Below are positions 1 through 64,000 of a DNA stretch of 64,000 bases, piece after piece; position 1 is the stretch's first letter, and each line of letters begins with the position of its first letter. The stretch comes from Betaproteobacteria bacterium (lineage in GTDB: Bacteria; Pseudomonadota; Gammaproteobacteria; Burkholderiales; SG8-41). Under the pieces are notes generated by a model. The model worked only from the letters and a program-made list of their open reading frames with translations, was not told the origin of the DNA and did not search any database. A program made the translations under genes and the position numbers. Location: positions 1,717-65,716 of the forward strand of contig JBKDUF010000046.1 in the NCBI GenBank assembly GCA_046339595.1. The letters run 5' to 3'.

Positions 1-472
1 CGGCGAACTGTTCAAGGCTGCCACCGGGCTCGATCTGCTGCATGTGCCGTTCAAGGGCGCCGGCCCCGCGCTGATCGAACTGGTCGGCGGCCGCAACGTG
101 CAGGTCATCTTCGACAACATGCCCTCGTCGATCGGCCATGTCCGCTCAGGTACTTTGCGCGCGCTTGCAGTGACCACCGCCAAGCGCAACGCCGCGCTGC
201 CCGACGTGCCGGCGATGGCCGAAACACTGCCCGGCTTCGAGGCCAGCGCCTGGTTCGGCATGGGTGTGCCGAAGGGCACGCCGGCGCCCATCGTCGCCCG
301 CCTGAACCGGGAGATGAATGCCGGCCTTGAAGACCCCAAGTTGCGTGCTCGCCTGGCCGAACTGGGCGGCGACCCGATCATCGGTACCCCGGCTGATTTC
401 TGGAAACTGCATGCGGCCGAGACCGAGAAGTGGGCCAAGGCGGTTAAGATTTCCGGCGCCAGGGTCGAATGA
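1..472 (+). CDS. Bug/TctC-family tripartite tricarboxylate transporter substrate-binding protein, C-terminal part (5' end outside window)
   Basis: Frame is open from base 2 (GELFKAATGLDLLHVPFKGAGPALIELVGG...). HVPFKG, LRALAVT and LPGFEASAWFGMGVPKGTP motifs are shared with the other nine TctC-like ORFs here. Stop TGA at 470-472. Confidence 0.9.
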   Translation, partial: GELFKAATGLDLLHVPFKGAGPALIELVGGRNVQVIFDNMPSSIGHVRSGTLRALAVTTAKRNAALPDVPAMAETLPGFEASAWFGMGVPKGTPAPIVARLNREMNAGLEDPKLRARLAELGGDPIIGTPADFWKLHAAETEKWAKAVKISGARVE

Positions 473-657
473 CGCACTGACGCGGGGAAGCTTACGCGAT
501 GGCCTAGAAGCCGGTAGAGGCGGTGATGACGGCTTAGGCCGACCTGATAGAGGTGGTACGCACGCTGAAGCAGGTGGTCCCCGTCAAAGGCTGGCTGGGC
601 CTGACCGGCTTCGATTCACGGAACCTTCCCGCCTTCACCCCCTCCAATCGCCATGCC

Positions 658-684
658 GCCGGCAAGACGTGCTGCCGGCTTGTT
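658..684 (+). terminator. weak hairpin plus short T tract (possible terminator or attenuator between TctC gene and OMP gene)
   Basis: GCCGGCA (658-664) pairs with TGCCGGC (673-679) around an 8-nt loop, followed by TTGTT. Paired by hand; the T tract is poor. Confidence 0.3.
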
Positions 685-716
685 AAGTACCATTACAGAG
701 ATCAACCGAGTCAGCC

Positions 717-1622
717 GTGCCGCGCCTGCACCTTTTACCCCTCATTTCAATGGTTCTGGCCATGGCCTGCACCAGTCTCGTCAGCCTCGCGCAAAGCCCT
801 GAGCGGATCTATTCGCTGTCGGTTTCACCGGTGCATCAAGGCAAGGCCGACCTGGAGGGCGGTGGCGACCTGTCTTCGACCAGCCTGCTGATGCGTGCCG
901 GCGCTTCCACTGCCTTGCGCGGCGGCCACCGCGCCGGGGTGAACCTGAGCTACGACTACAGCGACTACGCCTTTGGCGCCGCCTCCGCCTTCGGCGGCCG
1001 GGCACCCTGGGGCAGTGTCGAGCGTTACGGCTTCTCGCTGCCTCTCAGCTACGCGCTGCAGGATGGCTGGAGCCTGGGCCTGGCGCCTTCAGTGGACTGG
1101 TTCGGCGAGCGTGGTGCGGATTCCGGCGAGTCGCTGGCCTGGGGCGGCCTGTTCACCGCCACCAAACGCTACGCCAACGGCAACCGCCTCGGCTTCGGTT
1201 TCGGCGCATTCGACCGCTATGAAAAAACCAGCGTGTTCCCGATGGTGCTGGTGGACTGGAAACTCTCCGAACGCTGGAAGCTGGTCAATCCGCTGCCGGC
1301 GGGCCCCACCGGACCCGCGGGACTTGAACTCGACTACCGCTTCGACAGCGACTGGAACCTGGGCATCGGCGCGGCCTGGCGCAGCACCCGCTTCCGGCTC
1401 GCCACCAACAATGCGGTGGCCAACGGTGTTGGCGAAGAACGCGGAGTACCGGTTTTCCTGCGCGCCTCGCGCAACTTCGGCAAGCAGGCTGCGCTCAACC
1501 TCTACGCCGGTGTCGTCACCAACGGCGAGTTGCGGGTCGAGGATGCAGCCGGCAACACGCTGCGTCGCGTTGACCTTGGCACAGCGCCGGTGTTTGGCGC
1601 CACTTTCACCCTGCGCTACTGA
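717..1622 (+). CDS. putative outer-membrane beta-barrel protein
   Basis: 301-codon ORF (GTG 717; alternative ATG 750). N-terminal hydrophobic signal-like segment ending ...SLAQS. Alternating Gly/aromatic beta-strand-like pattern. C-terminal ...GATFTLRY ends in an aromatic residue, typical of OMPs. Family not identified. Confidence 0.6.
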   Translation: MPRLHLLPLISMVLAMACTSLVSLAQSPERIYSLSVSPVHQGKADLEGGGDLSSTSLLMRAGASTALRGGHRAGVNLSYDYSDYAFGAASAFGGRAPWGSVERYGFSLPLSYALQDGWSLGLAPSVDWFGERGADSGESLAWGGLFTATKRYANGNRLGFGFGAFDRYEKTSVFPMVLVDWKLSERWKLVNPLPAGPTGPAGLELDYRFDSDWNLGIGAAWRSTRFRLATNNAVANGVGEERGVPVFLRASRNFGKQAALNLYAGVVTNGELRVEDAAGNTLRRVDLGTAPVFGATFTLRY

Positions 1623-1640
1623 AAGGCAACAACCGCCAGC

Positions 1641-3242
1641 TCAAGGTCTCACCGAACCGAGCTGGCGTAACGCGTCGACTGCCTGGACCAAGGCGCGCCG
1701 CAGCGCGCTGGCAGCACGCAGGCGCGCATCCATCTCCGCCACGGTGATCACCCCACCGGCGCCAAGCCCCAGCAAACCCTGCTTCAGCGCCTCGTAGCCT
1801 TCATCGAACCGGCCGAAGGCCGCCTCCGCCACGGCAATTCCAGGGGCGTCCTGCGCCGGCTCCACTGCATCGAGCACAGACAGCGCATCAGCGCGCAGGC
1901 GGGCCAGCAGCGCCCCGCCACGTTCATCGCCGGGAAGGCCCGGATATTCGTCCGCTGCAGCCGCGATCTCGGCAGCCAGCATGGAAGCCACCTCGTAATG
2001 ACGTGCGGCACGCAGTAGCAGCGGCAAGCGCTGCGCGCTGGCACCAGTCATGCCGGTGCGGTTGATTTCAACAATGAAAGCGGCAATGGCATGCCCCAAC
2101 GCCTCCACGACATGCCTCTGTCGAGCGCCCGTGGCGTCCGCAGGCCCCGCCAGCGCGGCGCGCAGCGCACGCAAGGACAGGCCTCCCATGCGCCGCACCT
2201 CGCGCTCGAGGGCATCGAGTGCGAGCGTCGGCACCGCCAGTACGGTACGGTCGATGTGGCGCGGGCGTGCCTCCTCTTCCTCCGCGGCGCGGAAATGCGA
2301 CTCGAGCAGCCGCGTCAGATGCGCGGCGAGTGGCCAGATCAGGAGCACGCCAAGCACGTTGAACAAGGTGTGGAAGAGCGCCAGTTGGCCTGCGGGCGAG
2401 GATCCCAATTCCATCCAGTCGGAAATGACTGCGAGCAGCCCGACCAGCCAGGGCAAAAGCAACAGTGCGACCGCGCCAGTGAGCAGATTGAACGCGATGT
2501 GTGCAGCTGCGGCCCGCTTCGCAGCGGGTGTAGCGCCAATCGCGGCAATCAAAGCGGTGACAGTGGTGCCGATGTTGGCACCGATCACCACCGCTGCCGC
2601 GCCCTGAGTGGTGAGCAGTCCACCCTGGGCCGCGGTCAGAGCGATCGCCAGCGCGGCGCTGGAACTCTGCATCAGGACGGTGAGAACGATGCCGACCAGC
2701 ACCTGGGCCGCCGAGTCGGTAAAACCGCGACCTTCAGGCAACCTGAAGTTTCCGGCCAGGCCCGAGAACGTGTCCTTGAGCAGGTCGATACCGAGGAACA
2801 GAACACCGAAGCCCGCCATCGCCAGCCCGAAAGCACCGCGACGACTCTGCTCCCCGCTCAGGCGCAGCAACATGCCAAGACCGATCATGGGCAGCGCAAG
2901 GGCCTCGATCTTGAACTGGAGTCCGACCAGGGCGACAAGCCAGCCGGTCATTGTGGTGCCAACATTGGCGCCAAACAGAACCCACAGCGCCTGTGACAGG
3001 TTGAGCAGCCCGGCATTGACAAAGCCGATAGCGGCCACCGTGACCGCGCTGGAGGACTGCACCAGCGCAGTGACAAGGATGCCCGAGGCAAGCCCGCGCA
3101 GGCGGGTGCGCGTCGAATTGGCCAGGATTCGTTCGAGTGCAGGACCCGCGGCCAGTTTCAGGCCGTCGGTCATCAGGCCCATGCCGAGCAGGAATAACCC
3201 CACACCACCGGCCAGTCCACCGGCCAGCGCGAAATGATCCAT
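1641..3242 (-). CDS. Na/Pi cotransporter family protein with PhoU-like C-terminal region
   Basis: 533 aa. N-terminus GLFLLGMGLMTDGLK. Two QSSSA(V/A) Na/Pi-cotransporter repeats (LVQSSSAVTVA, LMQSSSAALAI). Alpha-helical, acidic C-terminal third. Confidence 0.85.
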   Translation of the reverse strand: MDHFALAGGLAGGVGLFLLGMGLMTDGLKLAAGPALERILANSTRTRLRGLASGILVTALVQSSSAVTVAAIGFVNAGLLNLSQALWVLFGANVGTTMTGWLVALVGLQFKIEALALPMIGLGMLLRLSGEQSRRGAFGLAMAGFGVLFLGIDLLKDTFSGLAGNFRLPEGRGFTDSAAQVLVGIVLTVLMQSSSAALAIALTAAQGGLLTTQGAAAVVIGANIGTTVTALIAAIGATPAAKRAAAAHIAFNLLTGAVALLLLPWLVGLLAVISDWMELGSSPAGQLALFHTLFNVLGVLLIWPLAAHLTRLLESHFRAAEEEEARPRHIDRTVLAVPTLALDALEREVRRMGGLSLRALRAALAGPADATGARQRHVVEALGHAIAAFIVEINRTGMTGASAQRLPLLLRAARHYEVASMLAAEIAAAADEYPGLPGDERGGALLARLRADALSVLDAVEPAQDAPGIAVAEAAFGRFDEGYEALKQGLLGLGAGGVITVAEMDARLRAASALRRALVQAVDALRQLGSVRP

Positions 3243-3383
3243 CGCTGCGCTCCTCGCGCCCGCCCTTGCGCATGGCAGGCCAGGCTTGGAATGGCTCGCC
3301 GCTGCAGCTGCCGACTTGGGTAGCGACCCGCCATCAATAATATTTATTAATTAAATCAATAGGTTAAAAAATGTGTTTGCAGA

Positions 3384-4760
3384 CTATTGGCGGGCACCGG
3401 CCACAGCCGCATCGACCGCGGCCGCCAGCTTGCCAACGATCTCATCAAGCTGCAGTTCGCTGACGATGAACGGCGGCGCCAGCAGCACGTGGTCGCCGCG
3501 GGTGCCGTCCACCGCGCCGCCCATCGGGTAGCACAACAACCCTTGGTCCATCGCCGTGACCTTCAGTTTCGAGTGCAGCTTCAGGCGCGGATCGAAAGGC
3601 ATCTTGCTGGCACGCTCGGCGACCAGTTCCACTCCCACGAACAGGCCACGGCCGCGGATATCGCCAACATGCGGATGCGCGGCGAAGCGTTCGCGCAGGG
3701 CACGGCAGAAATACTCGCCGCGCGACTGCACCTGCGCGAGCAGCCCGCGTTCGCGCACAGCGCGCTGCACGGCAAGCGCGCCGGCGCAGGCGGCAGCATG
3801 GCCGATATAGGTGTGGGAATGGGCAAACGCACCGCTGCCGCACCGCACCGCCTCGACGATACGCGCGGACACCAGGGTCGCACCGATGGGCTGGTAGCCC
3901 GCGCCGAGACCCTTGGCGATGCAGGCAATGTCGGGCGCGATACCTTCCTGCTCGCAGGCCCACAGCGTGCCGGTACGCCCCATGCCGCACATCACCTCGT
4001 CGAGGATGAGCAGGATACCGTGGCGGTCGCACAGCTCGCGCAGCAGCGTGAAATAGCCGGGTGGCGGCGTGGTCGCGCCCAGCGTGGCGCCGGATACGGT
4101 CTCGGCGATGAAGGCAAAAACCCGCTGCGGGCCGGCGCCCTCGATCTCGGCCTCGATTTCGGCCACCAGCCGGCGCGCATACCCCTCCTCGGTCTCGTCG
4201 GCACGGCGCTCGCGATAGTCGTAGCAGGGCGAGACATGACGCACTGGCGCCAGCAGCGGCTCGAAACCGCGGCGATTGGCGGCACGGCCGCCGGCGGCGA
4301 GCGCACCGAGCGTGCTGCCGTGGTAGCTCTGGCGGCGCGCGATCAGCAGCTCGCGCCCGGCCTGTCCGCTGTCCACCGCGTACTGGCGCGCAAACTTGAT
4401 CGCCGCCTCCACTGCCTCGGATCCGCCGGAACAGAAATAGACCTGGTCCAGACCTGCGGGCGCGTGCGCGACGAGATCATCCGCCAGCGCCTCCGCGGCT
4501 TCGGTGGTGAAAAACGAGGTGTGGGCATACGGCAGGCGGTCAAGCTGGTCCTTGATCGCAGCGATCACCTCGCGGTCGCTGTGCCCGAGGCAGGACACTG
4601 CAGCGCCGCTGGAGGCATCGATGTAACGCCGGCCGGCACTGTCAATCAGGTACGGTCCGTCGCCGGCGACGGCACGAGGGTAGTCATGGCTGAGGCTGCG
4701 ATGGATGATGCGCGACACGTCGGCTCCGGGAGGGATGGTTTGCTGCCGATTTTGCGGCAA
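3384..4760 (-). CDS. class-III (omega) aminotransferase, PLP-dependent
   Basis: 458 aa. Motifs SGGSEAVEAAIKFARQY, LILDEVMCGMGRTG and the PLP-lysine region IACIAKGLGAGYQPIG. Confidence 0.9.
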   Translation of the reverse strand: MPQNRQQTIPPGADVSRIIHRSLSHDYPRAVAGDGPYLIDSAGRRYIDASSGAAVSCLGHSDREVIAAIKDQLDRLPYAHTSFFTTEAAEALADDLVAHAPAGLDQVYFCSGGSEAVEAAIKFARQYAVDSGQAGRELLIARRQSYHGSTLGALAAGGRAANRRGFEPLLAPVRHVSPCYDYRERRADETEEGYARRLVAEIEAEIEGAGPQRVFAFIAETVSGATLGATTPPPGYFTLLRELCDRHGILLILDEVMCGMGRTGTLWACEQEGIAPDIACIAKGLGAGYQPIGATLVSARIVEAVRCGSGAFAHSHTYIGHAAACAGALAVQRAVRERGLLAQVQSRGEYFCRALRERFAAHPHVGDIRGRGLFVGVELVAERASKMPFDPRLKLHSKLKVTAMDQGLLCYPMGGAVDGTRGDHVLLAPPFIVSELQLDEIVGKLAAAVDAAVAGARQ

Positions 4761-4825
4761 GCCTCGTGCAGGGTCAAAACCACCGACGTCGATTCTGTGG
4801 CGTCATCATCGTTTAACATACCCGC

Positions 4826-5443
4826 ATGCACATTCAACGCATGAACCGGCTGCTCCCGGCGCTGTGTGCCATGATCTGGGCCACAGCCTCTGCACAACAG
4901 CCGTCGCACCCTCGAAAACCTGACCCCACGCAGGACGCCAGACACGCCGCCGAGCTGCGCGCGCGTGTAGCCAAGGGGGATGGCGACGCGGCGCTGCGCC
5001 TGGGCAACCTGGTGGAACTCAAACGCGCGCCTGCCGGCTACGGCACCGCGCTCGAGTGGTATCGCCGAGGCTGCGAGCTGCTCGACCTTTCCGCATGCCA
5101 TAACGTCGGCCTTGCCCATCAGGAGGGCCGGCATGGCCTCAAGCCCGATCTGGCCGAGGCCGCGCGCTTCTATGAACAGTCCGCCGAGCGCGGCTTCCTG
5201 AATTCAATGTACAACCTGGCGATTCTCTACGCTGACAGCGGCCTCATCGCCACCGATCCGCGCGAAGGCCTGCGATGGATGCTGGTGGCGCAGCGCGCCG
5301 CCGCGCAATGCCCGGAACGGCGGCTGTGTCAGGAAGTAACTGCAGACCCCAGGGGTTACCGCGTCCGGCTCGAGCAGAAACTTTCGTCTCGCGAGCGGCG
5401 AGACACTTACGAGCGCGCGATGGCCTGGCAGCCGAAAAACTGA
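4826..5443 (+). CDS. Sel1-repeat (TPR-like) secreted protein
   Basis: 205 aa. Signal-like N-terminus ...IWATASAQQ. Repeated A..WY..(A/S)A..G...(A/S)...LG..Y units (ALEWYRRGCELLDLSACHNVGLAH, AARFYEQSAERGFLNSMYNLAILY). Confidence 0.75.
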   Translation: MHIQRMNRLLPALCAMIWATASAQQPSHPRKPDPTQDARHAAELRARVAKGDGDAALRLGNLVELKRAPAGYGTALEWYRRGCELLDLSACHNVGLAHQEGRHGLKPDLAEAARFYEQSAERGFLNSMYNLAILYADSGLIATDPREGLRWMLVAQRAAAQCPERRLCQEVTADPRGYRVRLEQKLSSRERRDTYERAMAWQPKN

Positions 5444-5486
5444 GCAGCCGGCACCGCGCGCATCAACGCGGGATGTCCGCTCCGCC

Positions 5487-6998
5487 TCAACCTTCGGTCT
5501 CGAGCTGCACCTTGCGCCCGCGGAACCTGAGCTTTTGCAGTATCAGCGGCAGGCACAGGAACAGTAGGGTCAGCAGCAGGAATGCCGCCACGATCGGCCG
5601 CTCGAGCAGCACCAGCAGGTTGCCCTGGGACATGATCATCGACTGGCGCAGCGCCTCTTCCATGCGCGTGCCCAGCACCAGCCCGAGGATCACCGGCGCG
5701 ACTGGATAAGCGTGCTTTCTCATGAAATAGCCCAGCACGCCGAAGCCGCAGAGGAAAATCAGGTCCAGGGTCTGCTGGTTGACGTTGTAGACGCCAACCA
5801 CGCAGATCACCATGATCACCGGCAGCATCAGGCGCAGCGGCACGTAGAGCAGGCGCACGAAAAGGCCGACCATCGGCAGGTTGAGGATCAGCAGCATCAC
5901 GTTGCCGACGTAGAGCGCGGCGATCAGTCCCCACACCACTTCCGGATGCTGGCTGAACATCATCGGCCCCGGATGCACATTGAGCGCCGTCAGCGCCAGC
6001 AGCAGGATCGCCGTGGTGCCCGACCCGGGAATGCCGAGGGTGAGCATCGGCACCATCGCGCCGGCACTGGCAGCGTTGTTGGCCGACTCCGGCGCGGCGA
6101 CGCCGCGGATCTCGCCCTTGCCGAAGCGCTCGGGGTTTTTGCTGATCTGCGATTCAACCGAATAGGACAGGAAAGACGCGATGCCGGCGCCGGCGCCGGG
6201 CATCACGCCGACGACGAAACCGATCGCGGTGCCGCGGCCGATCGCGCCCAAGCTTTCGCGGATTTCCTGGAAGGAGATGTACAGCCGGTGTTTGATCACC
6301 GACTTGGCCTCGCCGCTGCGCAGTTCATTGGTGTTGAGCAGCACCTCGGACACCGCGAAGAGGCCGATGGTGACGATCAGGAACTCGATGCCGTCGAGCA
6401 TTTCGGCAATGCCGAAGGTGAAGCGCGCGACGCCGGTGACATCGGTGCCCATGGTAGAGATCATCAGGCCGAGGGTCATCGCCATCAACCCCTTCACCAG
6501 CGAGCCGCCGGACAGTGCAGCGACCGACGACAGGCCGAACACCATCAGCACGAAATACTCCGGCGGACCGAAGTTCAGCGCCCATTCGGCGATACGCGGC
6601 GCGAAGAGCATCAGCGCTACCACACCAAGTGTGCCAGCAATAAAAGAACCGATGGCAGAGATACACAGCGCCGACCCCGCCCTGCCCTGCAGCGCCATCT
6701 GGTGACCGTCAAGGCAGGTCACCACGGAGGACGATTCGCCCGGCACGTTGAGCAGGATCGAGGTGGTCGAACCGCCGTACATCGCGCCGCAGTAAAGCGC
6801 GGCGAGCATGATGATGGCGCCCACCGGGTTCATGTTGAGCACGATCGGCAGCAGCATCGCCAGCGCGCCGGCGGGTCCGATGCCCGGCAATACGCCGATC
6901 ACCGTGCCGAGGACAGCACCGATGAGGGCAAACAGCAGGTTCTGGGGTTGCAGCGCGGTCTCGAATCCACCCATCAGCAGTGGCAGCACGTCGCCCAT
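5487..6998 (-). CDS. tctA: tripartite tricarboxylate transporter large permease TctA
   Basis: 503 aa polytopic membrane protein. GVLPGIGPAGALAMLLP and YGGSTTSILLNVPGE motifs. Lies directly downstream of tctB and tctC. Confidence 0.92.
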   Translation of the reverse strand: MGDVLPLLMGGFETALQPQNLLFALIGAVLGTVIGVLPGIGPAGALAMLLPIVLNMNPVGAIIMLAALYCGAMYGGSTTSILLNVPGESSSVVTCLDGHQMALQGRAGSALCISAIGSFIAGTLGVVALMLFAPRIAEWALNFGPPEYFVLMVFGLSSVAALSGGSLVKGLMAMTLGLMISTMGTDVTGVARFTFGIAEMLDGIEFLIVTIGLFAVSEVLLNTNELRSGEAKSVIKHRLYISFQEIRESLGAIGRGTAIGFVVGVMPGAGAGIASFLSYSVESQISKNPERFGKGEIRGVAAPESANNAASAGAMVPMLTLGIPGSGTTAILLLALTALNVHPGPMMFSQHPEVVWGLIAALYVGNVMLLILNLPMVGLFVRLLYVPLRLMLPVIMVICVVGVYNVNQQTLDLIFLCGFGVLGYFMRKHAYPVAPVILGLVLGTRMEEALRQSMIMSQGNLLVLLERPIVAAFLLLTLLFLCLPLILQKLRFRGRKVQLETEG

Positions 6999-7001
6999 GA
7001 T

Positions 7002-7478
7002 TCAGCCCTGGAAAAAGCGGGCCAGCGGCCCGAGAGGCAGCCGGATGTCCAGCAGATAATGAAACAGCCCGAACACCACCCCGGTCACGGCCGCACTGTA
7101 GCCGAGGATGCCCGTCCAGCTGGGATGCCCGAAGTAGCGGAAGGTGATCACCAGAAACAACGGTGTCGCAATCAGGAACCCGAGGTCCTCGAACACCAGG
7201 GCATAAGCCAGCAGCATGGCCGCCGGCACCAGCGCCGTGATGTCCGATCCTCCGTCATCCGCCTTGTCCTTCTTGCCGTCGGAGCCGCCCTGCAGCAGCA
7301 GCAGGATGCTCAGCAGGATGCCCAGCGCCGTCAGCAGCCGGTTGAAAAATGCCGGGCCGATCACATCCCCCTGCAGCGCGGCGGTGAGCTGGGTGCCGCC
7401 CCAGCCGTAGACCAGGACAACCCCGAGGAAAAGTAACGCACCGATGCGGCCGGCGCCGAGCGAAAATTTCATGCGCAT
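7002..7478 (-). CDS. tctB: tripartite tricarboxylate transporter small permease TctB
   Basis: Small 4-TM protein between tctC and tctA. I prefer ATG 7478 (TGGGAG SD 5 nt upstream) over the TTG at 7490 listed in the ORF track. Confidence 0.8.
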   Translation of the reverse strand: MRMKFSLGAGRIGALLFLGVVLVYGWGGTQLTAALQGDVIGPAFFNRLLTALGILLSILLLLQGGSDGKKDKADDGGSDITALVPAAMLLAYALVFEDLGFLIATPLFLVITFRYFGHPSWTGILGYSAAVTGVVFGLFHYLLDIRLPLGPLARFFQG

Positions 7479-7511
7479 GCGAACTCCCAATCTTCCATGT
7501 CCCGTCGCGTA

Positions 7512-8495
7512 TCAATTGCCGGGTTTGAGGAGGCTCATCTCCTTGTTCAGGCGCATATAGGTCTTTTCCTCTTCTTCGAAGAAGGCAACCAGCGCCGGCC
7601 CCGTGGTCCAGCTGTCGACCAGCGCGTTGCGGGAAACGTACTCCTTCCACTGCTTGGTCTCGCGCACCTTGGCCAGTGCCTGCACCCAATACTGGGCGGC
7701 CTCGGCGCTGATGCCTTGGGGCGCCATCACACCGCGGAACTGCTTCGGGAAACGCGCGTTTATGCCAACATCCTGAAACCGCGGAACATCCGGCAACAGT
7801 TCAAGCCGCTCAGTCGCAGCCAGCGCACGCAACTTGCCGGCCTTGACGTGCTGCGCCATCTCCGCCGGATTTTCCATCATGAAATGCACATGTTTGCCGA
7901 GCAACTGCGGAATCGCCTCTCCGGCGCCGCGAAACGGAGTGTAGGAAAACTGCACACCGCCAAAATCCTCGAAAATCTTGCCCGCCATCGATGCACTGCT
8001 GCCATAGGAACCACCGCCCTGCAGGATCTGCTTGGGTTTTTGCCTTGCCGCATCCAGCAGGTCTCGCGGCGTACGCCATGAGCTCTCGGCATTGACCACC
8101 AGCAGCATTGGGTCTACCGCCATCAGCGCGATCGGCGTGAAACTGCGCCAGCCCGTATCGGAATTGATGAGCAGCGGCAGGTTGAGGCTCTGCGGCGTGT
8201 AGGCTGCCAGCATGTGCGGGTTGCCCTTGTTCTGGAAGGTCACATAGCGGCGAGCCTTCTCACCCTGGGAACCGGTCACCGACTCCACCGCAACCTGGCG
8301 GGGCACGATCTTGTTCTTGTTCATGATGTCGGCAATCTCTCGCAACATCAGCTCGTTACCTGTGCCAGGCGCGGAATGGGTGACCATGACCACGCGCTCG
8401 GTAGGCGCCCATTGCGCGAGTGCGCTGCCAGTAACGGACAACGCCAGCGCGCCCGCGGTGATTGCAGCAGTACGGCAGAAAGTCGTGCCATTCAT
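7512..8495 (-). CDS. tctC: tripartite tricarboxylate transporter substrate-binding protein TctC
   Basis: ORF trimmed to ATG 8495, preceded by GGAGGAGACCATC. Signal peptide MNGTTFCRTAAITAGALALSVTGSALA. FSYTPFRGAGEA and KAGKLRALA motifs. First gene of the tctCBA unit. Confidence 0.88.
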   Translation of the reverse strand: MNGTTFCRTAAITAGALALSVTGSALAQWAPTERVVMVTHSAPGTGNELMLREIADIMNKNKIVPRQVAVESVTGSQGEKARRYVTFQNKGNPHMLAAYTPQSLNLPLLINSDTGWRSFTPIALMAVDPMLLVVNAESSWRTPRDLLDAARQKPKQILQGGGSYGSSASMAGKIFEDFGGVQFSYTPFRGAGEAIPQLLGKHVHFMMENPAEMAQHVKAGKLRALAATERLELLPDVPRFQDVGINARFPKQFRGVMAPQGISAEAAQYWVQALAKVRETKQWKEYVSRNALVDSWTTGPALVAFFEEEEKTYMRLNKEMSLLKPGN

Positions 8496-8562
8496 GATGG
8501 TCTCCTCCATGCGGCTCTTACGCCGCACTTGATTTGTGGTTGCTGTCCTGTTGCGTTGTTGC

Positions 8563-9543
8563 CTATGTCCTGCTGCCGAAGCCGGGCAGGTAGACCGGCC
8601 CGTCCTCGATGCCATCCACCGGCGGACCGCTCATGCCGTGGCTGGTGTCCTTGGCGACAAAGGTAAGCACGTCGCCGGCCGCCGATGCAATCGCGCTGTG
8701 GCGCACGCCCGGCGGCAGGTGCGTCACCGAGTTCGGCGGCGCCTCCACCGCATGGCCGTCGATTTCGTAGAGCATGGTGCCGCTCAGCACGAAACTGAAC
8801 TGTTCGTTGGGATGGGTGTGCAGTTTGGTGCCGCTGCCAACCCCCTTGTGGATATGTCCGACCTGCACTTTTTCACCCCGCAGCGCGGCGCCGAATGATG
8901 ACGATTTCCCGGAGATGAAGTTGCGCGGGATCACCTGCGCGCTGGTCGGCCACTCCGGCACGGCATCGAGATGCTCGATGTCGTAGACGTACTGGATTTT
9001 CCGGCCCGACCCGTTTTTTGTCTGTGGCTCCGGCAGGCCATCAGGGCCCGGCTTCCATTCGTTGTCGCCCTTCCCGAAACCGGGCAGGTGCCGCGGGCCG
9101 TTGTAGACACCGTCGATCGGCGGACCAACGATGCCGTGGCGGGTATCCTTGACCGCGTAGAAAATCACATCCTCTTCGGCGCTAGACACGTGGCTGTGCG
9201 GCATGCCGGCGGGGATATGCACGACATGCCCCTTCGGCACGCGAAACACCTGGCCGTCCATGTCCGCGATCAGGGTGCCCTGAATCACGTAATTGAACTG
9301 TTCGTTGGGATGGGTATGGATCTTGGAGCCGGTACCGCGCGGCTTGTGCACCAGCGCAACCTGCAAACGCTCCCCCTTGACCACAGCCCCAACGGAAGTT
9401 GACTTTCCGGTGGCCAGCGTCTCGCCAGATAGCAGCCGCCGCGGGGATACTTTTGCGCTGCTAGGCCCCTCCGGCACGCGGTCCAGTTCCTCGAAGCGGT
9501 AAATATGGCGAACCGGTGGTGCTTCCCGTGTTATCGCTGACAT
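8563..9543 (-). CDS. bicupin protein A (two metal-site cupin_2-like domains), function unknown
   Basis: ORF 8563..9921 trimmed to ATG 9543 (SD GAGGAGGG). Both halves carry G(T/S)G(S/T)K(I/L)HTHPNEQF ... P.G..HS (HxH..E...H cupin metal site), each followed by GPP(I/V)DG..(N/D)GP..LPGFG. Confidence 0.85.
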   Translation of the reverse strand: MSAITREAPPVRHIYRFEELDRVPEGPSSAKVSPRRLLSGETLATGKSTSVGAVVKGERLQVALVHKPRGTGSKIHTHPNEQFNYVIQGTLIADMDGQVFRVPKGHVVHIPAGMPHSHVSSAEEDVIFYAVKDTRHGIVGPPIDGVYNGPRHLPGFGKGDNEWKPGPDGLPEPQTKNGSGRKIQYVYDIEHLDAVPEWPTSAQVIPRNFISGKSSSFGAALRGEKVQVGHIHKGVGSGTKLHTHPNEQFSFVLSGTMLYEIDGHAVEAPPNSVTHLPPGVRHSAIASAAGDVLTFVAKDTSHGMSGPPVDGIEDGPVYLPGFGSRT

Positions 9544-9640
9544 ACTGCCCTCCTCAGTGGGTGCGGCCCGGCCGGATCGGGCGTACACCCGGATCCGGCC
9601 CCGCCGCGGCCTTCGTTCGGTTTGCGGTAACGCCCTGACC

Positions 9641-10627
9641 TTACTTCTTTGGCCCGAAGCCCGGCAGGAAACGCGGGCCGTCCTCGATGCCGTCGATCGG
9701 CGGGCCCGAGAGACCGTGGCGGGTGTCCTTGGCCACAAAAAACAGCACATCGCCATCGGCCGAGGCCACGCAGGAATGCACCACGCCAGCAGGCATGTGG
9801 ATCGCATGGTTGCGCGGCACCATAACACCTTCCTGGCCGTCGATGTCGGCAACCAGCGCGCCTTCCAGCACCAGATTGAACTGCTCGTTGGGGTGTGTGT
9901 GCAGCTTTGAGCCCGACCCACGACCCTTGCGGATCAGACCGACCTGGACCTTCTCGCCGACCAGTGCAGCGCCGAAAGACGAAGACTTGCCCGAGACCTT
10001 GCCCGTGGGCAGCACCTTGGCGCTGCAGGGACCTTCCGGCACCTTGTCGAGCTCATCCCATTTGTAGACGTAGCGCACCTTTTCCTCGGATACCCGCGGG
10101 CTCTGCGCAATGAGTTCTCCGTCGGGGCTGACCGGCCACTCGTTTTCGGACTTGCCGCCGAACCCCTTCAGCGCGCGCGGGCCGTTGAGCTTGCCGTCGA
10201 CCGGCGGTCCGACGATGCCGTGACGCGTGTCCTTGGCAGCGATGAAGTGCACATCCTCCTCGGGACTGGCAACATGCGAGTGCGGCATCCCGGCCGGAAT
10301 GTGGATGACATGGCCGGCCGGCACGCGCAGCACCTGCCCGTCGATGTCGGCGATCAGCGTGCCCTTGAGCACGTAATTGAACTGCTCGTTGGGATGGGTG
10401 TGCAGCTTGGAACCGGTGCCGCGCGGCTTGAACACCCAGGCCACATGCACGTGGGTGCCTGACAGCACCGGCCCGCGAGTGGTGGACTTGCCGGTATCCA
10501 GCGTTTCACCGGACAGCAGCCGGGTCGGCGCCACGCTGCAGCTGTTGGTGCCTTCCGGCACCGCATCCAGCGCATCCAGGTTGTAGACGAAGCGTTTCCG
10601 GACTTTCTCCTGGGTTGCCGTGCTCAT
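9641..10627 (-). CDS. bicupin protein B, paralogue of A
   Basis: 328 aa, collinear with bicupin A over its whole length. Examples: KLHTHPNEQFNYVLKGTLIADIDGQVLRVPAGHVIHIPAGMPHSHV versus KIHTHPNEQFNYVIQGTLIADMDGQVFRVPKGHVVHIPAGMPHSHV. Confidence 0.85.
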   Translation of the reverse strand: MSTATQEKVRKRFVYNLDALDAVPEGTNSCSVAPTRLLSGETLDTGKSTTRGPVLSGTHVHVAWVFKPRGTGSKLHTHPNEQFNYVLKGTLIADIDGQVLRVPAGHVIHIPAGMPHSHVASPEEDVHFIAAKDTRHGIVGPPVDGKLNGPRALKGFGGKSENEWPVSPDGELIAQSPRVSEEKVRYVYKWDELDKVPEGPCSAKVLPTGKVSGKSSSFGAALVGEKVQVGLIRKGRGSGSKLHTHPNEQFNLVLEGALVADIDGQEGVMVPRNHAIHMPAGVVHSCVASADGDVLFFVAKDTRHGLSGPPIDGIEDGPRFLPGFGPKK

Positions 10628-10657
10628 GCCTCTGCTCCTCCTGTGTCAAGTTTCGTT

Positions 10658-11485
10658 TCAGCCCCGCCAGTTGTCCGCGGCACCATTGCGTTCGATTTCG
10701 GCTTCCAGCGCCGGGGTTGACCGGACCATGGCGTAGCGGGCATTTTCCTTTCCCGCGACATTCCAGCACCAGGGTTTGCCTTTCGGCATGTGGATCAGGT
10801 CACCGGAGGAAACGCGCTTTTTCTCGCCATCGACTTCCGCATCCAGCGCACCCCGGATCACGTAGATGAAAATCTCGTGCGGCGAAGCCCCGCTCTCGCG
10901 ACCGTAGCCGGCCGGCGACTCGATGAGGCCGAAAGCCAGCTTGGCGCCTTCTACCCACTGCTCCCAGTGCGCCGATGCCGGCGGTGCATCCAGTGAATCG
11001 ATCATCGGATAGAAGCAGCGGCCGAGCCCCTCGATGATGGCCTGGGATTTCTGTGGCGCCTTCTCCTGCCCCGGCCACTTGCCCTCCTTGAGGGCCTTCG
11101 CCACCTGCGTCGCTGAGGGTGCCTCGTCCGGAAGCGATTCGTCAGCGGCCGAACCAATCAGGGTCCACGTGCGGTCCTTGATATACAGGTATTGCACCTC
11201 CCCGTCCTCGGTCGCGCGGAAGCTGTGGCGCGCGCAGGAGGGCACATGAACAAAGGTCCCGGGCGGCACAATCTGACGGTCCTGGCCGACCACGCAGTTG
11301 ATCTTGCCGGTGATCGGGAAGGTCATCAGCTCGGTGGGGTGGTAGTGCATTTCCGAGCCGGTTCCGGCGCGCTTGATGTTGATGCGGAAATACATGTACT
11401 GGCCTTCGATCACCGGCCCCTCGCCGCTCGACAGGTGGGGGTTGAGGTGGTGGCGCTTCATCTCGTGGAGTCGGAAAAACGGCAC
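10658..11485 (-). CDS. divergent bicupin protein C
   Basis: 275 aa. The N-terminal cupin has HYHPTE...H (GTGSEMHYHPTELMTF...HVPSCARHSF). The C-terminal cupin-like half (SPHEIFIYVIRGALDAEVDGE...IHMPKG) lacks the HxH pair. Confidence 0.75.
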   Translation of the reverse strand: MPFFRLHEMKRHHLNPHLSSGEGPVIEGQYMYFRINIKRAGTGSEMHYHPTELMTFPITGKINCVVGQDRQIVPPGTFVHVPSCARHSFRATEDGEVQYLYIKDRTWTLIGSAADESLPDEAPSATQVAKALKEGKWPGQEKAPQKSQAIIEGLGRCFYPMIDSLDAPPASAHWEQWVEGAKLAFGLIESPAGYGRESGASPHEIFIYVIRGALDAEVDGEKKRVSSGDLIHMPKGKPWCWNVAGKENARYAMVRSTPALEAEIERNGAADNWRG

Positions 11486-11520
11486 GGCAATCTCCAGTAT
11501 TCAAAAACCCTTCACCGCCA

Positions 11521-12501
11521 TCACTGCTTGGCCGCAACCTCGGCCAGCACCTTGGCGTACAGCTTCTCTTCGCTGTCGATAAACGCAGCAAGCTCGGCGC
11601 CGACGATCCACTCCTCGACCAGTCCGTTCTGCCTGACGTAGTTTTTCCACTCCGGCGTCTGCCGGGCGCGTTCCATCGCGGCGACGTAAAAATTCACGGC
11701 CTCCTGCGAAATACCCGGCGGCGCCACCAGCCCGCGGAATTGCTTGAGCACGCGGAACTTGTAGCCTAGGGATGCGAAGGTCGGCAGACCGGGGTATTGC
11801 TCGGCGGGATGCAGGCTGGCGAGGGGGCGTATGCGGCCGGTCTTGACATGCTGGTCCGCCTCGGAGGGCTGCTCCAGCACGAAATGGACATGCCCGCCCA
11901 GCAGCGCAACCACGGCCTCGGCACTGGAACGAAAAGGCGTGTAGGAAAACTCCACGCCCCTTTCACGGGCGAGGTCGCGGCCGGCAATCGATGGCGGCGC
12001 GCCGAAACCGCCGCCGCCCTGAAGTATCGCCCGCGGCTTCTGGCGGGCGCTGGCAATCATGTCGTTCATGTTCTTCCACGGCAGCCCGGCGTGCACATAC
12101 AGCACCATCGGCTCGACCACTGCTATGGCGATCGGTGTGAAGCTCTTGACCGTGACGTCTGACTTGGCGTTGAGCGGCGCAACGATCAATTGCGGCGAGA
12201 ATCCGAACAGGACATTGGGATTGCCGCGGCTTTGCACCGCGACATGGCGCCGCGCGCGGTCGCCACCCGCACCGCTCATGTTCTCGACGGTGATCCTGGA
12301 CTGCACAATCCGGTTTTTTTCCCAGGCCGCCGCCACCTGCCGCAGGAACATGTCGACACCGGAGCCAGGCCCGGCATGGGTGACCATGGTTAGCCGGTCG
12401 CCGGGCGCCCATTCAGCGGCACGCGCCGGAAGCGCATGCAGCAGGGTCAGGGTAAGGGCCAATGCAAGGACCGGGCCAAGCAAATGCCTGAGCGGGCTCA
12501 T
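11521..12501 (-). CDS. second TctC-type substrate-binding protein of the operon
   Basis: 326 aa with signal peptide ...LHALPARAAEW. Same subfamily as 7512..8495 (MVTHAGPGSGVDMFLRQVAAAW versus MVTHSAPGTGNELMLREIADIM; FSYTPFRSSAEA). Confidence 0.88.
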   Translation of the reverse strand: MSPLRHLLGPVLALALTLTLLHALPARAAEWAPGDRLTMVTHAGPGSGVDMFLRQVAAAWEKNRIVQSRITVENMSGAGGDRARRHVAVQSRGNPNVLFGFSPQLIVAPLNAKSDVTVKSFTPIAIAVVEPMVLYVHAGLPWKNMNDMIASARQKPRAILQGGGGFGAPPSIAGRDLARERGVEFSYTPFRSSAEAVVALLGGHVHFVLEQPSEADQHVKTGRIRPLASLHPAEQYPGLPTFASLGYKFRVLKQFRGLVAPPGISQEAVNFYVAAMERARQTPEWKNYVRQNGLVEEWIVGAELAAFIDSEEKLYAKVLAEVAAKQ

Positions 12502-12600
12502 GTTTCCTCCTCGAAAACGGTGTGTACGGACCCATGCTTGGCGACCGCTGTTGTTTTCGAACTGTATTCATCGACCATGCATAGAACAAATGCTTTTTGT

Positions 12601-12619
12601 TTATTGAAATCATCGATAA
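12601..12619. promoter_or_regulatory. candidate LysR-type T-N11-A box (TTAT-N11-ATAA) in divergent promoter region
   Basis: TTATtgaaatcatcgATAA lies 40 bp upstream of the LysR start and about 100 bp upstream of the tctC2 start. Pattern match by eye only. Confidence 0.3.
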
Positions 12620-12658
12620 CATCTATGCCAACCAAGACGCCCGCGGAGGGTTTGCATC

Positions 12659-13582
12659 GTGGAACTCCGACATCTGCACTACTTCCTGAAAATCGCCGAA
12701 ACCGGGAGCTTCACTCAGGCAGCAGCGGCATTGCGGGTGACCCAGCCCACGCTGTCCCACCAGATCAGGCAACTGGAACAGGAAATCGGGTCGCCCCTGT
12801 TCGACCGCATGGGCCGCAGCATCCGCATCACCCAGACCGGCCGCGTCCTGCGTGACCATGCCGAGCGTGCGCTGCGCGAACTGGAATCAGGGCTGGCCTC
12901 GGTGACCGCCCTGGACGAAATGGCGCATGGCAGCCTGCGTATCGGGGTATTCCGCTCATTCGGCAATTCACCGCTGCCCGGCGTGCTTGCAGACTTCCAC
13001 AATGCCTATCCCGGCATTCACGCCTCGGTGCTGGAAATGTCGCTGTCTGACATGGAAGAGGGACTGATCAGCGGCAGCATCGACCTTGCCATCACCACCT
13101 ACCTGCCGGCCACTTCATCGAAGCTCACCTCCGAAACACTGTTCAAGGAACCCTTGGTGCTCGCTGTGGGAGCCCGGCACGAGTGGTATGGGCGCACGAG
13201 TATTCCACTCGAGAAGCTCGAGTCCGTGAAACTCGTGCTCCGGCCAGCGGGAGCACCTTCACGCAGGCTGATCGAGCAGTGCTTTGCCGCGCGCAAGCTC
13301 AAGCCCACGGTGGTCATGGAAATGAACAGCAGCGAGGCCGCGCTCGCCACCGTCAGGAGCAGCGGGCTGGCCACCATCTGCGCAAAACGCGCCCTCGCGG
13401 ATGCCACAGGACTCTCCGCAATACGGATTGAGGCGCCGGAATTGCGGCGCCATGGCGCGATCCTCTGGCACCGGCATCGCCATCGCCCCAGAGCCGCGGC
13501 AATCTTCGCGGACATGGCCAAGCAGGCTTACGCCATCAACCGGGCAGAGCATGCCGGTTGTGTGCGCGGCAAACCGCGCTGA
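12659..13582 (+). CDS. LysR-family transcriptional regulator
   Basis: GTG start gives the typical MELRHLHYFLKIAETGSFTQAAAALRVTQPTLSHQIRQLE wHTH N-terminus. 307 aa. Divergent from the tctC2-bicupin-tctCBA operon. Confidence 0.92.
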   Translation: MELRHLHYFLKIAETGSFTQAAAALRVTQPTLSHQIRQLEQEIGSPLFDRMGRSIRITQTGRVLRDHAERALRELESGLASVTALDEMAHGSLRIGVFRSFGNSPLPGVLADFHNAYPGIHASVLEMSLSDMEEGLISGSIDLAITTYLPATSSKLTSETLFKEPLVLAVGARHEWYGRTSIPLEKLESVKLVLRPAGAPSRRLIEQCFAARKLKPTVVMEMNSSEAALATVRSSGLATICAKRALADATGLSAIRIEAPELRRHGAILWHRHRHRPRAAAIFADMAKQAYAINRAEHAGCVRGKPR

Positions 13583-13626
13583 TGGATAATGGCTATCCCG
13601 TATGTGACCTGCCACTGATCAGCGCC

Positions 13627-14502
13627 ATGTCCGAGTGCCAACCCGCCATACTCCAGGCCGTGCCGCCCCTGGCACGCTTTGCCAGCTATACCCTGCACCC
13701 CGGTTCCAAACCGGCGGCCAGCCTGCGCGCGCTGGCCAGACTCGCGGACGGCGACCGCACCGTCGCGGGGCTCGGCCTCTCGCTGGTGTCAGCGCTGGGA
13801 TATCACATCGAAGGGCTGCGCCCATTCCCCGAATTCAGCGGCTTCGGCATCGACATGCCTTCCACGCCGGCAGCGCTGTGGCTGTGGCTGCGCGGCAAGG
13901 ACGCCGGCGAGCTGTTCCACCGCCAGCGCGAAATCAATGCGGCGATCGGCGAAGCCTTCCGTGCAAACCAGGTGATTGATGCATTCAAACACGGCAGCGG
14001 CCGCGACATCACTGGCTACGAGGACGGTACCGAGAATCCCAAGGGAAAAAAAGCCGTGCAAGCGGCAGTCTGCACCGATAGAGGCCTCGCCGGCTCCAGC
14101 TTTGTTGCCGTGCAGCAGTGGGAACACGACCTTGAACGCTTCAACGCGATGTCACCTGCCGGACGCGACCACTGCATCGGCCGCCGTCTGTCGGACAACG
14201 CAGAACTCGACGATGCGCCAGATTCGGCGCACGTCAAACGCACCGCACAGGAAAGTTTTGATCCGGAGGCCTTCGTGGTGCGACGCTCGATGCCGTGGAC
14301 CGAGGGCCAGCGCTGCGGTCTGGTGTTCACCGCCTTCGGCCGCTCCCTCGATGCCTTTGAGGCGCAGCTGCGGCGCATGCTCGGCGTCGAGGACGGCACC
14401 AGCGACGCGCTGTTCCAGTTCACCCGGCCGCTGAGCGGCGCCTATTTCTGGTGCCCGCCGGTGAAGGGCGGCAGGCTCGACCTGTCGGCGATCGAACTCT
14501 GA
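13627..14502 (+). CDS. Dyp-type peroxidase (YfeX/EfeB-like, cytoplasmic)
   Basis: GYEDGTENPKG (GxxDG motif), FVAVQQWEHDLERFN and a C-terminal ...FTRPLSGAYFWCPP. Start set at ATG 13627 (MSECQPAIL, like the YfeX N-terminus); ATG 13582 is also possible. Confidence 0.85.
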   Translation: MSECQPAILQAVPPLARFASYTLHPGSKPAASLRALARLADGDRTVAGLGLSLVSALGYHIEGLRPFPEFSGFGIDMPSTPAALWLWLRGKDAGELFHRQREINAAIGEAFRANQVIDAFKHGSGRDITGYEDGTENPKGKKAVQAAVCTDRGLAGSSFVAVQQWEHDLERFNAMSPAGRDHCIGRRLSDNAELDDAPDSAHVKRTAQESFDPEAFVVRRSMPWTEGQRCGLVFTAFGRSLDAFEAQLRRMLGVEDGTSDALFQFTRPLSGAYFWCPPVKGGRLDLSAIEL

Positions 14503-14503
14503 C

Positions 14504-14899
14504 TCAGCCCGCGGTGACCTGCTTCCAGTAACTGTCCTTGGAGGCGATCAGGCCTTCGCGTACCGTGTCGATGTCGCAGCCGCGAAGGTCGACTGCAGCG
14601 CCATCGCTGCGGCGTATGGCGGTCATGCGGAAGGTGCCGACGACAAATTCACCGGCGGCGAACACCTGGGCATCGGAAAAGCGCACGCCGTCGAGTTCCT
14701 GCGCGCGTTCGGCCAGCGCCGCACGCAGCGCCTCGCGGCTCTCGACGATGCGGCCATGCGGCGCATCGGGGCCGCGCGCCATGATCCAGCGGACCTCCGG
14801 TGTGACCCAAGCGAGGATGCCCTCGACATCGGCGGCATCGAAGGCCTTGCCGAAGCGGCGGAACAGCCCCTGCAGCCCGGGGCCCAGCGGCACGCTCAT
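14504..14899 (-). CDS. SnoaL/NTF2-like small protein
   Basis: ORF 14504..15184 trimmed to ATG 14899, which overlaps the upstream gene's stop (ATGA). 131 aa. The size and pattern (FDAADVEGILAWVTPEVRW...FVVGTFRMTAIRRSDG...DSYWK) fit an NTF2-like fold. Assignment is tentative. Confidence 0.55.
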   Translation of the reverse strand: MSVPLGPGLQGLFRRFGKAFDAADVEGILAWVTPEVRWIMARGPDAPHGRIVESREALRAALAERAQELDGVRFSDAQVFAAGEFVVGTFRMTAIRRSDGAAVDLRGCDIDTVREGLIASKDSYWKQVTAG

Positions 14900-15327
14900 G
14901 CCGCGCCCAGCAGATTGCGCAGCCGGTCCGGCAGCGGCACCGATTTCTGCTCGGTGATGTCGTACCAGACCAGCGTCGCGTAACCCTCGGCGCACAGCGC
15001 ATCGGCCTCGACATGGCGCAGCCGGTAATGGGTCTGCACGCTGCTGCGCCCGACCCTGCCGGCATGCAGCGAGACCTCGACACTCGCCGGATAGTCGAGC
15101 GGGCGGTGGTAATGGCAGGCGGCGTTGAGCAGCACGATCACCGGATGCGGCGGCACTGTCGGAATGCCCAGTCCGGACACCCATCGCATGCGGGTTTCCT
15201 CCATGAAGCGGAAAAACCCGGTGTTGTTGACGTGGCCCTCGGCGTCCATGTCGCCCCAGCGCACCGGGATCACCGTGGTGAACACCAGGGCGCCGAGGGG
15301 CGCGTCCTCACTGACGACGCGGATCAT
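14896..15327 (-). CDS. acyl-CoA thioesterase, 4HBT/YbgC-like hotdog fold
   Basis: 143 aa with VRWGDMDAEGHVNNTGFFRFMEE, the hotdog thioesterase active-site region. Confidence 0.8.
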   Translation of the reverse strand: MIRVVSEDAPLGALVFTTVIPVRWGDMDAEGHVNNTGFFRFMEETRMRWVSGLGIPTVPPHPVIVLLNAACHYHRPLDYPASVEVSLHAGRVGRSSVQTHYRLRHVEADALCAEGYATLVWYDITEQKSVPLPDRLRNLLGAA

Positions 15328-15346
15328 GACGGCCGGGAGAGCAGCC

Positions 15347-16567
15347 TCAGACGACGTTGCGCTTGTGCAGGTCGGCGATTTCGCCGTCCCGGTAGCCCAG
15401 TTCGCGCAGGATCTCGTCGGTGTGCTGGCCGCAGTCCGGGGTCGCGCTGCGGATTTCGTGCGGGGTGCGCGACAGGCGGAACGGCTGGTTGATCACGGCA
15501 ACGTCGCCGACGCCGGGGATGTGCAGCGGCGCCGCCATCTGGTTGTACTGAACCTGCGGATCGGCAAAGACCTCATTCATCTTGTAGATGGGGCCGCCGG
15601 CCACACCGCATTCCTCGAAGCGCGCGGTCCAGTAGGCCTTGTCCTTCTGGATCATCAGCGCCTGCAGCTCCTGGTTCAGCGCGGCGCGGTTCTTCGAGCG
15701 CGTCGCACGGTCCTTGTATTCGGGCTTCTCGTTGAGGCCCTCGGCGCCCAGCGCCTTGCACAGCCGCGAGAACATCTCGTTGTCGCCGGCGGCAATGTTC
15801 ATGTAGCCGTCGCTGGTCTGGAACACGCCGGTGGGAATCGAGGTCGGGTGGTCGTTGCCGGCCTGCTCGGGCACTTCATGCTCCACGGTCCAGCGGGCGG
15901 CCTGGAAGTCGAGCAACGCAATCATCGCGTTGAGCAGCGACACCTCGATCCACTGGCCTTCGCCCGATTCCTCGCGTTCAAGCAGCGCGGTCATGATGCC
16001 CAGCGCGCAGTACAGGCCCGCGGCGGAATCCGATACGGCACAGCCGGCACGCATCGGGCCGCGACCCGGCTCGCCGGTAATCGCCATCAGCCCGCCCATG
16101 CCCTGGGTGACCTGGTCGAAACCGGGACGCTTGGCGTAGGGGCCGCTCTGGCCGAAGCCGGAGATGCTGGCGAGGATGATCTTCTTGTTGACCTTTTTCA
16201 GCGATTCATAATCGATACCGAGACGGAACTTCACGTCGGGGCGGTAGTTCTCGGCCACCACATCGGACTTCTCGGCGAGCTTCATGAAAATCTTCAGGCC
16301 ATCCGGATCCTTCAGGTTGAGCGTGAAGCCGCGCTTATTGCGGTGCAGGTTCTGGAAGTCAGCGCCGGTGCGTTTGCCGCCCCAGCCATCGGACAGGTTG
16401 AGCCCCGGCGGAGTCTCGATCTTGATCACGTCGGCGCCCCAGTCAGCGAGCTGGCGCACGGCGGTCGGGCCGGAACGCACACGGGTCAGATCGATTACAC
16501 GGAAGCGTGACAGCGGGCCGCGGCGTGGGGTGGAAGCAGTCATGGGAAATCTCTCGGTTTCGGTCAC
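15347..16567 (-). CDS. family III CoA-transferase (CaiB/BaiF/Frc-like)
   Basis: 406 aa. N-terminal LSRFRVIDLTRVRSGPTAVRQLADWGADVIKIE signature. Confidence 0.9.
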   Translation of the reverse strand: MTETERFPMTASTPRRGPLSRFRVIDLTRVRSGPTAVRQLADWGADVIKIETPPGLNLSDGWGGKRTGADFQNLHRNKRGFTLNLKDPDGLKIFMKLAEKSDVVAENYRPDVKFRLGIDYESLKKVNKKIILASISGFGQSGPYAKRPGFDQVTQGMGGLMAITGEPGRGPMRAGCAVSDSAAGLYCALGIMTALLEREESGEGQWIEVSLLNAMIALLDFQAARWTVEHEVPEQAGNDHPTSIPTGVFQTSDGYMNIAAGDNEMFSRLCKALGAEGLNEKPEYKDRATRSKNRAALNQELQALMIQKDKAYWTARFEECGVAGGPIYKMNEVFADPQVQYNQMAAPLHIPGVGDVAVINQPFRLSRTPHEIRSATPDCGQHTDEILRELGYRDGEIADLHKRNVV

Positions 16568-16747
16568 AGTTCAATGACATGCGCAAGATCAGCCGGACGG
16601 CGCAGTCCGGAACAACGTTCCGGCAGCCGAGGCGCAGGATTCAGCGCTGAGGAACCGGAGTTTCGCACAAAACGCCGCGATTTTGGCCTGATCAGGCCGC
16701 TCCGCATGGCCGGGGCGGCGATGCGGTCACTGCTATAGAATCCAGCC

Positions 16748-18238
16748 ATGAACGCCCCCGTGCAGAGAATGCCGGTTGACCTTGAGCGCCAGAGCGCAGT
16801 CTGCGCCGCGCTGCGCGCCTTCATGCCGGCGCAGAACGTGCTGTTTGAGCGGGAGGACGTGACGCCGTACGAATGCGACGGGCTCTCCGCCTACCGCCAG
16901 GTGCCGATGGTGGTGGCCCTGCCCGAAAACGAGGAGCACGTCTGCGCAATTCTCGAGGCCTGTCACCAGCTGCGGGTGCCGGTCACCGCGCGCGGCGCCG
17001 GTACCGGGCTGTCCGGCGGGGCCCTGCCGCTGGGCAACGGCGTGCTGCTCTCACTGGCCAAATTGATGAAGATCATCGCCATTGACCCGGCCTCGCGCAC
17101 CGCGCGGGTGCAGCCCGGCGTGCGCAATGTGGCGATCTCGGAAGCGGCCGCACCCCACGGCCTGTATTACGCGCCGGATCCCTCGAGCCAGATCGCCTGT
17201 TCGATCGGCGGCAATGTCGCCGAGAATTCCGGCGGCGTGCATTGCCTGAAGTACGGCCTCACCGTGCACAACATCCTGAAAATCCGCGTCGCCACGATCG
17301 AAGGCGAAATCGTCGAGCTCGGCAGCGGCGGGCTGGATGGCGCAGGCTACGACCTGCTCGCGCTGATGGCCGGCTCCGAGGGGCTGCTCGGCGTGGTCAC
17401 CGAAATCACGGTCAAGCTGCTGCCGCGCCCGGAATGCGCGCAGGTGGTGCTTGCCGCCTTTGATGATGTCGCGCGCGCAGGCCAGGCGGTGGCCAACGTG
17501 ATTGCCGCCGGCATCATCCCCGCCGGCATGGAAATGATGGACCAGCCGGCAACGCTCGCAGTGGAGCCCTTCGTCAACGCCGGCTATCCGACTGACGCTG
17601 CCGGCATCCTGCTCTGCGAATCCGACGGCACACGCGAAGAGGTGGCCGAGGAAATCGCGCGCATCGAGAAAATCATGGCCGACAGCGGCGCGCACCTGGT
17701 CCGCGTATCGAAGGATGAAAGCGAACGCCTGCGCTTCTGGGCCGGGCGCAAGGCCGCCTTTCCAGCCGTCGGCCGGCTGTCGCCGGACTACTACTGCATG
17801 GACGGCACCATTCCGCGCAAGCGGCTGGCCGAAGTGCTGCGCGGGATCACCGACATGGAAAAGAAATACGGCCTGCGCTGCGCCAACGTGTTCCACGCCG
17901 GCGACGGCAACCTGCATCCGCTGATCCTCTACGACGCCAACGACCCGGACCAGCTGAAAAAGGCCGAGGACTTCGGCGCTGAAATCCTCAAGCTGTGCAT
18001 CGATGTCGGCGGCACCATCACCGGCGAGCACGGCGTCGGCGTGGAAAAAATCGACTCGATGTGCGTGCAGTTCCGCGCGGTCGAACTCGAAACCTTTCAC
18101 GCGCTGAAGCACGCCTTTGACGAACACGGCCTGCTCAATCCGGGCAAGGCAGTGCCGGCTTTGCACCGCTGCGCCGAGTTCGGCCGCATGCATGTGCACG
18201 TCGGGCAGGAAAAATTCCCGGAATTACCCAGATTCTAA
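16748..18238 (+). CDS. glcD: glycolate oxidase FAD-linked subunit GlcD
   Basis: 496 aa. FAD-binding TARGAGTGLSGGALP and C-terminal GGTITGEHGVGVEK. Followed by glcE and glcF. Confidence 0.9.
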   Translation: MNAPVQRMPVDLERQSAVCAALRAFMPAQNVLFEREDVTPYECDGLSAYRQVPMVVALPENEEHVCAILEACHQLRVPVTARGAGTGLSGGALPLGNGVLLSLAKLMKIIAIDPASRTARVQPGVRNVAISEAAAPHGLYYAPDPSSQIACSIGGNVAENSGGVHCLKYGLTVHNILKIRVATIEGEIVELGSGGLDGAGYDLLALMAGSEGLLGVVTEITVKLLPRPECAQVVLAAFDDVARAGQAVANVIAAGIIPAGMEMMDQPATLAVEPFVNAGYPTDAAGILLCESDGTREEVAEEIARIEKIMADSGAHLVRVSKDESERLRFWAGRKAAFPAVGRLSPDYYCMDGTIPRKRLAEVLRGITDMEKKYGLRCANVFHAGDGNLHPLILYDANDPDQLKKAEDFGAEILKLCIDVGGTITGEHGVGVEKIDSMCVQFRAVELETFHALKHAFDEHGLLNPGKAVPALHRCAEFGRMHVHVGQEKFPELPRF

Positions 18239-18271
18239 AAAACAAAGCAGCAACAGGACACTATCAACTGC

Positions 18272-18370
18272 AAAATCAATTAACAGGATATGCAGGATGG
18301 GCAGGATCAAGAACAGGAATTAATCATCGCGCATTGTTTTATCCTGAATATCCTGTCCATCCTGTTAATT
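18272..18370. repeat. CAGGAT-array palindromic element, copy a (glcD|glcE spacer)
   Basis: Left arm: AAAATCAATTAA-CAGGAT-atg-CAGGAT-ggg-CAGGAT-caagaa-CAGGAA. Right arm: TTTT-ATCCTG-aat-ATCCTG-tcc-ATCCTG-TTAATT. Confidence 0.85.
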
Positions 18371-18396
18371 AGTTTCTTGTCTTCTGTGTGGCTTTA

Positions 18397-19455
18397 ATGC
18401 CAGATTTTATTCATCAACTGTCCGACACCATCAGCGCCGCCGCCGACGCCAGGCGCCCGCTGGCCATCCGCGGCAGCGGCAGCAAGGCCTTCTATGGCCA
18501 TGCCGTCAATGGCGAGGCGCTGGATGTCACCGGCCACCGCGGCATCATCAGCTACGAGCCCACGGAACTGGTGATCACCGCACGCACCGGCACGCCGCTC
18601 GCGGAAATAGAAGCGGTGATGCGCGGGCAGGGCCAGATGCTCGGCTTCGAACCGCCGCAATTTGATGGCGGCGGCACGCTGGGCGGCTGCATCGCCGCCG
18701 GTCTTTCCGGCCCGCGCCGTGCCGCAGCCGGTTCCGCGCGGGACTTCGTGCTCGGTCTGCGCTTGCTCGACGGCCGCGGCACGGATCTTTCCTTCGGCGG
18801 CCAGGTCATGAAAAACGTCGCGGGCTATGACGTGTCGCGCCTGATCGCCGGTTCGCTGGGCACGCTGGGCGTGATCCTTGAGGTCTCGCTGAAGGTTCTG
18901 CCGCTGCCGCCGGCAGAGCTGACCCTGGTGCAGGAGCATAGCCAGGCCGACGCGCTGCGGCTGATGAACGAATGGGCCGGCAGGCCGCTGCCGATTACCG
19001 CCACCTGCCATGCCGACGGCAAGCTTTATCTGCGCCTTGCCGGCGCGCAGGCTGCGGTCAAGGCCGCAGCCGCGACACTCGGCGGCGAAATGCTGGCTGA
19101 TGCGGAAACCTTCTGGCGCGAGCTGCGCGACCAGCGCCATGGATTTTTTGCCGGTGATACCCCGCTATGGCGCCTGTCGCTGCGTTCAACCACGGCAGAA
19201 CTCGCGCTGCCCGGTGCGCAGCTCGTTGAATGGGGCGGCGCGCTGCGCTGGCTGCGCAGCGATGCCGATGCCATGAGCATCCGCAAGGCCGCGCGCGCCG
19301 GCGAAGGCCACGCCACGCTGTTCCGCGGCGGCAAGCCCGGTACGCCCGTATTCCATCCACTGCCGGCGGCGCTGATGAAACTGCATAAACGGGTCAAGCA
19401 GGCGATGGACCCGGCGGGCATCCTGAACCCGGGCCGGATGTACCCGGAGCTGTAA
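18397..19455 (+). CDS. glcE: glycolate oxidase FAD-binding subunit GlcE
   Basis: ATG 18397 preferred over GTG 18388. Motifs LAIRGSGSKAFYG and VMKNVAGYDVSRL. 352 aa. Confidence 0.88.
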   Translation: MPDFIHQLSDTISAAADARRPLAIRGSGSKAFYGHAVNGEALDVTGHRGIISYEPTELVITARTGTPLAEIEAVMRGQGQMLGFEPPQFDGGGTLGGCIAAGLSGPRRAAAGSARDFVLGLRLLDGRGTDLSFGGQVMKNVAGYDVSRLIAGSLGTLGVILEVSLKVLPLPPAELTLVQEHSQADALRLMNEWAGRPLPITATCHADGKLYLRLAGAQAAVKAAAATLGGEMLADAETFWRELRDQRHGFFAGDTPLWRLSLRSTTAELALPGAQLVEWGGALRWLRSDADAMSIRKAARAGEGHATLFRGGKPGTPVFHPLPAALMKLHKRVKQAMDPAGILNPGRMYPEL

Positions 19456-19460
19456 AAGTT

Positions 19461-19553
19461 AAAAACATCAATTAACAGGATGGACAGGATAAAACCGCTG
19501 CCGCCGCGAACATGATTGTTTTTATCCTGTCCATCCTGTCCATCCTGTAAATT
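19461..19553. repeat. CAGGAT-array palindromic element, copy b (glcE|glcF spacer)
   Basis: Left arm: AAAAACATCAATTAA-CAGGAT-gga-CAGGAT-AAAACC. Right arm: TTTTT-ATCCTG-tcc-ATCCTG-tcc-ATCCTG-TAAATT. Confidence 0.85.
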
Positions 19554-19560
19554 TCTTTTA

Positions 19561-20796
19561 ATGCAAACTACCCTCGCCGACTTCATCAAGGACACGCCAC
19601 AGGGCCGCGAGGCCGAGGCCATCCTGCGCAAGTGCGTGCATTGCGGCTTCTGCACCGCGACCTGCCCGACCTACCAGCTGCTCGGCGACGAGCTGGACGG
19701 GCCGCGCGGCCGCATTTACCTGATGAAGCAGGTGCTCGAAGGCGCGCCGGCCACCGAGAAAACCCGACTCCACCTCGACCGCTGCCTGACCTGCCGCTCC
19801 TGCGAGACCACCTGCCCCTCCGGCGTGCACTACAGCCGGCTGCTCGACATTGGCCGTGCCGTGGTGGCCCAACAGGTGCCGCGCCGCGGCTTCGAGCAAC
19901 TGCAGCGGCAAGCGCTCGCCGCAGTGATTCCGAAACCTGCGATTTTCAATCCGCTGCTCGCAGCCGGACGCATCGCGCGCAACCTGCTGCCCAAGGTGCT
20001 TGACGATGTGGTGCCGGAAGCACCGGCACGCGCGCGGCCGTGGCCGGTGGCCGGTCACGCGCGGCGCATGCTGGTGCTGGAAGGCTGCGTGCAGCCGGCG
20101 CTGTCACCCGCGACCAATGCCGCTGCCGCGCGCGTGCTCGACCGGCTCGGCATTTCACTGATCCGCGCCGCGAATGCCGGCTGCTGCGGCGCGGTGGCCT
20201 TCCACCTCGACCAGCAGGCGCAAGCGCTCGATGCGATGCGGCGCAATGTCGATGCCTGGTGGCCGCACGTCGAACAGGGCGTCGAGGCGGTGGTGTTCAC
20301 TGCTTCCGGCTGCGGCACGATGGTCACCGACTACGGCCACGCGCTGGCGCATGACCCCGCCTATGCCGAGCGCGCAAAGCGGCTGTCGGCGCTGGCAGTG
20401 GATCTGAGCACTGTCGTCGAAAGAGAAAAAAGCCAATTAAAACAATTGCTTATAAATAAAGCCCCAGCGGAAACCCAGGTTTTCCACCCGCCCTGCTCGC
20501 TGCAGCACGGCCTCAAGCTGAAGGGCCGCGTTGAGGCGCTGCTGACTGAACTGGGCTTCAAGCTCGCGCCGGTGGAAAACGCGCACCTGTGCTGCGGCTC
20601 GGCCGGCACTTATTCGATATTGCAGCCGGAAATTTCGGCGCAGCTGAAAGCCAACAAGATCCGGGCACTCACCGCGCAGTCGCCGCAACAGATCCTCACC
20701 GCCAACATCGGCTGCCAGACCCATCTGCAGTCGGCCGTGCAAATGCCGGTGCGGCACTGGATCGAGTTCATCGACGACCTGCTGTCGGCCGTTTAA
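19561..20796 (+). CDS. glcF: glycolate oxidase iron-sulfur subunit GlcF
   Basis: ORF trimmed to ATG 19561 (MQTTLADFIK). Two 4Fe-4S motifs, CVHCGFCTATCP and CLTCRSCETTCP, plus CCG repeats (AGCCGA, HLCCGSAG). Confidence 0.9.
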   Translation: MQTTLADFIKDTPQGREAEAILRKCVHCGFCTATCPTYQLLGDELDGPRGRIYLMKQVLEGAPATEKTRLHLDRCLTCRSCETTCPSGVHYSRLLDIGRAVVAQQVPRRGFEQLQRQALAAVIPKPAIFNPLLAAGRIARNLLPKVLDDVVPEAPARARPWPVAGHARRMLVLEGCVQPALSPATNAAAARVLDRLGISLIRAANAGCCGAVAFHLDQQAQALDAMRRNVDAWWPHVEQGVEAVVFTASGCGTMVTDYGHALAHDPAYAERAKRLSALAVDLSTVVEREKSQLKQLLINKAPAETQVFHPPCSLQHGLKLKGRVEALLTELGFKLAPVENAHLCCGSAGTYSILQPEISAQLKANKIRALTAQSPQQILTANIGCQTHLQSAVQMPVRHWIEFIDDLLSAV

Positions 20797-20841
20797 GCCA
20801 TGTCATTGCGGCGCATGCCGGAATGAGGGCCCAATTTTTCC

Positions 20842-20942
20842 CTTGTACTTTTTGTGACAGAGGCGTACCTTCCGATGCCGTACGCGGAAACGCCCGGTCC
20901 TCCACGATTGAAACACTTGTACTTTTCGTGACAGGGGCGTAC
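20842..20942 (+). repeat. two 27-bp direct repeats (25/27 identical) with 74-bp period upstream of the methyltransferase gene
   Basis: CTTGTACTTTTTGTGACAGAGGCGTAC (20842-20868) and CTTGTACTTTTCGTGACAGGGGCGTAC (20916-20942). Each repeat begins and ends with GTAC. A fifth GTAC lies at 20880-20883. Confidence 0.8.
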
Positions 20943-20976
20943 TCTCCGCGCCATTCGACCCGGGGAGGAGCCTCAA

Positions 20977-22206
20977 ATGGCTGCAGTCGCATCCGTCACC
21001 GCCTACGATCTCGCAGTCACCGCACCCGCAGCACGCCGCACACGCGCCGCACCGCCTCGACGCATCGACGGCGTGCCGGTCTACGAACAGGAGTTCTGGA
21101 CCAGCAAGCAGCGCCAGGCCAACCCGCTGCATGAGGTCTCGTATCGCGGCTGCTTCAAGCCGCAGTTGCCGGCCTACTTCATCGACCGCCTGAGCAAGCC
21201 CGGCGATCTCATCCATGACCCGTTCAGCGGCCGCGGCACCACCGCGGTGGAAGCGGCGCTGATGGGACGAAACGTCGCCGCCAACGACATCAACCCGCTG
21301 TCGCAAATCCTGACCCTGCCGCGGCTGGAAGTGCCGCTGATCGCCAGCATCGACGTGCGGTTGCGCGCGATCAAGGTGTCGGCGAAGCTGAAAAACGACA
21401 TCGACCTGTCGATGTTCTACCACCCGGACACCGAACGCGAGCTGCTCAACCTGCGTGCCTGGCTGCACCAGCGGCGCGACAGCGGCGCCGAGGATGCCGC
21501 CGACCGCTGGATCCGCATGGTCGCCACCAACCGGCTGACCGGGCATTCGCCGGGTTTTTTCTCGGCCTACACGCTGCCACCCAACCAGGCGGTGTCGCCG
21601 GAAAGCCAGATCCGCATCAACGAAAAAACCGGCAAGGCCCCGGAATACCGCGATGTGCGCGCGCTGATCCTGAGAAAGTCGATGCAGCTGCAGAGCGACA
21701 TCAACGCCGCGGCACGCTGGCGCCTGCAGCAGGCTGCGCAGCGCGCGCAGTTCATGGAGGGCGCTGCGGGCGCAACCTCCACGCTGGCCGACAACAGCGT
21801 GCAGCTTACCGTGACCTCGCCGCCCTTCCTCAACGTGGTGCAGTACACGAAGGACAACTGGATGCGCTGCTGGTTCAACGGCCTGGATGCCGAGGCCATC
21901 AGCGACGGCATCACCATGGCGACCAGCGTCAACGAATGGTCCGAGGTCATGCTCGGGGTGCTGGAAGAGCTGCACCGGGTCACTCGTCCCAAGGGCTGGG
22001 TCGCCTTCGAGGTCGGTGAGGTGCAGCGCGGCTCCGTCAACCTCGACGAGGCGGTGGTGCCGGTCGCGCGCGAGGCCGGCTTCAGGGTCGAAGCGATCCT
22101 GATCAACACTCAGAAGTTCACCAAGACCTCGAACATCTGGGGCATCGGCAACAACGCGCAGGGCACCAACAGCAACCGCATCGTGATGCTGCAGAAACCG
22201 GCCTGA
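20977..22206 (+). CDS. DNA methyltransferase (N4-cytosine or N6-adenine class), apparently orphan
   Basis: 409 aa. AdoMet motif I-like LIHDPFSGRGTTAVEAALMGR (about residue 80) and catalytic motif IV VTSPPFLNVV (about residue 275). SD GGGGAGGAG before the ATG. No nuclease-like neighbour. Confidence 0.85.
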   Translation: MAAVASVTAYDLAVTAPAARRTRAAPPRRIDGVPVYEQEFWTSKQRQANPLHEVSYRGCFKPQLPAYFIDRLSKPGDLIHDPFSGRGTTAVEAALMGRNVAANDINPLSQILTLPRLEVPLIASIDVRLRAIKVSAKLKNDIDLSMFYHPDTERELLNLRAWLHQRRDSGAEDAADRWIRMVATNRLTGHSPGFFSAYTLPPNQAVSPESQIRINEKTGKAPEYRDVRALILRKSMQLQSDINAAARWRLQQAAQRAQFMEGAAGATSTLADNSVQLTVTSPPFLNVVQYTKDNWMRCWFNGLDAEAISDGITMATSVNEWSEVMLGVLEELHRVTRPKGWVAFEVGEVQRGSVNLDEAVVPVAREAGFRVEAILINTQKFTKTSNIWGIGNNAQGTNSNRIVMLQKPA

Positions 22207-22271
22207 CTGGTTTCTCGCCTGCGGCGGCGCCGGTTACACTGGCGCCACCGTCAACACTGGAGGACTTCGCC

Positions 22272-22667
22272 ATGTTCGATGCCGTCTCCATCCCCTTCGG
22301 CGCGCGCATGCTGTTCAACACCGTGAAGCTCAAGCCCGGCGTCAGCTTCGAGGACGTCGAACTCGCGCTGGGAGAAATGTGCAACGTGGTCAAGAACACC
22401 TACGGCGGCGACAAGGGCGGCTTCATCGCCGGCCAGGTGTTCCGCTTCTCGGGGTTCGTCTCCGAGCAGGGCTCGCTCAGCCCGGGCGGCGGCGCCGGCG
22501 ACCATGTCGCGATCGTCACCTACTGGCGCTCCTTTGAGGAGCACGAACGCTCCCACGCCGACCAGGTGTTCAACGAGAAATTTGCCGCCCTCGCCGCGCT
22601 GTGCTCGGGCAGCGAGGAACTCGGCTACGAGATGCTCTGGCAGGGCGAGTCGAACCCGGGATACTGA
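22272..22667 (+). CDS. hypothetical protein (small alpha/beta, possibly ABM/Dabb-like)
   Basis: 131-aa ORF with SD TGGAGGA and GC3-rich codon usage like its neighbours. ...VAIVTYWRSFEEHERSH... resembles ABM-fold proteins, but the assignment is weak. Confidence 0.5.
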   Translation: MFDAVSIPFGARMLFNTVKLKPGVSFEDVELALGEMCNVVKNTYGGDKGGFIAGQVFRFSGFVSEQGSLSPGGGAGDHVAIVTYWRSFEEHERSHADQVFNEKFAALAALCSGSEELGYEMLWQGESNPGY

Positions 22668-22703
22668 AATACGGACGCAAGACACCGCGCCGCGACCCGC
22701 AGA

Positions 22704-23681
22704 TCACTCGGTGACAATTTTCGCCGCCTTGACGATCTGGTTGTATTTCTCCAGTTCGGACTTGATCAGTTTGCCGAATTCCTCCGGCGTGCCGCCCGCG
22801 GGCTCCAGCCCCTGCTGTGCCAGCGCCTCGGTCATGCCGGGCAGGCCCAGCGTCTTCAGGATGTCCTGATTGAGCTTGCGCACGATCACCGGCGAGGTTT
22901 TTGCCGGCGCCAGCACGCCCTGCCAGTTCGACACATTGAAGCCCTTGACGCCGGACTCGGCGATGGTGGGCACGTCCGGCGCAGCGGCGGCGCGTCTGGC
23001 CGTGGTCACCGCGATCGCGCGCAGCTTGCCCGCCTTCACCTGCGGCAGTACCGGCGGCATGGTGCTGAAAATGAGCTGGACGCGGCCGCTGACCAGGTCA
23101 GCCATTGCCGGGCCGGTGCCCTTGTACGGCACATGCAGCAGGTCGGTGGCAGTGGCGTGCTTGAAGAGCTCACCCGCCATGTGCAGCGATGAACCGGTGC
23201 CGGCCGAGGCATAGGTCAGCTTGCCGGGGCTCGCTTTCGCCATCGAGACCAGGTCCTGCACCGTCTTCACCGGCAGCGAAGGATGCACCGCCAGCATGAA
23301 GGAGGACACTGCCACCAGCGCCGCCGGTGCGAAATCGCGCAGCGGCTGGTACGGCAGGTCCGCCTTCAGCGCCGGGGTCTGCGCGAGATTGCCGACGCTG
23401 CCGAGAAACAGGGTGTAGCCGTCAGGATTGGCCTGCGCGGCGATGGTGGCACCCAGCGCGCCGCCGGCGCCACCGCGGTTGTCCACCACCACCTGCTGCG
23501 CCACCACTTCCGACAGGCGCTGGCCGAGGGTGCGCGCGAGGATGTCGTTGCCGCCACCCGGCGGAAACGGCACCACCAGTCGCAGGGCCTTGTTGGGATA
23601 GCCGGCTGCAGCGCCTTGCGCAATGGCGGCCGGTGCAGCAAGCGCGGCCAGCACGGCGGCGCCAATCAGGGTGGGTTTCAA
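22704..23681 (-). CDS. Bug/TctC-family substrate-binding protein
   Basis: 325 aa. Signal peptide ...AAPAAIAQGAA. Motifs YPNKALRLVVPFPPGGGNDI, HVPYKGTGPAMADLVSG and KAGKLRAIAVT. Confidence 0.9.
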   Translation of the reverse strand: MKPTLIGAAVLAALAAPAAIAQGAAAGYPNKALRLVVPFPPGGGNDILARTLGQRLSEVVAQQVVVDNRGGAGGALGATIAAQANPDGYTLFLGSVGNLAQTPALKADLPYQPLRDFAPAALVAVSSFMLAVHPSLPVKTVQDLVSMAKASPGKLTYASAGTGSSLHMAGELFKHATATDLLHVPYKGTGPAMADLVSGRVQLIFSTMPPVLPQVKAGKLRAIAVTTARRAAAAPDVPTIAESGVKGFNVSNWQGVLAPAKTSPVIVRKLNQDILKTLGLPGMTEALAQQGLEPAGGTPEEFGKLIKSELEKYNQIVKAAKIVTE

Positions 23682-23804
23682 GCGGTTCTCCTCGTCGAAG
23701 CGGCGCTATGGGCGGCGCCGGGGCGGGCATTGTAGGTGCGCCGGCAAAGGGTGGGCAAGCCGGCCAAACACAGCCTGGCAGCGGGCGCGCAGAAACGGCG
23801 GCGG

Positions 23805-24671
23805 TCAGAGCGTGAATGCCATCAGGTCCTCGCCCCAGATCACTTCACCGCCGAATGCGGCACGGATCTCCGCCAGCAGACGCTGCGGCCGGTCACCGCC
23901 GTCGATCCAGGGGCCATGGTGGGTGGTGACCAGGGTCTTGACGCCGGCCTCCCGCGCAAGCGCAGCCGCAAAGCGCGGGCCGGCAAGGCCGCCCGGATGG
24001 TTCGCCTCGAAGGCAAAGGCATTGAGGTAATGCACCAGCAGGTCGGCGCCCCGCGCCAGTTCCAGCAGCGCGGGCGGCGCGCCGCCGGGACGGGCGAGAT
24101 TGACGTCGCTGGTATAGACGAAGGCCTTGCCGCCGGCCTCGACACGGTAGGCAAAACTGTCGAGATAGGGCTGGTAATGCGGCACCTCGCAACGCAGGAT
24201 GCGCCAACCCGCGAACTCGAGCACTCCTTCACCTGAGAGCTCGGTGACCCGGGTGTCAGGCCAGGGCCGTGGTGGCGTGCCGCCCCGCTCGCGGTAGGCA
24301 CCAACGCTGAGCGGATGCTGCGTGCGTGACACCAGGTCACGGCTGAACGCGCCCTGCGGACCGAACACGCGGTCGATGAATTCCTGCGTGCCGGGCGGAC
24401 CGAAGATGCGCAGCGGCGGTGTCGCGTCGCCGCTCGCATCCCAGCGGTGATGGAAGAGCCGGATCAGGTCGGCGCAATGGTCAAAATGCAGGTGACTCAG
24501 GAAGACGTGCGTGACATCCGTCGAGTACCGCCCGGCCTGCATCAGGCGCAGGAAGGCGCCGGGGCCGTGGTCGATCAACACCCTGTCCTCCCCGGTCTCG
24601 ACCAGATAACTGGACGAGGCCCTTTTAAGCGACGGCAGCGGACTGCCGGTGCCGAGCAGCGTGACCTTCAC
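23805..24671 (-). CDS. MBL-fold metallo-hydrolase
   Basis: ORF trimmed to GTG 24671 (VKVTLLGTGSPLP), overlapping the PrpD-like stop in GTGA. HxHxDH motif VFLSHLHFDHCADL. Confidence 0.85.
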   Translation of the reverse strand: MKVTLLGTGSPLPSLKRASSSYLVETGEDRVLIDHGPGAFLRLMQAGRYSTDVTHVFLSHLHFDHCADLIRLFHHRWDASGDATPPLRIFGPPGTQEFIDRVFGPQGAFSRDLVSRTQHPLSVGAYRERGGTPPRPWPDTRVTELSGEGVLEFAGWRILRCEVPHYQPYLDSFAYRVEAGGKAFVYTSDVNLARPGGAPPALLELARGADLLVHYLNAFAFEANHPGGLAGPRFAAALAREAGVKTLVTTHHGPWIDGGDRPQRLLAEIRAAFGGEVIWGEDLMAFTL

Positions 24672-26014
24672 GGCGCAGCCGCGCGCGCGATGGTGCCGGC
24701 ATCGGGCAGGTGCTCCACATCCCAGCACAGGCGAATCACCTCGTCCGCCTGCCGGTCATCAAGAATGCCTTCTGCAAGTCCGCGGAACTTGGCTTCGAGA
24801 TCGGCATCACTCATGGGCCGCTCCAGCGTGCCCAGTGCATGCACAACATGACGCTCAAGAACGCGGCCGTCCCTGGTGCGGATGGAGATGTGCGACTGCA
24901 CGCGGCCGATCGACTCGTCGCGCTCGATGCGCACCCTGCGGCGCAGCGCCACGGTCACCGGATCGAGCACGCTGGCGTCGCTGAACTGCGCCTCGCCGGC
25001 CTTGCCGGTGTGCAGCGCAACGGCAGCGGCATGGAACACGCTGAACTTGCCTTCCAGCCCCGTCTGCGGATTCTCCTTGGCGGTCAGCTCGAACACGATT
25101 GGGCTGACCCTGAGATCCACCGACTCGATCATCTCCGGTTTCAGCCCCTGCTCATTGCGGAGCTGGATGCAGCCATCAATGGTGCCCTGCACCACCAGAC
25201 CGCAGGCATAGGGTTTGTACATGTTCTGCGACAGCTCCCAGCTTCTACCCCAATCCGCTGTGATGATGGAGGGATCGAATTTGGTCGACATCACATGGCC
25301 GAAGCCGCGCTTGGCCTCGATGCCTTGCTCGGAGCTGGTGAAGTTTTTTTCAGCCATCAGTGCAGCGGCCAGACCGCCCTGTGCGGCGCGTCCGGGATGC
25401 AGGCTCTTGCACATCGAGCCAAACATCTCGCGCAGGCCCGAGGACTGCGTCGCAGCAATGCCCAGGGCCCAGGCCATCTGCTGTTCGTTGAGCCCCAGCA
25501 GCTTGCCCGCGGCGGCGGCGGCGCCGAAAACGCCGGCGGTACCAGTGATATGCCAGCCGATCATGTAATGCTCGGGGAACACCGACAGGCCGATGCGGCA
25601 TTCGGCCTCGACACCCAGCACGAAGGCGTGCACCAGATCGGCACCACTGATCTTTTTCCATTCCGCCAGCGCCAGTATTGCCGGATACACCGGCGCACTG
25701 GGATGGATCGCGCGGGCATGGGTGTCATCGAAATCGAAGACATGCGAGGCCACGCCGTTTGCCAGTGCCGCATGCAGGCAGTCGGTGCGTTCGCGGCGAC
25801 CGAGTATCTGCGCCTGCGGCACCCCGGCGAACGGCAGCAGGGCCGCCAGCAGGTTGTCCACGGTCTCGTGGCGGGAGGCGCCGATCGCGCAGCCGCACCA
25901 GTTGAGCAGCGCGCGCGCGGCCTCATGGCGCACATCGGCAGACACCTCCTCCCGACGCGAAGCGACGAGCCGGCGTGCCAGCCAGCGGGTGACATCCGCG
26001 GAGTCGTCAGCCAT
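24668..26014 (-). CDS. MmgE/PrpD-family protein (2-methylcitrate dehydratase-like)
   Basis: 448 aa. ALANGVASHVFDFDDTH and GWHITGTAGVFGAAAAAGKLLGL are typical of the PrpD family. Confidence 0.88.
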   Translation of the reverse strand: MADDSADVTRWLARRLVASRREEVSADVRHEAARALLNWCGCAIGASRHETVDNLLAALLPFAGVPQAQILGRRERTDCLHAALANGVASHVFDFDDTHARAIHPSAPVYPAILALAEWKKISGADLVHAFVLGVEAECRIGLSVFPEHYMIGWHITGTAGVFGAAAAAGKLLGLNEQQMAWALGIAATQSSGLREMFGSMCKSLHPGRAAQGGLAAALMAEKNFTSSEQGIEAKRGFGHVMSTKFDPSIITADWGRSWELSQNMYKPYACGLVVQGTIDGCIQLRNEQGLKPEMIESVDLRVSPIVFELTAKENPQTGLEGKFSVFHAAAVALHTGKAGEAQFSDASVLDPVTVALRRRVRIERDESIGRVQSHISIRTRDGRVLERHVVHALGTLERPMSDADLEAKFRGLAEGILDDRQADEVIRLCWDVEHLPDAGTIARAAAP

Positions 26015-27000
26015 CAGTCAGCCTTGACGCCGGAAGCGGCGAGCACCTTCGCCCACTTCACCGACTCGGAGCGGATGTAGGCGGCGAACTGCTCCGGTGT
26101 ATTGCCGATGGTGGTCGCGCCCTGCGCCGCGAGCTGCTTCTCGACATCCGGGTGACGCACTGCGCGTGCGATGTCGCCATGCAGCCGCGCGATGACCTCG
26201 CGCGGCGTCGCCGCCGGCGCCATCAGGCCGAACCAGGTACCCGCTTCGAAACCCCGAAAACCGGATTCCACCATGGTCGGGATCTCCTTCGCCACGTTCT
26301 GCCGCTGCAGGCTAGTCACCGCCAGCGCGCGCTGGCGGCAGGCCCTGACCTGCTCGATCACCGACAGCATGTTGCCGAAAAACACCTGCACGTTGCCGCC
26401 AAGCAGATCGGTGGTCGCCGGCGCGCTGCCTTTGTACGCCACATGCATCATGTCGATCCTTGCCTGCTGCTTGAAGAACTCAGCAGCAAGGTGCGGCAGT
26501 GTGCCATTGCCAGTGGAAGCATAGTTGATTGCCCCGGGCTTGGCCTTCGCCAGGGCCACCAGGTCCTTCACTGACTTCACGGGCATCGAGGGATGCACCA
26601 CCCGCACGCTGGGCACGCTGGCGACCAGCGACACCGGCGCGAAATCGCGCTCCACTGAATACGGCAGCTTCGCCTGCATATGCGGAATCACGGTGAGGAT
26701 GCCGGCCGTGGCCATGAACAGGCTGTAACCATCGGGCGGGGCTTTCGCTGCAAGTTCAGCGCCGACGATGCCGCCGGCACCGGCACGGTTGTCGACGATG
26801 ACCTGCTGGCCCAGCGCCTCGGCGAACCGCCCCACCACCGCCCGCGTCACAATGTCCACGCCGGCGCCCGGGGGAAACGGCACCACGACGCGCACCGGTT
26901 TCGAGGGATAAGTCTGGCACCAAGCCGGAATTGCGGGGGCGGCGAGCAGTACGCAGGCGATTAGGCGGGAAAGCATGTGCATGTGCATGTGCATGGGCAT
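26014..27000 (-). CDS. Bug/TctC-family substrate-binding protein
   Basis: TYPSKPVRVVVPFPPGAGVDI and HVAYKGSAPATTDLLGG. The start is uncertain: five in-frame ATGs (MPMHMHMHML) lie at 26976-27000. The stop overlaps the PrpD-like start (TGATG). Confidence 0.88.
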   Translation of the reverse strand: MPMHMHMHMLSRLIACVLLAAPAIPAWCQTYPSKPVRVVVPFPPGAGVDIVTRAVVGRFAEALGQQVIVDNRAGAGGIVGAELAAKAPPDGYSLFMATAGILTVIPHMQAKLPYSVERDFAPVSLVASVPSVRVVHPSMPVKSVKDLVALAKAKPGAINYASTGNGTLPHLAAEFFKQQARIDMMHVAYKGSAPATTDLLGGNVQVFFGNMLSVIEQVRACRQRALAVTSLQRQNVAKEIPTMVESGFRGFEAGTWFGLMAPAATPREVIARLHGDIARAVRHPDVEKQLAAQGATTIGNTPEQFAAYIRSESVKWAKVLAASGVKAD

Positions 27001-27099
27001 GGGCGTGGTCCTGGATTGAAATGCCGCGAAAAACACTCGCACAAAAACCACAACAACAGCGAAATGAAGCGCAGTTCCGGACGGCAGACTCGCGGCGGT

Positions 27100-27975
27100 T
27101 CAGTACACCAGTCCGGCCGCAGCATCCCGGGGCAGGTCTTTCTCGGCTTCACCCAATTGCTCGTAGAACGACTCGATGTAGGCCCTGAAGGTCGTGTCGT
27201 GGCGCTGCATCTCGATTTCGCCGAAATCGACCTGCGGCCGCGGCTGCAGATCAAAGTGGTGGTGTTCGTCGCGGCCGCGGATCAGCGTCGCCGGCATTCG
27301 CCGCTTGCCGATGTAGCGGGTACGCGTCGGGATGTAGCTGAAGGCAATGCCGACGCGGCGCTCGAGCGAGCGGTTGGGGCCGGACTGATGCACCACGCAG
27401 GTGTGGTGCAGCGAGAACTGCCCCGGCTTCAGGGTCGCGCGCTCGATCTGCGACTGGTCGAACCACTCGACGATGATCTGGCCGGCGGTATTCACGCTGT
27501 TCTTGATCAGGCCGCTCTTCTGCTGCAGCTGACCTCGGATGTGGCTGCCGACCGCGAACTCGAGCGCGCCGGTCTCCTCGTTGGCATTGCACAGCGCCAC
27601 CCAGGCGGTGACGTGGTCGAAGGGACGCAGCCCGAAATAGGTCGAGTCCTGGTGCCAGGCCGCGATGCCTTCGCTGTGCGGCTCCTTGATAAAAAAGCGG
27701 CTGGTGTAGAGCAGGATGTCCGGACCGAGCAGGTCCTCCACGGCATCGACGATGGCCGGCGTGCGCGCCAGTTCGTCCATCCAGCGGCACAGCACATGCA
27801 GGTTGCCGCGGTACTTCTTGTCGATCGCCATCAGCGATCCACCGAGGTGCTTCTCGGCCACGCGCAGCCCCTCCAGGTAACGCGCGACATCGGCTTCAAA
27901 CAGCGCATCCACGGGATAGACAAAACCGTCCGCCCGGTAATCGCGTTGCTGCTGCGCGCTCAGTTTTTTCGGCAT
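27100..27975 (-). CDS. phytanoyl-CoA dioxygenase (PhyH) family Fe(II)/2-oxoglutarate oxygenase
   Basis: Trimmed to ATG 27975 (SD GAGGAGGAG). MPKKLSAQQQRDYRADGFVYP N-terminus and the HxD motif IAAWHQDSTYF. Confidence 0.85.
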   Translation of the reverse strand: MPKKLSAQQQRDYRADGFVYPVDALFEADVARYLEGLRVAEKHLGGSLMAIDKKYRGNLHVLCRWMDELARTPAIVDAVEDLLGPDILLYTSRFFIKEPHSEGIAAWHQDSTYFGLRPFDHVTAWVALCNANEETGALEFAVGSHIRGQLQQKSGLIKNSVNTAGQIIVEWFDQSQIERATLKPGQFSLHHTCVVHQSGPNRSLERRVGIAFSYIPTRTRYIGKRRMPATLIRGRDEHHHFDLQPRPQVDFGEIEMQRHDTTFRAYIESFYEQLGEAEKDLPRDAAAGLVY

Positions 27976-28185
27976 GACTCCTCCTCGATGCGGCACCGGC
28001 ATGGCGCAGGCCAGCGTTTGTTTATATGTACTGTTCCTACGCACTGTTCGCACCGCCACGATGCGGTCGCAGTCTTTCTGCGCATGAGGACCATGCTAGT
28101 ATAGTTGGCGAAAAACCAGCAAGCGCTGCATTCCATGGGAACAGCTGTTTCCACGGCGCCATTGCCCTCCCATCCGGTACATGCC

Positions 28186-29043
28186 ATGGCCATCGATTAC
28201 CAGAAACTGCTGAACTACGACATTCCACAAGTTGAACAGACGCTGACCCGGCGCGACACCATCCTCTATGCCCTCGGTGTCGGCCTCGGCGCCGACCCGA
28301 CCGACCTCCAGCAACTGCAGTTCGTCTACGAGGAAAACCTGAAGGCGCTGCCGACGATGGCCATCATCCTTGGCTATCCCGGCCCCTGGCATGCCGCAGC
28401 GGACACCGGTGTCACGCGCAGCCATGTCGTCCACGGCGAGCAGGGTTTCGTCATCCACAAGCCGCTGCCGGTCGAAGGCGCGATCAGCGGCAAGACCCGG
28501 GTTGTTGCGGTGCTCGACAAGGGCAAGGACAAGGGCGCGTTGCTGCTCACCGCCTGCGACGTCCGCGACAAGGCCACGAACGACCTGATCTGCACCCTGA
28601 CCTCGACCACGTTCTGCCGTGCTGACGGCGGCTTCGGCGGTCCCTCGGGTCCGGTCACGCCGCCGCACCCGATTCCGGAAACGCCGGCGCAGTTCATCTG
28701 CGACCTGCCGACGCTGCCGCAGGCCGCACTGATCTACCGTCTCTCCGGCGACTACAACCCGCTGCACGCCGATCCGGCCTACGCCGCGAAGGCCGGCTTC
28801 AAGGCCCCGATCCTGCACGGCCGCGCCACCTTCAGTGTGGTCGGACATGCGCTGCTGAAAACGGTCTGTGGCTACGATCCGCTGCGACTGAAAAGCACGT
28901 CCGGCCGCTTCTCCTCGCCGGTGTATCCGGGCGAAACCATCCGCACCGAGATCTGGGTGGACGGCAAGGTCATCACCTTCCGCGCCACCGTGCCGGCGCG
29001 CGGCGTCACCGTGCTCAACAACGGTCGCGCTGAAATCGCATAA
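28186..29043 (+). CDS. MaoC-like double-hotdog (R)-specific enoyl-CoA hydratase
   Basis: Trimmed to ATG 28186 (MAIDYQKLLNY). YRLSGDYNPLHADPAYAAKAGFKAPILHG hydratase-2 motif in the C-terminal hotdog. Confidence 0.85.
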   Translation: MAIDYQKLLNYDIPQVEQTLTRRDTILYALGVGLGADPTDLQQLQFVYEENLKALPTMAIILGYPGPWHAAADTGVTRSHVVHGEQGFVIHKPLPVEGAISGKTRVVAVLDKGKDKGALLLTACDVRDKATNDLICTLTSTTFCRADGGFGGPSGPVTPPHPIPETPAQFICDLPTLPQAALIYRLSGDYNPLHADPAYAAKAGFKAPILHGRATFSVVGHALLKTVCGYDPLRLKSTSGRFSSPVYPGETIRTEIWVDGKVITFRATVPARGVTVLNNGRAEIA

Positions 29044-29084
29044 ATAATCGTTTAAAATCAATTACTTAATTACTGAAGGGCGCC

Positions 29085-30005
29085 ATGGCTGACAACATGA
29101 TGAAAGGCAAGGTGGTGGTGGTGACCGGTGCGGGCCGCGGTATCGGTGCGGCGATCGCGAAAATGGCCGCCGCCGAAGGTGCGAAGGTCATCGTCAACGA
29201 CATCGGCGTGTCCCTCGACGGCGCCGGCGGCGACCAGACCCCGGCGCAGGAAGTCGTCAACGAGATCAGGAAGGCCGGCGGCGATGCCGCACCGAGTTAC
29301 GACAGCGTGGCCGAATTCAGCAGCGCCGCAAAAATCATCCAGTGTGCGATTGACCACTTCGGCCGCATCGACGGCGTCGTCAACAACGCCGGCATCCTGC
29401 GCGACGTGATCTTCCACAAGATGAGCGAGCAGGACTGGGATGCCGTGGTCAACGTGATGCTGAAGGGCGCCTTCAACATGTCTCGCCACGCCGCAGACCA
29501 TTTCCGCAAGCAGGAATCCGGCGCCTTCGTGCACATGACCTCGACCTCGGGCCTGATCGGCGGCATGGGCCAGGTCAACTACGGTGCAGCCAAGCTCGGC
29601 ATGGTCGCGCTGTCGAAAGCCATCGCCGTGGACATGTCGCGTTTCAACGTGCGCTCGAACTGCATCGCACCGGTGGCCTGGACACGAATGACCGCGTCCA
29701 TCCCGGCGAAGGATCCCGCGACCGCCGCGCGCATCGAGCAGCGCAAGCAGGTCACCCCCGAACACAACGCGCCGCTCGCGGTGTACCTGCTCAGCGATGC
29801 CGCGAAGGGCGTCAACGCCCAGATCTTCGCCACGCGCAAGAACGAGATTTTCCTGATGAGCCAGTCGCGGCCGCTGCGCAGCATCCACCGCGCCGACGGC
29901 TGGACGCCGATGCGCTGCTCGGAGCACATGTATCCGGCGCTGAAGAGCGGCTTCTACTCCCCCACTGAGCGCACTGCAGACGTATTCGCCTGGGATTCGA
30001 TCTGA
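29085..30005 (+). CDS. SDR-family 3-hydroxyacyl-CoA dehydrogenase (MFE-2 dehydrogenase-domain-like)
   Basis: 306 aa. GKVVVVTGAGRGIGAAIA, NNAGILRD and the YGAAK catalytic pair (NYGAAKLG). Confidence 0.88.
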   Translation: MADNMMKGKVVVVTGAGRGIGAAIAKMAAAEGAKVIVNDIGVSLDGAGGDQTPAQEVVNEIRKAGGDAAPSYDSVAEFSSAAKIIQCAIDHFGRIDGVVNNAGILRDVIFHKMSEQDWDAVVNVMLKGAFNMSRHAADHFRKQESGAFVHMTSTSGLIGGMGQVNYGAAKLGMVALSKAIAVDMSRFNVRSNCIAPVAWTRMTASIPAKDPATAARIEQRKQVTPEHNAPLAVYLLSDAAKGVNAQIFATRKNEIFLMSQSRPLRSIHRADGWTPMRCSEHMYPALKSGFYSPTERTADVFAWDSI

Positions 30006-30056
30006 GACCGCCGACAACACCAGATCACTGACAAGAGCCAATACGGCCGTCCCGAT

Positions 30057-31325
30057 TTGAACGCGGCAACCGGCAGCAGGGACTTTGGCTGGTTGCTGTG
30101 GCTGTGCGCGAGCCGCACCAGCTTCACGCTGATCTTCACCGCCTATGCCGCGGCGATCCCGCTGCTGAAACCGGAATGGGGCATGAGCGCGGGCGAGGCC
30201 GGGCTGATCCAGTCGGCCTGGCATTTCGGCTACCTGTTCTCGCTGGTCGCAGTCGGCTTCCTCGCCGACCGTTACGGTGCCAAACGGGTATTCATCGTCT
30301 CCAGCGTTGCCGCCAGCACCAGCGCGATGGTGTTCGCGCTGTTCGCGGAGAGCTTCCTCACCGGCGCGATCCTCTACGGCCTCACCGGCTTGTTCTCCGG
30401 CGGCTCGTATACCCCCGGACTGGCCCTGATCGCGGAGCGCTTCCAGCCGGCGCGGCGCGGCCGCGCGATGGGCTTCTACCTCGCCGCGGCCTCCGCCGGC
30501 TACGCGCTGGCGCTGGTGCTCACCGGCGCGCTCACGCCGCTGATCGGCTGGCGCGGCGCCTTCATCGTCAACGCGGCTGGCCCGCTGCTCGGCACCCTGC
30601 TCGCCCTGGTGGCGCTGCGCGACACGCCCAATGTCGTGCATCCTCGCACCACTGGTGAAGCAGCCGAAAAACCGGTCGGCGTCATCCTCGGCAACCGGCC
30701 CGCGATGCTGGTGACCTGGGCTTACACCTTCCATTCCTGGGAAATGCTCGGCATGAAGGCCTGGATGCCGGCCTTTCTGTCGGCGGCCGCCGCCTACTCC
30801 ACCGGCAGCAGCGCCACCGCGGCAGCGAGCCTCGGCGCCGGGCTCGCCGCGGTCGCCTATGTCGGTAGCATGGGCGGCAGCGTGTTCGGCGGCTGGCTCT
30901 CCGACCGCATGGGCCGCACCTGGACCATGATGGTACTGGCCACCATCAGCGCGGCGTGCTCGCTGGCGCTGGGCTGGCTGATCGACCTGCCACTGTGGCT
31001 GCTGGTGGCGATCTGCGCCTTCTACAGCTTCGCCGCAGTGGGTGACTCCTCGGTCTACTCCACCGCCGTCACCGAACTGGTGCCGCCGCGCCACATCGGC
31101 GCCGCCTACTCGGTGCGCTCGGTGCTCGGCTTCGGCGCTGGCGCCATTGCACCCTGGGTGTTCGGCCTGGTGCTTGATGCAGCCGGCGCGGCCGAAGCCT
31201 CGCCGCTGGTGACCTGGGGCCTCGCCTGGTGTTCACTGGGCGTGATCGCGCTGATGAGCCCCGTCGCCACCTGGCGACTGCGGCAAATGCCGGAAGCGCG
31301 ACAGATGGCCAACGGCAGGCGTTAA
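30057..31325 (+). CDS. MFS transporter
   Basis: 422-aa 12-TM-like protein. GFLADRYGAKRV (MFS loop 2-3 motif). The start (TTG 30057) is uncertain. Confidence 0.8.
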   Translation: MNAATGSRDFGWLLWLCASRTSFTLIFTAYAAAIPLLKPEWGMSAGEAGLIQSAWHFGYLFSLVAVGFLADRYGAKRVFIVSSVAASTSAMVFALFAESFLTGAILYGLTGLFSGGSYTPGLALIAERFQPARRGRAMGFYLAAASAGYALALVLTGALTPLIGWRGAFIVNAAGPLLGTLLALVALRDTPNVVHPRTTGEAAEKPVGVILGNRPAMLVTWAYTFHSWEMLGMKAWMPAFLSAAAAYSTGSSATAAASLGAGLAAVAYVGSMGGSVFGGWLSDRMGRTWTMMVLATISAACSLALGWLIDLPLWLLVAICAFYSFAAVGDSSVYSTAVTELVPPRHIGAAYSVRSVLGFGAGAIAPWVFGLVLDAAGAAEASPLVTWGLAWCSLGVIALMSPVATWRLRQMPEARQMANGRR

Positions 31326-31375
31326 ACTGCGGCTGCGCATACTCCGTTTGCCCTGGCCGTCCACCCTGAAAACAA

Positions 31376-32512
31376 ATGAAAATCACCAAAATCGAAGTAC
31401 ATATCCTGCGTGCCCCGGACGAGGACAAGCGCCCGTTCTGGGTCAGCAACTTCATTGTGCCCAAGGCCAACGAAATCCTGGTTCGCCTCTTTACCGATGA
31501 AGGCATCGAGGGCATCGGCATCGCCACCAGCTACACCCCGATCGAGGCCGCAATCAAGGCCTTCAGGAGCGGCATCGCTGACCAGATCATCGGCGAGGAC
31601 CCGCTGGCGCCGGAACACCTCCACCACAAGGTGTTCTGGCTGACCGCGCAGAAAATCGCCTCCGAGAAAGGCTGGACGCGCGAAGCCATCGTGCGCATCG
31701 CCGCCGCTGTGGACATCGCCTGCTGGGACATCATCGGCAAGGCGGCCAGGCTGCCGCTGTATCGCCTGTTTGGCGGCTTCCGCAATGTCATCCCCTGCTA
31801 TGTCACCTGCGCCTACTACCGCGACGGCAAGGACCTCGCCGAGATCAAGGACGAGATGCAGATGCTGAAGGCCCAGGGGCACCAGGGCTTCAAGGCCAAG
31901 GTCGGTGGTGCGCCGCTGAAGGAGGACATGAAACGCCTCGAACTGATCCGCGAGTTGATCGGCCCTGACAAGGACCTGATGATTGATGTCAACCGCGCCT
32001 GGGACCTGCCCACTGCAATCACCGCCGCACGCGAGATGCTGCCGCTCAATCCGCGCTGGCTGGAAGAGCCCGTGCGCTGGGCTGATGACCACCGCGAACT
32101 GATCAAGCTCGCGAAACAGACCAACATCCCACTGTCCGCCGGCGAAAGCGAACTCACTGCCTTCGGCTGCCGCGACCTCATCGAAGACGGCGCGATCCAG
32201 ATCCTGCAGTTCGACTGCACGATGATGGGCGGCTTCACCACCGGCCGCAAACTCGCGGCATTGTGCGAACTGAACCAGGTGCAGGTCGCCCCGCACCACG
32301 ACTGCTTCATCCACGCCCATATCGTCGCCGGCAGCCCTGCGGGCTGCATCGTCGAATCCTTCACCGATCCCGAACGCGACCCGCTGCAGGCCGAACTGTT
32401 CGAGGACCCGCCGAAGATCGACAACGGCATGCTCCATCTGAAAGAGCAGCCGGGGCTGGGGCTGACGCTGTCGGCTGCCGCACTGAGAAAGTTCGGCGAA
32501 AAGATTCTCTAG
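31376..32512 (+). CDS. enolase-superfamily enzyme (mandelate racemase/muconate lactonizing family)
   Basis: 378 aa. MKITKIEVHIL N-terminal capping domain, FKAKVG, LMIDVNRAW, WLEEP and SAGES metal-ligand regions. Confidence 0.88.
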   Translation: MKITKIEVHILRAPDEDKRPFWVSNFIVPKANEILVRLFTDEGIEGIGIATSYTPIEAAIKAFRSGIADQIIGEDPLAPEHLHHKVFWLTAQKIASEKGWTREAIVRIAAAVDIACWDIIGKAARLPLYRLFGGFRNVIPCYVTCAYYRDGKDLAEIKDEMQMLKAQGHQGFKAKVGGAPLKEDMKRLELIRELIGPDKDLMIDVNRAWDLPTAITAAREMLPLNPRWLEEPVRWADDHRELIKLAKQTNIPLSAGESELTAFGCRDLIEDGAIQILQFDCTMMGGFTTGRKLAALCELNQVQVAPHHDCFIHAHIVAGSPAGCIVESFTDPERDPLQAELFEDPPKIDNGMLHLKEQPGLGLTLSAAALRKFGEKIL

Positions 32513-32668
32513 CCTGCCTCAGCCTGCGGGGGTGCACGGGTATTTCCTGCCACAACTGCTGTTCGCACTGCGGACAGCACCGCTCTCCACAAAATGGAAG
32601 CGAACCATAGTGCTTGCAGCGTGCGGGTTACAATCATTTCCCCTCCAAAAACGCCCCGATTGCCGAAC

Positions 32669-33454
32669 ATGGCCCTGTCCGAACACTTCATCGTGATCCG
32701 CGGCGAAGTCCGCATTGCAGTGCATGCCGAGGGCCGCGGCCCGCGCGTGGTGATGATGCCCTCGCTCGGCCGTGGCGCCGCCGATTTTTTCGATATCGCC
32801 AAACGCCTTGCCGCCGCCGGCCTGCGCGCCGTATGCCCTGAGCCGCGCGGCCTCGGCGGCAGCTCGGGCCCGCTCACCGGCATCACGCTGCATGATTTCG
32901 CCGACGATATCGCGGCAGTGATCCGCCACGACGGCGGCGAGCCGACAGTGGTGGCGGGCCACGCCTTCGGCAACTTCGTCGCGCGCACCATGGGCGCCGA
33001 CCATCCGCAGCTGACCCGCGCCGTGGTACTGCTCGCCGCCACCCACACCTGGCCGCTGGCACCGGAACTGCGCGACTCGATCAACAAATGTCACCAGATG
33101 GATCTGCCCGAGGCGGTCCGCCTGAAGCACCTGCAGCATGTGTTTTTCGCGCCGGGCAACGATGCCCGCGTCTGGCTCGACGGCTGGGACGAAGAGGTCA
33201 TGCACGCCGAGCGCGACGCCACCGAGGCCACGCCGAAGCCGGAATGGTGGACCGCGGGCACGGCGCCGGTGCTCGATGTGCTGTCGCTGAAGGATCCGCT
33301 GTCGCCGCCGGACAGCATTTACACCTACCGCGACCAGTGGGGCGCCGACCGCGTGACCATCGCGCGCATCGACAACGCCGCTCACGCGCTGCTGCCCGAG
33401 CAGCCGGCGGCCGTGGCGCGGGCCATCATCGACTACGTGAAAACCCTGCCGTGA
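32669..33454 (+). CDS. alpha/beta-fold hydrolase
   Basis: Trimmed to ATG 32669 (MALSEHFIVIRGEVRIAVHAEG). Nucleophile-elbow-like VVAGHAFGN. Its stop overlaps the GST start (GTGA). Confidence 0.75.
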   Translation: MALSEHFIVIRGEVRIAVHAEGRGPRVVMMPSLGRGAADFFDIAKRLAAAGLRAVCPEPRGLGGSSGPLTGITLHDFADDIAAVIRHDGGEPTVVAGHAFGNFVARTMGADHPQLTRAVVLLAATHTWPLAPELRDSINKCHQMDLPEAVRLKHLQHVFFAPGNDARVWLDGWDEEVMHAERDATEATPKPEWWTAGTAPVLDVLSLKDPLSPPDSIYTYRDQWGADRVTIARIDNAAHALLPEQPAAVARAIIDYVKTLP

Positions 33455-34074
33455 AGCTCTACTGGTCGTCGCGATCGCCCTTCGTGCGCAAGGTGATGGT
33501 GTTCGCCCATGAATGCGGCCTCGCATCGCAGCTGAAGCTCGAGCGCACCCCGGTGGCGATGAACAATCCCAACCGCGGACTGCTCAAAACCAATCCCACT
33601 GGCAAGATCCCGACGCTGGAGCTTGATGATGGCAGCGTGTTGTACGACTCGACGGTGATCTGCGAATACCTCGACAGCGTTCAGCAGGGGCCGCGGCTGT
33701 TTCCGGCCGCGGGCCAGGCGCGCTGGACTGCGCTGCGCCGCCATGCCCTGGGCAACAACCTCACCGACAACCTGATGCTGTGGCGCAATGAACTGTTGCG
33801 CCCTGCCGCGCAGCAGTCGCCGGAAATACTCGCCGCCTTCGAGCTGAAAGTGCGCAATGCCCTCGACGTGCTCGAATCGGAAGCCGGGGCGCTGGCACGG
33901 GACGCACGTACCCAGTTGACGATTGGCCCTATCGCCATTGCGGTGGCGCTGAGTTATATCGATTTCCGTTTTGCCGCGCTCGGCTGGCGCGAAGGCCATG
34001 ACCAGCTCGCAAACTGGTATGCGGAATACTCGCAACGGCCGGCCATGCGCGAAACCGCTTTTGTCGATCAATAA
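33451..34074 (+). CDS. glutathione S-transferase
   Basis: GTG 33451 (VKLYWSSRSPFVRKV...). KIPTLELDDGSVLYDSTVICEYL is a GST N-terminal thioredoxin-fold motif. 207 aa. Confidence 0.82.
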   Translation: MKLYWSSRSPFVRKVMVFAHECGLASQLKLERTPVAMNNPNRGLLKTNPTGKIPTLELDDGSVLYDSTVICEYLDSVQQGPRLFPAAGQARWTALRRHALGNNLTDNLMLWRNELLRPAAQQSPEILAAFELKVRNALDVLESEAGALARDARTQLTIGPIAIAVALSYIDFRFAALGWREGHDQLANWYAEYSQRPAMRETAFVDQ

Positions 34075-34132
34075 ACCGGTCAGCAATACAGAATTAACCA
34101 AAACAAGCAGTACTGAGACTGAGGAGAACGCC

Positions 34133-35101
34133 TTGCATTGCAGAATCCTGCTTCCGCTGCTGCCCCTGCTGCTCGCCGCGCCTGCCGTGACCGCCTGGGC
34201 CCAGGCCTATCCCGTCAAACCGGTTCGCATCGTGGTACCCTTCCCGCCCGGCGGTCCGACCGACATCGTGACCCGGCTGATGGCGCCGAAAATGGCCGAA
34301 GCGATGGGCCAGCAGGTGATCGTGGACAACCGCGGCGGCGCCGGCGGCGCCATCGGTACCGAGCAGGTCGCCCGTTCCGCGCCCGACGGCTACACACTGG
34401 TGATGGGCACCATCGGCGGCCTTGCCGTGGCGAAAAGCCTCAACCCCAAAATCGGCTATGACACCCTGCGCGACCTCTCCCCCATCAGCCAGAGCGTGAC
34501 CGTGACCAGCGTTCTGGTCACCCACCCCTCAGTGCCGGCAAAAACCGTCAAAGACCTGCTCGCGCTGGCGAAGAACCGCAAGCACAAGCTCAATTACGCC
34601 TCCTCCGGCAACGGCACCATCACCCACCTCGCCGGCGAACTGTTCAAGCTCATGGGCAAGGTGGACATCACCCACGTCGCCTACAAGGGAGGCGCACCGG
34701 CGATGGTCGCGCTGATTTCGGGGGAAGTCGACCTGAGCTACGAGAACAGCCTGATCATCACGCCACACATCAAGTCGGGCAAGGTCAAGGCCATTGCCGT
34801 CACCGGTGCGAAACGGTCGCCGCTGCTGCCGGAACTGCCGACCATCGGCGAAACCCTGACCGGCTACAGCGCCAACGGCTGGTACGGCCTGCTCGCGCCC
34901 GCGGGTACGCCGCGGCCGATCATCACCCGACTGCACGCCGAGGCTGTAAAGGCGCTGCGCGCGCCGGATGTGGCCGACAAACTGGCCGGACAGGGCGCCG
35001 AGCCGGTGGCCAGCTCGCCGGAGGAATTCACCGCCTTCATCCGCAGCGAAACCGAAAAATGGGCGAACCTGGTGAAGGCCGCCAACATGCGCACGGATTG
35101 A
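34133..35101 (+). CDS. Bug/TctC-family substrate-binding protein
   Basis: TTG 34133 lies 5 nt after GAGGAGAA. Signal peptide ...AAPAVTAWAQA. Motifs YPVKPVRIVVPFPPGGPTDI and HVAYKGGAPAMVALISG. Confidence 0.88.
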   Translation: MHCRILLPLLPLLLAAPAVTAWAQAYPVKPVRIVVPFPPGGPTDIVTRLMAPKMAEAMGQQVIVDNRGGAGGAIGTEQVARSAPDGYTLVMGTIGGLAVAKSLNPKIGYDTLRDLSPISQSVTVTSVLVTHPSVPAKTVKDLLALAKNRKHKLNYASSGNGTITHLAGELFKLMGKVDITHVAYKGGAPAMVALISGEVDLSYENSLIITPHIKSGKVKAIAVTGAKRSPLLPELPTIGETLTGYSANGWYGLLAPAGTPRPIITRLHAEAVKALRAPDVADKLAGQGAEPVASSPEEFTAFIRSETEKWANLVKAANMRTD

Positions 35102-35110
35102 AGGACTTTT

Positions 35111-35206
35111 ATTTACAGGATGGACAGGATGTTCAGGATAAAAACCAAAATTCCTGATGCGATTGATTCCGCCTTTATCCTGCAAATCCTGCCCATCCTG
35201 TTAATT
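35111..35206. repeat. CAGGAT-array palindromic element, copy c
   Basis: Left arm: ATTTA-CAGGAT-gga-CAGGAT-gtt-CAGGAT-AAAAACC. Right arm: CTTT-ATCCTG-caa-ATCCTG-ccc-ATCCTG-TTAATT. Confidence 0.85.
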
Positions 35207-35228
35207 GCCTTTTGATTTGATTGAATCC

Positions 35229-37364
35229 ATGACCACCCTGCCCGGCACCGCCCCCGACCTCTCCCGTCTGCTTGATCCACGCGGCGTCGCCATCATCGGC
35301 GCCTCGACTGACCTCGCCCGCATCGGAGGCCAGCCGATCCGGCTGCTCACCGAATACGGCTATGCCGGCCAGGTCTATCCGGTGAATCCGAAATACACCG
35401 AGATCAAGGGCCTGAAGTGTTATCCCGACGTGTCGGCGGTGCCGCAGCCCTGCGACGTCGCGCTGATCGCGGTGTCGGGACCGCTGGTGCCGGGCGCCAT
35501 CGAGCAATGCGGCAAGGCCGGCATTCCCTTCGCCGTGGTGCTCTCCGCCGGTTTCAGCGAAGCCGGTGAAGCCGGCAAGGCACTCAACGACCAGCTGCTC
35601 GCCGCGATCAACAAGAGCGGTGTGCGCGTGGTCGGCCCGAACTGCCTGGGCGTACTCAACCTCGACGCCAATTTCCGCCTCGGCTTCGGCGGCACGCTGC
35701 AGCTGAAGACGCTGAAGCCCGGCCCGATCGCGATGGTCACCCAGTCCGGCGGCTTCGGTTTCGGCGTGGTCGCCGTCGGCTGCTATTACGGCCTGGGATT
35801 CAATCACGTGGTCTCCACCGGCAACGAGGCCGACCTCACCGCACTCGACTGGATGGAGTACCTGATCGAGCGCCCGGATGTCGAAATCCTCACCGCCTTT
35901 CTCGAAGGCACCACCGAAGGCCGGCGCCTGCGCCGGCTCGGCGCACGCGCCCTCGAGCTCGGCAAGCCGATCCTGATCTGGAAAGTCGGCAATTCCGAAA
36001 TCGGCAGCAAGGCCGCGACCTCGCACACCGCGCGGCTTACCGCCGGCTACGAACTGTTCCGCACCGCCTTCCGCGAAGGCGGGTTCATTGAAGTGCAGGA
36101 CGTCGACGATCTGGTCGATTACTGCAAGGCCTTCCGCATGAACAAGCTGCCGAAAGGCCCGGGGGTGGGCGTAATGACGCTGTCCGGTGGCGCGGGCGTG
36201 CTGCTCGCCGACCGCTGCCACGCGCGCGGCCTGACCCTGCCGCGGCTGTCCGACAGGACGCGCGAAACGCTGCGCGGCATTGTCGTCGCCTACGCCTCGA
36301 TCGAGAACCCGATCGACACCACCGCGCAGGGCTACAACGACAACTTCGCCTCGTACACCAAGACCATGCGCGAAGTGCTGGCTGATCCCAACATTGACGC
36401 CATTGTCGCGCGCTCCCCGCGCGGGGCGGTCGCCATGGCCTGGGCCGAGGGCCTGATCGAAATGCTCAAAGGCGTGGACAAGCCCCTGCTGCTGAACTGG
36501 CCGACCTCGCCCGATGACAACCGCGCTGCGATGGATTACCTCGAGAACCACGGCGTGCCATGCATGCTGGCCCCGGGGCGCACCGTCGATGCGCTGGCCG
36601 CATTGAACGACTTCGCCAACAAGAAGCGCGACTTTGAAGCCGCACGCGCCCGCGGCGGCAAGCGCCTGATCGAGAAACAGCCGCTCCAACTGAAGGGTTC
36701 AGGCACGCTGGGCGAACACGCATCCAAAGACATCCTGAAGGCCTACGGCATCCCGGTCACCGGCGAAACCCTGCTCAGTGCAGCAGCCGTCGAGCAACTC
36801 AAGGCTGCGCCGTTGCCCTTCCCGCTGGCGGTGAAAATCGAATCCGCCGACATCCCGCACAAGACCGAGGCCGGCGTGATCCGCCTCAACATCACCACCC
36901 TCGACGGACTGAAACAGGCGGCGCGCGAAGTACACGCCGCGGCTGCGGCCTACAACAAGGACGCCCGCATCGCCGGCATTCTGGTGCAGCAGATGGCCAG
37001 CGGCGAGGAAGTCATCGTCGGCGCGGTCAACGATCCGCACTTCGGCCCGGTGATCGCGGCCGGCCTCGGCGGCGTGTTCACCGAGATCATGCACGACGTG
37101 ACCCACCGCTACGCACCCTTCGACGTCGAAACCGCGAAGGCGATGATCCACGAGATCAAGGGTGTCAAGCTGCTGCAGGGTTACCGCGGCAAACCGGCCT
37201 GCAATATCGACGCGCTGGCCGAGGCCATTTCGCGGCTGTCGCTGCTTGCCGCCGACCACCAGGACCGTATCGCCGAGATTGACGTAAACCCGCTGTTCGT
37301 CAATGCCGAGGGCGTGGTGGCTGCGGATGCGTTGATTGTGCTTAACAACCAATTTACAGGATAG
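35229..37364 (+). CDS. ADP-forming (NDP-forming) acyl-CoA synthetase, fused alpha/beta type
   Basis: ATG 35229 (MTTLPGTAPDLSRLLDPRGVAIIGAS...). CoA-binding N-terminus, VTQSGGFG, and an ATP-grasp C-terminal half (FPLAVKIESADIPHKTEAGV). The last four codons and the TAG lie inside repeat copy d. Confidence 0.88.
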   Translation: MTTLPGTAPDLSRLLDPRGVAIIGASTDLARIGGQPIRLLTEYGYAGQVYPVNPKYTEIKGLKCYPDVSAVPQPCDVALIAVSGPLVPGAIEQCGKAGIPFAVVLSAGFSEAGEAGKALNDQLLAAINKSGVRVVGPNCLGVLNLDANFRLGFGGTLQLKTLKPGPIAMVTQSGGFGFGVVAVGCYYGLGFNHVVSTGNEADLTALDWMEYLIERPDVEILTAFLEGTTEGRRLRRLGARALELGKPILIWKVGNSEIGSKAATSHTARLTAGYELFRTAFREGGFIEVQDVDDLVDYCKAFRMNKLPKGPGVGVMTLSGGAGVLLADRCHARGLTLPRLSDRTRETLRGIVVAYASIENPIDTTAQGYNDNFASYTKTMREVLADPNIDAIVARSPRGAVAMAWAEGLIEMLKGVDKPLLLNWPTSPDDNRAAMDYLENHGVPCMLAPGRTVDALAALNDFANKKRDFEAARARGGKRLIEKQPLQLKGSGTLGEHASKDILKAYGIPVTGETLLSAAAVEQLKAAPLPFPLAVKIESADIPHKTEAGVIRLNITTLDGLKQAAREVHAAAAAYNKDARIAGILVQQMASGEEVIVGAVNDPHFGPVIAAGLGGVFTEIMHDVTHRYAPFDVETAKAMIHEIKGVKLLQGYRGKPACNIDALAEAISRLSLLAADHQDRIAEIDVNPLFVNAEGVVAADALIVLNNQFTG

Positions 37365-37449
37365 TCAGGATTTACAGGATTAAAACCCATGGCTCATAGG
37401 CGTATCGAAATCGGCTTTTATCCTGAACATCTTGTCCATCCTGTTAATT
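37351..37449. repeat. CAGGAT-array palindromic element, copy d
   Basis: Left arm: AATTTA-CAGGAT-agt-CAGGAT-tta-CAGGAT-TAAAACC. Right arm: CTTTT-ATCCTG-aac-ATCTTG-tcc-ATCCTG-TTAATT. Confidence 0.85.
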
Positions 37450-37462
37450 AAAAAAATTTTTC

Positions 37463-38461
37463 ATGACTACTCCATTCAAAACCCGCATCACCGAGCTCTA
37501 CGGCATCCGCCTGCCGGTCGTTGCCAGCGGCCTGATGTGGCTGGCCGATCCGGTCTATGTCGCGGCAGTGGCACGCGCCGGTCTGATCGGATTCATGACC
37601 GCGGCGAGTTTTCCCAATGTGCAAGCGCTGCGCGAAGGCATCCGCCGCTGCCGCGAACTTAGTGAAGGCAAGCCCTTCGGCGTCAACATCATGATCCGCG
37701 TCAGCCGCGACGGCACGGACCGCGTCAATCCGCTGATTGACGCCGTGATCGAGGAAGGCGTGAAGTTCGTCGAGACTGCGGGCAACAACCCCGAGGCGTA
37801 CATCCGGCGGATGAAGGACGCTGGCATCACCGTGCTGCACAAGGTGCCCGGCGTGCTGCGCTACGTAAAAAAGGCCGAATCGCTCGGTGCCGATGCGGTG
37901 ACCGTGATCGGCTCTGAAGCCGGTGGCCATCCTGGCATCGAACCCGTGGGCAGCATGGTCGCAGGTGCGGCCGCGGCGCGCGCAGTGAAGATTCCGGTCA
38001 TCCTCGCCGGCGGTATCGGCACCGGCGAACAGCTGGTCGCAGCACTGGCGCTGGGCGCTGATGGCGTGGCCATGGGCACGCGTTTCCTGGTCGCCGAGGA
38101 AATCTGGGCGCACCGCCAGTACAAGGAGCGCCTCGTTGCCGCCGCCGAAACCGACACCACGCTGCTGCTGCAAAGCATGCGCAACACCCAGCGTGCACTG
38201 AAAACGCCGCATGTGGCGATGATCCAGCAGCTGGAAAAGGCGGAGCCCGTGGACACCGCGGCGATCCTGCCGCACATCATGGGCACCGTCGGCCGCAAGG
38301 CCTACGAGACCGGCGACGTCGAGAAGGCGATGCTGTCCTGCGGCCAGGGCGTGGTCTTCGCCGATAGAATCGAACCGCTGGCCGCGATCGTCGATCGCAT
38401 CGAGGCCGAGGCCCGCGCCGCGATGTCACGCCTGCAGTCCATCTGCGGCAAGAGTGCATGA
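37463..38461 (+). CDS. nitronate monooxygenase / NPD-family FMN oxidoreductase
   Basis: 332 aa. LYGIRLPVVASGLMW and ILAGGIGTGEQLVAALALGADGVAMGTRF. Confidence 0.88.
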   Translation: MTTPFKTRITELYGIRLPVVASGLMWLADPVYVAAVARAGLIGFMTAASFPNVQALREGIRRCRELSEGKPFGVNIMIRVSRDGTDRVNPLIDAVIEEGVKFVETAGNNPEAYIRRMKDAGITVLHKVPGVLRYVKKAESLGADAVTVIGSEAGGHPGIEPVGSMVAGAAAARAVKIPVILAGGIGTGEQLVAALALGADGVAMGTRFLVAEEIWAHRQYKERLVAAAETDTTLLLQSMRNTQRALKTPHVAMIQQLEKAEPVDTAAILPHIMGTVGRKAYETGDVEKAMLSCGQGVVFADRIEPLAAIVDRIEAEARAAMSRLQSICGKSA

Positions 38462-38479
38462 GTTTCCGGAGGAGATCCC

Positions 38480-39442
38480 ATGAAAAATTATAAGTATATG
38501 ATTTTATTGACTTTTATTTTTGGCGTGGGCGCTGCGCAGGCCCAACCCTTTCCGAACAAGGCCGTGCGTCTGGTGGTGCCCTTCGCTGCTGGCGGCAGCA
38601 CCGACGTCATCGCGCGCATTCTGGCACCGAGAATGGCTGAAGCCTGGGGCCAGCAGGTCATTGTTGACAACCGCCCCGGCGGTAACACCACCATTGGCAC
38701 CGAAATCGTCGCCCGCGCCGCACCCGACGGCCACACGCTGCTGGTCACCCCGGCACCGTTCACCGTGGTGCCAAGCGTGATGACCAAGCTGCCCTATGAC
38801 CCGGTGAAGGATTTCGAGCCGATCCTGCTCATCAACACCACGCCGATGGGCCTGGTAGTGCATCCCGGCGTGCCGGCGAAAAACATGAACGAACTGATCG
38901 CACTGGCGAAAAAGCGCCCCGGCCAGATGAATTTCGGCTCCTCCGGCAACGGCGGCGTGCCACACCTCTCCGGCGAACTGCTCAACACTATGGCCGGACT
39001 GAAAATCCTTCACGTGCCGTACAAGGGCAATGCCCCGGCGCTGGCCGACCTCGTCGGCGGCCATGTCGACATGGTCTTCAACGGCCTGACCTCGGTGATT
39101 CCGCTGATCCGCGCCAACCGCGTGCGCGTGCTCGGCGTCACCAGCCTCGCCCGCACCGCGGCGCTACCCGACGTGCCCACGCTCGACGAACAGGGCCTCA
39201 AGGGTTTCCAGGCAGTGGCCTGGAATGGGCTCAGCGCACCGGCGCGCACGCCGAAGGAAGCCATCGTGCGCATCCAGGAAACCACTGCGCGCATCGTGCG
39301 CTCGCCCGAACTCGCCGAGCAGTTGAAGCGCGACGGCTCCGATCCGGTGGGCAGCTCCACCGCCGAGTTCCAGAACCACCTGCGCGACGAGGTAGTCAAA
39401 TGGAAACGCGTGCTCGACCGTGCAGGCATCAAATCCTTCTGA
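38480..39442 (+). CDS. Bug/TctC-family substrate-binding protein
   Basis: SD GGAGGAGA. Signal peptide ...GVGAAQAQ. Motifs FPNKAVRLVVPFAAGGSTDV and HVPYKGNAPALADLVGG. Confidence 0.9.
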   Translation: MKNYKYMILLTFIFGVGAAQAQPFPNKAVRLVVPFAAGGSTDVIARILAPRMAEAWGQQVIVDNRPGGNTTIGTEIVARAAPDGHTLLVTPAPFTVVPSVMTKLPYDPVKDFEPILLINTTPMGLVVHPGVPAKNMNELIALAKKRPGQMNFGSSGNGGVPHLSGELLNTMAGLKILHVPYKGNAPALADLVGGHVDMVFNGLTSVIPLIRANRVRVLGVTSLARTAALPDVPTLDEQGLKGFQAVAWNGLSAPARTPKEAIVRIQETTARIVRSPELAEQLKRDGSDPVGSSTAEFQNHLRDEVVKWKRVLDRAGIKSF

Positions 39443-39466
39443 ATGCCTTCTGAACGGACACCGGCC

Positions 39467-40237
39467 ATGAGCGTCACTGTCACCCATGCCGACGGCATCG
39501 CCACCGTCACCCTTAACCGCCCCGACAAGCTCAATGCCCTGTCCGCGGACATGTACGAGGAACTCGCCCGCGTGTTCGGCGAGCTCAATCTCGACGATGC
39601 CGTGCGCGTGGTTCTGCTCACCGGCGCGGGGAAGGCCTTCTGCGCCGGCGGCGATGTCGGCTCGATGGGCAGCTACGATATCGTCAGTGGCCGCAAGCGC
39701 TCCAAGGGCCACCACCGCATGGTGCTGGCGCTGCACCACCTCGAGAAGCCGGTGATCGCAGCGGTGCGCGGCCCTGCCGCCGGCATCGGCGCCAGCCTGG
39801 CACTGGCCAGCGACCTCATCGTGGCCAGCGACACCGCCTACCTGCTGATGGCTTTCAAGAATGTCGGCATCCCGCCTGATGGCGGTGCGATCTATTTCCT
39901 GACCCAGCACCTGGGCCTCGCCCGCGCCAAGGAGATTGTCTACAGCGCCCGCAAGCTACCCGCAGCCGAGGCGAAGGATATGGGACTGGTGAGCAAGCTC
40001 GTGCCTGATGACCAGCTCGAGGCCGAGGCACTGGCTCTGGCACAGGAAATCGCCGATTCCGCGACCTACGCGCTGACGCTGGCCAAACGCATGTTCCAGT
40101 ACATGTACAGCCCGACGCTGGAACAGCTGCTGGAAATGGAAGTGCTGGCCATCTGCGGCGCGCGCATGACCCATGACCATGTCGAGGGCGTCACCGCGTT
40201 CAAGGAAAAACGCAAACCGCAGTTCAAGGGTAAATAA
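39467..40237 (+). CDS. enoyl-CoA hydratase/isomerase (crotonase family)
   Basis: ATG 39467 (MSVTVTHADGIATVTLNRPDKLNAL). The oxyanion-hole region is LLTGAGKAFCAGGD. Confidence 0.88.
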   Translation: MSVTVTHADGIATVTLNRPDKLNALSADMYEELARVFGELNLDDAVRVVLLTGAGKAFCAGGDVGSMGSYDIVSGRKRSKGHHRMVLALHHLEKPVIAAVRGPAAGIGASLALASDLIVASDTAYLLMAFKNVGIPPDGGAIYFLTQHLGLARAKEIVYSARKLPAAEAKDMGLVSKLVPDDQLEAEALALAQEIADSATYALTLAKRMFQYMYSPTLEQLLEMEVLAICGARMTHDHVEGVTAFKEKRKPQFKGK

Positions 40238-40243
40238 AAACGG

Positions 40244-40337
40244 AATTAACAGGATGGACAGGATATTCAGGATGAAAACCACAACCTCACGACCGCCCAA
40301 GGGTTTTATCCTGCACATCCTGTCCATCCTGTAAATT
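40244..40337. repeat. CAGGAT-array palindromic element, copy e
   Basis: Left arm: AATTAA-CAGGAT-gga-CAGGAT-att-CAGGAT-GAAAACC. Right arm: GGTTTT-ATCCTG-cac-ATCCTG-tcc-ATCCTG-TAAATT. Confidence 0.85.
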
Positions 40338-40351
40338 GGATTTTTTTAGTG

Positions 40352-41992
40352 ATGCCTCGCAGCACACCGGAGTGGAAGGCACAGACGCTTGCAGAAGCGC
40401 TGGCGGCGACGGCCCACGCCCACCCGCAGCAGGAAGCCCTGGTCATCGGCAGCCGCCGCCTGACCTGGGCCGAACTGCGCGACAACGTGCGCGAGGTCGC
40501 CCGCGGCCTGCGCTCGCTGGGTATCAACCGCGGCGACCATGTCGCGGTATGCATGGGCAACTCGCCGGAATGGGCCATCTTTTTCTATGCCGCGGCCAGC
40601 ATCGGCGCGGTGACGGTTCCGGTCAACACCCGCTTCAAGGCCGACGAGATGGCGTACTGCCTGAAGCAGGCCGACGTGAAGCTGCTGTTCATCGCCGACC
40701 GTTTCCTGAAAATCGACTTCATCGCCATGCTGCGCGCCATCTGTCCCGGCATTGACCGCAGCCTGCCCGATCCCGCGCTGCCGCTGCTGGGCAGCGTGGT
40801 GGTGCTGGGCGAGGACGTGCCTGCCGCCACCCTGCCCTTCGCCGGGCTCTTGGCACGAAGCGCGGCCTTCGACAAACGCATCCCGCCGGAAGTGCATCCC
40901 GGCGACCCGCTGCTGATGCAGTTCACTTCGGGCACCACCTCGTACCCGAAGGGCGTGATGCTCAGCCACGACAACATGCTGCGTAACGCCCGTTACGTAG
41001 CGGCGCGCTTCCACCTCAATGCCGGCGACCGTTACTACAGCGCACGGCCCTGGTACCACGTTGCCGGCACCACGCTGTCGATGCTCGCCGCGCTCACCAC
41101 TGGCGCCTGCCTGGTGTCCTCGCCCCATTTCGACGCCGGCGAAGCGCTGATGGCGATGTGGAGGGAGGAATGCAGCCACACTTCGGGCAACGACACCATG
41201 TTCCTGATGATGCTCAATCATCCGGACTTCAGAAAGTATGCGCTGAAACTGCGTCACGGCTGGGTATCCTGCGGACCCGAGGTCTCGCGCCGCGTGGTCG
41301 ATGAAATGGGCATGACCGGCCTGGTGCAGGCTTACGGCCTGTCGGAAGCCTCGCCCAATGTGTGCATGTCGCATTACGACGATGACCTTGAGAAACGCAT
41401 CAACGGCTGGGCGCACCTTCTCGATGAGGTCGAAGTGCGCCTCGTCGATGCCGAAACCGGTGCCGTGCAGCCGCCGGGCAAGACCGGCGAAATCCAGGTC
41501 CGCGGCTGGAGCGTGATGCAGGGTTATTACAAGATGCCGGAACAGACCGCGAAAACCATCGACGCAAAGGGCTGGCTGCATACCGGCGACCTCGGCGTGA
41601 TGGACGGGGACGGACGGCTCAAATTCATCACCCGCATCAAGGACGTGTTCCGTGTCGGCGGCGAAAACGTCGCGCCGGCTGAGGTCGAGGACGTGCTGCA
41701 CAAACATCCCGGGATCAAGCAGGCCCAGGTCATCGGTGTGCCCGACCCGAGGCTGGTCGAAGTGCCGGCGGCCTACGTGATCCTGAAGGACGGCGCATCC
41801 GCCACGCCGGAGGAACTGATGGCCTGGAGCAAGGAACGGCTGGCGAACTTCCGCGTGCCGCGTTACCTGAAAATCGTCGACAGCTTCGAGACCATCGGCA
41901 TGACCGGCAGTTCTAAGGTGCAGAAGAACAAGCTGCGCGCGCAGGCATTGATTGATTTTGGCCTGGAAGAACAAAGCAAATTAACAGGATAG
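40352..41992 (+). CDS. AMP-forming acyl-CoA synthetase/ligase (FadD-like)
   Basis: AMP-binding motif LMQFTSGTTSYPKGVMLSH, YGLSEASP and TGDLGVMDGDGRLKFITRIKD. The last four codons and the TAG lie inside repeat copy f. Confidence 0.9.
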   Translation: MPRSTPEWKAQTLAEALAATAHAHPQQEALVIGSRRLTWAELRDNVREVARGLRSLGINRGDHVAVCMGNSPEWAIFFYAAASIGAVTVPVNTRFKADEMAYCLKQADVKLLFIADRFLKIDFIAMLRAICPGIDRSLPDPALPLLGSVVVLGEDVPAATLPFAGLLARSAAFDKRIPPEVHPGDPLLMQFTSGTTSYPKGVMLSHDNMLRNARYVAARFHLNAGDRYYSARPWYHVAGTTLSMLAALTTGACLVSSPHFDAGEALMAMWREECSHTSGNDTMFLMMLNHPDFRKYALKLRHGWVSCGPEVSRRVVDEMGMTGLVQAYGLSEASPNVCMSHYDDDLEKRINGWAHLLDEVEVRLVDAETGAVQPPGKTGEIQVRGWSVMQGYYKMPEQTAKTIDAKGWLHTGDLGVMDGDGRLKFITRIKDVFRVGGENVAPAEVEDVLHKHPGIKQAQVIGVPDPRLVEVPAAYVILKDGASATPEELMAWSKERLANFRVPRYLKIVDSFETIGMTGSSKVQKNKLRAQALIDFGLEEQSKLTG

Positions 41993-42088
41993 ACAGGATG
42001 AGCAGGATAAAAACAGTTGGAACTTTGAAGCATCACGGAACCGACGTGACGGGGTTTTATCCTGACCATCCTGTCCATCCTGTAAATT
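41978..42088. repeat. CAGGAT-array palindromic element, copy f
   Basis: Left arm: AAATTAA-CAGGAT-aga-CAGGAT-gag-CAGGAT-AAAAAC. Right arm: GGTTTT-ATCCTG-acc-ATCCTG-tcc-ATCCTG-TAAATT. Confidence 0.85.
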
Positions 42089-42105
42089 GATTTTTTAGGT
42101 CACTC

Positions 42106-42909
42106 ATGGAATACACCCTCAAACGCCCCGACGGCTGCAGCATCTTCTACACCGTCGACGATTTCACCGATCCCTGGCAGACCGCAGAAACCGCGCTGTT
42201 CGTGCATGGGCTCGCCGAGTCGGGCGAGGCTTGGCGTGCCTGGGTGCCGCATTTCGCGCGCCATTACCGCACGGTACGCCTCGACCTGCGCGGCTTTGGC
42301 CGTTCGACAGCGATGAGTGCGACCCACGAATGGTCGATGGACGAACTGCTCGACGACATCGAGGCGCTGATCGACCACCTCGGCTGCAAACAAGTCCATC
42401 TGATTGGCGCCAAGAGCGGCGGCTCCATGGCACTGGCGATGGCTGCGCTGCGGCCGCATCGCGTGAAGACGCTAACGGGTGTCACACCGCCGATCCTGCC
42501 CGCCGCCGGCGTCGATGACTGGGTCAAGCACATCAACAGCAAGGGTGTCCTCGACTGGGCCGCGCACACCATGCAGGGCCGTCTCGGCAGCAAGGCCGCA
42601 CAGGCCGAGATCGACTGGTGGATCCACAACCTGCAGGGCAAGACGCCGCTGACCACGCTGCAGAGCTATCTGCGCTGGGTACCCAAGCTCGACCTGCGCG
42701 AGATCGTCAAGAAAATCACCTGCCCGACCCTGATCATCACTACCACTGGCAGCGGCCTGCGCTCGGTGGACGGCGTCAAGGCCTGGGTTTCCGGCCTGCC
42801 CTCGGCACGACTGCTGGTCATGGAAGGCGATGCCTGGCATGCCGCCGGTGCCTACCCCGACGCCTGCGCGAAGGCGACCCTGGAATTCCTCGGCAACGCC
42901 GCGGCATGA
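42106..42909 (+). CDS. alpha/beta-fold hydrolase
   Basis: 267 aa. LFVHGLAESGEAW and the nucleophile elbow HLIGAKSGGSMA. The stop overlaps the next start (ATGA). Confidence 0.8.
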   Translation: MEYTLKRPDGCSIFYTVDDFTDPWQTAETALFVHGLAESGEAWRAWVPHFARHYRTVRLDLRGFGRSTAMSATHEWSMDELLDDIEALIDHLGCKQVHLIGAKSGGSMALAMAALRPHRVKTLTGVTPPILPAAGVDDWVKHINSKGVLDWAAHTMQGRLGSKAAQAEIDWWIHNLQGKTPLTTLQSYLRWVPKLDLREIVKKITCPTLIITTTGSGLRSVDGVKAWVSGLPSARLLVMEGDAWHAAGAYPDACAKATLEFLGNAAA

Positions 42910-43865
42910 AACCCGCCGCGATCATGCTGGCCATCTGGGCGCTGTTGCTGCCCGGTGCAGCCGCGGCCCAGACCTATCCCGTGAAGACCGTGCGCATGGT
43001 CGTCGGCTTCCCGCCCGGCGGCCCCACCGATATGCTCGCGCGCATCGTCGCCCAGAAGCTTGGCGAATCCTGGGGCCAGCAGGTCATCGTAGACAACCGC
43101 GCGGGTGCAAGCGGCATGATCGGCGCCGAACTGGTGGCACGCGCCGCTCCCGAGGGCTACACGCTGCTGATGGTGCCGGTGACCTTCGCGGTCACCCCGA
43201 GCCTGTTCAGCAAAATGAACTACGACAGCGAGCGTGACTTCGCAGCAGTGGCCCAGGTCGCCGCCGCACCCTTCATCCTTGTCGTCCATCCCACGCTGCC
43301 GGTGAAGTCGGTCAAGGAACTCGTCGCACTGGCCCGCGCGCGCCCCGGCCAGCTCAACTACGCCTCTGCCAGTACCGGCGGCATGCCGCACCTGGCCGGC
43401 GAGCTGTTCAACCTGATGGCCGGTGTGAAGATGGTGCATGTGCCATACAAGGGCGCCGCGCCGGCGACCACCGACCTGCTCGCGGGCCAGGTGCAGCTGA
43501 TGGTCAACCACATGCTGTCGGCCATGCCGCAGGTGAAGGCCGGCCGCCTGCGCGCGCTGGCAGTGACCAGCACACGTCGCTCCAATGCGCTGCCGGAACT
43601 GCCGGCCATCGCCGAAACCCTGCCCGGCTACGAGGCCAGCGGCTGGTACGGCCTGCTCGCACCCGCGGCCACGCCGCGCGAGGCCGTTGCGCGCATCAAC
43701 AGCGAAACCAGCCGCATCATGAAGCTGCCGGAGGTCGCGCAGCGGCTGGCCGGCGACGGCGTCGAAGCCGTCGGCACCACGCCGGGGCAGTTCGCCGCCT
43801 ACCTGCGCGCTGAAATCGAGAAATGGGGCAGGATCGTGAAAACCGCCGGAATCAAGGCCGACTGA
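42906..43865 (+). CDS. Bug/TctC-family substrate-binding protein
   Basis: ORF trimmed to ATG 42906 (MKPAAIMLAIWALLLPGAAAAQTYPVKTVRMVVGFPPGGPTD). HVPYKGAAPATTDLLAG. Confidence 0.9.
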   Translation: MKPAAIMLAIWALLLPGAAAAQTYPVKTVRMVVGFPPGGPTDMLARIVAQKLGESWGQQVIVDNRAGASGMIGAELVARAAPEGYTLLMVPVTFAVTPSLFSKMNYDSERDFAAVAQVAAAPFILVVHPTLPVKSVKELVALARARPGQLNYASASTGGMPHLAGELFNLMAGVKMVHVPYKGAAPATTDLLAGQVQLMVNHMLSAMPQVKAGRLRALAVTSTRRSNALPELPAIAETLPGYEASGWYGLLAPAATPREAVARINSETSRIMKLPEVAQRLAGDGVEAVGTTPGQFAAYLRAEIEKWGRIVKTAGIKAD

Positions 43866-44836
43866 TGACCCAACACCTGCCGCCGCGCCACCGCTGGCTG
43901 ATGGCCCTGCTGCTTGCCTGCGGCTCTGCCACGGCGGCCGACTACCCGGTCAAGCCAGTACGCCTGGTGGTGCCCTTCCCCGCCGGCGGCCCGGTGGACA
44001 TCACTGCGCGCACCCTGGCACCAAGGCTGGGGGAAGCGCTGGGCCAGCGCGTGGTGATCGACAACCGCGGTGGCGCCGGCGGCGTACTTGGCTCCGATAT
44101 CGTCGCCAAGTCGCCGCCCGACGGCCACACCCTGCTGCTGTGCACGACCGGCAACGCCATCAACGTCAGCCTGGTGCCCAACCTGCCCTATGACATCCGC
44201 AAGGATTTCGCAGCGGTCTCGATGGTCGCGATCATCACCAGCATCCTGGTCGTGCATCCGGCCCTGCCGGTAAAATCGGTGAAGGAGCTGATCGCGCTGG
44301 CGAAAGCGCGTCCCGACGCGCTGAGCTATGCCTCCACCGGCAACGGCGCGCCCACACACCTCGCCGGGGAACTGTTCAAGACCATGGCCGGCGTGAAGAT
44401 GCTGCATGTGCCCTACAAGGGTGCGGCGCCGGCGGTGGTGGACCTGCTCAGCGGCCATGTCCAGCTCTCCTTCATCAGCGCACCCGGCGTGATGCCGCAT
44501 GTGGAAGCCGGCAGGCTGCGCGTGCTGGCGGTGACCAATGCCCGCCGCTCGGTACTGCTGCCTCATGTGACCACCATCAGCGAAGCCGGCCTGCAGGGTT
44601 ACGAATCCGAGGGCTGGCACGGCCTGTTCACGCCCGCCGGCACGCCGCGGCCGGTGGTTGACCGGCTCTACCGCGAACTCGCCACGCTGCTGCGAGATGC
44701 CAAAATCAGCCAGCAGCTGGCCGCCGGCGGCGCCGAGCCGGGGGGCATGCCGCCGGACGAATTCGCGCGGGCACTGCACCGCGAAATCGAAAAATGGGCC
44801 AGGGTCGTCAAGGCCTCCGGCATGAAGGTGGATTGA
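43865..44836 (+). CDS. Bug/TctC-family substrate-binding protein
   Basis: ATG 43865 overlaps the previous stop (TGATG). Motifs ...GSATAADYPVKPVRLVVPFPAGGPVDI and HVPYKGAAPAVVDLLSG. Confidence 0.9.
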   Translation: MTQHLPPRHRWLMALLLACGSATAADYPVKPVRLVVPFPAGGPVDITARTLAPRLGEALGQRVVIDNRGGAGGVLGSDIVAKSPPDGHTLLLCTTGNAINVSLVPNLPYDIRKDFAAVSMVAIITSILVVHPALPVKSVKELIALAKARPDALSYASTGNGAPTHLAGELFKTMAGVKMLHVPYKGAAPAVVDLLSGHVQLSFISAPGVMPHVEAGRLRVLAVTNARRSVLLPHVTTISEAGLQGYESEGWHGLFTPAGTPRPVVDRLYRELATLLRDAKISQQLAAGGAEPGGMPPDEFARALHREIEKWARVVKASGMKVD

Positions 44837-44899
44837 ATTTGCGAAGATGGAAGTTCCGAATGCAGCACGTTGTTTCACATGGAAGAAAGGAAGCGGCAC

Positions 44900-45289
44900 A
44901 TGTCTGATCTGATGAAGCAGTCCCCGCTCGGCACCTATGTCGGGCATCTGAACAAGGGCGAACTCGCCTACCAGGTGTGCAAGGACGACGGCAAGGCGTT
45001 CTTCTACCCGCGCGCGGTCGCGCCGGAGACCGGCAGCAGCAACATCGAGTGGCGGGTATCGAAAGGCCTCGGCACGGTATATTCGACGACGGTCGTGCAC
45101 TACAAGGGCGAAGCGCCGCTGAACGTCGCGCTGATCGACATGGACGAAGGGTACCGCCTGATGAGCCGGGTCGAGGGCATCGACGCGATGGACGTGAGGA
45201 TCGGCATGCGCGTGAAGTTCAAGACCCATCCCGGCGACGAGAAAAACCTGCCCTATCCGGTATTCACCCCTGCGGGAGACGTGAAATGA
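44900..45289 (+). CDS. DUF35-type OB-fold protein (thiolase partner)
   Basis: ATG 44900 follows AAGGAAG. ...GTVYSTTVVHYKGEAPLNVALIDMDEGYRLMSRVEG... is a typical DUF35 OB-fold core. The Zn-ribbon cysteines appear degenerate. The stop overlaps the thiolase start (ATGA). Confidence 0.75.
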   Translation: MSDLMKQSPLGTYVGHLNKGELAYQVCKDDGKAFFYPRAVAPETGSSNIEWRVSKGLGTVYSTTVVHYKGEAPLNVALIDMDEGYRLMSRVEGIDAMDVRIGMRVKFKTHPGDEKNLPYPVFTPAGDVK

Positions 45290-46443
45290 CCAAGACCCTC
45301 AAACGCGGCAGCATTGCGGTGGTCGGCGCCGCTGAATCCGACCTTGGCCAGGTTGCACAACACACCACGCCCGTTGACCTGATGGCCCAGGCCACGATGC
45401 GTGCGCTGGACGACTGCGGGCTCACCCTGAAGGATGTCGACGGCCTGTTCGTCGCCGCCTCCCAGGTGCGCATGGGGCCGATGCAACTCGCCGAATACCT
45501 GCGCATCAAGCCGAAAGTCTTCGACGGCACCCAGATCGGCGGCTCCTCCTTCATGTCGCACGTTGCCCACGCCCAGGCTGCGATCGAGCTCGGCCTGTGC
45601 GAGGTCGCGGTGATCGCTTACGGCAGCACCCAGCGCTCGGTGTCGCGCGCCGCCGCCAGCCCGCGCGAATTCAACCCCTACGAGTCGCCGTACCGGCCGA
45701 TCCTGCCGATCAGCGCCTACGCCATGGCCGCGGCGCGCCACATGCACCAGTACGGCACCACCCGTGAGCACCTGGCCGAGGTGGCCGTGGCTGCCCGCCA
45801 ATGGGCGCTGATGAACCCCAAGGCCTGGGAGAAGGAGCCGCTGACCATCGAACAGGCGCTCAACGCGCGCATGGTGTCCTACCCCTTCACCGTGCGCGAC
45901 TGCTGTCTGGTTGTGGACGGCGGCGGCGCAATCGTGCTGACCTCGGCGGCGCGCGCAAAGACGCTGAAGAAAAAGCCGGTGTATGTGCTGGGCGTCGGCG
46001 AAACGCTGTCCCATGCCAACATCTCCAGCATGCCCGACCTCACGGTCACCGGCGCGGCGATCTCCGGCCCGCAGGCCTTCAAGATGGCCGGCGTCACCCA
46101 GAAGGACGTCAACATGCTGTCCCTCTACGACGCCTTCACGATCACGCCGATCCTGTTCCTTGAAGACCTCGGTTTCGTGCCCAAGGGTGAGGGTGGACGC
46201 TTCGTCGCCGGCGGCACCATCGCTCCGGGCGGCAAACTCGCGGTCAACACCTCCGGTGGCGGCCTGTCGTACTGCCACCCCGGCATGTACGGCCTGCTGG
46301 TGATCATCGAGGCCGTGCGTCAGGTGCGCGGCGAATGCGGCCAGCGCCAGGTCAAGGGCTGCGATGTGGCCTTGGCGCACGGCAATGGCGGCGTGATGTC
46401 CAGCCAATGTACGGTGATCTTTGGTTCTGAAAATGCCCTGTGA
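45286..46443 (+). CDS. SCP-x/lipid-transfer-type thiolase
   Basis: ATG 45286 (MTKTLKRGSIAVVGAAESDLG). C-terminal NTSGGGLSYCHPGMYG thiolase motif. 385 aa. Confidence 0.88.
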   Translation: MTKTLKRGSIAVVGAAESDLGQVAQHTTPVDLMAQATMRALDDCGLTLKDVDGLFVAASQVRMGPMQLAEYLRIKPKVFDGTQIGGSSFMSHVAHAQAAIELGLCEVAVIAYGSTQRSVSRAAASPREFNPYESPYRPILPISAYAMAAARHMHQYGTTREHLAEVAVAARQWALMNPKAWEKEPLTIEQALNARMVSYPFTVRDCCLVVDGGGAIVLTSAARAKTLKKKPVYVLGVGETLSHANISSMPDLTVTGAAISGPQAFKMAGVTQKDVNMLSLYDAFTITPILFLEDLGFVPKGEGGRFVAGGTIAPGGKLAVNTSGGGLSYCHPGMYGLLVIIEAVRQVRGECGQRQVKGCDVALAHGNGGVMSSQCTVIFGSENAL

Positions 46444-46518
46444 TGCCGTGCGCACGATCGCCTGCGGGGTCGCATCCCCGGACTTGCGTCCGGGATCCCT
46501 GCTCCGCCTTGCGGCGAT

Positions 46519-46584
46519 CACGGCAACGGTGGCGTGATGTCCAGCCAGTGCACGGTGATGTTCAGTTCCGAGAACACGCTGTAA
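46519..46584 (+). pseudogene. displaced duplicate of the thiolase gene's last 21 codons plus stop
   Basis: It encodes HGNGGVMSSQCTVMFSSENTL*, versus HGNGGVMSSQCTVIFGSENAL* in the live 3' end (46378..46443). 53 of 66 nt are identical. It is followed directly by a strong terminator. Confidence 0.75.
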
Positions 46585-46602
46585 TACATCAAGCCGCACC
46601 CG

Positions 46603-46635
46603 CCGGATGCGGAGGGATCCGCATCCGGTTTTTTT
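46603..46635 (+). terminator. rho-independent terminator
   Basis: Perfect 11-bp stem CCGGATGCGGA / TCCGCATCCGG, loop GGGA, then TTTTTTT. Confidence 0.85.
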
Positions 46636-46650
46636 CCGCAGGAGCTCGCC

Positions 46651-47307
46651 TTGAGACTTGAACTGTATTACGCCCCCAAGACCTGTGCCCTGGTGCCCTT
46701 CGTCACGCTGACCGAAGCCGGCGCCGACTTCACTGTGCACAATATGAATTCCCGTTCCGGGCAGCTCAAAACGCCGGAATACCTGAGACTCAATCCCAAG
46801 CACAAGGTGCCGGTGCTGGTCATCGACGGGGAGCCGCTGACGGAAAATGTCGCTATCCAGATCTTCATCCACCGCAGTTTTCCGCATGCGAAACTGCTGC
46901 CGCAGGACCCGAAGCAGGAAATCAGGGCGATCTCGCTGATGGCCTGGTTTGCCTCGACCATACACCCCCACCTGACGCCCAATGCGCGCCCCGAAAACTA
47001 TTGCGACCTTCCCGGCAGCGCCGATGCTGTCAAGCGCGCCGGCAACAAGCTCCTGTTCGAGGACTTCCGCATCGCGGAAAGCCTGCTCGCCGGCCGCGAA
47101 TTCTTTTTTGACCACTTCACCGCGCCCGACGCCTATTTCTTCTGGTGCTTCCGCCGCGCGATCACCTTCAAGCTGGACCTGTCGCCGTTCCCGAACTGCA
47201 TGGCTTTTGTCGAGCGCCTGCGGCAGCGACCCAGCCTGCAGAAAGTGCTGGCCCACGAACAGGCGGTCGAAGCCGAATTCGCCCGAACCGCGCAACCCCT
47301 GAACTGA
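46651..47307 (+). CDS. glutathione S-transferase
   Basis: TTG 46651 follows CAGGAG. MRLELYYAPKTCALVPFVTL... and HKVPVLVIDGEPLTENVAI (GST N-domain). 218 aa. Confidence 0.8.
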   Translation: MRLELYYAPKTCALVPFVTLTEAGADFTVHNMNSRSGQLKTPEYLRLNPKHKVPVLVIDGEPLTENVAIQIFIHRSFPHAKLLPQDPKQEIRAISLMAWFASTIHPHLTPNARPENYCDLPGSADAVKRAGNKLLFEDFRIAESLLAGREFFFDHFTAPDAYFFWCFRRAITFKLDLSPFPNCMAFVERLRQRPSLQKVLAHEQAVEAEFARTAQPLN

Positions 47308-47315
47308 AAGTACCC

Positions 47316-48005
47316 ATGAAACTGACAATACTGACCTCCAACAGCACGATGCCGGCACTCCACGCCCTGATCCCGGCTTATGAACATGGCAGCGGGAATA
47401 CCGTGACCGTCAGCGGCGATTCCGCAAAGGCCATGGTCGCGCGCATCCGCGGTGGCGAAACCGGTGATGTCGTCGTGCTCGGCAGCGGAGCGGTGCGGGA
47501 GCTCGCCGCCGACGGCATCGTCAGCGAATCCACCCGCCGTCCTTTTGCCCGGGCCATCATCGGCGTGGGCGTACGCAGCGGCACGCCCCATCCCGACATC
47601 AGCTCGGTGGATGCCTTTCGCAGGACGCTGCTGGCTGCACGCGCCATTGCCCATACCGTCCATGGCGCCAGCGGTATGTACATTCCTAACCTGCTCGAAA
47701 AGCTGGGTATCGCCGCCGAAATGAAGGCGAAGGCCGTGACGCGCCCCGGAGGCTATATCGGCAAGGTTGTGGTCGCAGGCGAAGCCGACATCGCGCTCCA
47801 GCAGATTCCGGAGCTGCTCGCGGTGCCGGGCCTCGACTGCGTGGGCCCGGTGCCGGATGCCGTGCAGAAATCCTTCGAAACCTCGATCGCGCTTTTCCGG
47901 GACTCACCCCACGCCGACGCCGCGCAGGCCATGGTCGATTTTTTCGCCAAACCGGTAAATATGGCGCTGTTCCGCGCCAAGGGTCTGGAACTCACCCTAG
48001 AATGA
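47316..48005 (+). CDS. ModA-like periplasmic-binding-fold protein without recognisable signal peptide
   Basis: ORF trimmed to ATG 47316 (MKLTILTSNSTMPALHALIPAYE...). A type-II PBP pattern resembling molybdate/anion-binding proteins (GETGDVVVLGSG, GEADIALQQIPE). No N-terminal hydrophobic or positively charged signal. Confidence 0.7.
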   Translation: MKLTILTSNSTMPALHALIPAYEHGSGNTVTVSGDSAKAMVARIRGGETGDVVVLGSGAVRELAADGIVSESTRRPFARAIIGVGVRSGTPHPDISSVDAFRRTLLAARAIAHTVHGASGMYIPNLLEKLGIAAEMKAKAVTRPGGYIGKVVVAGEADIALQQIPELLAVPGLDCVGPVPDAVQKSFETSIALFRDSPHADAAQAMVDFFAKPVNMALFRAKGLELTLE

Positions 48006-48019
48006 GGCCTCAAAGCCCC

Positions 48020-48052
48020 TCAGAACTGATCCCAATTCAGAACTGATCCCAA
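48020..48052 (+). repeat. tandem direct repeat, 2 x TCAGAACTGATCCCAA (17-bp period), upstream of a TctC gene
   Basis: Copies at 48020-48035 and 48037-48052 are identical. They lie 29-61 bp upstream of ATG 48081. Confidence 0.8.
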
Positions 48053-48080
48053 AAATAACACCCTTGCCGAGGAGAAGCCT

Positions 48081-49058
48081 ATGAGCAGAATCGTCCTGTC
48101 CTTTGCCGCCCTGTTGGCCCTGCTGCCATCGGGTGCGACGCTCGCATTCGCTTCAGACAAATACCCGAATAAACCGATCCGCTTCATCGTGCCCTATCCG
48201 CCCGGAGGTACTACCGACCTGGTCTCCCGAGGCATCGGCGCCAAACTGGCTGACAAATTCGGCCAGCAGGTGGTGATCGACAATCGCGGCGGCGCCAGCA
48301 CCATCATCGGCACCGACCTGATGGCCAAGGCCGCGCCTGATGGCTATACCATCGGACTGATCACGCAGACCACGATGTCGATCAATCCGAATGTCATTCC
48401 CAAGTTGCCTTATGACACCGTGCGCGACCTTGCGTCGATCACGCAGGTCGTGTATTTCCCGTACGTCATCGCGGCCCATCCCTCCGCGCCCTTCTCCAAC
48501 ATGAAGGAGATGATCGCCCACGCCCGGGCCAAGCCGGGCTCCATCACCTACGGCACGCCCGGTACAGCCTCGACCAACCACCTCGGCGGTGTCATCCTGG
48601 AGCAGATGATCGGCGCCAAGCTGCTGCATGTGCCGTTCAAGGGCTCCGGCCCCGCGCTTACCGCGGTACTGGGCGGCCAGGTGCAGGCCATCATCACCGG
48701 CGCCGCAACAGTGATGCCACAGGTCAAGAACGGCCGCATCAAGGTCATCGCCTTTGCCGCCGAAAAACGCCATCCCAACTGGCCCGACGTTCCCTCCACC
48801 GGCGAAGCCGGCCTCAAGGGCTACGAATCCGGCACCTGGTTCGGCATCGTCACCCGCGCCGGCGTGGCCAAACCCATCGTCAACACCCTCAACCGCGAAA
48901 TCATCGCCGCGCTCGGCCAGGCCGATCTGCGCGCGAGTCTGAACGGGGCTGGATTCGACATCCGTACCCAGTCACCCGAGGAATTTGCAAAATTCATGAA
49001 TGAAGATCGCGCCCTCATCGGGCGCGTGATCAAGGCGGCCAACATCACGCTCGACTGA
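48081..49058 (+). CDS. Bug/TctC-family substrate-binding protein
   Basis: SD GAGGAGAA. Signal peptide ...GATLAFASD. Motifs YPNKPIRFIVPYPPGGTTDL and HVPFKGSGPALTAVLGG. Confidence 0.9.
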   Translation: MSRIVLSFAALLALLPSGATLAFASDKYPNKPIRFIVPYPPGGTTDLVSRGIGAKLADKFGQQVVIDNRGGASTIIGTDLMAKAAPDGYTIGLITQTTMSINPNVIPKLPYDTVRDLASITQVVYFPYVIAAHPSAPFSNMKEMIAHARAKPGSITYGTPGTASTNHLGGVILEQMIGAKLLHVPFKGSGPALTAVLGGQVQAIITGAATVMPQVKNGRIKVIAFAAEKRHPNWPDVPSTGEAGLKGYESGTWFGIVTRAGVAKPIVNTLNREIIAALGQADLRASLNGAGFDIRTQSPEEFAKFMNEDRALIGRVIKAANITLD

Positions 49059-49112
49059 GGGCGGCGGCAGGCAGGCCGCCGCAATAAAATGCCACCGGGG
49101 GGTTCCGTTGCA

Positions 49113-49937
49113 ATGATTTTGCTGCACAAACTGATCGCCGTGGTTGCCGCACTGTCCACACTGGGCGTCACCGCCAGTTGCCAATCCACCACCTCTGGCG
49201 GGTCGGTCGGCGCCGACCGCAAGCAACTGCTGCTGGTCTCCTCCGACCAGCTCAACCAGATGGCGGCCAAGGCCTACCTGCAGCTGCGGCAGGAATCGGC
49301 CAAAAAAGGTGTCCTCAACACCGACGCCGCGCTGACCGCGCGCGTGCGGGCCATCGCCGCGCGCATCACGCCGCACACCCGGGTATTCCGTGCCGACGCA
49401 CCAGGCTGGAAATGGGAGGTCAACACCATTACCAGCGACCAGCTCAATGCCTTCTGCATGCCTGGCGGGAAGATCATGTTCTACACCGGCATCGTGCAGC
49501 GGCTGAAACTCACGGATGACGAGATTGCAGTGATCATGGGCCACGAGATCGCACACGCCCTGCGTGAGCACTCGCGCGAACAGGTCTCGCAGGCCGTGGC
49601 AGCCGAGGCCGCCATCGGCATTGGCGCCGCGCTGCTCGGGCTCGGCGACGGCACCGCCAACCTCACCGGCACCGCCTACCAGGCGCTAGTTGCTACACGC
49701 TTCAGCCGCGGCCACGAAACCGAAGCTGACCGCATCGGCCTCGAACTTGCCGCACGCAGCGGCTATGACCCCCGCGCCGGCATCACGTTATGGAAAAAGA
49801 TGCTGGGCGCAAACCAGGGTGGGCGGCCGCCGGAATTCCTCAGCACCCATCCTGCTGAAAACCGGCGTATCCAGGATCTCGAAGCCCTGATGCCCGCGGT
49901 GCTCCCGCTCTATGAGGCAGCCCGCGGCGGCCGCTGA
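49113..49937 (+). CDS. M48-family zinc metallopeptidase, exported (possible lipoprotein)
   Basis: HExxH in VIMGHEIAHALREH. N-terminus MILLHKLIAVVAALSTLGVTASC. The ORF could also start at 49089. Confidence 0.82.
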   Translation: MILLHKLIAVVAALSTLGVTASCQSTTSGGSVGADRKQLLLVSSDQLNQMAAKAYLQLRQESAKKGVLNTDAALTARVRAIAARITPHTRVFRADAPGWKWEVNTITSDQLNAFCMPGGKIMFYTGIVQRLKLTDDEIAVIMGHEIAHALREHSREQVSQAVAAEAAIGIGAALLGLGDGTANLTGTAYQALVATRFSRGHETEADRIGLELAARSGYDPRAGITLWKKMLGANQGGRPPEFLSTHPAENRRIQDLEALMPAVLPLYEAARGGR

Positions 49938-49970
49938 CGAATAAACCCACTGCGTAAGCGGCTGTTTCCT

Positions 49971-50460
49971 GTGGCCGCACTCGCACTTGCAGTGTCACCC
50001 GGCATCGCCTCGGCACGGGTGCCGCCTGGCGCAGAAGAAGCAGCGCGCATGCTGGAACGCGACCCTTACGATGCGGTAACCATCGCCGCAGTGGCGAACG
50101 ACGAAGACACCCTGCGCGCGCTGCTCGCCGAGGACGCCAGCGCGGAGCTGATCACCAGCCGCATGATGGCACTGCACTGATTGCAGCAGCCCACCTCGGC
50201 CACGCCCGCGTGTTGAAGCAGCTGATCGCTGCCGGCGCGCCGCTGGACCATGTCAACAACCTGCACTGGACCGCGCTGATCGAATTCATCGTGCTGGGCA
50301 ACGGCTCCCCTCGCCATACCTAAACCCTGCGCCTGCTGGTCAAGGCCGGGGCGAGCCACAAGCCCACCGACTGCAACGGCAATACCCCGCTCAGGCCGGC
50401 AAAAGGGTGCCGTTAAAAGCCATGGTGGAAATCCTGTATAAAGCCGGCGCGAAAAAGAAC
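49971..50460 (+). pseudogene. ankyrin-repeat protein gene disrupted by frameshifts and an in-frame stop
   Basis: Frame 0 encodes signal-like AALALAVSPGIASA...TLRALLAEDASAELI and stops at 50180. The next frame continues DGTALIAAAHLGHARVLKQLIAAGAPLDHVNNLHWTAL... and hits TAA at 50321-50323, then TLRLLVKAGA...CNGNTPL. A third frame gives KAMVEILYKAGAKK. Confidence 0.65.
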
Positions 50461-50470
50461 CGCACGTGCC

Positions 50471-52090
50471 TTATTTTTCCGGCAGCGCCTGCCGCTCGGC
50501 CTCAAGCTTGGTCCTGAGCAGCCAATCGCGGTAGTCGTCCATGTCACCGTCATAGGGCTGCAGCCGTCCGTCGGCAACGATCAGGAACTGGTCGGTGGTG
50601 GCGCGCAGCAGGTGACGGTCGTGCGACACCAGCACCAGCGTGCCCTCGAACTGCGCCAGCGCCACGGTCAGCGCCTCACGGGTTTCCAGGTCGAGGTGGT
50701 TGGTCGGCTCGTCCAGCAGCAGCAGGTTGGGTCGCTGCCAGACAATCATCGCCAGCGCGAGGCGTGCCTTCTCGCCACCGGAGAAATGGGTGATCGGATT
50801 GAGCGCCATTTCACCGGGGAAATTGAATCCGCCGAGAAAGCCGCGCAGCTCCTGCTCACGCACCCGCGGTGCAACCTTCGCCAGGTTCCACAGCGGTGAT
50901 TCGTCGTCGCGCAGCATTTCCACCTGGTGCTGGGCAAAGTAGCCGATCGCCAGGCCCTTGTTGAAATTGGCGCTGCCCGACAGCGGCGCCAGTTCACCGG
51001 CGATGGTCTTGATCAGTGTGGACTTGCCGGCGCCGTTGATGCCGAGCAGGCCGTAACGCTGGCCGCTCTGCAGCGAAAAATTGATACCGTCGAGCACCCG
51101 CTTTTCGCGGCCGTCCTCGAGCCGGTAACCGGCCACCACATCCTCCATCACCAGCAGCGGATCGGGTGCACGCAGCGGTTCCCGGAACTCGAACTGGAAC
51201 GGCGCGGAGACATGCAACGGCGCCAGGTCCTCCATCCTGGCCAGCATTTTCATGCGGCTCTGGGCCTGGCGCGCCTTGCTCGCCTGCGCCTTGAAGCGGT
51301 TGATGAAGGATTCGAGGTGGGCGCGCTCTCGCTGCTGCTTCTCGATCATGCCCGCGGCCAGCACCACCGCGGCGGCGCGCTGGCGCTCGAAGTCGGAGTA
51401 ATGCCCGGCGTAACGCTTCAGTTTCTGGTTGTCGATATGGACGATCACGTTGACCACGCCGTCGAGAAAATCACGGTCGTGCGAGACGATCACCAGCGTG
51501 CCGCGGTATTTCTTGAGCCACTCCTCGACCCACAGGATCGCGTCGAGGTCGAGGTGGTTGGTCGGCTCGTCCAGCAGCAGCAGGTCCGAGGGGCACATCA
51601 GCGCCTGCGCGAGATTGAGCCGCATCCGCCAGCCCCCGGAAAAACTCGCCACCGGCTGCCCCATCTGGTCGTGGCTGAAGCCGAGGCCGTAGAGCAGGCG
51701 CTCGGCGCGCGAATGCGCGGTCCAGGCGTCGGCATCGGCAAGATCGGCATAGACCGTGCCGATGCGTTCGCCATCGCCTTCGGCTTCAGCCGCAGCCAGT
51801 TCGTCCTCGAGACGGCGCAGCGTGGTGTCTCCATCAATGGCGTAATCGATGGCCGCGCGCTCCAGCGCCGGTGTTTCCTGCGCGACATGGGCGACACGCC
51901 AGCGCTGGGGGAAATCAACCTCCCCCTGGTCGGCGTGCAGTTCGCCGCGCAGCAGCGCAAACAGGCTGGACTTGCCGGTGCCGTTGGCACCGATCAGCCC
52001 GATCTTGTCCCCGGGGTTGAGCGAGAGGTCGGCATCTTCGAGCAACACCTTGGCGCCGCGGCGCAGCGTAATCTGGCTGAAACGGATCAT
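50471..52090 (-). CDS. ABC-F family ATPase (YheS-like, no membrane domain)
   Basis: 539 aa. Two Walker A motifs (GANGTGKSS, GINGAGKST), two signatures (FSGGWRMRLNLA, FSGGEKARLALA), and an inter-domain linker. Confidence 0.9.
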   Translation of the reverse strand: MIRFSQITLRRGAKVLLEDADLSLNPGDKIGLIGANGTGKSSLFALLRGELHADQGEVDFPQRWRVAHVAQETPALERAAIDYAIDGDTTLRRLEDELAAAEAEGDGERIGTVYADLADADAWTAHSRAERLLYGLGFSHDQMGQPVASFSGGWRMRLNLAQALMCPSDLLLLDEPTNHLDLDAILWVEEWLKKYRGTLVIVSHDRDFLDGVVNVIVHIDNQKLKRYAGHYSDFERQRAAAVVLAAGMIEKQQRERAHLESFINRFKAQASKARQAQSRMKMLARMEDLAPLHVSAPFQFEFREPLRAPDPLLVMEDVVAGYRLEDGREKRVLDGINFSLQSGQRYGLLGINGAGKSTLIKTIAGELAPLSGSANFNKGLAIGYFAQHQVEMLRDDESPLWNLAKVAPRVREQELRGFLGGFNFPGEMALNPITHFSGGEKARLALAMIVWQRPNLLLLDEPTNHLDLETREALTVALAQFEGTLVLVSHDRHLLRATTDQFLIVADGRLQPYDGDMDDYRDWLLRTKLEAERQALPEK

Positions 52091-52187
52091 CGGAATGCGG
52101 CAGAGCGCCGCGCAAAGAGGCGCATTCTACGCAGATTGACTGCCTCCCGCCCGCATTCCCCGCGCTGGGACCGAACCGCGCCGGTGC

Positions 52188-52997
52188 TCAGCGGCCGCTG
52201 CTCTCCGGCCAGGCGCTGGCGTCAATGGCCTCGCGATAGGCATGCCAGGTGGCATGGCCGAGCAGCGGTACCGTCAGCGCCAGGCCGAGCAGCGCGGTGG
52301 CGAAGCCGATGCCGGTCAGGAACACGATCAGCAGCGCCCACAGCGCCATCGCACGCTTGTTGCGCAGCACCGCATTGACGCTGGTGACGATGGCAGTGAC
52401 CGCATCAACCTCGCGGTCACAGATCATCGGCAGCGAGAACGCACTGAACATGAAGGTCAGCAGCGCGAAGATCGAGCCCACCGCCGAGCCAATGGCCAGA
52501 AACACCGCAAGCTGGTTGAGATCAGTACCGCCATCCGCCGGGAAGAACACATGCACCATTGAGCCTGCTCGCGCCCATACCAGAAACAGGACCAGCAGCG
52601 CCAGCGCGAACACCATCGCGTTGCCGAGGGCACGGCGCTGCTCTGCGAAGCAGCGCGACAGGCGGGCCCGCTCTCCGGCCTCAAGCTGGCGGCTGATGGA
52701 ATACAGGCCCAGCGCCAGCAACGGCGCGACAAACACGAAACCCGACATCAGCACCAGCACCGCCCAGTAGCTGCCCAGGCGCAGGCCGATGCCAGTCACC
52801 CCCCAGGACAGCACCACGATCGCCAGGCCGCAGGCCAGGCTCTGCCGCGGCGCGCGTTTGAGGTCGGACCAGCCCTGGCGCAGCCAGCCCAGCGCGGCGA
52901 GTGGCGGCAAAGCCCGACAGGGCGCGACAAACGGCAGTTCGCCCGCAGGCTGTGCGTCCTGACCAACGGGATCAGGGAACAAGTCTGGCTTTTCCAT
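52188..52997 (-). CDS. DUF2189-like integral membrane protein
   Basis: 269 aa. N-terminal ...LAALGWLRQGWSDLKRAPRQSLACGL followed by about five hydrophobic helices. Family name recalled from memory. Confidence 0.7.
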   Translation of the reverse strand: MEKPDLFPDPVGQDAQPAGELPFVAPCRALPPLAALGWLRQGWSDLKRAPRQSLACGLAIVVLSWGVTGIGLRLGSYWAVLVLMSGFVFVAPLLALGLYSISRQLEAGERARLSRCFAEQRRALGNAMVFALALLVLFLVWARAGSMVHVFFPADGGTDLNQLAVFLAIGSAVGSIFALLTFMFSAFSLPMICDREVDAVTAIVTSVNAVLRNKRAMALWALLIVFLTGIGFATALLGLALTVPLLGHATWHAYREAIDASAWPESSGR

Positions 52998-53124
52998 GGC
53001 GCGTCAGACCGCAACCGCACACATATGCAGCGGTGCGATGCCCTGAAAATGATTCCGGACAAACCGCACGCCGGAGGAGAGGGAAGACACTGACCAGCGC
53101 GGATGCTGCGACTGCAAATGGCAT
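52972..53124 (-). CDS. possible 50-codon small ORF (hydrophobic N-terminus, three Cys), not in ORF track
   Basis: AGGGAGGAAGCC-ATG at 53124. It encodes MPFAVAASALVSVFPLLRRAVCPESFSGHRTAAYVCGCGLTRHGKARLVP*. It overlaps the DUF2189 start, which has no SD, by 26 nt. No homology evidence. Confidence 0.25.
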   Translation of the reverse strand: MPFAVAASALVSVFPLLRRAVCPESFSGHRTAAYVCGCGLTRHGKARLVP

Positions 53125-53194
53125 GGCTTCCTCCCTGAGAAGCACTGCTCACAGCGGGCCGACGGACCAAAGCCCGCCGGCCGGGTGTAAAAAT

Positions 53195-53728
53195 CTACTG
53201 ATGGCCTTTCAACAACAGGTCCACCACCTGGGGCGCGATCTCCGCCGCGCGCTGGTCCATCTGTTCCGGCGTCAGGTTGGCGATCGGGTGCGGCATGACC
53301 AGGAACTTCAGGTCCGGCACGCCCCAGGTCTTCGCCATCGCCTTGCCCGTCACCGTGAACACGTGGGTGACGATGGACGCCGAAGGAATCCCCTGCTGCT
53401 CAAATACGATGCTGTCGAGCACACTGCCCGAGCTGCATGACCCTCAATCGCCGACGCCTGCAACGATGATGTCGCAGTTCTGCTTGTACTCGGCAATCAT
53501 CTCCGGGCCGGGGGCCGAACCGGCGCTTTTCTTTTTGCGGATCACATGCGACTTCGCACCGTGTTCCTTCTCGAGGATCGCTGCGATGCGCATCAGCAGC
53601 TGGTCGGAGTTGTGCTTGGTGTTGTCGACCAGACCGATGCGCAGGCCCTGGAGCGACTTCGGCCGCGGCACGAAGTTGATCTTGCGACTGCTGGTTTCGG
53701 TGGTGGGATCGTAGATCTGGATGCTCAT
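53195..53728 (-). CDS. UGSC-motif selenoprotein (in-frame UGA at 53444..53446 read as Sec), function unknown
   Basis: ORFs 53444..53728 and 53195..53422 share one frame and are separated only by TGA plus 7 sense codons. Product: ...IIVAGVGD-U-GSCSSGSVLDSIVFEQQ... SD TAGGAGA precedes ATG 53728. The downstream part has no ATG or SD of its own. Confidence 0.75.
53409..53438 (-). promoter_or_regulatory. candidate bacterial SECIS hairpin for the UGSC gene
   Basis: mRNA +6..+35 after the UGA. Lower stem AUGC/GCAU, 3x2 internal loop, upper stem UCGGGC/GCUCGA (one G-U pair), apical loop AGUGU. Folded by hand only. Confidence 0.45.
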
Positions 53729-53782
53729 GGCGATCTCCTAAATAAAAATCAATTAAAACAATGGGTTGAATACACCCACATT

Positions 53783-54820
53783 TCAAGGACACCGGATTTC
53801 CCGGGTAACACTCTGCGAACCGTTCTTGCCGCCCCAGCCGGGGATGTAACAGGACTGCACGCCGGCCTTGCCGCCGGCGGCGATGACCAGCAAATCCTGC
53901 GGCGTGTGCACCAGCGGCTGCATCGTGGCTTCGGATTCGGCGGTGACCGGGCCGGGGCGTATGTTGGCGCGCTGCATCTCGGCCTGCGACAACTGGCTGT
54001 GCTCGAACACATAACGCTGCACATCCTCGCGCGACCAGCCCGCCTTCTGCATGATCAGCTGGTGCTCGCCGGCGAACACCATCGCGTACTGCGGCTGGCG
54101 GTTGGTGCCGGCCGAGAAGCGCATCTGCGCACAGGCCGTGGTCAGCACGCCTTCGGGCGTCGCACTGAGGCCGTTCGAATACTGATGCACGCCAAGGGCT
54201 GCGAAAATCGTCACCGCGTTATGCTCCGGCTTGAAGCCGCGCGTGGTGTGGAAAGGCGGCCACGGGCTGTCCACCTCGTTCTCGGCGATGCAGAAGGTGT
54301 ATTTGCCGGGGTGGCCGAGGCTGGAGCGGTCGAGCACCCCGGGCGTGGTGCCGATCACGTTCTGCATCACGAGGCGGATGGCGCGGCCGATGGTGGCATT
54401 GGCGCGCCAGCCCTGGCCGAACACGTTATCGCCGCTGTTGATGTTGAGCTGTTTCGCGATCGGGCCGTTGACCAGCATGAACACCGCCGAGCCGCCGGTG
54501 CTGGTTGCCGGGCCGTGGTAGCCGTAGAGCGGATCGGCCAGCGCCTCGACGGTGGCGGTGATCACGGGCATGAACTCCGGCTTGCAGCCAGCCATCACCG
54601 CGTTGATCGCGACCTTCTCGGCGGTCACCGAGACCTGGCGGTTTTCGATGAACGAAAGTTGTTTACCCGGTTCGAGGCCGCCGGCTTCAAGCATCGCGGC
54701 GATCCGCGACGCGGTCGGCGGAATCACCGGCAGGCCGTCGGTCCAGCCATTCGCATAGCAGAGCTCGATGGCGCTGCCTTCGTCGTCGGCCGTCAGCCGG
54801 CGGGACTTCAGTTCGATCAT
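53783..54820 (-). CDS. uncharacterised 345-aa protein immediately upstream of the UGSC selenoprotein gene
   Basis: ORF trimmed to ATG 54820 (SD GGAGGAG). MIELKSRRLTADDEGSAIELCYANGWTDGLPVIPPT... I recognise no named domain. Soluble-looking. Only 54 bp separate it from the UGSC gene. Confidence 0.75.
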   Translation of the reverse strand: MIELKSRRLTADDEGSAIELCYANGWTDGLPVIPPTASRIAAMLEAGGLEPGKQLSFIENRQVSVTAEKVAINAVMAGCKPEFMPVITATVEALADPLYGYHGPATSTGGSAVFMLVNGPIAKQLNINSGDNVFGQGWRANATIGRAIRLVMQNVIGTTPGVLDRSSLGHPGKYTFCIAENEVDSPWPPFHTTRGFKPEHNAVTIFAALGVHQYSNGLSATPEGVLTTACAQMRFSAGTNRQPQYAMVFAGEHQLIMQKAGWSREDVQRYVFEHSQLSQAEMQRANIRPGPVTAESEATMQPLVHTPQDLLVIAAGGKAGVQSCYIPGWGGKNGSQSVTREIRCP

Positions 54821-54963
54821 GCCGCTCCTCCGCTGCGCTTGCTCCGGACGGGCAAGTCTGCAGATCAGTCTACCGCAGTTCACCGGGAACGCCTGGCGCC
54901 GCATCCACATCATGGGCCGGGGACTCTGCTAAGGTGGCAACCTCGTCACCATCCATGCCTGCC

Positions 54964-55293
54964 ATGACCGAACTCGTCCTGCTCGCCACCGTTGTTGCCC
55001 TCGCCTGGCTGTGGTGGGACAGCATGCAGGCGCGCGAAGCCGCGGTCACGGCGGCGCGCGCCGCCTGCGAAGCGGAGGGTCTGCAGTTCCTTGACGACAC
55101 GGTCGGCATCGCCTCGCTGCGCCCGGCGCGCAACGCCGGGGGCCGTCTGCTTCTGCAGCGTGCCTACGATTTCGAGTTCAGCGACACCGGCGACAACCGC
55201 ATCCGCGGCAGCGTGGTCACGTTAGGCCGGCGGGTGATCCTGCTGCGCGTACTGCCGCCGCAGCCGGTGGCAACCGTCACCCGCATCCGCTGA
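54964..55293 (+). CDS. DUF3301-family small membrane-anchored protein
   Basis: MTELVLLATVVALAWLWWDSMQAREAAVTAARAACEAEGLQFLDDTV...YDFEFSDTGDNR matches my recollection of the DUF3301 pattern. The ORF could also start at 54934. Confidence 0.7.
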   Translation: MTELVLLATVVALAWLWWDSMQAREAAVTAARAACEAEGLQFLDDTVGIASLRPARNAGGRLLLQRAYDFEFSDTGDNRIRGSVVTLGRRVILLRVLPPQPVATVTRIR

Positions 55294-55302
55294 TCACGCC
55301 GG

Positions 55303-56085
55303 CTATTGCGCGGTCCAGCCGCCGTCGATGGCCTGCAGGCTGCCGGTGATGGAGGCGGCTTCGTCACCGGCCAGAAAAACAGCCAGCGCCGCCACCTGCT
55401 CCACGGTGACAAACTGCTTCGTCGGCTGTGCCGCGAGCAGTACGTCGCGCACCACCGCCTCCTCGCTGATGCCGCGTGCCCTTGCGGTGTCCGGAATCTG
55501 TTTCTGCACCAGCGGCGTCAATACATAACCCGGGCAGATCGCATTGCAGGTGATGCCGAAGGCGGCAGTTTCCAGCGCCACCGTTTTGGTCAGTCCCGCG
55601 ACACCGTGCTTGGCCGCGACATAGGCCGACTTGAACGGGGAAGCCACCAGCGCATGCGCCGAGGCCATGTTGATGATGCGCCCCCAGCCGCGGCGCTTCA
55701 TGCCGGGCACGGCATGGCGGATGGTGTGGAACAGCGCCACCAGGTTGAGTTCGATGATGTCGCACCATTTGTCCGGCGGAAAATCCTCGACCGGCGACAC
55801 GAACTGGATGCCGGCATTGTTGACCAGGATATCCACTGCACCGAAGCAGGCTTCTGCCTGTGCCATCAGATCGGCAATCTCGTCCGGCCTGCGCAGGTCG
55901 GCGCCGTGGTATTCGGCGCGAACGCCATGCTCGGCGGCGATGCGCCGGCGCAGGGCCTCGACCTGCGCCGTCTCGCCAAAGCCGTTGAGCATGACATTGA
56001 CGCCCCTTCCGGCGAACGCCTCGGCGATGCCGAGGCCGATGCCGCTGGTGGAACCGGTGATTACCGCGTTTCTGTCCTTGAGCAT
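55303..56085 (-). CDS. bdhA: 3-hydroxybutyrate dehydrogenase (SDR)
   Basis: ATG 56085 (SD GGAGGTG). AVITGSTSGIGLGIA, NNAGIQ, the YVAAKHG catalytic pair and C-terminal ...IDGGWTAQ. Confidence 0.88.
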   Translation of the reverse strand: MLKDRNAVITGSTSGIGLGIAEAFAGRGVNVMLNGFGETAQVEALRRRIAAEHGVRAEYHGADLRRPDEIADLMAQAEACFGAVDILVNNAGIQFVSPVEDFPPDKWCDIIELNLVALFHTIRHAVPGMKRRGWGRIINMASAHALVASPFKSAYVAAKHGVAGLTKTVALETAAFGITCNAICPGYVLTPLVQKQIPDTARARGISEEAVVRDVLLAAQPTKQFVTVEQVAALAVFLAGDEAASITGSLQAIDGGWTAQ

Positions 56086-56130
56086 GACCACCTCCGTTGC
56101 TGGCACATCATGCACCCGAATGCCGCCATG

Positions 56131-56161
56131 AAAAAGGCCGGCGGTGGCAGCCGCCGGCCTT
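56131..56161 (-). terminator. rho-independent terminator after the selenoperoxiredoxin gene
   Basis: Minus-strand AAGGCCGGCGG-CTGCCA-CCGCCGGCCTT followed by TTTTC. Confidence 0.75.
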
Positions 56162-56180
56162 GCCGCCCCGATGCGCCGGG

Positions 56181-56642
56181 TCAGAGCTTGCGGATTTCCG
56201 CCAGCAGCTCATCACTGGCAGGGATCGTGCCCTGCGGGTAGACCTTGGCGTAGCGGATGACGCCCCCCGCATCGATGACGTAGGCGGCGCGCTTGTCGAT
56301 ACCGCGTTCCTCGTTGAAGATGCCAAAGGCCCTGCCCACCGCGCCATGCGGCCAGAAATCCGACAGCAGCGGGAACGGCACCCCGCCGAGGACATCGGCC
56401 CAGCCCTTCAGGCTCGGCGTCGGGTCTATGCTCAACTGCAGGATCTCGGTGTTGAGCGCCTTGAATTTGTCGTAGTTCTCACGGAACCCACGGACTTGAT
56501 TGGTTCACCCGCCGGTAAATGCAAAAGGCATGAACGCGACCACGACCGGCCGGCCGCGGAACGCGGACAGCGTGACCTTCTGGTCGGAATTGTGCGCGGC
56601 CAGCGAAAAATCGGGCGCGGCGCTGCCAGCTTGAATTTCCAT
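56181..56642 (-). CDS. AhpE-like 1-Cys-type peroxiredoxin with selenocysteine at the peroxidatic position (UGA 56505..56507)
   Basis: ATG 56642 (SD GGGAGAA) gives MEIQAGSAAPDFSL...VVVAFMPFAFTGG-U-TNQVRGFRENYDKFKALNTEILQLSIDPTPSLKGW...FPLLSDFWPHGAVGRAFGIFNE... The UGA falls exactly in the PxxxTxxC signature. The two track ORFs (the tail of 56505..57320, and 56181..56435) are in one frame. Confidence 0.8.
56469..56495 (-). promoter_or_regulatory. candidate bacterial SECIS hairpin for the peroxiredoxin gene
   Basis: mRNA +10..+36 after the UGA: GU(C)CGU(G)GGUUC-CGUGA-GAACUACGAC. Ten pairs with two single-nucleotide bulges and a 5-nt loop. Folded by hand only. Confidence 0.5.
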
Positions 56643-56722
56643 GCAAGTTCTCCCGGGATTGAGTGGGTGCTGCGGACTGCCTGCGCAGAATACCGGCACG
56701 GCGGCGCCGAGGCAACGCGGAT

Positions 56723-57565
56723 TCAGCGGCGGCGCTCGTGGCGGATCATGTAGAGGCTGCTCGCCACCACCACCGTAGCCCCCGCCCACAGCCAGACGTC
56801 GGGTACCTCGCCCCAGATCAGGAAGCCGAACAGCGCCGCCCACAGCAGCGCGGTGTAGCGGATCGGCGCCAGCAGCGAGGCTTCCCCGCTGCGCAGCGCC
56901 TCGATCATGCAGAAATGCGCGGTACCGTTGAACACCCCTGCGGCGACGATCCACATCGCGGCCTGGGCATCCACCGGCTTCCAGCCCAGCGGCAGCGTGG
57001 TAAAGCCGCCGGCCATCAGGATGATGTTCGACCAGAACAGGATGGACATCGAGCTTTCGCTGCGTGACATGCGCCGGGTCAGCACGTCGCGCAGCGCGTT
57101 GACCGCAGCGGCGGCCAGCGGAATCAGCAGCGCCCACTGGAAATCCATGCCACCCGGGCGCAGGATGATCAGCACCCCGGCAAAGCCGCCGAGCACGGCC
57201 ACCCAGCGGTGGTGACCGATGCGCTCCTTGAGCATCGGCATCGACAGCAGCACCATGAACACCGGGCTCAGGAACAGCATGGTGATCGCGGTGGCGAGCG
57301 GCAATTCGGCAAGGCTCCACACGATCAGGGCCGAACCGACGATGAACAGCAACCCGCGCGCGAGCTGGCCCTGTACATCGACCATGCGCAGCTGCGACCA
57401 GTGGCTGAACAGCATCACATAGGGCAGCAGCACCATCAGAGTGGCTGTCTGGCGCAGGCCGATCACCTGGCCTACCGGATAGGTCTGCACCAGGTGCTTG
57501 GTGGCGGCATCGTTGGCGGTGATGAGCAGGATGCCCAGCACCATCAGCAGCAGGCTGCGCAGCAT
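56723..57565 (-). CDS. EamA/DMT-family transporter
   Basis: 280 aa, about 10 TM helices with two EamA-like halves. The start overlaps the upstream stop (TGATG). Confidence 0.8.
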   Translation of the reverse strand: MLRSLLLMVLGILLITANDAATKHLVQTYPVGQVIGLRQTATLMVLLPYVMLFSHWSQLRMVDVQGQLARGLLFIVGSALIVWSLAELPLATAITMLFLSPVFMVLLSMPMLKERIGHHRWVAVLGGFAGVLIILRPGGMDFQWALLIPLAAAAVNALRDVLTRRMSRSESSMSILFWSNIILMAGGFTTLPLGWKPVDAQAAMWIVAAGVFNGTAHFCMIEALRSGEASLLAPIRYTALLWAALFGFLIWGEVPDVWLWAGATVVVASSLYMIRHERRR

Positions 57566-58725
57566 CAGGCCGCCTTCCGCGCGCGGGGTTCGCTCAGCAG
57601 CAGCGCGGTCAACGCGAGCAATACCGCACCGAGGATCAGCACCGCATCAAAGCCGTAGCCGGCATCAAAGAGGCCGCCGGCGGCGAGCGGACCAATGATC
57701 TGGCCGAGCGCGAACGCTGCAGTCATCGCCGCCACCAGCCGAGTCGCGTCGCCGCGGGCAGTTTCGCGCGCAACCTGCAGGCTTGCCAGCGTGGTCACCA
57801 CAAAAGTGCCGCCGACCAGCAGCGCGGACAGGATGATCGCGGCGAGGCCGCCAAACAGCGCCGGCAGCGCAACACCCGCCGCCATCATCAAATGGCTGAG
57901 CATCCACACCCGGCGATGGCCGAGACGCTGCGCAAGTGCCGCAGCCACCAGGGTCGAGACCAGCGCAGCCGCGCCGAATACCGGCCACGACCAGCCGAAC
58001 AGCGCGGCATCCGGAACCACGGCCTTCGCCATCACCGGCAGGAAGGTCGCGGGAATGATGTAGCCGAAACCCGAGATGCCGTAGCACAACACCAGCAGCG
58101 CGGCGCCGCCGCCGACATGACTGCGGGTATCGGGCGCAGCCACAGCAGCGGGCAATCGTACGCGCCCCAGCACCGGCAGCACAAACAGCGCCAACAGCAG
58201 CGCGAACAGGCCGGCAATGCACCAGGCCCAGGCCGAACCGCTGCCCGACTGCATCAGCACCAGACACAGCAGCCCGGTGGCGGCGATGCCGCCGCCAACG
58301 CCGGCATAGACCAGGCCGGTGAGGCGGGTGCGCCCGGCCGCGGCGAGCGCAGTGATGCAGCGCGTGGATACCGCAATGAACATCAGGGCACTGGCCACGC
58401 CGGCGGCAAAACGCAGCAGCATCCATGCCCATGGCTGGTCGGTGAGTCCCATGGCGAAGGTGCTCAGCGCCACCGCCAGCATCGAGACCGCCAGCGCAGC
58501 ACGGCCGCGCAGCGGCCACAACGTGACCGCCAGCGCGCCGAGCAGGTAGCCGATGTAGTTGGCCGAGGCCAGCCAGCCGCCAAGGCCGACGCTGACCGCG
58601 TAATCGTCCTGCATCATCGGCAGGATCGGAGTGAAAGCGAAGCGGCCGATGCCCATCGCCACCGCAAGCGCGGCGAGACCGGCGATTGCGATGCGAAGCG
58701 GGGAGAGTTGCGGCGAATGCGGCAT
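57565..58725 (-). CDS. YbfB/YjiJ-type MFS transporter
   Basis: ORF trimmed to ATG 58725. MPHSPQLSPLRIAIAGLAALAVAMGIGRFAFTPILPMMQDD is typical of the YbfB/YjiJ family N-terminus. Confidence 0.8.
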   Translation of the reverse strand: MPHSPQLSPLRIAIAGLAALAVAMGIGRFAFTPILPMMQDDYAVSVGLGGWLASANYIGYLLGALAVTLWPLRGRAALAVSMLAVALSTFAMGLTDQPWAWMLLRFAAGVASALMFIAVSTRCITALAAAGRTRLTGLVYAGVGGGIAATGLLCLVLMQSGSGSAWAWCIAGLFALLLALFVLPVLGRVRLPAAVAAPDTRSHVGGGAALLVLCYGISGFGYIIPATFLPVMAKAVVPDAALFGWSWPVFGAAALVSTLVAAALAQRLGHRRVWMLSHLMMAAGVALPALFGGLAAIILSALLVGGTFVVTTLASLQVARETARGDATRLVAAMTAAFALGQIIGPLAAGGLFDAGYGFDAVLILGAVLLALTALLLSEPRARKAA

Positions 58726-58774
58726 GGGCCGCCCACTATAACCGATCACCAGCCAAATCGAGAAATTTTTCCAA

Positions 58775-58792
58775 TATAAACAATGGTTTATA
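58775..58792. promoter_or_regulatory. 18-bp palindrome TATAAAC-AATG-GTTTATA overlapping a perfect TATAAT (58789-58794) in a divergent promoter region
   Basis: Seen directly in the sequence. It lies between the MFS gene (minus strand) and the DUF1653-ylqF genes (plus strand). The operator/promoter role is inferred. Confidence 0.35.
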
Positions 58793-58835
58793 ATATGACC
58801 ATTATCCCGCACAAGCCATCCGAAACACCCCACCC

Positions 58836-59057
58836 ATGTCCTCCCCGCCCGACATTCCGCCCGGCCGCTACCGCCACTACAAGGGCCGGGAATACGAAGT
58901 GATCGGCATGGCCAGCCATTCCGAGACGCTGGAACCGATGGTGGTCTATCGCAAGCTCTATGATGACGGCGGCCTGTGGGTGCGCCCCGCCCCGATGTTC
59001 ACTGAAACCGTGATCATCGACGGCAGGCCGCAACCGCGTTTCAGCCGGCTGGCCTGA
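58836..59057 (+). CDS. DUF1653-domain protein
   Basis: 73 aa. GRYRHYKGREYEVIGMASHSETLEPMVVYRKLY is a typical DUF1653 core. Confidence 0.8.
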   Translation: MSSPPDIPPGRYRHYKGREYEVIGMASHSETLEPMVVYRKLYDDGGLWVRPAPMFTETVIIDGRPQPRFSRLA

Positions 59058-59061
59058 AGCC

Positions 59062-59910
59062 ATGACCATCAACTGGTTTCCCGGCCACATGGCCGTCGCC
59101 CTCGAGAAGATCGAAAAGGCGATGGCAGACCACGATCTGGTGATCGAGGTGCTTGATGCGCGCTGCCCGCAGGCCAGCGCCAATCCACTGGTCGCCTCGC
59201 TGCGCATGGCGCGCCAGCGTCCGGTGCTGAAACTGCTGAACAAGGCCGACGCGGCCGATGCCGCGGTCACCGCGCGGTGGATCACCCACTTCGAGGCGCA
59301 GTCCGGCGTGCGTGCGCTGGCGATCTCCTCCAAAAAGCCCGGTGATGCGGCGCGGGTCATCGCCGGCGCCAAGCGCATGGCGCCCCACCGCAACGATCCG
59401 ACCAAACCGCTGCGCATGCTGGTCATGGGCGTGCCCAATGTCGGCAAATCCACGCTGATCAATGCCCTGCTCAAACAGCGCGCGGCAAAAGTCGGCGACG
59501 AACCGGCGATCACCAAGGCGCTGGCCCACTACAAGCTCTCGCCGGAGCTGGGGCTCACAGACACACCAGGACTTCTGTGGCCCAAGATCGAGGATCCGCG
59601 GCACGGTCTCATCCTGGCGGCGAGCCACAGCGTCGGCATCAATGCCTACATTGAATCGGAGGTCGCCGAATTTCTGGCCGGTCTGCTGCTCGCGCAATAC
59701 CCGAAGCTGCTCGCCGCCCGTTATGGCACCCCTGCCGATGGCAGCGGCCTGGATGGCGTGGCGATGATCGAAGCGGTGGCCGTGAAACGCGGGTTTCGAG
59801 TGCGCGGCGGCGGCCTGGACACCGAAAAAGCCGCGGTGGTGCTGCTCAACGACTTCCGCAGCGGCGCGCTGGGCCGCATCAGCCTCGAGGCGCCGCCGGC
59901 GCAAAGCTGA
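59062..59910 (+). CDS. ylqF: ribosome biogenesis GTPase YlqF/RbgA (circularly permuted GTPase)
   Basis: MTINWFPGHMAVA. Permuted order G4 NKAD, G1 GVPNVGKSTLIN, G3 DTPG. Confidence 0.9.
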   Translation: MTINWFPGHMAVALEKIEKAMADHDLVIEVLDARCPQASANPLVASLRMARQRPVLKLLNKADAADAAVTARWITHFEAQSGVRALAISSKKPGDAARVIAGAKRMAPHRNDPTKPLRMLVMGVPNVGKSTLINALLKQRAAKVGDEPAITKALAHYKLSPELGLTDTPGLLWPKIEDPRHGLILAASHSVGINAYIESEVAEFLAGLLLAQYPKLLAARYGTPADGSGLDGVAMIEAVAVKRGFRVRGGGLDTEKAAVVLLNDFRSGALGRISLEAPPAQS

Positions 59911-59917
59911 AGCCCGG

Positions 59918-61240
59918 CTATACGGCGGCAACCACCCGCGGCAACCACCACCACTGCAGCAGCCCGCGTAGGCCCAGAAACACCGTCACCGCGGCCCACA
60001 GGCCGGCGTTGCCGAAAAACGGTGCAGCCCCGAACAGCACGGCCAGGAACGCGGCAAAAGCCAGCAGCACGATGTTGCGCATCGGCCGCGTGCGCGTCGC
60101 AGCGAGGTACACGCCGTCATAGCAGTAGGCCCACACCGAGATCAGCGGCATCAGCGCCGGCCACAGCAGCCATGCTTCGGCCTGCATGCGCACCTCGGGC
60201 TGGCTGGTCAGCAGCGCGATGATCGCGCTGCCTGCGGCAAGATAAATCGCGCAGTTGGCTGCGCCTACCGCGAAAGACCAGCCCAATACCGCGCGCAGGC
60301 CGCGACGGAATCCCTCACGGTCGCGCCGCCCCGCCGACTCGCCGAGGATGGCCTCCGCGGCATGGGCCAGCCCGTCGAGCCCGAAGGAGGTGAACATCAG
60401 GAAGGTGTGCAGCACCTGGTTCGCCGCCAGCGGCAAATCGCCAAGGCCGGCGCTCTGCGCCATGAATAGCGCCATCACTGAAACCACGCAGAAGGTGCGC
60501 AGCACCAGGTCGCCGTTGATCGCCAGCATGCGCTGCAGCCGTTCTCGGTCGAGCAGGGCGGCGCGGCGGTTTGCCGCCGGCAGCCGACCCAGTGCATGCA
60601 GCACGCACCACAGCCCCGCCGCGAATCCGGCGTACTCGGCAATCAGCGAGGCCCAGGCAACACCGGGCACACCCCAGCCGAAGCCGTGCACGAAGAGCAC
60701 GCTGAGCACGATGTTGGCGCCGTTGGTGAGCACCAGCAGCGCCAGCGGTGTGCGCGCGTCGCGCAATCCGTAGAGCCAGCCGACGATGGCATAGCTGCCG
60801 AGCACCGCGGGCAGCGCCCAGGCGCGGATCAGGAAATACTCTCGGGCATGCTGCTCGACCGGCGCACTGGCCTCGATCAGCCACAGCGCCGCATCGAGCA
60901 GCGGCCGGTGCAGCAGCAGCAGCATCGCGCTGGCGGCCAGCGCCAGTAACAGCGCACGGCCGATCATTGCACGCACCTCCGCGGCGTCACCGGCGCCACG
61001 CGCCTGCGCGGTGGGGCCGGTGGTACCCATGCGCAGGCAGTTGAACAGGTGGTAGATGAAATTGAACAGCATCGCGCCGATGGCCACAGCACCGATATAG
61101 TGCGGCGCATCGAGATGGCCGACCACTGCGGTATTGACCGCGCCCAGCAGCGGCACCGAGACATTGGCGAGGATGATGGGCGCGGCCATCATCCAGATCT
61201 GGCGGTGCAGGCCGGTGTTGGTGGAGCTGGAGTGACTCAT
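59918..61240 (-). CDS. MATE-family efflux transporter (DinF-like)
   Basis: 440 aa, 12 TM helices. N-terminus ...IWMMAAPIILANVSVPLLGAVNTAVVGHL. Confidence 0.85.
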   Translation of the reverse strand: MSHSSSTNTGLHRQIWMMAAPIILANVSVPLLGAVNTAVVGHLDAPHYIGAVAIGAMLFNFIYHLFNCLRMGTTGPTAQARGAGDAAEVRAMIGRALLLALAASAMLLLLHRPLLDAALWLIEASAPVEQHAREYFLIRAWALPAVLGSYAIVGWLYGLRDARTPLALLVLTNGANIVLSVLFVHGFGWGVPGVAWASLIAEYAGFAAGLWCVLHALGRLPAANRRAALLDRERLQRMLAINGDLVLRTFCVVSVMALFMAQSAGLGDLPLAANQVLHTFLMFTSFGLDGLAHAAEAILGESAGRRDREGFRRGLRAVLGWSFAVGAANCAIYLAAGSAIIALLTSQPEVRMQAEAWLLWPALMPLISVWAYCYDGVYLAATRTRPMRNIVLLAFAAFLAVLFGAAPFFGNAGLWAAVTVFLGLRGLLQWWWLPRVVAAV

Positions 61241-61293
61241 GAGCCGCCAATTCTAGCTGCAGCGGATCCGCCGCAGGGTTTTGTTGCGGCGTC

Positions 61294-61755
61294 TCAACGG
61301 CCGTGCCAGAAGCGTTCCATCTCGAGATAGGTGAACGAAGCCGACCAGCCAATCATCAGGAAACCCGTCAGTGCCTCCATGCCCGACGCAAATCGGATAG
61401 GTCCCACCGGAACCACATCACCGAAACCGACCGTGGTGTAGGTTACCGCGGACAGATAGACCGAATCGAGCAGCCCGAAGACGCCTGGTGCCGCACCGCT
61501 GCCAGACACAACGTGGCCGCAGGCGGGCCATTGCAGAAGCGCCCAGATCAGCAGGCCAAAAATCCAGATCTCGGCAATGTGCAGCGCAAGCATCGAGGAC
61601 ATGCCATAGAGCACCTTCACCCGCTGCTGGCCGCCAATATGCTGCAGGCGACGCGAAGTCAGCAGCAGGCCCTCATAGTGCACCACCACGCACAGCGCGA
61701 CAGCGGTGACGGTCGCGGCGACAACGGCCAGATTCACCAGCCAGTTCTCATACAT
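61294..61755 (-). CDS. two-TM potassium channel-like protein
   Basis: 153 aa with the selectivity filter TYTTVGFGD. Confidence 0.85.
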   Translation of the reverse strand: MYENWLVNLAVVAATVTAVALCVVVHYEGLLLTSRRLQHIGGQQRVKVLYGMSSMLALHIAEIWIFGLLIWALLQWPACGHVVSGSGAAPGVFGLLDSVYLSAVTYTTVGFGDVVPVGPIRFASGMEALTGFLMIGWSASFTYLEMERFWHGR

Positions 61756-61917
61756 GTCGTGTTGCCCTGCGAAAAACGCGGATCACGGCGGCTGTTTCAG
61801 AAACCAGCCTGAGCATGCAACAGGGTCGCCCCGGGGTCAATATCTTGATTCCCCGCCGCCGTGTCGCGTTTTTGCAGGCATCATGAATAAATGGGCTAAG
61901 CCAAGGGACTTTCAGCA

Positions 61918-62958
61918 TCAATCACGGATCGGGCCATGAGTTTCATCTGACTCATGATGCAACTGTGTGTTTTCCAGAGCCACATCCAGCACCGGCTTGC
62001 CGACCATGCGCCGCTCTTCATAGGCAGCATGCGCTCGCGCGACATTATCCAGGGTGTAACGGCCGGCCAAGGCAATCTTGAGTGAACCGTCCTGCAGGGC
62101 TGTGAACAGGTCGTCGGCACGGCGGCGGATTTCGGCGGCATCGCGCAGATGGTCTGCGAGCCGCGGTCGCGTCAGCAGCAGCGAACCTGCCTCCCCCAGC
62201 TCCAGCGGATCAAGGTCGGTGACCGAACCGGAGACATTGCCGTAGTTGACCACCAGTCCCCGCTGGCGCGTGGCCCGGAAACTCTCGCGCAGCGTGGCCT
62301 TGCCCAGCGAGTCGAACACCACATCCACGCCCTGCCCCGAGGTGGCCTCGAGCACCGCCCCGGCAAACCCCTGATACGGGAACACCGCGTCGGCGCCGCG
62401 TTCGCGCGCGACCGCAGCCTTGTCCGCGGAACTGGTGGTGGCGAGCACGCGTGCACCGGAACGCCTGGCCAGCTGGATCAGGATCTGGCCGATACCCCCG
62501 GATGCGGCATGCACGAGGCAGGTCCGACCCGGCGCGAGCGCTCCGATATCGTGGGCCAGGTAATGCGCGGTAAAACCCTGGAATACCGTCGCCGCCGCGA
62601 GATCGAGGGCCACAGCCTCCGGCACCGGCACCGCCTGCCAGGCCGGCACCACCGCGTATTCAGCGTAGCTGCCCCAGACAATGCACCAGGCGACGCGGTC
62701 GCCGACGCGGTGCGAACTTACCCCTTGGCCAAGCTCAACTACCTCGCCAGCACCCTCCATGCCCAGCGTGCAGGGCAGCCGCACCGGATAGCTGCGCGAG
62801 TTGCGATACTTGCCCTGGCGGGTATGGATATCCATGAAGTTGATGCCGGCATGGCGTACGCGCACCAGCAGCTCGCCAGCAGCCGGATGCGGCACCGGCA
62901 GATCGGCATGCTGCATCACCTCGGGGCCACCGTAAGACTCGATCCGGATCGCGCGCAT
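61918..62958 (-). CDS. NADPH:quinone oxidoreductase (MDR/zeta-crystallin family)
   Basis: ATG 62958 (MRAIRIESYGGPEVM...). GINFMDIHTRQGKY and the nucleotide-binding VHAASGGIGQILIQLA. Confidence 0.85.
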   Translation of the reverse strand: MRAIRIESYGGPEVMQHADLPVPHPAAGELLVRVRHAGINFMDIHTRQGKYRNSRSYPVRLPCTLGMEGAGEVVELGQGVSSHRVGDRVAWCIVWGSYAEYAVVPAWQAVPVPEAVALDLAAATVFQGFTAHYLAHDIGALAPGRTCLVHAASGGIGQILIQLARRSGARVLATTSSADKAAVARERGADAVFPYQGFAGAVLEATSGQGVDVVFDSLGKATLRESFRATRQRGLVVNYGNVSGSVTDLDPLELGEAGSLLLTRPRLADHLRDAAEIRRRADDLFTALQDGSLKIALAGRYTLDNVARAHAAYEERRMVGKPVLDVALENTQLHHESDETHGPIRD

Positions 62959-63125
62959 GGTCTGTCCCAGAAAAAAAGAACGGCGATTATCCCGCATCGG
63001 CAGCCATCTTTCGCTGCGCTGTAAGGCCGGCTACAGTGCGGCGACCAAGCACTGAACGCAGCAGCCAGGCCTCGGGAATGCCGTCCGCAGCCTGCGGTCA
63101 CCAACAATCGCCGGAGGGAAAGACC

Positions 63126-63680
63126 ATGAACAGACGCAGCTTCACCCGTGCAGGCATGCTGGCCGTGCTGGGCATCGGCTGGCAGGGCCTGGCCCGGGCC
63201 GCCGCGGCATCTATGAAGGAGATCGCCGCCATGCAGAACAACTGGCGCAACCTGCTCGCGCCCGGCATCAAGCCGCCAGCGCCAGGCGAACCGCTGAAAC
63301 TCGCCGAAGCGGAGTGGCGCAAGCGGCTGACGCCGGCACAGTTCAATATCCTGCGCGAGGAAGGCACCGAGCGCGCAGGCACCAGTCCGCTCAATGCCGA
63401 AAAACGCCCCGGCATTTTCGTCTGCGCCGGCTGCGACCTGCCGCTGTTCAGTTCGGAAATGAAATACGAATCGGGCACCGGCTGGCCCAGCTTCTTCACC
63501 ACCATTCCCGGCGTGTTCGGCACCAAGATCGATTACAAGCTGGTATGGCCGCGCACCGAGTACCACTGCATCCGCTGCGGCGGACACCACGGCCATGTCT
63601 TCGAGGACGGCCCGCAGCCGACGCGGCAGCGCTGGTGCAACAACGGGCTGGCGCTGAAGTTCATCCCCAGGCAGGGATAG
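63126..63680 (+). CDS. msrB: peptide-methionine (R)-S-oxide reductase MsrB with twin-arginine signal peptide
   Basis: ATG 63126 (SD GGAGGG). MNRRSFTRAGMLAVLGIGWQGLARAAAA. Two CxxC Zn sites (CAGCD, CIRCG), GTGWPSF, HHGHVFEDGP and the catalytic RWCNN. Confidence 0.88.
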   Translation: MNRRSFTRAGMLAVLGIGWQGLARAAAASMKEIAAMQNNWRNLLAPGIKPPAPGEPLKLAEAEWRKRLTPAQFNILREEGTERAGTSPLNAEKRPGIFVCAGCDLPLFSSEMKYESGTGWPSFFTTIPGVFGTKIDYKLVWPRTEYHCIRCGGHHGHVFEDGPQPTRQRWCNNGLALKFIPRQG

Positions 63681-63720
63681 ACTGGAAACCCATCCACGCG
63701 CCCCGCAAGGGAGCAGGCGT

Positions 63721-63990
63721 TCAGTGCCCGGTGTAGGGGGAAGGGGCGCGGGTTTTCTCCCGGCGCTGCTGGCAGGGCATGCAGCGCTTGGCGCTGGGGT
63801 AGGCCTTCAGGCGCTCAAAGCTCACCAGCTCGCCGCAATCGGTGCACAGGCCGTAACGGCCGTCGGCGATGCGCTGCTCGGCGGCGGCAATGTCGCGCAC
63901 CTCGCCCAGGTCGCGCAGCACTTCGGCCTCGGAGATGTCGCGAAACAGCCGCGCCGCAGCCTCGTCCCCCATGCTGCCAACCTCGCTCAC
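63721..63990 (-). CDS. DksA/TraR-family C4 zinc-finger protein
   Basis: 89 aa with CTDCGELVSFERLKAYPSAKRCMPCQ. The start may be ATG 63990 or 63972. Confidence 0.8.
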   Translation of the reverse strand: MSEVGSMGDEAAARLFRDISEAEVLRDLGEVRDIAAAEQRIADGRYGLCTDCGELVSFERLKAYPSAKRCMPCQQRREKTRAPSPYTGH

Positions 63991-64000
63991 CTGTTGGGCA

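Follow-up and report, generated by a model that had tools for sequence, protein, structure and literature searches.

The window, as the whole analysed stretch of 64,000 nucleotides is called here, carries on its minus strand a reading frame (56181..56642) that is interrupted by a single in-frame TGA. The question raised by this locus is whether that TGA marks a broken gene or a codon that is translated. The sequence-only reading had proposed a peroxiredoxin in which selenocysteine (Sec), encoded by UGA, takes the place of the peroxidatic cysteine. This proposal was supported by the alternation of TGA and Cys codons among homologues, by selection on both sides of the TGA, by a synonymous freeze and by a neighbouring UGSC-family gene. 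The gene can be regarded with high confidence as an intact AhpE-type peroxiredoxin of 153 residues with UGA-encoded Sec as its peroxidatic residue. The features of the locus are listed below.

56181..56642, minus strand: predicted selenoperoxiredoxin coding sequence, complete, 153 sense codons including the UGA-encoded Sec46 (based on translation, PF00578, AhpE structures and dN/dS)
56642..56640, minus strand: start codon ATG (direct sequence reading)
56648..56654, minus strand: Shine-Dalgarno sequence GGGAGAA, 5 nt upstream of the ATG (direct sequence reading)
56505..56507, minus strand: in-frame UGA, predicted Sec 46, at the peroxidatic position of P39xxxT43xxU46 and aligned to AhpE Cys45
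56183..56181, minus strand: stop codon TGA, end of the 153-codon frame
56131..56161, minus strand: rho-independent terminator, AAGGCCGGCGG, loop CUGCCA, CCGCCGGCCUU, then a U run (sequence and terminator scan)

The frame reads MEIQAGSAAPDFSLAAHNSDQKVTLSAFRGRPVVVAFMPFAFTGG-(TGA)-TNQVRGFRENYDKF...AEIRKL-(TGA), and its read-through product of 153 residues contains the motif P39-F-A-F-T43-G-G-U46. The in-frame TGA (56507..56505) is preceded by 45 sense codons (MEIQ...PFAFTGG), and 23 sense codons separate it from TTG 56435, the start of the listed 84-aa ORF. The earlier description of two ORF pieces in one frame, split by the TGA and 23 sense codons, was correct in all its coordinates. The Shine-Dalgarno sequence named for ATG 56642 was present at 56654..56648, and the clean terminator reported after the gene could be recovered in the sequence and by a terminator scan as a GC-rich stem (56161..56134) followed by TTTTT, 3' of the terminal TGA. 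As the gene has its own Shine-Dalgarno sequence and its own terminator, it is probably monocistronic. The gene neighbourhood of the peroxiredoxin differed between orthologues and gave no hint to the reductant.

For protein searches, the internal stop was replaced by a Cys placeholder. The read-through product matched the Pfam AhpC/TSA profile PF00578 with 111.9 bits against a cut-off of 26 (E 2.4e-32), with product residues 6-131 aligned on profile positions 2-123 of 124, and it also matched Pfam Redoxin. The best PDB matches were seven M. tuberculosis AhpE entries (E 1.7e-33 to 1.1e-32), and the next PDB family was the 2-Cys Prx at E 4.2e-19. BLASTP analysis revealed 43% identity to M. tuberculosis AhpE over 136 residues. 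On the strength of this identity to solved AhpE structures, the AhpE fold was taken as settled. The assignment to the AhpE-type 1-Cys peroxiredoxins, already made in the sequence-only reading, was borne out.

The alignment placed P39, T43 and the UGA position 46 on AhpE Pro38, Thr42 and Cys45. The U column of the PxxxTxxC signature therefore falls on the peroxidatic cysteine, as the sequence-only reading had claimed. Furthermore, R118 (DKRAAY) aligned with the catalytic Arg116 of AhpE (ANRGTF) and was invariant in 13 orthologues (column 119). The 153-residue product contains zero Cys codons and no resolving cysteine, in line with the 1-Cys character of the AhpE subfamily; without recoding, the product would have no redox-active residue. 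The profiles of other Sec-containing peroxidases were not matched at their cut-offs. The PrxU profile (NCBIfam NF040737) gave 87.1 bits against 270, and the Prx-SUH thiol peroxidase selenoprotein profile (NF045827) gave 31 bits against 298. The Prx-SUH motif is CxxU, whereas the window protein has TxxU and no Cys.

The codon at the peroxidatic position was compared across 160 homologous loci with a locatable active-site motif, which were collected from one-genome-per-species scans and JGI metagenomes. These loci were spread over Burkholderiales/Betaproteobacteria, Anaerolineae, Dehalococcoidia, Acidobacteria, Binatia and Eisenbacteria. The codon was TGA in 67, TGC in 75 and TGT in 18 of them. 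An alignment with AhpE/Prx homologues had been suggested as a check for Cys at the U column, and Cys could indeed be found there in 93 of the 160 related loci as well as in AhpE (Cys45). Among the motif classes of the 160 loci, TGA was present in 23/23 loci of the xTGG type and in 43/51 of the xTP[VIT] type, mostly Anaerolineae, and a Cys codon was present in 52/52 loci of the actinobacterial AhpE type. In the xFTGG class, which is the clade of the window and includes additions fetched via truncated database proteins, every one of 52 loci carried TGA. The xFTGG loci originated from Betaproteobacteria/Burkholderiales MAGs, Dehalococcoidia, Binatia, Eisenbacteria and metagenome contigs. The recurrence of TGA at the same column, in 67/160 loci and in all xFTGG loci, is more than chance.

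The only Cys-form (TGC) orthologue found in the beta-type clade was L190 / L191, 3001..3459 (protein P0007). This protein has acquired another cysteine, five residues further on (GG-C-TNQV-C-GF), possibly a resolving Cys that came with the Sec/Cys switch. Several 'full-length' database proteins (P0001, P0002, P0004, P0005, P0006 and P0008) show Trp at the Sec position (FTGGW), and some of the FTGGW entries are named 'mycoredoxin-dependent peroxiredoxin'. Because the sampled clade loci all have TGA at this column, the Trp most likely arose in gene calling, and these entries would be mistranslated selenoproteins in which TGA was read as Trp (code 4 or 25). A further protein, P0003, has Leu at the U position. 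In three metagenomic proteins (P0012, P0101 and P0105), an N-half of the actinobacterial AhpE type in its Cys form is followed by a C-half near-identical to the beta-type clade; they have the appearance of assembly chimeras whose junction is the conserved LSDFWPHG block.

The RNA downstream of the UGA was analysed for a SECIS-like element, and two features could be placed there.

56471..56489, minus strand: SECIS-like conserved core, putative, GGGUUC-CGUGA-GAACUACG, nt 19-37 from the U of the UGA
56469..56495, minus strand: 10-pair bulged hairpin of the sequence-only reading, nt 13-39 after the U of the UGA, with two bulges

Nine consecutive codons (window codons 51-59, nt 16-42, 56492..56466) were without any synonymous variant, in an alignment in which 18 of 143 informative columns were free of such variants, and no run as long was produced in 200,000 shuffles. 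Among 25 orthologous sequences (21 distinct), nt 19-37 (GGGUUCCGUGMGAACYACG) varied only at nt 29 and nt 34, and a fixed CGU arginine codon lies within this segment. The core forms a 5-bp stem, nt 20-24 with nt 30-34, that closes the pentaloop CGUGA (56483..56479). Its five pairs, which are the upper pairs of the 10-pair hairpin, and the CGUGM loop were kept in 21/21 distinct sequences. As for the lower pairs, four were unpaired in 16-18 of the 21 distinct sequences and the fifth (14-38) in 3/21. The 10-pair hairpin had a folding energy of -7.0 kcal/mol in the window sequence and +5.7 in the majority orthologue sequence, and the conserved core alone had -3.5 kcal/mol, so that the hairpin is weak in either version. 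The hairpin noticed earlier thus exists in the window and its upper five pairs are conserved, but its lower pairs are lineage-specific.

By the bSECISearch criteria, a hairpin just downstream of the UGA should have a small apical loop that contains G and lies about 16-37 nt from the codon. A SECIS model search, which had been suggested for this region, was uninformative because no curated model covers such bacterial SECIS elements: Rfam gave no match for the whole window at gathering thresholds or for 56300..56700 at E up to 10. The 66-nt fold was not more stable than its shuffles (z = +0.66), a test without power for so short an element.

Two folds compete for the conserved core. The stem around the CGUGM loop can be extended by G19-C36 and Y18-G37 with A35 bulged, with 98.6% paired cells. 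The alternative, CGUG[MGAAC]UACG with GGGUUC/GAAUUC at its base, cannot form together with it and reached 95.2% paired cells. Since the element is invariant in the clade of the window, covariation is absent there, and pair counts cannot choose between the two. We lean towards the CGUGM-loop fold, since this loop recurs in a Dehalococcoidia-type Sec clade on a 7-bp stem of another sequence, CUUCAAC[CGUGM]GUUGAAG, and the UGSC gene of the window forms a C[AGUGU]G hairpin.

The Cys-form orthologue L190 (P0007, TGC) reads GGAUUCCGCGAUAAC in the frozen block, with GGG changed to GGA and CGU to CGC at synonymous positions that are frozen in the Sec forms. This drift in the TGC orthologue indicates that the constraint is tied to the UGA. 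Over the wider set, the 57 nt after the codon folded at -17.3 kcal/mol in the 67 Sec forms and at -13.4 kcal/mol in the 93 Cys forms (p = 5e-5), and the greater downstream stability of the Sec forms was found despite their lower G+C content. The Chloroflexi-type Sec sister clade has a longer hairpin with compensatory changes in 8/12 pairs of a hand-specified structure. The score of that hairpin was reached by 0/500 shuffles, with slid controls far lower. No consensus structure was obtained from 42 Chloroflexi-type sequences with RNAalifold.

Whether the host decodes Sec was approached from the window itself. None of selA, selB, selD and fdhA could be found among the about 50 ORFs of the 64-kb window, and ARAGORN detected no tRNA and no tRNA-Sec in it. 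A second UGA-interrupted gene was nevertheless present about 2.5 kb from the peroxiredoxin gene.

53195..53728, minus strand: second predicted selenoprotein gene, UGSC family, a 177-codon frame with TGA at 53446..53444 (PF24696)

Its read-through product (...IIVAGVGD-U-GSCSS...) matched Pfam PF24696 end to end with E 4.5e-59, and gene callers split the gene into 94- and 75-aa pieces. In L167, a locus near-identical to the window, two adjacent gene calls both matched Pfam 'UGSC'. The UGSC gene has a hairpin at 53437..53410, CUCGGGC[AGUGU]GCUCGA, closed by C-G, with -10.7 to -11.1 kcal/mol. Counted from the U of the UGA, its pentaloop AGUGU contains G23 and U24, as does the apical loop of E. coli fdhF. 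UGSC-containing proteins are well recognised as a selenoprotein family (PMC2398784, PMC9312934). As two UGA-interrupted genes, independent of each other and both from known selenoprotein families, lie less than 3 kb apart, it is very likely that the organism decodes Sec. A scan of the window for more genes with in-frame TGA yielded the UGSC gene only; the other same-frame pairs were adjacent ordinary genes.

The UGSC gene is immediately preceded, on its own strand, by a 376-aa ORF (53783..54913, minus strand), and L167 shows this arrangement too. This ORF had no Pfam or NCBIfam match. The GOS paper mentions fusions of UGSC proteins with a domain named 'Unknown_1' of uncharacterised function (PMC2398784), and the ORF at 53783..54913 could be this 'Unknown_1' partner.

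An interrupted frame can also be explained by decay or by error. A pseudogene, that is, a former Cys-peroxiredoxin decaying after a TGC-to-TGA nonsense mutation, would need one transversion only, and the two fragments given by gene callers (45 and 84/91 aa) would suit it. However, 13 full-length orthologues, which at 60-85% protein identity are not copies of one assembly sequence, contained no further stop and no frameshift. The median dN/dS was 0.19 on the 5' side of the TGA and 0.15 on its 3' side, revealing purifying selection on both halves, and the TGA is kept throughout the clade despite a mean synonymous difference (pS) of about 0.53-0.56 among orthologues. The start, Shine-Dalgarno sequence and terminator are intact, and the zone without synonymous change follows directly after the TGA. 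Relatives with the same TGA and clearly degraded flanks, which the sequence-only reading had named as the sign of a true pseudogene, were thus not what these 13 orthologues represent. Two halves under selection at such divergence argue that the locus is not a pseudogene, and we consider decay highly improbable. A sequencing or assembly error at 56505..56507, with TGC or TGT as the true codon, was the other doubt raised beforehand. Single-base errors do occur in assemblies, but 9 independent assemblies, each built from other sequencing runs, were identical to the window over the 66 nt from the TGA onward, and TGA was present in all clade orthologues, which come from unrelated samples. Nine identical independent assemblies leave virtually no room for such an error.

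The remaining alternatives accept the sequence as functional and differ in how it is translated. The UGA might be read as an amino acid other than Sec, either as Trp or Gly by reassignment or as Cys via a UCA-anticodon tRNA or near-cognate suppression. The database entries with W at this position and the lack of visible Sec machinery within the window point in that direction, but the W entries sit at the column that is TGA in all clade loci and are best accounted for by code 4/25 calling. TGA is the usual stop in the window, where it ends 37/52 ORFs, the peroxiredoxin gene among them; hence there is no reassignment of the genetic code. Moreover, an enzyme with Trp or Gly as its peroxidatic residue would be inactive, which does not fit the purifying selection on the gene. 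The RNA constraint is linked to the TGA and missing in the TGC orthologue, as a SECIS predicts, and the nearby UGSC-family gene has UGA at its defining U. Decoding as a residue other than Sec is therefore unlikely. Public records, with entries such as a 91-aa 'redoxin domain-containing protein', would be matched by two small genes that are translated separately, one for a peptide of 45 residues and one for a redoxin-domain protein of 84-107 residues. Neither fragment, however, is a complete thioredoxin fold, and the downstream piece would be devoid of the PxxxTxxC motif altogether and has no cysteine. TTG 56435 has no conserved start context, the starts chosen by callers vary (84, 91 or 104 aa), and the pieces always lie in one frame at a fixed spacing. 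A pair of genes is accordingly given very little weight against a single gene with UGA-encoded Sec.

For this single selenoperoxiredoxin gene, the following mechanism can be proposed. When the ribosome arrives at the UGA of codon 46, the hairpin 17-31 nt downstream would be bound by SelB-GTP-Sec-tRNA(Sec). The binding hairpin would be the 5-bp stem with its pentaloop CGUGA, extended by lineage-specific lower pairs, and SelB would deliver Sec in place of termination by release factor 2. The second UGA, at the true end of the gene, has no such element and would act as a stop. In the mature protein, Sec46 would be located in the canonical P39xxxT43xxU46 active site together with R118, and its selenolate would reduce a hydroperoxide and become a selenenic acid. 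As the protein has no other redox residue, neither a cysteine nor any resolving residue, the selenenic acid is proposed to be recycled by an external thiol system. Binding by SelB, the exact fold of the SECIS, the incorporation of Sec, the substrate and the reductant are all inferred in this scheme.

The gene is poorly served by present annotation. Its fragmentation by ORF callers had been anticipated, and public records show the 45-aa piece together with 84-104-aa 'redoxin' pieces. Sec-peroxiredoxins had been called known but rare; they are known, but hundreds of truncated fragments of this gene in protein databases speak against rarity, and homologous sequences are abundant in public data, either as fragments or with W at the Sec position. 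No NCBIfam model covers the AhpE-type Sec subfamily, and annotation pipelines will therefore go on breaking the gene. The main value of the finding lies in the correction of annotation and in a natural Sec/Cys pair for enzymology, as the window gene and the TGC orthologue L190 would allow a comparison of selenol and thiol peroxidases in a minimal enzyme of the peroxiredoxin type that relies on one redox residue. This gene and the UGSC gene also point to a selenoproteome beyond formate dehydrogenase in a Burkholderiales-like organism. The present understanding of Sec decoding and of peroxiredoxins is unchanged by the finding. A wider proposition, possible but less likely than not, is that AhpE-type selenoperoxiredoxins form a large, mostly unannotated clade of soil and freshwater Burkholderiales, with Sec as the sole redox residue and a short invariant SECIS with an NGUGN loop. 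The NGUGN loop, common to the neighbouring UGSC gene, may be the recognition motif of the SelB of this lineage.

The surroundings of the gene were also surveyed. The 64 kb contain at least five genes of the TctC ('Bug'-type tripartite tricarboxylate receptor) family (2..469, 11524..12567, 22707..23705, 26017..27099 and 33953..35098), and TctA and TctB are encoded at 5490..7511. Neighbouring TctC genes were likewise seen at the peroxiredoxin orthologues in L161, L162, L178, L182 and L190, and this pattern is consistent with a Burkholderiales genome. Another peroxide-handling enzyme of the window is represented by a Dyp-type peroxidase domain gene (13432..14499, plus strand; PF20628, E 1.7e-36).

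Among characterised proteins, the closest relative by sequence is M. tuberculosis AhpE (Rv2238c; PDB 1xxu, 1xvw, 4x0x), a 1-Cys peroxiredoxin of the same subfamily, whose structures were the best PDB matches by 14 orders of magnitude. Both proteins are about 153 residues long and have in common the P-x3-T-x2-(C/U) motif, the active-site Arg (R116 in AhpE, R118 here), the LSDFWPHG block and the absence of a resolving cysteine. In contrast to AhpE, the window protein would carry UGA-encoded Sec where AhpE has Cys45 and is free of cysteine, and its host is a Burkholderiales-like betaproteobacterium. M. tuberculosis AhpE is reduced by mycoredoxin-1/mycothiol. Burkholderiales-like betaproteobacteria are not known to make mycothiol or mycoredoxin, so the reductant of the window protein would have to differ from that of AhpE.

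The putative RNA element can be compared with the SECIS of E. coli fdhF, which has G23/U24 in its apical loop. Both are hairpins within the coding sequence just downstream of the UGA, and the G-U dinucleotide in the small apical loop of fdhF has its counterpart at nt 26-27 of the window element. Compared with fdhF, the conserved stem of the window element is much shorter (5 bp), its loop is CGUGM and it had no Rfam match.

Sec-containing peroxiredoxins have been recorded repeatedly: 12 genes in 2006 (PMC1794560), 253 in the GOS data (PMC2398784) and 91 in 78 organisms in 2016 (PMC5029168). The 2006 survey gave FdhA as the only selenoprotein of Betaproteobacteria (PMC1794560), and our literature search found no explicit description of an AhpE-type Sec branch or of Burkholderiales Sec-peroxiredoxins. 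PrxU of Eubacterium acidaminophilum is the Sec-peroxiredoxin that was characterised by experiment (Sohling et al. 2001, cited in PMC13188914). Like the window gene, PrxU (NF040737) has Sec at the peroxidatic position by UGA recoding, but it belongs to another subfamily with a profile of 233 positions and the NCBIfam name 'thioredoxin-dependent peroxiredoxin'. The selenoprotein family Prx of the Zhang/Gladyshev catalogues (PF00578, TxxU), a Sec family listed in PMC13188914, provides the closest frame, as the window gene combines the AhpC/TSA domain with predicted Sec at TxxU. Judged by its sequence, the window gene is a member of this established TxxU Sec-peroxiredoxin family, placed within the AhpE subfamily.
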